Of a stretch of 32,000 bases of DNA, positions 1 through 32,000 are shown one piece after another (positions within the stretch are counted from its first letter, which is position 1; every line of letters begins with the position of its first letter). The translations under genes and the position numbers were made by a program. Source of the stretch: Candidatus Heimdallarchaeota archaeon (GTDB taxonomy: Archaea; Asgardarchaeota; Heimdallarchaeia; Heimdallarchaeales; Kariarchaeaceae); NCBI GenBank assembly GCA_030149205.1, contig JASBSB010000006.1:570001-602000 (forward strand), read 5' to 3'. The notes under the pieces were generated by a model. It did no database searches, was not told the origin of the DNA, and saw only the letters and a list, made by a program, of their open reading frames with translations.

Positions 1-817
1 TTATTCTAATCTTTGGAATTACAACTCTTGAAATGATTTTGTCAGATTTGTTAAAACTTTCTACCTTTAAGACTTGGAAAGGCTCATAGATTCTTCCATT
101 TTTAAAAAGTGTTGTACTTTCAAAAATAACCTGTTTCATCGGAAATATTTGTGATAGGAGGTTATATGTTCTTATCCCTTTAAACCATATTGGGATTAAA
201 ATTAAATCAGTTTTTATTCCTTCTTCAACAAAAAATAAATTGTGAAATTTTTGTTCGTATACCCAAATAATGTTGAATGAAACTATATTCCTAGAAACAT
301 ATATTTTTGACCCTTTTTTTAATTCATACCTTACCTTAAACTCACGTCTCCAAAGAAATTTATGTGTGGCATTTATTTGCAAACTATCTTCCTTATCTTT
401 GATTGACAATAAACTTTCATAAGGTTCTTGAGCAATTATAAGTACAAGAAAACTAAAATAAGATCCACTAATACTAAAAGTAATGAATGAGAAGGACAGA
501 TACAATGACCTGTTGACCAACAAGATGCCAATCACAATAATAGTCCCCAATAGCCCTCCATAACCCACCGCAAACTTATGTGAATAAAAACCCAAACCTG
601 TTAAAGTATTAGGAAGAAAAAATAATATTAATAAGAACAGTAGTAAATTAAGAATAATCATTGAAATTTGCCAGTTTAGGTCTGTTAGGTTTAAAAATTG
701 ATCTAATGCATATAATCCAGCACTTAAAGCTCCTAAATAAACTATAATTATAAACGACAGTAAAGAAACATGAAATGAATACCCTCTAAATAACTGAATT
801 TTTTTTATTGTATCCAT
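1..817 (-). CDS. Hypothetical membrane protein, 3' end runs off the window (about 4 N-terminal TM segments plus a soluble C-terminal region)
   Basis: Manual translation: ATG at 817 (preceded by AGGA, in-frame TAG upstream), MDTIKKIQLFRGYSFHVSLLSFIIIVYLGALS..., open for 272 codons to position 1. Absent from the ORF track, probably because the stop lies outside the window. Confidence 0.8.
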   Translation of the reverse strand, partial: MDTIKKIQLFRGYSFHVSLLSFIIIVYLGALSAGLYALDQFLNLTDLNWQISMIILNLLLFLLILFFLPNTLTGLGFYSHKFAVGYGGLLGTIIVIGILLVNRSLYLSFSFITFSISGSYFSFLVLIIAQEPYESLLSIKDKEDSLQINATHKFLWRREFKVRYELKKGSKIYVSRNIVSFNIIWVYEQKFHNLFFVEEGIKTDLILIPIWFKGIRTYNLLSQIFPMKQVIFESTTLFKNGRIYEPFQVLKVESFNKSDKIISRVVIPKIRI

Positions 818-1075
818 TTTTCCTATCTTTGAAATTTTATAGAACTTCTAATAAAATTATTGTTTTAGGGGTGAATAGTAGGAGGTTATCTCTCATTTAA
901 GTGAATCAACATCTTTTTGTAGCCTATACCAAGGAGAAATGTAAGGGTGGAACAAATTTTGAATTTATAAAAAATTGCTTAATCAAATTTTGAAATTTTA
1001 GATTCTCTGATTTTTAGTTTTTAAATTCTGATATATTCTGATAAATTTTGAAACTTTTTTAATCTTAACAAATAT

Positions 1076-1228
1076 ATGTCATTATGGGAGATACTAGGTT
1101 GGGGTGCTTTAATAGTTGCTCTTGGTGCATTGGTGATAGCTTCAGCCCCTGTACAAGTAAATCCAGCAGTAAGTCTTATTTTTTGGATACTCTGGACGTA
1201 TGGTTTAGGTCAAGACCTATCTGATTGA
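1076..1228 (+). CDS. Small 50-aa hydrophobic protein (two-helix membrane hairpin)
   Basis: Manual translation MSLWEILGWGALIVALGALVIASAPVQVNPAVSLIFWILWTYGLGQDLSD*. Two hydrophobic stretches separated by PVQVNP; a GC-richer island in an AT-rich intergenic region; shorter than any ORF in the track. Confidence 0.6.
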   Translation: MSLWEILGWGALIVALGALVIASAPVQVNPAVSLIFWILWTYGLGQDLSD

Positions 1229-1365
1229 CCCTAATCATTTTTATTACAATCGCAAATATAATTTTAGTTTAGCATACTATAACTAATTAATGAAAAAAAG
1301 GATTTTTGACATAAACTTAATTCGGATATTGAATTAGGGGGTGAGGACTAAAAGAATTTAGATTT

Positions 1366-2199
1366 TCATCCATTCTCAGTTTCTTTTAAAATTCTAGCAT
1401 ATTTCATAATATCAGCAGCGGCATTTCCCCACTCTTGTGTGTCCGCTGTTCCCTGATAAAATAAAACGATAGAATTTGCAAATGCGAATAAACCGGCTAG
1501 AGACCAGATGAAGGTAAGACTAAAAGCAATTAAAGTCAAAATCAAGCTGAATAATAGTCCTGAGCTAGAAACAGCACCTAATTGAAAAACCACGGATGGA
1601 TAATTCACAAGAAGGGATGACTCATCTTTTATTGGGTTTTTACTTTGATAATTTTCAGATAGACCATAGTGTTTTATCATCAAAGGTCTGACAATTTCCT
1701 TAAAAGATATGGTTGTCAAGAAGATTGGAAAAATTGGAACAATAAGGATCTTTAGTTCCTTGGTTTGTATGCCATTGGATAGGGCAAACAATAATTTACC
1801 AAGATCATGGCAGAATGAAGAGAAAAACAGAAAAAAAATAAAATAGATAAGGAAGGGTGATCCAAGGGGGTTAAGAAATTCCTGTAATTTGTCTGCGAAC
1901 CTTAAAATGAAGACTATGATAGCTCCTGATACAGCAAATAGTACAAGAGTAACTGACAACACATTATGTTTTAAAATTTTAAAGGACAGATTTCCAATTG
2001 CAGCCCAGAAATTAGAAATGGGGGGCTTACTAGCCTGATAAGAAGAAAGATCAAGTTTTATACTGAATGGGGTAAAGGTTATTTTTCGCAATTGAATCTC
2101 CTTAACCCATAAAATTGAGAGAAGAAAACAAAGAGAGACTGAGAAAATTACGTATGGGACAAATGTTGTAAACAAAAAATACATGTTTGAACCCGTCAT
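1366..2199 (-). CDS. Membrane protein resembling the site-2 protease (M50/S2P) family, catalytic motif degenerate
   Basis: Multiple TM segments. FFSSFCHDLGKLLFALSNGIQTKELKILIVPIFP aligns by eye with the S2P HExGH helix and following strand, but HExxH reads HDLGK and no NxxPxxxxDG motif is present. Confidence 0.55.
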   Translation of the reverse strand: MTGSNMYFLFTTFVPYVIFSVSLCFLLSILWVKEIQLRKITFTPFSIKLDLSSYQASKPPISNFWAAIGNLSFKILKHNVLSVTLVLFAVSGAIIVFILRFADKLQEFLNPLGSPFLIYFIFFLFFSSFCHDLGKLLFALSNGIQTKELKILIVPIFPIFLTTISFKEIVRPLMIKHYGLSENYQSKNPIKDESSLLVNYPSVVFQLGAVSSSGLLFSLILTLIAFSLTFIWSLAGLFAFANSIVLFYQGTADTQEWGNAAADIMKYARILKETENG

Positions 2200-2846
2200 A
2201 CTGTAGCTCCTTCATTAAATAAATAGAATTATTACTATTTAATTCCTGCTATTTTTATATGTTAATAGTAACATTTGTTAATATATGTGGAACTACCGGA
2301 TACTAAAAAATTCTTGATTTAAAGCCTTTAAATTTAAATTTTAGAAAGAAAGATGTTAGAATCACAAACTAGGGATTTAACTATCTCCATCTTCTCTGAC
2401 TTATTTCTGTCAAGGAAATCCTAATTGACTATAGAGACCTTATTTTTCTTCCAACAACGCTTATTCCAGTTGTACTACATATATGTTCAACTAGAATTAG
2501 AGCAATATATACGTGATTTCAATTATGATTAAAATTAAAGTTATTCGAATTCAAATCTGATAATCTCTAAAAAAAAAAAGCGACATGACATAAATGAAAG
2601 TCACAAATTGAATTATCCTTCAGAGATGGAACTAACTCATTGGACTAAAAATAATCAAGAGATCCAATGAAAGTAATTTAGAAAGGAGATTGAAGGATGC
2701 AAGAGCATATTAATTATTTGAGTCCATCTGAAACACTCAGTAAACCTATAGCTCTGGTTTTCTAAAAAATATTACTTTCAATCAACTCTCTCAGTGTGGG
2801 TAAACTTTATACCTATGGAGAGGGGGTAATTCTTAGGCGAAATTAA

Positions 2847-4145
2847 TTGGCAAAGAAGAAAGCAGAGGAAAAAGATGTAATAGTAATTGAGGCAGATCAG
2901 TCACTTGAAGCATTAACAGATATTCCTGTTAGTGAACCAATAGCGCAAGGAGTCAAACCAGACAAGATGAAATTAACTGATGTCCCTGGTCTTGGGCCAA
3001 AAACAGCATCTCTACTTGAAGAAGGAGGTGTCACAAATCCCCAACAGTTAATGGAAAAGCAATTAGGTGAATTAGAAGCTCTAGGTGTAAACAGACCAAT
3101 TGCTAAAAAACTTAAGTCTAGCATCGTTGAACTATTCCCAGATTTGTATGAGGCATATACTGAGGAAATGAGTTTGGAAGATATAGAAGGTATAGGACCA
3201 ACAACAGCCAAATCCCTAAGAGAAAAAGGTGTTAGCCTCGGTTTACTTGAGACAACTCCTGTAAAGGAGCTTGAGGAAAGATATGGATTGACAACAGCTG
3301 CAGCCACAAAATATCAATCTTTTATCACAGAGAATATTAGAGGAGGTTTCTTTACTAACGCTTTCGAGGTGTTAGAACAACAAAAATCTGCGAAAACCTT
3401 TACCTTTGGTGTTGAGAGTTTAGACAATTTAACTTTCGTTGAGGAACTTGGTGTAGGTGGTGTCAGGCTTGGTGATACCTACGAATTTTTTGGTGCGTTT
3501 AGATCTGGAAAATCACAACTCTGTCATCAGCTTGCTGTTGCGGTTCAACTTCCAGAAAAGCTTGGTGGACTTGGAAAAAAGGCAATCTATATTGACACTG
3601 AGGGAACATTTTCTCCAGCAAGAATAGCACAGATAACTGAAGGTTTCAAGAAGGAAAAAGGTTGGAAAGTTGAAGTAGACGATGTTCTCAAAAATGTAAT
3701 GTATGCCCGAGCAAAGAACAGTGACATCCAACAAGCTATTGTGATTAAACTTTTAGAAATTTTAAGTCAATCACCAGATGAATACGGAATACTAATTTTA
3801 GATTCTGTAACCGCTCACTTTAGAGCTGAATATTCCGGGAGAGGTACACTTGCAGACAGACAACAAACACTGAATGGTCATCTTAACACTCTCCACAGAT
3901 TAGCAGACACATATAATATTGCAATAGTCGTTACAAATCAGGTTCAAGCGAACCCAGCTCAATTTTTTGGTGATCCAACCACTGCTGTTGGAGGAAACAT
4001 TATGGGTCATTGGGCAGGTACAAGATTTTACCTGAGAAAATCAAAGGGTGATAAAAGAGTTATCCGTGTATTTGACAGCCCAGTGCTCGCAGAAAGCGAA
4101 GCTGTATTTGAAATAACAACTCATGGATTGATTACTTCAGAATAA
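2847..4145 (+). CDS. radA: DNA repair and recombination protein RadA (Rad51/DMC1 family) with an extended N-terminus carrying two HhH domains
   Basis: Walker A GAFRSGKS, YIDTEGTFSPARI, Walker B ILILDS, FRAEYSGRGTLADRQQ and VVTNQVQANP..FFGDP...GGNIMGH are canonical RadA motifs. TTG start at 2847; alternative ATG at 2967. Confidence 0.95.
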   Translation: MAKKKAEEKDVIVIEADQSLEALTDIPVSEPIAQGVKPDKMKLTDVPGLGPKTASLLEEGGVTNPQQLMEKQLGELEALGVNRPIAKKLKSSIVELFPDLYEAYTEEMSLEDIEGIGPTTAKSLREKGVSLGLLETTPVKELEERYGLTTAAATKYQSFITENIRGGFFTNAFEVLEQQKSAKTFTFGVESLDNLTFVEELGVGGVRLGDTYEFFGAFRSGKSQLCHQLAVAVQLPEKLGGLGKKAIYIDTEGTFSPARIAQITEGFKKEKGWKVEVDDVLKNVMYARAKNSDIQQAIVIKLLEILSQSPDEYGILILDSVTAHFRAEYSGRGTLADRQQTLNGHLNTLHRLADTYNIAIVVTNQVQANPAQFFGDPTTAVGGNIMGHWAGTRFYLRKSKGDKRVIRVFDSPVLAESEAVFEITTHGLITSE

Positions 4146-4190
4146 TCCCTGTTACGAAACCCTTTTTTGTTTTAACTCATAATACTAATT

Positions 4191-4727
4191 ATGAAGAAAA
4201 AGCCAACATTAACTTGCGAATTTTGTGGCGAACCAATCCATGGTGAAGGATACACAATAAAGGTCGAAGGTGCACTCTTGAAAGTCTGTTCAAAGTGTAA
4301 ATCGTACGGTAACATCGTTGAAAGCCCCTCTACACCTAAGAAACAGTTTAATCAATCAAGTTATCCTGGTTCACGGAGGGTACAATCTGTGAGTAACCCC
4401 CCTAACAGATACAGAGGGAGTGCAAAACCAGTTTCAACTGTTTCGCTAAAAGAAAACTATGATGAACTAATCAGGGGTCAGCGAACCAAGTTAAAGATGA
4501 CTCGAAAAGATTTAGCTGCAAAAACTGGAATCTCTGTCAGTCAGTTATCCTCATTTGAGACAGGAAAACTTCAACCCACAGACTCTGAGTCTAAAAAGTT
4601 GGAGCGTACATTAAACATATCATTATTTGAAGAAATGTCTGTCGTACCTGAACATCAACAAACAAAAGAAAAAAAGAAGACCACATTCGGTGATATAGTT
4701 ACAATCAAAAGAAGAAGTGAAGAATAA
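4191..4727 (+). CDS. mbf1: Archaeal multiprotein bridging factor 1 (zinc ribbon + Cro/C1 HTH)
   Basis: N-terminal CEFCG...VEGALLKVCSKC zinc ribbon, HTH (MTRKDLAAKTGISVSQLSSFETGKLQP), C-terminal TTFGDIV typical of aMBF1. Confidence 0.9.
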   Translation: MKKKPTLTCEFCGEPIHGEGYTIKVEGALLKVCSKCKSYGNIVESPSTPKKQFNQSSYPGSRRVQSVSNPPNRYRGSAKPVSTVSLKENYDELIRGQRTKLKMTRKDLAAKTGISVSQLSSFETGKLQPTDSESKKLERTLNISLFEEMSVVPEHQQTKEKKKTTFGDIVTIKRRSEE

Positions 4728-4788
4728 AGAAAAACTATCTAACTCACAGTACTCCCCAGTTTTATCGAATTTTCCAAAGTTATTTACT

Positions 4789-5661
4789 CTAAAACCTAAC
4801 AAACAATAAAGATGAACCAACCAAAATTATAACAATCCCAAATAGCCTCTCTTTCACCTTTTCTCCTAAATACAATTTTGCAAATAATGCTGTAACAAGA
4901 ACTGAAAGAAGGGATGCAGGTTCCGCTACTGTCACCTGTAGATTTTGAATTGCTATCAGGAGTAAGAGATAACTCCACCCATTTACTACTCCAGATAATA
5001 TCATAGTCCATGAACTTTTTTGAAACGTGCTTTTCGTTTCTCTAATATACTTCTTGGGGTTTATAATTAGGTTGAAGATCAGTAAATACAACCCTATAAA
5101 GAGATTTATGAAAAAAGCATAGATTTTCTCATCTGCATGTGAAATTGTTATGGTATCGATAATTCTACCAGTTGCCAGGAAAACAGACCCAAATATCATC
5201 AGCAAGGAACCTTTTGAGTTTCGGAGTGCTCTTAATCTGTTTTTCAACGACCCGGGATACAAAAGAAACATACCAGTGACTATTGTAAAGATTCCAATTA
5301 CTCTGTTGGTTGTAACAGCACCACGCAAAAATATAAAACTCAGCACCAGTAACCAAATTAACGCAAAATTATACAACGGAGCTATGATTGATGCCTCTTC
5401 AAGGGACAAAGCTTTTACATAGAGATAAAACCCAATTGCGTAAATAAGTGAACTTAGTGCTGCTGCATAAACTGCTGTAATTGGGAAATTTCCAATAACA
5501 GTTGTAAACATAAATGGGATGAGAAAAATAGCAGCCAACAGGAAGAACCAAGATGAAACAACAAGTGAAGAAAATTCTTTTAGTTTCCTAAGAAATATTC
5601 TTTCAGATCCTAAAAATAGAACCCTTCCAGCTAATGCAAAGACTCCTATTACGAAAGACAA
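4789..5661 (-). CDS. EamA/DMT family transporter (about 10 TM)
   Basis: 290 aa with two-repeat hydrophobic architecture: ALSLEEASIIAPL and LQVTVAEPASLLSVLVTALFAKLYLGEKV..RLFG. Confidence 0.88.
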   Translation of the reverse strand: MSFVIGVFALAGRVLFLGSERIFLRKLKEFSSLVVSSWFFLLAAIFLIPFMFTTVIGNFPITAVYAAALSSLIYAIGFYLYVKALSLEEASIIAPLYNFALIWLLVLSFIFLRGAVTTNRVIGIFTIVTGMFLLYPGSLKNRLRALRNSKGSLLMIFGSVFLATGRIIDTITISHADEKIYAFFINLFIGLYLLIFNLIINPKKYIRETKSTFQKSSWTMILSGVVNGWSYLLLLIAIQNLQVTVAEPASLLSVLVTALFAKLYLGEKVKERLFGIVIILVGSSLLFVRF

Positions 5662-5780
5662 CTAACCCCCTCAAAGATACATTGTTAATAAATATTCTTC
5701 AGACTTCTGGGTGATGAGGGTAATCAAGAAGAACAATTCCCGATGTACTCCAGCTTAAAACTTATGACCGACCACAAAAA

Positions 5781-6470
5781 TTGACAGTTGTGAAAATTGT
5801 CCTAAAGATTGGTGGCAGTATTCTCTTTGAGGATGGAAAAATCTCTACAAAAATTGTACAGAATTTCAAAGAAACATTAGAGAAGCTCAGAAATGAGGGT
5901 CACAAGATTGCTGTAATCATTGGTGGTGGGGAAATTGCAAGGGAATACGTAAGAGTGGCTGAAGAATTTAATGTCACTTACACCGCACAAGATGTCCTTG
6001 GTATTGAAGTATCAAGAATAAATGCACAACTATTCATCTCTATATTTCCAGAGGCCTATCCTCATCCACCAAGATCATATGAGGAGCTCAGAACAGCACT
6101 AAACCTTTCTGATTTTATCTTTATAGGGGGATTACAACCAGGTCAATCAACAAATGCTGTTGCCTCCCTTACAGCAGAGCAATTACAGGCAGATTTTCTC
6201 TTTAACTGTTCTGATGTCGACTATGTATATGACAAGGATCCGAATGAGTTCAAAGATGCAAAGCCATTACATAAATTGAAATATTCTGAATTTATTTCAA
6301 TTGTAACAAAGCTGGAACAGACCCCAGGAAAATACTCTCTCTTTGATGTGGTGGGTGCTAAAATTGTTGAAAGATCAAAATTAAAGCTCTGTTTTATTGA
6401 TGGAAGAACCCCTCAAGACATATTTGAAGTTATAAAAGGCAACTCGAAAGGTACGATAGTTCATGGCTAA
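5781..6470 (+). CDS. pyrH: UMP kinase (archaeal type)
   Basis: KIVLKIGGS, VIIGGGEIAREY, GGLQPGQSTNAVA, DVDYVYDKDP. The in-frame GTG at 5790 (giving MKIVLKIGGS) is a plausible true start. Confidence 0.93.
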   Translation: MTVVKIVLKIGGSILFEDGKISTKIVQNFKETLEKLRNEGHKIAVIIGGGEIAREYVRVAEEFNVTYTAQDVLGIEVSRINAQLFISIFPEAYPHPPRSYEELRTALNLSDFIFIGGLQPGQSTNAVASLTAEQLQADFLFNCSDVDYVYDKDPNEFKDAKPLHKLKYSEFISIVTKLEQTPGKYSLFDVVGAKIVERSKLKLCFIDGRTPQDIFEVIKGNSKGTIVHG

Positions 6471-6999
6471 ACTGGCAGTATTAAGATTAGATCACAGAAT
6501 ACAAAGAGACCATAGGATGACAACGCATGTAGGGTTGGTCGCAAGAGCATTTGGTGCTGAAGTCTACGCATACACAGGAGATAAAGACAGTAGCTTTGAA
6601 GAATCTTTGAGAGACGTTATAAGAAGATGGGGAGGAAACATGAGTGTCGAACATGTCTCAAGCAGTACCAGGTTCATAAACGCCTGGAAAGGAATTACAA
6701 TTCACCTGACTATGTACGGTGAACATCATAAGAAAACCGTTGAAACAATACAAAACCACCTTTTTAATGAAAATATTTTGGTTGTGGTCGGTGGAGCAAA
6801 GGTTCCTCCAAAAATCTATGAACTCGCAGATTTTAATACTGCCGTAGGACTTCAACCCCACAGTGAGATTTCAGCTTTGGGAATTTTCTTGAATGATCTA
6901 CTAGGTTCTGATACACTATACCAGCACTTTCCTTCTGCAATGTTTGAACTCCCAGAGGGAGCTAAAGCTACAAGAAAAGATAGATATAAAGGAATCTAA
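6463..6999 (+). CDS. trm56: tRNA (cytidine(56)-2'-O)-methyltransferase (SPOUT family)
   Basis: LRLDHRIQRDHRMTTHVGLVARAFGA, VHLTMYG-like IHLTMYG, VVVGGAKVPPKIYELADFN.AVGLQPHSEISAL; overlaps the pyrH stop by 8 bp. Confidence 0.93.
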   Translation: MAKLAVLRLDHRIQRDHRMTTHVGLVARAFGAEVYAYTGDKDSSFEESLRDVIRRWGGNMSVEHVSSSTRFINAWKGITIHLTMYGEHHKKTVETIQNHLFNENILVVVGGAKVPPKIYELADFNTAVGLQPHSEISALGIFLNDLLGSDTLYQHFPSAMFELPEGAKATRKDRYKGI

Positions 7000-7096
7000 T
7001 TGCTCACATAATATGCATCAGATTTTATGGCAATTAATTAGTTTTTACGTAAGTATTTAGATTAATTTATAGGGCAAAAAATACCAATAAGAATAT

Positions 7097-7342
7097 ATGA
7101 AAATTCAAGTAGTGTCTGCTATTGGTGGCGGTGCACCTATTGATATTGAAGTAGAACCTCATGACACAGTAGCAAAAGTTAAGGCAATGGTTGCCCAAGA
7201 AAAAAGAATCCCAGCAAGTACAGTCATTGTTGTATTTAGGGGTCAACAACTCGATGATTCAGAGACACTAAAGGCGATTGGTATGGTAGATGGTGATAAA
7301 TGCTATCTAATTACCAGGACTGAAGGTGGACTTGAATATTAA
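7097..7342 (+). CDS. Ubiquitin-like modifier precursor (beta-grasp; di-Gly at residues 77-78 followed by LEY)
   Basis: EVEPHDTVAKVKA, IP, FRGQQLDDSETL and R..GG align with eukaryotic ubiquitin (EVEPSDTIENVKA, IP, FAGKQLEDGRTL, RLRGG). Its stop abuts the E1 start. Confidence 0.92.
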   Translation: MKIQVVSAIGGGAPIDIEVEPHDTVAKVKAMVAQEKRIPASTVIVVFRGQQLDDSETLKAIGMVDGDKCYLITRTEGGLEY

Positions 7343-8320
7343 ATGGATGACCGGTACAATAGACAACAACTTATCCCCGATTGGAATCAAGACGCTTTAA
7401 AAAACTCAACTGTCTTGGTATTAGGTGTCGGGGCCACAGGATCTTATTTAGCAACTAATGTAATTTTGGCTGGGGTCGGAAAACTAATACTCGTTGACTT
7501 TGATACAATTGAATTATCAAATCTTAACAGACAATTATTGTTTACAGAAGCAGATATTGGTAAAAATAAAGCGATGGTTGCAAAAGAAAAGCTACAGGTA
7601 TTGAATCCAGATTCTACAATTATATCATTCCCTCAAGCCATGGAAAAACTACCAAAGGAGTTACTCAAAGGAATAAATGTGATTGCATGTTGTTTAGATA
7701 CTTTTAAGGGGAGAAGATGGGCGAATTCACTCGCAATTCGAGAGGGGGTCCCTATAATTAATGGAGGCATGTATGGATTTTTAGGTGATGTTCAAACTAT
7801 AATCCCAAACGTGACACCGTGTTTTGAGTGTCAACCATTGATTTCACAAGAAAAATTATCTCAGGCATGTTCTCCACTTGGAGAAGCCAGAATTGGGATG
7901 GAAAAACCTGAAGCACCTTTACCCTCTGTTTCAACACTCTCCTCAATTATTGCTGGATTGATGTCACAAGAAATATTGAAAATTCTAATGGATATCGGGA
8001 AACCTATTGAAAACTTCATGTTTTATGACGGTTTAAACCAAGAATTCACAAAATTACAGTTGAAAAGAAATGAAAACTGTCCTATCTGCGGTTCAAAATT
8101 TGAATTGGAAGAGCGAGAGGCATTAGTTTTTGAAAATGAGGATGTTAAAGACTTAAGAATGAGAATAGCTTTGGCATTTGGACTTGCGCAACCAATGTTG
8201 ATTGTAAAGGGGAAGATTTTAGTAGATGAACAGAGGGTGGAGCTTGAAAATGGGACAAAGATATTTGTCTCTGATGAAAGATTAGCGAAGCCTATCTCAG
8301 TTAAAGTAAAAGTTGAATAA
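7343..8320 (+). CDS. E1-like ubiquitin-activating enzyme (ThiF/MoeB/UBA adenylation domain, Zn-binding CxxC pairs, C-terminal small domain)
   Basis: RYNRQ, GVGATG nucleotide-binding loop, DFDTIELSNLNRQ, CFEC and CPIC zinc ligands, candidate catalytic Cys176 (SQACSP), and about 75 extra C-terminal residues. Directly follows the Ubl gene. Confidence 0.9.
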   Translation: MDDRYNRQQLIPDWNQDALKNSTVLVLGVGATGSYLATNVILAGVGKLILVDFDTIELSNLNRQLLFTEADIGKNKAMVAKEKLQVLNPDSTIISFPQAMEKLPKELLKGINVIACCLDTFKGRRWANSLAIREGVPIINGGMYGFLGDVQTIIPNVTPCFECQPLISQEKLSQACSPLGEARIGMEKPEAPLPSVSTLSSIIAGLMSQEILKILMDIGKPIENFMFYDGLNQEFTKLQLKRNENCPICGSKFELEEREALVFENEDVKDLRMRIALAFGLAQPMLIVKGKILVDEQRVELENGTKIFVSDERLAKPISVKVKVE

Positions 8321-8376
8321 CAGCCTTATATTAAATTTAACAGTATCGTTTTCAAATAAATGAATTTCAGGTCTTT

Positions 8377-9171
8377 TCAAAGAAGAATGAAATATAGAAA
8401 AATCAAATACGGGATTCCAACTGTTATAAAAGACTCAAAAATTGATAACTTGGCTGCCTTACTATTCCCATAAACTGCAAATGATGCACCCAGTAACCAC
8501 CCAACACCAATCAGGAGTTTAATGATAATACCAATAGGACTATTTGTCATATTCTGAATACCCTGTGAAAATTGATTATACACCTCTGAGCTAGGAGAAT
8601 AAGAGGGGGAAAATAATCGTAATGGTAGAGTTATAACTAATGCAACAAGCACAGGAACCAATGAGTATCCAAGTATTGATCTGACTTTAATTGGTTCATT
8701 CTGTCCTCCTAAACTTCGATTTAAAGTGTTAAGTAAACGTGCAGCAACCTTCCAAACCACTGTAAAAACAACAGTGAACAAAATTGGCCATAAAAGCAAG
8801 AAAACTATAATTGGTAACAAGGAAATGAAAAATATCAATATATTCGTTAGTACATTTGTTCCATACGCAAAGTTAACTTTAGTATATGATATCCCATCAA
8901 ATTTATAGAGCATTATCAGCATGTGGAGTGTGAAAGCTAGACTAATAAAATAGATAGCAAATCTTCCCCCAACAACATCCGGAACAAGTACAATCTCTTG
9001 CGTTGTAAGCCTTGGTTCTTGAAACATGTTTCTTCCCCTGCGGAAGGCATCTCTCCAGTTGATCTTTATTCCAGATCTTCTGATATGTTCTGCAGTTAAA
9101 TCATAACCACACCATACACAGGTCACATATTCCACTGGAACAAGTTCATTGCATGATGGGCAGGTCTGCAT
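8377..9171 (-). CDS. Zinc-ribbon + Yip1-like multi-TM membrane protein
   Basis: N-terminal CPSC...CVWC ribbon, then about 5 TM segments with a VRSILGYSLVP motif reminiscent of Yip1 domains. Start reset to ATG 9171 (GTG 9186 possible); the track start at 9321 would leave only 15 bp before the divergent aRF1 gene. Confidence 0.6.
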   Translation of the reverse strand: MQTCPSCNELVPVEYVTCVWCGYDLTAEHIRRSGIKINWRDAFRRGRNMFQEPRLTTQEIVLVPDVVGGRFAIYFISLAFTLHMLIMLYKFDGISYTKVNFAYGTNVLTNILIFFISLLPIIVFLLLWPILFTVVFTVVWKVAARLLNTLNRSLGGQNEPIKVRSILGYSLVPVLVALVITLPLRLFSPSYSPSSEVYNQFSQGIQNMTNSPIGIIIKLLIGVGWLLGASFAVYGNSKAAKLSIFESFITVGIPYLIFLYFILL

Positions 9172-9336
9172 CTCAATCTGACTCACAACCCTCAGATAAC
9201 CTTTAAGATTAAATAGCTTCTTCTTTGTAGAACATGATTCATAAGAAATTTTTTGTTCTTTTGAGCAGTGTTCAATATACTTCACTGTTGCCTTCCGAAA
9301 TTGAATTAAATATGAGAACACTTTCTAAAATATAAG

Positions 9337-10602
9337 ATGACAGAAACAGTAGAGAGTAAAAGGTCATCATTGGAACTTTATCACCTTAAACACACTCTGA
9401 AATTACTGGACAAGAAAGGTGCTGCAACCAACAGCACATCACTTATAACACTGTATATCCCACCCGGAACCCAGATGTCTGAAATAACTTCACTATTAAG
9501 AAATGAGTATGGGACTGCTTCAAACATAAAAGACAAAAAAACAGGGAAGGCTGTGATGGATGCAATTTCCAGCATCCTTGCAAGGTTACCCAATTATAAA
9601 ATTGGTGAAAACGGATTAGTCATATTTGCAGGAATAACTGATGATAAGAACAAAGTTGAGTTTTTTGCGATTGACCCCCCTGAAAAAGTGAGTATCAAGA
9701 CCTATAGATGCGAGACCAGGTTCGACACAGATCACCTTAAAGCAATGTTAAGCGACAAAGATCAATACGGGATAATCGCTATAGACAGAGGTGGTGCAAC
9801 ATTTGCCGTAATCAGAGGGAGTGACTTACGTATCATCCATGAGCAGGATAGTTTCGTCCCAAGCAAACATGGACGCGGAGGTCAATCACAGGGGAGAATT
9901 GAAAGAGGAATTGAGATCCTTGCTGAGGAATTCTTTAGTAAAATGGCCGAACTAGCAAATAAAATTTACGTCGATGAAAACCCAGTCAAATTCTTAATTG
10001 TCGGAGGACCCGCAATGAGCAAAGACCAGTTTCTAGAAAACAAGAATTTGGATTACAGGTTAAAGGAGAAAATATTCAAGGTGTACGATGTAGGTTACAC
10101 TGGTCAACAGGGAATCCGAGAGATATTAGAAAAAGCAAAGGATGACCTTGAAGAAATTGGTCTTGTAAAAGAAAGAAATCTGGTTGAAAAGTTCAAAAAA
10201 GAACTTTCCATTGGCTCAAACAAAATCACCTATGGTGAAGAGGCAGTAAGAAATGCTCTGAAAATGGGTGCTGTTGATATTATCCTCTTTAGTGAGGGAA
10301 TCGATAAGGTATATATTCATCTCAATTGTAAAAACTGTGAATTCAAACACTTAGTCAGTAAGGCATCAGATGATATGCTACCCGTAGAACTAAATTCCGA
10401 GAATTTTGAATGCCCAAATTGCCACGAAAAAAATACAACTTTTGTGGAGGATGAAGAAGAACTGATTGATGAGATCGAGAGACTAGCCAGAGATAGTGGA
10501 GCAAAGATTGAAGTAATATCAACGAAACATGAATCTGGAGCTGAACTCCTTAGATCCTTTACCGGTATTGCAGCCCTCTTAAGATACCCTGTGAATTTTT
10601 AA
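9337..10602 (+). CDS. prf1: Peptide chain release factor aRF1/eRF1
   Basis: TASNIKD (NIKS-like), YRCETRF (YxCxxxF), HGRGGQS (GGQ), C-terminal GIAALLRY; CKNC/CPNC zinc mini-domain in domain C. Confidence 0.96.
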   Translation: MTETVESKRSSLELYHLKHTLKLLDKKGAATNSTSLITLYIPPGTQMSEITSLLRNEYGTASNIKDKKTGKAVMDAISSILARLPNYKIGENGLVIFAGITDDKNKVEFFAIDPPEKVSIKTYRCETRFDTDHLKAMLSDKDQYGIIAIDRGGATFAVIRGSDLRIIHEQDSFVPSKHGRGGQSQGRIERGIEILAEEFFSKMAELANKIYVDENPVKFLIVGGPAMSKDQFLENKNLDYRLKEKIFKVYDVGYTGQQGIREILEKAKDDLEEIGLVKERNLVEKFKKELSIGSNKITYGEEAVRNALKMGAVDIILFSEGIDKVYIHLNCKNCEFKHLVSKASDDMLPVELNSENFECPNCHEKNTTFVEDEEELIDEIERLARDSGAKIEVISTKHESGAELLRSFTGIAALLRYPVNF

Positions 10603-10732
10603 GTCTACAACTAAATTCGATCCCCAGAGTGAGAAAAATTTTGATACTATTTTGCCTTGATTCGACTTTTTCAGAAAAATTTTCTGTAACATTCCTTAAG
10701 CTTTAATTGTTACCAGATTCATCCAAGAGTAT

Positions 10733-10924
10733 ATGAAAGAAAGTATCCAAGAAAAAAAGAGCTTCATGAGGGTAAAATGTCCAGAGTGTGAGCAAGAATC
10801 TGTTATTTTTGTCTACGCAAAAACTGAGGTAAAATGTCTCAATGATTCCTGCAAAGCAATTCTTGCCTCTCCAAGAGGTGGAAAAGCAGAGGTCTTTGGC
10901 GAAGTTCTCGAACTCCTCAAATAA
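10733..10924 (+). CDS. rps27e: 30S ribosomal protein eS27 (S27e)
   Basis: SFMRVKCPECEQESVIF...VKC...C..ILASPRGGKA zinc-finger pattern, 63 aa. Confidence 0.93.
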   Translation: MKESIQEKKSFMRVKCPECEQESVIFVYAKTEVKCLNDSCKAILASPRGGKAEVFGEVLELLK

Positions 10925-10986
10925 ATTTCCTGAATTCCAGAAATCAGACATAATATTATAAAACATCTACTCAATAATCATTTGAG

Positions 10987-11766
10987 ATGACATTAAAAGT
11001 AGCCCTTTCTGGGCCAAAACTTCTAAAAAGCATTCTTGAACCAATCCCTCCAATCAATGAGGGTGTGATCCTTGAGTTCGCAGAAGACGGATTACAACTA
11101 CACACGGGGATGGAAGGACTAATATGGGCAATTGAAGCAAAACTCAAAAAATCTGAATTTGAAACCTATGAAGTCTCGGATGATAACAGAGTCTTCAATG
11201 TCAGTTTAAAAGAGCTCACAGACTTTATCAAAACTGCAAGCCCTTCTGAAACCTTAACAATTGGATATGATGAGCAAGAGGGAACTCTCAAATTTATTTT
11301 GTCTAGAGACCAGCTCCAAAAGGAAATTGACCTTAGAATTCTTGGAATTAGTGAAGATTACAGATTCAGGAATCTAATAAACTTCCAATCAAAGCTAAAT
11401 CTCAGTCTATTACTTTCTGTTAATCTCCTAAATGAGGCGATGAAAATCTCCACTCTTGGAGGAACACATGTCGAAATGGTTATGGACAAAAATTCGCTTA
11501 ATTTTGTGTCCAAAGGAACCACAAAGAAGGCAAATATGCTGATCGAGTTTGATAATGAAGAAGTCTCAAATGTGACATATAAGTCCGAAAAGGAGAAGTC
11601 TGTTGCTATTTTTGCTCTTGATTACCTCAAAAACCTCTCCAAATTCTCAAAAATACAGGATAATGTATTGCTATGCTTTGATGACTCAAAACCACTCCTT
11701 GGAATATTTCAATTCCCCGAAGAAGCAGGATATGTGGCAATAGCTATTGCTCCAAGATCAAATTAA
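10987..11766 (+). CDS. pcn: PCNA-family DNA sliding clamp (divergent)
   Basis: 259 aa; LLKSILEPI..INE.VILEFAEDGL, FETY, F.VSLKELTDFIK, FALDYLKNLSK, KPL and the C-terminal IAPR match the PCNA pattern; lies between eS27 and Gins15. Confidence 0.8.
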   Translation: MTLKVALSGPKLLKSILEPIPPINEGVILEFAEDGLQLHTGMEGLIWAIEAKLKKSEFETYEVSDDNRVFNVSLKELTDFIKTASPSETLTIGYDEQEGTLKFILSRDQLQKEIDLRILGISEDYRFRNLINFQSKLNLSLLLSVNLLNEAMKISTLGGTHVEMVMDKNSLNFVSKGTTKKANMLIEFDNEEVSNVTYKSEKEKSVAIFALDYLKNLSKFSKIQDNVLLCFDDSKPLLGIFQFPEEAGYVAIAIAPRSN

Positions 11767-11776
11767 GTGAAAGAGA

Positions 11777-12331
11777 ATGCTTTACGACAAGCTTTTGAAC
11801 GTCTGGAGAAGAGAAAGGCTAGATAATAAAATCCTACAGATTGAGGAAGACTTCTTCCAAAAATATCAAACCTACCTAAATCATCTTGAAACAATTTCAA
11901 AAGACTCTGTCGAGAGTGAACTGACACAGAAGGTATTCTATAAAAGATTTCTTCGGGTAAACTACCTCATAAACGATCTCATTCGTATGAGACTGGAGAA
12001 GTTCTATCTTGCAATTTTGAAGAACCAACCATTACCAGAAAATATTTCGATGGAAGAGACAACATTCTCTAAACAACTCCAAAAACTGATCAAGAATCAT
12101 TACGATGAAGCATTAGGTCTAAACAAGGAAAAAGTAGAAGAAGACTTCATGTCTGTGGATGACACCTATGAATTCTGCTTATTAACAAAAGATGAAAATG
12201 ATAAAATTATAGGAGGAGACCTACAGGTATACGGACCCTTTAAGAAAGGGGATATTGCCCTCTTACCCACTGAAAATGTGAGGAACTTTGTCATCCGAAA
12301 TATAGGAAGAAAACTAACCATATTAGATTAA
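11777..12331 (+). CDS. gins15: Archaeal GINS subunit Gins15 (Gins51, Psf1/Sld5-like)
   Basis: Helical A domain (WRRER...EDFFQK...LIRMRLEK) plus C-terminal B domain (IIGGDLQVYGPFKKGDIALLPTENVRNFV); next to PCNA. Confidence 0.85.
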   Translation: MLYDKLLNVWRRERLDNKILQIEEDFFQKYQTYLNHLETISKDSVESELTQKVFYKRFLRVNYLINDLIRMRLEKFYLAILKNQPLPENISMEETTFSKQLQKLIKNHYDEALGLNKEKVEEDFMSVDDTYEFCLLTKDENDKIIGGDLQVYGPFKKGDIALLPTENVRNFVIRNIGRKLTILD

Positions 12332-12490
12332 GAGAACAAGATGAGAGTTTAGAGAATTTTATTATGGAACATTTGGTTTAAACGATAAAAATAGAAGCAA
12401 TTTGAATGCAATGTGAAGCTCTAAGCAACTTAAAGCTAATTTAAAGCTAAGGTTTTCCCTTTGCCTTTAGTAGATCCCAAAATGTAAATT

Positions 12491-13108
12491 TCAGTCTAAT
12501 GATTCAGGATAGTAAAATTTGATCATCTTAATGGTTTTTAGGTCTGTTGGTGACCCTCGCTTTTGTAAGCCCTTGATAACCTTTTCAATAATTCCCCTCG
12601 GTTCATTCTGACCAAACTTTATCTTTAATGTTATCTCCACAGGCTCTACCTTATAGACACCAACACCTTCCAAGGGCCTTAAATATATTTTATCAGTTGA
12701 AGTAATTTTCTGATACCTCCCCTCTTTCTGATATTTCTCCATAAGACCCTGAAGAGCTTCAGCCTTCTCCTCCAAATCATCTACTGGTAAGGCTTTCCCA
12801 CGAATATGTAATGATTTGAAGTAGTGACTGGCAGGACAGGCATACCTTTTGGTCGTGAAGTGTGATGGAATAAAGCTATAAGGAATATCAACAGAGAAGG
12901 TTGCAATTGGGGCAGCTTTCATCAACTCGTATTTTTCTCCTTCTAAGGCCCCATGAAAATAAATTGTTTCGCCAATTGCACAAAAATTAAGGGGTATAAT
13001 TCGAGGATACCCCATCTTGTCTACCAGTCCGAGATGACCCACCTCAGCCTGACTCACTAACTCCTCAAACTCTAATGGATCTGTTGAAGAAAGCTCAGAT
13101 CTCCTCAT
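12491..13108 (-). CDS. Pyridoxamine 5'-phosphate oxidase-like FMN-binding protein (NimA-like split barrel)
   Basis: VGHLGL...YPRIIPLNF....IYFHGALEGEK, YFKSLHIRGKA, EEKAEALQGLMEKY, K.KFGQN. Confidence 0.85.
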   Translation of the reverse strand: MRRSELSSTDPLEFEELVSQAEVGHLGLVDKMGYPRIIPLNFCAIGETIYFHGALEGEKYELMKAAPIATFSVDIPYSFIPSHFTTKRYACPASHYFKSLHIRGKALPVDDLEEKAEALQGLMEKYQKEGRYQKITSTDKIYLRPLEGVGVYKVEPVEITLKIKFGQNEPRGIIEKVIKGLQKRGSPTDLKTIKMIKFYYPESLD

Positions 13109-13190
13109 TAATTACCATCAATTTTTTGGTTCATAATTGTTTGTTCTGCTGTACAAAGAACTAGGAGAATATGTGTTCTATCTTATCAAA

Positions 13191-13206
13191 GTAACAGCAA
13201 TGTTAC
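13191..13206. promoter_or_regulatory. Candidate palindromic operator GTAACA-GCAA-TGTTAC
   Basis: Perfect 6-bp inverted repeat about 85 bp upstream of the FMN-binding protein gene. Confidence 0.3.
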
Positions 13207-13327
13207 AATTCCAATATTAACCAACTTCAAACTAAACTTAGAAATTCCAATTAGCTCTTAATCTGAAACTTGGGTTCCAATGAGTTCTGCAAGATAAAAT
13301 TTCCCAGACAAAATGTCCAGACAAAAT

Positions 13328-13783
13328 TTATACCTCTGCATGTAATTTTAAAACCTCAGAGAAAACCCTCGATAGTCGCTTCAAGTCCTTCTCATAGATT
13401 GAAATTACATTAAGACCCAATTGATCATAGTATTGCCGCTTTTGAAGCTCACGTCTTCTATATCTGTCACCCACCTCGTTTTGAAGTGAATGCAACCCCC
13501 AGTACTCAACATAAGTTTTAGATTTTATCAGAAAAAAATCACATAGAAAAGAGCTGTTAGGCAAAGGTAATTCATAAAAGTATGAAATGTTGTGCTTTTC
13601 CAAGAAGTCTGCTATCCGCTTTTCACCTCTGCTCCTAAAACTTATCTGAAACTTATCAGAACCACTGATTTTACCATAGCCAACATTTGGAAGAGAAAGT
13701 GATATAGTGGAAGGTGAATAAAAAATAGCAGACATTATCAACAAAATCCCGACTAATATTAACAGAAGGAAAATATTCAACAC
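13328..13783 (-). CDS. Membrane-anchored PD-(D/E)XK/Vsr-like nuclease-fold protein
   Basis: N-terminal hydrophobic helix (IFLLLILVGILLIMSAIF), then SRGEKRIADFL..HNISY.YE, CDF, YVEYWG, K..YY...LNVISIY, as in very-short-patch or restriction-endonuclease-like domains. GTG start. Confidence 0.6.
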   Translation of the reverse strand: MLNIFLLLILVGILLIMSAIFYSPSTISLSLPNVGYGKISGSDKFQISFRSRGEKRIADFLEKHNISYFYELPLPNSSFLCDFFLIKSKTYVEYWGLHSLQNEVGDRYRRRELQKRQYYDQLGLNVISIYEKDLKRLSRVFSEVLKLHAEV

Positions 13784-13828
13784 TAAATTTTAATAAGTTC
13801 TTTATTTAAACAAGGATCATAAATTTGT

Positions 13829-13842
13829 TCTGTATGTACAGA
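13829..13842. promoter_or_regulatory. Candidate palindromic operator TCTGTA-TG-TACAGA between divergent genes
   Basis: Perfect 6-bp inverted repeat in the 100-bp intergenic region between the nuclease-like and RPA14-like genes. Confidence 0.3.
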
Positions 13843-13883
13843 TAATTGTGTACTAACTTAAATATGGATTTTAGTAGACTATA

Positions 13884-14222
13884 TTGATGAGTGTTAATCT
13901 GGATCCAGCAGTCGACCTGTTCATCTCAGAGATACCAACAGAAAATCCACCACGATTCATTAGATTGTTTGGATTAATTGTCACTGTAGGCTCAACGAGT
14001 TTTGTTCTAAATGACGGAGAAAAACAACTGGAAATTGATTTTGGAAGGGTATCTTCAGCAGAATTCTCCCCAAACCTCCCCATCAGATTATTTGTGGAAA
14101 TTGTCGAAAAAGGGGAAGGATTCAGATACCAATGTTTTGCAGCTCATAAATTATCTGTGGACGAACTCGATAGATACAAAAAACTGGTTCTCTTGGAGAG
14201 AAGGCTTGTCAAAAAGGAGTGA
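13884..14222 (+). CDS. Small OB-fold protein, replication protein A 14-kDa subunit-like (archaeal RPA14/Rpa3)
   Basis: PAVDLFISEI, IRLFG.IV.V, FVLNDG and the C-terminal helix ELDRYKKLVLLERRL parallel the Thermococcales RPA14 pattern (PAVERKISEI, LIGRV, WLDDG, ELERKL) as recalled. Confidence 0.65.
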   Translation: MMSVNLDPAVDLFISEIPTENPPRFIRLFGLIVTVGSTSFVLNDGEKQLEIDFGRVSSAEFSPNLPIRLFVEIVEKGEGFRYQCFAAHKLSVDELDRYKKLVLLERRLVKKE

Positions 14223-14249
14223 AACCACATTCTGAATCTTAAAAAGTGA

Positions 14250-14807
14250 TTAAAGCTTCAGAATTTTCATCATCGTGAATACTTCATCAACCTGCCAGAC
14301 CTCTATCTGTGTTCCAACCTTCAGCTTCAAAATAGGAACCTTTTGCTGTGGTGTCCATTGTGTCAGGATCACCTCTCGTTTCTCCTCACCAAACTTAACC
14401 TCCGCAGTGTAAGGATACGAAAATTCAGAATCTGGTTCTTGTCGGGTCTCTTTGGGTTTCATGTCAAAATGAAATTCCTCTTTGTCTGTCAGTCCCTGAT
14501 TTTTGGGTCGATAAGAGGTAAAAGACTCAATGACCCCCGTATGAACAACGGGTGTGTATACATCAACTAACTCATTCAACGCAAAGTCATTTGCAAGAAA
14601 CCGTGTAAAGTAATGATCATAACCCCCTTGAAATCTCCATATCTCAAATAATGCAGCTGGTATAGAGGGCTCACGCTCCACTGAAAATATCATGTAGAGT
14701 CCACTGGGAACCTGATTTGACCCATACCAGATTATCTCTCCCTTGTCCACACTGTTCAATATCTTTTTGGATCCACCTAAGTCTAAAACTGAAGAAGGTA
14801 AATGCAT
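14250..14807 (-). CDS. Hypothetical cytoplasmic protein
   Basis: Open frame with normal composition. ATG at 14807 (MHLPSS) preferred over the track start at 14855. No family recognised. Confidence 0.7.
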   Translation of the reverse strand: MHLPSSVLDLGGSKKILNSVDKGEIIWYGSNQVPSGLYMIFSVEREPSIPAALFEIWRFQGGYDHYFTRFLANDFALNELVDVYTPVVHTGVIESFTSYRPKNQGLTDKEEFHFDMKPKETRQEPDSEFSYPYTAEVKFGEEKREVILTQWTPQQKVPILKLKVGTQIEVWQVDEVFTMMKILKL

Positions 14808-14946
14808 CAAGTAATTGTAAACATGGATATATTTGATGATTAGCTTTCGTGCCAAGTTATTGTCACAAGGATATGAATGTTATTTTTTGTTATAATTAAA
14901 TCATTGATGAAGATTCTTTGTATAATGGTTCAGGTAGTCCTGAATT

Positions 14947-15501
14947 TTAATAGACAGCACCAGGAAATATTTTTTCTCCAGCTCTAATGGGAACCTTTAA
15001 CCAGTTTTCCCTAGGGGGTATCGGACAGGAATAGTTGGAGTTGTATGCACAATACGGATTATAAGCCATATTTAGATCAAGTAAAAACTTACCGTTCTTT
15101 AAAGGTTCAACCTCAACATACCTACCAGCCCCATAAGTCTCTTTCCCTGATGTAGCATCCTTAAAGGGAATGAAATAATATTCATCATCCTCACTTGATT
15201 TATACACATACAACTGGACTTTGTCACCCTCTACATCAAACTCAAAATATCCAAATTTAATATAATCCCTCCACATACCATCAGAAGTTTGCATTGTAAC
15301 TACCTCCTTGTCTGAAATATCATGAAGTTCGAGTTCAAGCCTTAGCTCAGGATTTGGAGGGAAATATTCCAGGTGCTTAAATTTTTTCACCTGGGTGGGA
15401 GTCAAGGGGGTGTTATGTGGATCAGTTTTGAAAAATTTGTCCTTACGACTGCGAAAATCTATAATCTGGGATTCATATGAAGACATAGTTGGAAATAGCA
15501 T
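14947..15501 (-). CDS. DUF1684 family protein
   Basis: FR..KD.FF......PL, L.YFPPN, FIPFKDATSGKETYGAGRY, LDLNMAYNPYCAYN..YSCPIPP.EN.L.V.I.AGEK. Alternative ATG at 15486. Confidence 0.92.
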   Translation of the reverse strand: MLFPTMSSYESQIIDFRSRKDKFFKTDPHNTPLTPTQVKKFKHLEYFPPNPELRLELELHDISDKEVVTMQTSDGMWRDYIKFGYFEFDVEGDKVQLYVYKSSEDDEYYFIPFKDATSGKETYGAGRYVEVEPLKNGKFLLDLNMAYNPYCAYNSNYSCPIPPRENWLKVPIRAGEKIFPGAVY

Positions 15502-15559
15502 CGGAAATATAAAATGACGTGGTTAGTTAAATGAAACTTTACTGCTCTTCAATTTGAAA

Positions 15560-15880
15560 CCGTGTTTATATTCCTTCAATTATCCATACATGTTCCCTAA
15601 AGGTTATATTTTGAAATTTTGACAGAAAATCAGAAACCTGAAAACTACATTTGAGATCTTTGTGTTGGTAAAATGTATGCAAAAAGTTTCAGGATTCAAG
15701 CATTGGTAGCAAAAGACTACCACCGCAAAATTAGCCGAGCATGGAGTTTGTGGTTAAAAGGGGTTTTCGTACAACTGGTGCGAATCTCTGACCTTTTAAA
15801 CTACCCCTGCTATCGGAGGTTCGGGGAATCAGTCGCGCTGAAACCCTCACAGGGGTCGATCTCAAGGCGAGACGATAACC
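15560..15880 (+). promoter_or_regulatory. CRISPR leader (left boundary approximate)
   Basis: Non-coding region upstream of the first perfect repeat; AT-rich distal part and GC-richer proximal part with an imperfect inverted repeat. The degenerate terminal repeat lies at the opposite end of the array. Confidence 0.7.
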
Positions 15881-18800
15881 GTCTAAGAAGTACCTTTATG
15901 GTCTGGAAACTATATTATGTCTGGCTCCATCCTGACACTCAATCTCGTCTAAGAAGTACCTTTATGGTCTGGAAACCTGTGAAAACATCGCAGATATCAC
16001 ACCTTTTGCCAGTATGTCTAAGAAGTACCTTTATGGTCTGGAAACCAAGAAATCGAACCGGCATTACTCGAAAAGAAAGATGTCTAAGAAGTACCTTTAT
16101 GGTCTGGAAACAACAAGCTAAAAGAATGATGAGCTACTTTCTGATTAGTCTAAGAAGTACCTTTATGGTCTGGAAACTTTTTCACCTCTTGAAACCATAT
16201 AACGCGGATATGGTGGTCTAAGAAGTACCTTTATGGTCTGGAAACTGCTTAGTGATGAACCCGACGATAAGGTCTTTGAATGTCTAAGAAGTACCTTTAT
16301 GGTCTGGAAACGTTCCTCTGTTGTGGTCATTCTGAGTCCTCCTTCTTGTCTAAGAAGTACCTTTATGGTCTGGAAACCACATTAAACATGTCTCATTGGG
16401 CACAAACACAATAGTCTAAGAAGTACCTTTATGGTCTGGAAACTAGCCTCATACTGAGAGACAAGGGACTGAGAAGGTTTGTCTAAGAAGTACCTTTATG
16501 GTCTGGAAACAAGGAAGCTCTAAGATGAATGCCACCTTGTTTTTAGAGGTCTAAGAAGTACCTTTATGGTCTGGAAACCCTTTGGGTATCAGCTTGAGAG
16601 GGGGAAAGTTTTTAGTCTAAGAAGTACCTTTATGGTCTGGAAACCGAATCTACAGACTCTTAACCTGAAAAAGAAATATTGTCTAAGAAGTACCTTTATG
16701 GTCTGGAAACGGAAAATTGATTCTGATCTTTGGAAACAGATTTTTAGTCTAAGAAGTACCTTTATGGTCTGGAAACATTTATGAAACAGAGTTGTATTAT
16801 AAAGTGTAATTCGTCTAAGAAGTACCTTTATGGTCTGGAAACTTCGCAAACCCAACTTGCCCACCGTCAAAGTTCAGATGTCTAAGAAGTACCTTTATGG
16901 TCTGGAAACTTGGGCTTGGTCAGGCTATCGGTTCCATGCTCGCTCGTCTAAGAAGTACCTTTATGGTCTGGAAACATACGATGTCCATACGTTTATTAGC
17001 CATAGCCTATATGTCTAAGAAGTACCTTTATGGTCTGGAAACGAATGTAGGTACTCTGTCACAGTCTTTCTCTCATGGTCTAAGAAGTACCTTTATGGTC
17101 TGGAAACTAGACTGACTAGCGATCATACTATCACCGTTCAAAAGTCTAAGAAGTACCTTTATGGTCTGGAAACAGACTTGCATGTTTGGACTGCTGGTTT
17201 CCAGAACACGTCTAAGAAGTACCTTTATGGTCTGGAAACGGGTAAGAATAACCCTTTGTTTCTGCTATCTCCTTCAGTCTAAGAAGTACCTTTATGGTCT
17301 GGAAACGGTGTTCCTGTAAACTGGTTCCATCTAAAATTAATGTCTAAGAAGTACCTTTATGGTCTGGAAACTATATCATATCTCCACGGATTACAGGAAT
17401 TGGATTTTGTCTAAGAAGTACCTTTATGGTCTGGAAACATAAAAACAAAACAAAACGGGTAAGGTTTCATATTAGTCTAAGAAGTACCTTTATGGTCTGG
17501 AAACGTGATTTGCAATAGGGAGCTAGACCGTGTTTGCTCAGTCTAAGAAGTACCTTTATGGTCTGGAAACGTGTTCGTTCTTTTGATTTTCAAGGATTAG
17601 AAAATTTAGTCTAAGAAGTACCTTTATGGTCTGGAAACAAGATAAGGATTTCTGGAAGTTCAGGAAACTTAAATGTCTAAGAAGTACCTTTATGGTCTGG
17701 AAACTACCTAAGATCTTTCCCCCAATAGTAGTTTCTTGGGAGAGGTCTAAGAAGTACCTTTATGGTCTGGAAACGAAGCAAATATGAGCTATTCAGATTT
17801 CCTCTATATTCGCGTCTAAGAAGTACCTTTATGGTCTGGAAACTGAAATGGACATGTAATCTTTTGCCCTTAGATCCCTGTCTAAGAAGTACCTTTATGG
17901 TCTGGAAACATATTTGAATATAGAACTCAGATTCCAAGTGAGAAGGTCTAAGAAGTACCTTTATGGTCTGGAAACATTTATTAGGTGGTGATGCTTACCA
18001 AGAACTAAAGGTCTAAGAAGTACCTTTATGGTCTGGAAACAATATATTCTTCTATGTCTATGAACAGGGCTCCAAAGTCTAAGAAGTACCTTTATGGTCT
18101 GGAAACTGCCTGACTGTGTGTAACCAGTAAGAGAAGGAACACTGGTCTAAGAAGTACCTTTATGTTCTGGAAACAGGTTCTGGCCCTTCGCTCAAAGCGA
18201 ACACCCAAGCGGGTCTAAGAAGTACCTTTATGGTCTGGAAACTAGGCGCTATTAAAATGGTTAAAACACCAGAAACAAGTCTAAGAAGTACCTTTATGGT
18301 CTGGAAACATGAATTTTGTAATGGTGTTTGCATAGGCATTATTGGTCTAAGAAGTACCTTTATGGTCTGGAAACTCATCAACCAGCAGCAACAAATTTTT
18401 TAACATCTTCGTCTAAGAAGTACCTTTATGGTCTGGAAACAGTGAGATATGCGCTAGTAATTGGTTAGCGTATTCGGTCTAAGAAGTACCTTTATGGTCT
18501 GGAAACCAGATAATAGGAGATACAAGGAGAAAAGTATGACAGGTCTAAGAAGTACCTTTATGGTCTGGAAACAAGGTATAGAAAGCCCTCCAATAGAAAC
18601 GAGACTGAGTCTAAGAAGTACCTTTATGGTCTGGAAACTCACAATATCACCATATACCATATGGCAATAAGCTAAGTCTAAGAAGTACCTTTATGGTCTG
18701 GAAACATTGTAGTATCATTAAAAAATTGTCCTACTATTACTTGTCTAAGAAGTACCTTTATGGTCTGGAAACATGAGTCTTATTCCTTGATAATGCACGG

Positions 18801-19498
18801 ATTAGAGGTCTAAGAAGTACCTTTATGGTCTGGAAACCAGACACTGAACTCCCTTAAATTAGGTGAACACAGGTCTAAGAAGTACCTTTATGGTCTGGAA
18901 ACCAATTTGTGCAATGGTGCTTTTACCACTCTCTGGAATGTCTAAGAAGTACCTTTATGGTCTGGAAACGCATATAATGTACCATTCACACTAACAAGAT
19001 CTTTAGTCTAAGAAGTACCTTTATGGTCTGGAAACGCTTTTCTTGTCCCTACAACCTACGTTCGAGGCCGAGTCTAAGAAGTACCTTTATGGTCTGGAAA
19101 CTTATTTGATCAATACTGCTGCGGTGTATATGGGGCTTGTCTAAGAAGTACCTTTATGGTCTGGAAACGAAGTCTTTTATTTAGCATATAATTATTTAAC
19201 AGAGTCTAAGAAGTACCTTTATGGTCTGGAAACTTATTAAATAAAATATATATGTATAACAATTTAATTGTCTAAGAAGTACCTTTATGGTCTGGAAACT
19301 ACCTTCAGTTCCAAAATATCTAAGGGATATTGACGGTCTAAGAAGTACCTTTATGGTCTGGAAACTCATTGATGTACCCACCAGCAACAAATATCAAAAC
19401 CGGTCTAAGAAGTACCTTTATGGTCTGGAAACTTGGCAGTCTGTTCATTCTTCAGCCTCCAATTTTTCGTCTATGAAGTACCTTTATGGTCTGGAAAC
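15881..19498 (+). CRISPR. CRISPR array: 55 repeats (30 bp, GTCTAAGAAGTACCTTTATGGTCTGGAAAC) and 54 spacers of 35-40 bp (mode 36)
   Basis: Counted manually. Repeat 35 (18145-18174) carries G21T and terminal repeat 55 (19469-19498) carries A6T. The 3' GAAAC end and GTACCT..GG core resemble type I-B/III-associated 30-bp repeats. Confidence 0.99.
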
Positions 19499-19542
19499 GT
19501 CAATAAATTTGGTATTAAGTTTCTTGTTTGAATGGGTGAAGA

Positions 19543-19597
19543 TTTTTTTTTAACATCCTATCTTTGTGCCGAGACAAGATTCTGTTTTTATTTTTTT
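19543..19597 (+). terminator. Candidate oligo-T terminator(s) for the array transcript
   Basis: T9 run at 19543-19551 and a further T-rich tract before the convergent eS25 stop; archaeal intrinsic terminators are T tracts. Confidence 0.35.
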
Positions 19598-19621
19598 GCC
19601 TGTGATAATTTGGTTACTTTC

Positions 19622-19891
19622 TTAAGCAGAATAAATTTCAGTTCTTGATCCTTTGCTTACGAGTTTAATCTTCCCTTCCTCTACCTGCTCCCTCAGAATT
19701 GCTCTGGCAACACTAACTTTGAGGCTATGTTTATTTGCAAAGCTTTCTGGGGTCACTGCTTTGAGATTCTTTAAATCTTTCTTTACAGCCTCAGCGGTTT
19801 CATCATCCATAGTAAGCTCACGGGTGATTGGTGTGTATTCATAACTCTTACCCCATCGTTTCTTTTTTCTGACTACTTTCTTTTCAGACAT
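19622..19891 (-). CDS. rps25e: 30S ribosomal protein eS25 (S25e)
   Basis: KKKKRWGK head and AVTP...A.K.SLKVSVARAILRE.VEEGKIKLV...SR..IY match the eS25 winged-helix pattern. Confidence 0.92.
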   Translation of the reverse strand: MSEKKVVRKKKRWGKSYEYTPITRELTMDDETAEAVKKDLKNLKAVTPESFANKHSLKVSVARAILREQVEEGKIKLVSKGSRTEIYSA

Positions 19892-20097
19892 CTCTCTTCA
19901 TTCTATCTAATGTTTGTGTAATTAAAAATACCTCGATTGAAACGCGTTGACCATAAAAAGATATTGAACTTGAGTAATCATTTCATTGTTTTCAACCAAA
20001 AACCCTTCTCTTGCTTTTTTAAGAAGACCTAATAATTTCTACAATCACTTTAGAGTTTAGCCAAGAATTAAGTTCAGCTAATATAGAAACTTGGAGT

Positions 20098-23000
20098 TTA
20101 TTGACCGGATGTACGTTTAAAGAATCCTTTTTTGTTTACATATTTTACTATCAACGCACCAATGACGAATGTAGAGATAACTGTAACATCCATCGGAATT
20201 GCAAATCCATTCTGTTGTCCAAGTTTTTGGAAAATAAGTGGGCTGTTGAATGAAAATACCTGAGAGTTGGTGCCTGTGTAACCCAATCCAGCGTTAAGTG
20301 AAAGATAAATTGTTCCGTTTGTGATGGGGAGATGAATAAGGAAACTGGTCTCTGTTATATCCAATGTAAAGGTTTGATTTCCAATTACCAACATACCCTT
20401 GATTGGAACACCATTGAGTGAGAGTTGAGTTCTTAGGTCTATGGTTGTCAACTGAAACAGTCCAGTTCCATTATAGAAGGTAGGTGTCACAGATATTTGA
20501 ATTGGAATATCCAAAAGCATAAATTTCCCTGTGAGAGTCAAATCAGCATAGTTTTGTTTATGTCTTGTTATGTTGTAATTAAGGTCCTGACCTTGATGGA
20601 TCTGTGAATAGAATCCCTGAAGTAATTCAGAGGAGGTCAAGTTGTTTCGACTGTAGATGATAGAGTTATTAGAATAAATTATGATATCATAACTTGCATT
20701 ATTGACTTGATCACTCAGTGTTCCGTTAATAAGACGATCCCAAAACTGATCAGAAATCTTGTACTTGAAGGATTCATATCTTGGGTTCACATTCATGGGA
20801 ACTTCAGTGGCAGTGCTAGAAATCTGTACACCACCTGTGGTTGAGATATAAAGGGTATACCTCCCGGGTTTTAGATCAATTGATGATTTAAGAAGAGTAA
20901 ATGCCCCAAATCTGTTTGTTTGCATTGTAGTTTTCCCCCATGGGGTTGAAATATAAACACTCACGTTGTAGAGAGGTTGACTTGAATTTCCATTGTTGTA
21001 AACATAAAATGTTTGATTAATTGTACCCAGATAAGAAGTATTAATCATCTTCACCTCAATCACAGGTGTTGGTGCTCTCCATCCAAGGTCAACAATAAGA
21101 GGTGAGCCCTGGACAAAAAGTGTGTTTTCTTGATACTCGAAGATTATTCTGTAACTCCCTGTAAGGGAGAAGTAAAGTGAATAATATGAGGAGGAACCAA
21201 GCTGTATCTTGCCAGAAACCCCAGTGTTTATCCAGTTGCCATTCTTGAATTGTAACAACAGCCATTTAACACTCCCTTTGTGTATCACTCCTGTTTCATC
21301 ATTAACTGAGAAGGCTAAAGTTTGATTAAATGTCACACCATAATCTTTGGTGTGAGCTCTGTCCAACAGAACTCTGACTGTCTCCTTTTGAGTGGTGGGA
21401 AGAGTATAATTTACAGAACTGCTACTGAGGAGACTGTTTCCATTAAATTGTACTGTGAGGGTGTAAATGCTCCCAGGAACCACATCACGGAATATGGAAT
21501 GAAGTGTGATAAACCCAGATTGATTGGTGAAGGTTTCAAACGAAAAGAATATCTTATTGTTCATTAACAGGGTAAACCTAACAGATTGATTTGACAACCC
21601 CTGTCCATAGGAGTTTTCAGTCAACCTTATACTCACATTTAATCCATCTGTGTAGATTGGTTGAATAGATTGACTGTTGATCAGTGTAAGTGTGGTACTT
21701 TGAAGTATACTTAAGCGAGCATGTAGAATCACTCCAGCATAGACCGATGTTGAACTTGCCGTGAGTTGGATGTTATAAGTGCCAAAGGGAACATCTGGTT
21801 TTATCATAAATTCCAAAATACCATTCTTTATGCTTGATGAAGCCAAGCTCGTCCAGCTTCCATTAATTTGGATTGAGAGAGTGGCACTAACACCAGAAAC
21901 CTTCTGGCCATCATTATCAAGCAGGATATATCTAAGAGTTACAGATTCCAATCTGTTTACCTTAACATCGTTAAACTGGACTGAATATTTTTCATGAGCA
22001 ACAGTGAGGCTAAATGACGAGTTCACGTTTTGCCTTATCCAACCCTGGTTTGGAATAACCACCAGAATCTTGTAATTACCAGTCACCACAGTTGTGTTTA
22101 AGCTGTTGATTGATCTTGTGTCATAACGACCCCAGAGGGTGTAGGTAGACCCACCCGTGCCATAATTTATCCAGTATATATCTGCAAAGTAGCTTTGAAG
22201 AATACTGCCATTGTCTAATTTAACTACAAACATAGGGTGAAAGATGTCATATCTTTCTACAGTGCTGTTTAGGAGGGAGACATTTACTATTGATTGAAAC
22301 TTGGTGGTGATGAGCTTTGAATTTCCTAAAACATAAGAGTTTGAACCAATCTCAACTTTATACTGCTCACTAACAGTAGATTGAGGAATTACAAAGGCAA
22401 ATCCACCGTTAACAGTTGATATATTCCCCATTATAGTCCACTGCGACCCTGAAAAAATGTAGAGGAGCACATTAACCTCAGGGGGTGAGACTGTGTTGAT
22501 GGATATTGTTCCTGTTATGGCTGGATTAGAGTTTATTTCACTCATCTTTACATATAGCTCTCCTGTGGGGGCTTTAGAGAAAACTTTGATATTCTCTGAA
22601 AATTGATGAAAGTTGAAATTCTTATCTTCTATTAGCAGAAAGAGCTCATGTGACATGGTAAATCTGACATTAAAGGTAAAGGTGACATACCCTTTAGAAT
22701 CTGTTAAACCTTGTCCTATTAGGATAGTTACTGAATTTAAGTTATAAGTCACAGTTACCTGCATCCCTTTAAGGGGATCTCCCAGGCTGTTTGTGACAAT
22801 AACCTGAATTCTTGAATTATTGGTGTAGACAAGTTCAGTGAGATTGACTGTCCTATTGAATGTATCTTCTAATATTGTTCTACTTATAGAGGTTGTACCA
22901 TCTAGATATGATAAGTGAGTGCTATGTATACTTAACAGCAATAATGAACCTGCGGGAGAATCTAAGGTATAATTGAGTGTCATATAGCCAGTTGAGTTAG

Positions 23001-26000
23001 TATATCCTATAATTGAGATGGAGGAATAGAGGCTCTTAAAAGTCACATTTACTGTTGCACCTGAAACTGGAAGATAGTTGTCTGTCTGTATTAAAAACAG
23101 GAAGTAAACTGTATGGTTGTATTTCAGGATCTGAGGATTTGTCAGATCAGTTATAACCACTGAACGTTTGTAGACTGCGGAGGAAATTGAGGCTTGTGAT
23201 TTTTCATATCCCAGAAAACTGTTCATTTGTACTGTTAGGTTAAAGTTTTTCTCATTTGGAATCGTATAGGTAAAGTTAGCAAAACCACTGCTGTCAGTTT
23301 TCAAGGTCAATAGTGAGCCATCAAGGTAGATATTCAGTGTGGCAGAGGAAATTGGGTTCTTTAGCTCATCAACTGCTTGAATACCTACATGAATACGATC
23401 AGCAACATAAATCTTCCCAACTTGAATTCCATAAATTTTCAAAGAAGTTTTCATTCCAGTAACCTGTAAGGTCGATAAACTGGTGTTTTTAAGAAAGCTA
23501 CCCTGTCCAGCAAATGTTACATTTAATTGATAAGTTCCAGGTGTTATGGAGTTTGGAAGCGCAAATGTGGTAAAACCATTGACATCTGTCGTGCGTACCC
23601 AAGAATAGCTCCCAAGAGAGAAACTTAAAACTTGGTTACTGAGTTTATTGCCTAATGCATCCTGAAGTGTCAGGTTTCCGTAGGTTGAACTACTATACGT
23701 AATACTTGAGGGATTTTGTACTGTTAGTCTGGTTTCTATGGCTGTAGTAATTAGTTGAAATTGCTGTGTTGTTGAACGGAAGTTTATATTCTCTGGAAGC
23801 CTCCATTCGAAGACATATGAACCCAGATATGTCAAGAGGACTTTGTAATTCATTGATACATAACCATTGCTATCAGTTATCAAAGGCGTTGGTGTACTGA
23901 TCTTAACCCAAGCACCATTATAATACCAGATATCAATGTTTAAGTTTGACATGGGCTTATTTTGTCCATCGAGAACTGTGGCATTCAAATTGACTGTTTG
24001 CCCAATATGCACGTTGTAAGCTGTTGTTGGTATCAAAATTTTATAACTTGCCTTATTCACCATAAGGTCAAAAGTTAGAGATGAGTTTAAGTAAGGATAG
24101 ACATTATAAGGCGAGGTATAACTTAATAGGAGGGTTTGAATTCCAGTGGCATTAAAGATGATTGGTATTGCAATCTGACCACCTACTGTCTTGATATTTC
24201 CAAGGGACTTGCTATTCAAATACAAGTTAAATAACGCACCATCTTCGATAGGAAGCCCTAAGGTATCGGTGACATTCAATTTAACTGTCGTGGGTGAATT
24301 GTAAAAAAACTGCTGGTTAGTTGTGGTACCGATGATTTGTAACCCTGTCAAGTTCCAATAGAATTGTGTTAGAGCAAAGCTGTAATTAGCGTGTTGAATA
24401 TTGGCCTGAAGGTAAGGGAATCCCACCAGAAATTGTTGCTTAAAGAAATTGAGACTGTCAAAACCTTTGGGTAACGTCCACTGGATATTTACAAGACCAT
24501 TCTTGTTACTCTTGAATGTTCCAACCTGATAATCCTTGAAAGAACCATTGTAGGCACGTGAATAGAGGGTTACATCAGCACCGCTAATCCCTCTGTTTTG
24601 TTTATCCTTAACATAAAAAGAGAAATTTCCACCATGGTAATTTATGTATTGAATTGGATCTGAGGGTGTCCCTAATGAAACTTGAATCCCTTTAGTGTCC
24701 AACAATCCAAGTCTTGAGGCATATCCACTGGATTTACTGATGTTTAATATGACATCGTATGTCATAGCATTATAATAACTGGAACCTGTGAACACATATC
24801 TGTAATTCATTACCTTTGCACCTGGATTTGCCACGGTAAAATTAAACAATCCAAAGATTGAGGTGGTTGAAGATGTGTAGGTCCACTTGAGACCTGTTGA
24901 GTTATAAGTGTATAAATCAATTGATGCATTCAATAGATTTGATGTGCTGGCCTCAATTCTCCCACTTAATGTGATAGTTGGGGAGGAAGTGTTAACAGGG
25001 GTAGTAAGGTTGTAAAATCTTGGGTTACCCTTTAAAATCTCTGTTGAAATGTTGATAGATGTTGTTTTGTAATTTTGTGAATTATGAACTGCATAAACAT
25101 AGTTTGGAAAGATGCCAACGGTGGTGTTTTGAAGAAAGTTGAATTGAAATGAACCAGAGCTTCCGGTCGTAACTCTCCCAATAAATTGAGTGTTAAATTT
25201 GTAGAAATTAAGCTCTTGGTTGACTAATGGAACATTTGAAGAATCTAGCAGATTACCAGTTATTGATACTAAACTTGAACCAGGAAAGTCTCCCGAACCA
25301 TAAAACCCTTTTGAACCGAGTATATTAATTTTTGAACTTTGAAGGTTTACTGTAAAATTAGAAATTGAATGATACTCCTTGGATTGAATGATCATGTCAG
25401 CTTTCAAGAGGTATAATCCTTCAGAGATCAAAGGAGTATAAGGGACAGTTGCTATACCACCAGAGGAACTTAGAGAAGACCCAATGTTCACCCAGAATGT
25501 GTTATAATAAATTGAAAAGTCGACCGTTATCCCTGTGACGGGTAATCCAGAATCTTTGATGAACAAAGAAATATCTGCGACCTTATTATAGTAGGTGACC
25601 ACCGGAGGAAAATTGAATGAAAGACTTGAGGCTTGTGTAACCACAACTGATGCTCCATCGAAAGAGGGGGAAAATATAGCTAGATCATCTGTAAAGTATG
25701 AAAGTAGCCATACACTACCTAATCTATTTGGAACATAATTATAAGTAATAGAACTGGGTGTGACTGTCTCTTTTTTGAGAACGGAGGTTAGAATGCTTTC
25801 GATTGCAACCAATGAACCTGTATTAGAACCCCCATCAAACAGGTATAAAGTTCCATCTTGTCCTTTAGGAAATTGAATTTGTGTGACAGTATACCCATTA
25901 TAGTTAAGTTCCAGAGTATATGACACAGCTTTAGTGAGAATAACAGAACTAGGATAACTACTGGAGACCTGTGAAGAGTTAAATAACAGCCATAAAGTAC

Positions 26001-26460
26001 CTGTTTTTTTCACCATTGCTCGAGCACCAGTTGTGTCAATAACACCATCTACGATGGTTGTTAAACCATTTTTAAGTTTCCAGTTAATCTGAGAATCCAG
26101 TGTAACACCTTTGACTGGAATTCTAAAACCATTGATTTGTTCATCTTGGGATTGAGTCCAAGTGAAAACCGGATGTGTGGCATTTTGATATGAATTAGTA
26201 AATTTTGTAGACCCTATTCTTGAAACCACAGTTGCCTGATAAAGAACATTCATTCCAAAAATCCCCAAAGTGTTGTCTACGTTTTTTACTGATGCTTTGA
26301 GTGGATAAGTTTGACCGAGATTCATTAGTTTAGAAGGAACTGTAAGGGTGGTATCTGTATTTGCATAATATGCATATGCGTTAGAATTTAAGCTGATCTG
26401 GCTTATTGTTAAAAATACCAACAATCCTATTACAAATAGACTTATGGATCTAAGTTTCAT
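20098..26460 (-). CDS. Giant secreted, C-terminally membrane-anchored surface protein with tandem Ig-like beta-sandwich repeats
   Basis: 2120 aa; signal peptide ending in NAYA; Ser/Thr/Asn-rich with many N-x-S/T sequons; recurring T(D/N)xxG(Y/F) motifs (TDSNGY, TDVNGF, TDSSGF, TNSTGY, TDSKGY, TNQSGF, TNRFGA); C-terminal TM helix followed by basic KYVNKKGFFKR. Confidence 0.85.
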   Translation of the reverse strand: MKLRSISLFVIGLLVFLTISQISLNSNAYAYYANTDTTLTVPSKLMNLGQTYPLKASVKNVDNTLGIFGMNVLYQATVVSRIGSTKFTNSYQNATHPVFTWTQSQDEQINGFRIPVKGVTLDSQINWKLKNGLTTIVDGVIDTTGARAMVKKTGTLWLLFNSSQVSSSYPSSVILTKAVSYTLELNYNGYTVTQIQFPKGQDGTLYLFDGGSNTGSLVAIESILTSVLKKETVTPSSITYNYVPNRLGSVWLLSYFTDDLAIFSPSFDGASVVVTQASSLSFNFPPVVTYYNKVADISLFIKDSGLPVTGITVDFSIYYNTFWVNIGSSLSSSGGIATVPYTPLISEGLYLLKADMIIQSKEYHSISNFTVNLQSSKINILGSKGFYGSGDFPGSSLVSITGNLLDSSNVPLVNQELNFYKFNTQFIGRVTTGSSGSFQFNFLQNTTVGIFPNYVYAVHNSQNYKTTSINISTEILKGNPRFYNLTTPVNTSSPTITLSGRIEASTSNLLNASIDLYTYNSTGLKWTYTSSTTSIFGLFNFTVANPGAKVMNYRYVFTGSSYYNAMTYDVILNISKSSGYASRLGLLDTKGIQVSLGTPSDPIQYINYHGGNFSFYVKDKQNRGISGADVTLYSRAYNGSFKDYQVGTFKSNKNGLVNIQWTLPKGFDSLNFFKQQFLVGFPYLQANIQHANYSFALTQFYWNLTGLQIIGTTTNQQFFYNSPTTVKLNVTDTLGLPIEDGALFNLYLNSKSLGNIKTVGGQIAIPIIFNATGIQTLLLSYTSPYNVYPYLNSSLTFDLMVNKASYKILIPTTAYNVHIGQTVNLNATVLDGQNKPMSNLNIDIWYYNGAWVKISTPTPLITDSNGYVSMNYKVLLTYLGSYVFEWRLPENINFRSTTQQFQLITTAIETRLTVQNPSSITYSSSTYGNLTLQDALGNKLSNQVLSFSLGSYSWVRTTDVNGFTTFALPNSITPGTYQLNVTFAGQGSFLKNTSLSTLQVTGMKTSLKIYGIQVGKIYVADRIHVGIQAVDELKNPISSATLNIYLDGSLLTLKTDSSGFANFTYTIPNEKNFNLTVQMNSFLGYEKSQASISSAVYKRSVVITDLTNPQILKYNHTVYFLFLIQTDNYLPVSGATVNVTFKSLYSSISIIGYTNSTGYMTLNYTLDSPAGSLLLLSIHSTHLSYLDGTTSISRTILEDTFNRTVNLTELVYTNNSRIQVIVTNSLGDPLKGMQVTVTYNLNSVTILIGQGLTDSKGYVTFTFNVRFTMSHELFLLIEDKNFNFHQFSENIKVFSKAPTGELYVKMSEINSNPAITGTISINTVSPPEVNVLLYIFSGSQWTIMGNISTVNGGFAFVIPQSTVSEQYKVEIGSNSYVLGNSKLITTKFQSIVNVSLLNSTVERYDIFHPMFVVKLDNGSILQSYFADIYWINYGTGGSTYTLWGRYDTRSINSLNTTVVTGNYKILVVIPNQGWIRQNVNSSFSLTVAHEKYSVQFNDVKVNRLESVTLRYILLDNDGQKVSGVSATLSIQINGSWTSLASSSIKNGILEFMIKPDVPFGTYNIQLTASSTSVYAGVILHARLSILQSTTLTLINSQSIQPIYTDGLNVSIRLTENSYGQGLSNQSVRFTLLMNNKIFFSFETFTNQSGFITLHSIFRDVVPGSIYTLTVQFNGNSLLSSSSVNYTLPTTQKETVRVLLDRAHTKDYGVTFNQTLAFSVNDETGVIHKGSVKWLLLQFKNGNWINTGVSGKIQLGSSSYYSLYFSLTGSYRIIFEYQENTLFVQGSPLIVDLGWRAPTPVIEVKMINTSYLGTINQTFYVYNNGNSSQPLYNVSVYISTPWGKTTMQTNRFGAFTLLKSSIDLKPGRYTLYISTTGGVQISSTATEVPMNVNPRYESFKYKISDQFWDRLINGTLSDQVNNASYDIIIYSNNSIIYSRNNLTSSELLQGFYSQIHQGQDLNYNITRHKQNYADLTLTGKFMLLDIPIQISVTPTFYNGTGLFQLTTIDLRTQLSLNGVPIKGMLVIGNQTFTLDITETSFLIHLPITNGTIYLSLNAGLGYTGTNSQVFSFNSPLIFQKLGQQNGFAIPMDVTVISTFVIGALIVKYVNKKGFFKRTSGQ

Positions 26461-26496
26461 CAGTAATACAAATTTAGATACTTATTTAAAGAGGGA

Positions 26497-32000: not shown

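What the first reader, a model, noticed from the sequence alone, without database searches (positions are those of the whole stretch)
7097..8320. Eukaryote-like ubiquitin precursor with a C-terminal LEY propeptide, coupled to its E1
Seen: the Ubl ends ...RTEGG-LEY-stop and its TAA directly abuts the E1 ATG. Established: E1 adenylation needs a free C-terminal Gly-Gly, so the LEY must be removed by a protease, as in eukaryotic Ub/SUMO/NEDD8 precursors and in the Caldiarchaeum system processed by an Rpn11/JAMM protease. Most archaeal SAMP/Urm1 modifiers end at GG. No JAMM or other peptidase, E2 or RING gene is adjacent, so the pathway is dispersed rather than operonic.
Basis: partly seen in the sequence, partly recalled or inferred. 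Interest (0 to 1): 0.62.

Follow-up and report, generated by a model that had tools for sequence, protein, structure and literature searches.

The report
Asgard archaeal pro-ubiquitin and its E1
This is the ordinary ubiquitin gene of a Heimdall-group Asgard archaeon, made with a three-residue throw-away tail that has to be trimmed before its neighbouring activating enzyme can use it, an arrangement already shown in Caldiarchaeum and reported for another Asgard lineage.

Summary
7097-7342 encodes an 81-aa ubiquitin ending RTEGG-LEY-stop, and the E1 ATG follows at once (7343-8320). A contig from a second study shows the same codons. The E1 is a conjugation enzyme: invariant Cys176 plus a C-terminal domain matching the E2-binding UFD of UBA3/UBA2. 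The genome (Kariarchaeaceae, 93.5% complete) holds an E2, nine RING matches, an ESCRT cluster and one Rpn11-type JAMM elsewhere; sulfur transfer has its own MoaD and MoeB-like genes. LEY is not a signal: 141 Asgard ubiquitins carry 79 different tails, 44 carry none, LEY occurs once, and in three congeners the tail is just the overlap with the E1 start. Pro-ubiquitins are published for Caldiarchaeum and a helarchaeote, and dispersal of these genes in Kariarchaeia is published too. The one addition: the only Rpn11-type JAMM found has a C-terminal membrane helix, so trimming may happen at the membrane (inferred, untested). The scan had already noted that anchored JAMM in this genome and the tail overlap and E1 UFD on other DNA. 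Verdict: new member of a known kind, low interest.

The parts
7097..7342 (+). Pro-ubiquitin gene, 81 aa; the only PF00240 match in the genome
7325..7330 (+). Gly77-Gly78 codons, invariant in 24 aligned homologues; predicted mature C-terminus
7331..7339 (+). LEY tail; unconserved in sequence and length among relatives
7340..7345 (+). TAA-ATG junction, stop directly followed by the E1 start; spacing not conserved in relatives
7343..8320 (+). E1 activating enzyme, 325 aa, UBA3-like: adenylation domain, two CxxC zinc pairs (160/163, 246/249), catalytic Cys, C-terminal UFD
7868..7870 (+). Cys176, invariant in 51 homologues, 13 residues after the first CxxC on a flexible loop; inferred thioester-forming cysteine
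8108..8317 (+). Ubiquitin-fold domain (UFD) of the E1; the six best structural matches are UBA3, UBA2 and plant E1 UFDs
7058..7073 (+). AT-rich TATA-box-like element (TTTATA at 7066-7071, 26-31 nt before the ATG), kept upstream of the gene in all four genomes of the genus; candidate promoter of a leaderless Ub-E1 transcript
   Evidence: promoter role inferred
8377..9321 (-). Yip1-like membrane protein convergent with the E1 (PF04893 E 0.0013, below cut-off); the same Ub-E1-Yip1 order lies beside E2, RING and ESCRT-I genes in six genomes of another family of the class
   Evidence: cluster described in 10.1101/2023.07.25.550441

Best explanation
This is the core ubiquitin-E1 pair of a Kariarchaeaceae (Heimdall-group Asgard) archaeon. 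The ubiquitin is translated with three extra residues. A JAMM zinc protease, most likely the single Rpn11-type enzyme at C4:52606-53478, cuts after Gly78. The E1 adenylates the freed Gly-Gly, forms a thioester on Cys176 and hands ubiquitin through its UFD to the UbcH5-like E2 (C8, ending at 172148), and RING proteins direct it to substrates, some of them probably read by the UEV/ESCRT-I proteins. The tail has no specific sequence role: it is drifting sequence that the protease makes harmless. Shown here: sequence, domain make-up, presence of partners, variability of the tail. Inferred: cleavage, which protease does it, every catalytic step, and the targets.
For: E1: G28, G30, G33, D54, N62, R63, K76, D119, R124, C160, C163, C176, C246 and C249 are invariant in 51 homologues. 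The full model is closest to UBA3 (E 4e-28). The C-terminal domain alone gives Z 8.0-9.7 to six E1 UFD entries (1y8x: Z 9.4, rmsd 1.5, 69 aligned), ahead of free ubiquitin folds. Partners: one E2 with HPN and active-site Cys, best matches UbcH5/Ubc4; nine RING matches, six above cut-off; JAMM with E28, H87, H89, S97 and D100 invariant in 23 orthologues, best PDB match the Caldiarchaeum Rpn11 (E 3e-25). Predicted JAMM-ubiquitin complex: score 0.80, best control 0.00, runs agree in at least 96% of contacts, partner pLDDT at least 88; the mark was reached by 58 of 80 solved and 2 of 110 mismatched pairs; the like complex 6fnn is solved, so this shows likeness only. Tail: 11 of 11 family genomes are tailed with 11 different tails; 141 ubiquitins give 79 tails of 1-21 aa and 44 without; in three congeners the tail is the other reading frame of the E1's first codons. 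Precedent: full-length Caldiarchaeum pro-ubiquitin is refractory to E1 until Rpn11 cuts it (PMC5654768); the helarchaeote cascade works with the SPKN tail removed (10.1101/2023.07.25.550441).
Against: No activity was measured and no protease gene is linked to the pair. A second, JAMM1-type protease (C2:221190-221621) could do the cut, and the assembly is 93.5% complete. In Caldiarchaeum Rpn11 some bulky residues just after Gly-Gly block cleavage (C79E, G80W; PMC6043591), so L-E-Y has to be tested. Neutrality of the tail is argued from variability only.
Confidence: 0.88

Rival explanations
1. The tail is trimmed by the soluble 143-aa JAMM1-type protease, a general carboxypeptidase or an enzyme missing from the assembly, and the membrane-anchored Rpn11 acts only as a deubiquitinase on membrane cargo.
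For: The 143-aa JAMM has a full motif. P. furiosus JAMM-1 is promiscuous (PMC6043591). Rpn11-type JAMMs are kept in lineages whose ubiquitin has no tail (PF01398 in 50 of 50 genomes), so trimming is not their only job.
Against: Caldiarchaeum JAMM cuts SAMP precursors but not pro-ubiquitin (PMC6043591). The 143-aa enzyme scores only E 0.1 against an Rpn11-type profile. No C12, C19, C48 or OTU peptidase was found (three of these searches had no ringing control).
Confidence: 0.25
2. The tail is a selected regulatory gate: a holding state that lets the cell control where or when ubiquitin becomes active.
For: Tails are near-universal in the order (33 of 35 genomes read). Glu and Gly never occupy the first tail position, and E/D/P/G are rarer there than further on (3/79 against 38/252, p=0.006).
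Against: No residue or length is conserved, and tailed and tail-less forms are mixed within single families. The first-position bias is not significant among G-starting codons alone (p=0.17), and kin are not independent. The bias would also follow from mere selection for cleavability.
Confidence: 0.15
3. The pair serves sulfur transfer or SAMP-type E2-independent tagging, not an E1-E2-E3 cascade.
For: The E1 is a ThiF-family protein and databases often name homologues MoeB/ThiF.
Against: The genome has a separate MoaD ending at Gly-Gly among moaA, moaC and moaE and a separate MoeB-like ThiF. The window E1 has a UFD. The modifier matches PF00240, not ThiS. Orthologues sit beside E2, RING and ESCRT genes across Asgard lineages.
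Confidence: 0.04
4. The in-frame TAA between the genes is read through, or marks a recently split ubiquitin-E1 fusion, so LEY is a linker.
For: Both ORFs share a frame with a single stop between them. One database protein, P0083, looks like a 417-aa fusion.
Against: P0083 exists only if its one TGA, at the junction, is read as Trp; its other two Trp codons are TGG. Frame is not conserved in relatives (11 of 26 in frame, p=0.41). No other long homologue was found (weak search).
Confidence: 0.03

Closest known systems
Ca. Caldiarchaeum subterraneum pro-ubiquitin/E1/E2/small RING operon with Rpn11 (PMC5654768, PMC6043591; PDB 2mqj, 6fj7, 6fnn, 6fjv)
   Same: Ubiquitin with Gly-Gly at the same position (78) followed by a tail; E1 with zinc site, catalytic Cys and C-terminal ubiquitin-like domain; Rpn11-type JAMM; a separate SAMP/MoaD and JAMM system in the same genome.
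   Different: The tail is 3 aa, not 9. E2, RING and JAMM are unlinked. The Rpn11-type JAMM ends in a membrane helix.
Asgard ubiquitin-ESCRT clusters (Hatano et al. PMC9192718; Lu et al. 10.1101/2023.07.25.550441, Hel_GB_B pro-ubiquitin with SPKN tail)
   Same: Same ubiquitin family (the Hel_GB_B gene is locus L151 here, 43% identical, tail SPKN); E1-E2-RING cascade reconstituted there; non-clustering in Kariarchaeia and a Yip1 gene in the Hodarchaeia cluster already described.
   Different: Here only Ub-E1 and the Yip1-like gene stay together. I found no paper that tests trimming of an Asgard pro-ubiquitin or surveys the tails.
Eukaryotic NEDD8/SUMO/ubiquitin precursors and the NEDD8 E1 subunit UBA3
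   Same: Tail after Gly-Gly removed before activation; E1 fold with UFD.
   Different: Single-chain 325-aa E1; no UCH, USP, OTU or Ulp peptidase found; the Lys48 position is Gln.
Archaeal SAMP/UbaA/JAMM1 and MoaD/MoeB sulfur carriers
   Same: Beta-grasp modifier with Gly-Gly and a ThiF-family activator.
   Different: Those functions have their own genes in this genome; their activators lack the E2-binding UFD (own knowledge).

Membership tests
Archaeal eukaryote-type ubiquitin system (Caldiarchaeum/Asgard) | Modifier of the ubiquitin family (PF00240) with conserved R-x-x-Gly-Gly | tested here: met
Archaeal eukaryote-type ubiquitin system (Caldiarchaeum/Asgard) | E1 with adenylation motifs, zinc site, catalytic Cys and C-terminal UBL/UFD | tested here: met
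Archaeal eukaryote-type ubiquitin system (Caldiarchaeum/Asgard) | Active E2 (HPN motif plus Cys) in the genome | tested here: met
Archaeal eukaryote-type ubiquitin system (Caldiarchaeum/Asgard) | RING-type E3 candidates in the genome | tested here: met
   nine matches, six above cut-off
Archaeal eukaryote-type ubiquitin system (Caldiarchaeum/Asgard) | Rpn11-type JAMM with intact catalytic motif | tested here: met
Archaeal eukaryote-type ubiquitin system (Caldiarchaeum/Asgard) | All genes in one operon (typical, not universal: non-clustering is published for Kariarchaeia) | tested here: not met
Archaeal eukaryote-type ubiquitin system (Caldiarchaeum/Asgard) | Tail cleavage, E1 thioester, E2 transfer and isopeptide conjugation | not testable with these tools
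   shown only for Caldiarchaeum (PMC5654768) and, for conjugation, a helarchaeote (10.1101/2023.07.25.550441)
SAMP/MoaD sulfur carrier with UbaA/MoeB | Modifier of the ThiS/MoaD family (PF02597) | tested here: not met
   the only PF02597 match is C8:136456-136695; the window protein matches PF00240
SAMP/MoaD sulfur carrier with UbaA/MoeB | Activator without an E2-binding UFD | tested here: not met
Ubiquitin fusion precursor (Ub-L40/S27a type) | Ubiquitin fused in frame to a following protein | tested here: not met
   stop at 7340-7342; the apparent fusion P0083 is a TGA misreading

The most novel reading that the evidence does not exclude
In this organism and many other Asgard archaea the only Rpn11-type protease is tail-anchored in the membrane, while the single ubiquitin gene makes an inactive precursor. 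Every new ubiquitin would then have to be matured at the membrane, next to ESCRT and membrane RING ligases, and the freely drifting tails would be a worked example of a deubiquitinase turning into an obligatory maturase by neutral ratchet. Support: C-terminal hydrophobic helix in 30 of 30 order-level JAMM loci and in many other Asgard lineages; a single-contig 1.42-Mb genome (G061, 98% complete) has a tailed ubiquitin and one PF01398 gene, which is anchored.
Probability: 0.4. Interest if true: 0.5.

Novelty: new member of a known kind. Interest (0 to 1): 0.24.

Why it matters
As found, it adds one more genome to a known pattern and matters little. The useful by-products are a census showing that Asgard ubiquitin tails are common and unconstrained, and a named candidate protease, which make the maturation step of Heimdall-group ubiquitin directly testable with three small recombinant proteins. 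If the anchored Rpn11 is the obligatory maturase, ubiquitin supply in close archaeal relatives of eukaryotes would be tied to the membrane, unlike the soluble precursor-processing enzymes of eukaryotes.

Tried and rejected
Ubiquitin-E1 fusion: P0083 is a TGA-as-Trp gene call; the search for longer homologues gave nothing else but is weak. Conserved in-frame or zero-gap junction: not seen. Gly-Gly codons doubling as the E1 ribosome-binding site: the AGGTG ends 14 nt before the ATG, while such 5-mers peak at 5-10 nt in this genome; dropped. Tail present only where a JAMM is present: uninformative, because PF01398 rang in 50 of 50 genomes, tailed or not. First-position bias of tails: inconclusive. 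Cysteine deubiquitinases C12, C19, C48 and OTU: not found in a 93.5% complete assembly; for C12, C19 and OTU no control genome rang, so absence is not shown. The soluble 230-aa JAMM paralogue of congeners: not found in this genome; in relatives it lies beside a divergent E2 and, where the locus reaches far enough, a second E1, which this genome also appears to lack. Profile comparison of the E1 C-terminus with the ubiquitin alignment gave nothing; structure resolved it. The sigma-70 promoter scan was at chance level and does not suit archaea. No RNA holder listed. Literature searches for a membrane-anchored Asgard JAMM returned no describing paper; the library is incomplete. My own regular expression for RING fingers failed; the Pfam search replaced it.

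Full report
Observation. The window reads GGT GGA CTT GAA TAT TAA ATG at 7325-7345. ORF 7097-7342 (81 aa) therefore ends Gly-Gly-Leu-Glu-Tyr, and ORF 7343-8320 (325 aa) starts on the next base. The first matches Pfam ubiquitin (E 2e-12), the second ThiF (E 3e-63). The best single-domain PDB matches of the small protein are 2mqj, 6fj7 and 6fnn at E about 1e-20, far ahead of eukaryotic ubiquitin monomers at about 1e-9; 2MQJ is Caldiarchaeum ubiquitin (PMC6043591). A deep contig that may be the genome's source is identical here. A depth-3 contig from another study covers 7270-7559 with two differences, neither in the tail or stop. The tail is real.

Organism. The genome G000 has 3.3 Mb and is 93.5% complete. 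Genomes of the same family include records named Kariarchaeota FT_008 and Heimdallarchaeota RS678, and close E1 homologues are labelled Kariarchaeaceae. I place it in Kariarchaeaceae, a Heimdall-group Asgard family.

The E1 is a conjugation enzyme. The glycine-rich loop, the D, NR, K and DR adenylation residues, two CxxC pairs and Cys176 are invariant in 51 homologues. The model (pLDDT 85) is closest to UBA3, the NEDD8 E1 subunit (E 4e-28). The last 76 residues folded alone (pLDDT 87) match the E2-binding UFDs of UBA3, UBA2 and a plant E1 in the top six places (Z 8.0-9.7; 1y8x Z 9.4, rmsd 1.5 over 69 residues). Foldseek ranks the same entries first, though only at E about 1e-3. Sulfur transfer is served separately by a MoaD that ends at Gly-Gly among moaA, moaC and moaE and by a second ThiF protein on C7.

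The rest of the pathway is scattered. One E2 with HPN and active-site Cys lies on C8 and is closest to UbcH5/Ubc4. Two further E2-fold matches go with ESCRT-I: one directly precedes Vps28. There are nine RING matches and an ESCRT cluster at C8:40453-45822. In relatives the same Ub-E1 pair lies beside ESCRT genes (family f2) or within a cluster with E2, RING, Yip1-like and ESCRT-I genes (family f5), and full operons occur in Hermod-, Hel- and Atabey-type genomes. The window keeps Ub, E1 and the convergent Yip1-like gene of that cluster. Lu et al. already state that ubiquitin and UEV-Vps23 are not clustered in Kariarchaeia and that the Hodarchaeia cluster has a Yip1 gene (10.1101/2023.07.25.550441). 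A TATA-like element 26-31 nt before the ATG is kept in all four genomes of the genus, which suggests the pair has its own promoter (inference).

The tail is not a signal. The mature part is strongly conserved (22 invariant columns in 24 sequences, including R74, T75, G77, G78). What follows Gly-Gly is not. All 11 family genomes have a tail and all 11 differ. Among 141 distinct Asgard ubiquitins, 44 end at Gly-Gly and the others carry 79 different tails of 1-21 residues; LEY occurs once. In three congeners the E1 start codon lies one base after the Gly-Gly codons, so the tail is simply another frame of the E1's first codons. Spacing and frame between the genes vary. The apparent fusion protein P0083 comes from reading one TGA as Trp. 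Acidic residues, Pro and Gly are scarce at the first tail position (3/79 against 38/252), which would fit the block that Glu at this position puts on Caldiarchaeum Rpn11 (PMC6043591). The effect is not significant within G-starting codons (p=0.17), so I count it as inconclusive.

Which protease. Two JAMMs were found. The 290-aa one at C4:52606-53478 is closest to Caldiarchaeum Rpn11 (E 3e-25) and keeps E28, H87, H89, S97 and D100. The 143-aa one at C2:221190-221621 is of the prokaryotic JAMM1 type. In Caldiarchaeum, Rpn11 cuts pro-ubiquitin and the other JAMM does not (PMC6043591), and uncut pro-ubiquitin is not activated by E1 (PMC5654768). A predicted complex of the C4 JAMM domain with this ubiquitin scored 0.80 against a best control of 0.00; runs agreed in at least 96% of contacts and partner pLDDT was at least 88; the mark was reached by 58 of 80 solved and 2 of 110 mismatched pairs. 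Residues 70-81 of ubiquitin and the catalytic residues are in the interface. Since 6fnn is a solved like complex, this shows likeness, not binding. The C4 enzyme ends in a hydrophobic helix (mean hydropathy 2.3), as do all 30 order-level loci examined and orthologues in many other Asgard lineages, whereas the JAMMs inside Borr- and Atabey-type ubiquitin operons are soluble 140-149-aa proteins. Congeners have a second, soluble Rpn11-like paralogue, but it lies with a divergent E2 and a second E1, a set not found in G000. So the best candidate for trimming here is membrane-anchored. JAMMs are also kept where ubiquitin has no tail (50 of 50 genomes), so deubiquitination is probably the older job and trimming a side activity that lets tails drift (inference).

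Comparison with what is known. Every defining component of the Caldiarchaeum/Asgard ubiquitin system that can be tested by sequence is present, except operon linkage. An Asgard pro-ubiquitin with an SPKN tail was described, and its E1-E2-RING cascade reconstituted, by Lu et al.; that gene is locus L151 in my set. Heimdall ubiquitins were aligned in PMC5654768 and shown to bind UEV in PMC9192718. I found no paper on the tail census or on the anchored JAMM, but the library is partial. Earlier notes of this scan already cover the anchored JAMM of this genome, the tail overlap in a congener and the E1 UFD in another genome. I reached the first two before reading the notes and tested the third structurally afterwards.

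Verdict. Observation confirmed, interpretation supported, novelty modest: a new member of a known kind. Interest 0.24. The most novel open reading, obligatory maturation of ubiquitin at the membrane, has a probability of about 0.4 and would merit about 0.5.

Noticed in passing
G000 C4:52606-53478 (L001:964-1836, minus strand): Rpn11-type JAMM with a helical stalk and a C-terminal membrane helix; the anchor is kept in 30 of 30 order-level loci and in many other Asgard lineages. It lies downstream of a type II/IV secretion ATPase gene on the same strand.
   Followed up: yes
G000 C8:171687-172148 (L002:1450-1911): The E2 has no ATG/GTG/TTG before its first helix. An ATT codon stands where relatives have ATG, and two other genomes have ATA or ATT there, so it probably starts at a non-standard codon.
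   Followed up: partly
L155-L160, L173 (congeners and other genomes of the order): A second cassette of divergent E2, soluble 230-250-aa JAMM and a 360-390-aa protein with a hydrophobic start, with a second E1 of about 420 aa in L158 and L159; not found in G000.
   Followed up: partly
L175:523-1776 (protein P0083): A database ubiquitin-E1 'fusion' that is an artefact of reading a TGA stop as Trp.
   Followed up: yes
window 2847-4145: RadA/Rad51 of 432 aa with a long N-terminal part carrying helix-hairpin-helix matches; congeners have the same length.
   Followed up: no
window 10987-11766 and 11777-12331: Divergent PCNA/Rad1-like sliding clamp next to a GINS51-like gene.
   Followed up: no
window 20098-26460, 26497-29811, 29963-31989 (minus strand): Large ORFs (2120, 1104, 427 and 248 aa); the 1104-aa and 427-aa proteins have no Pfam match.
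   Followed up: no
L246, L247: In two genomes of one family the 10-residue ubiquitin tail contains a second Gly-Gly, while a sister genome has no tail.
   Followed up: no
families f11 and f14: No match to this ubiquitin profile at E 1e-12 in 71 and 92 genomes of two large Asgard families; their ubiquitins are divergent or absent.
   Followed up: no
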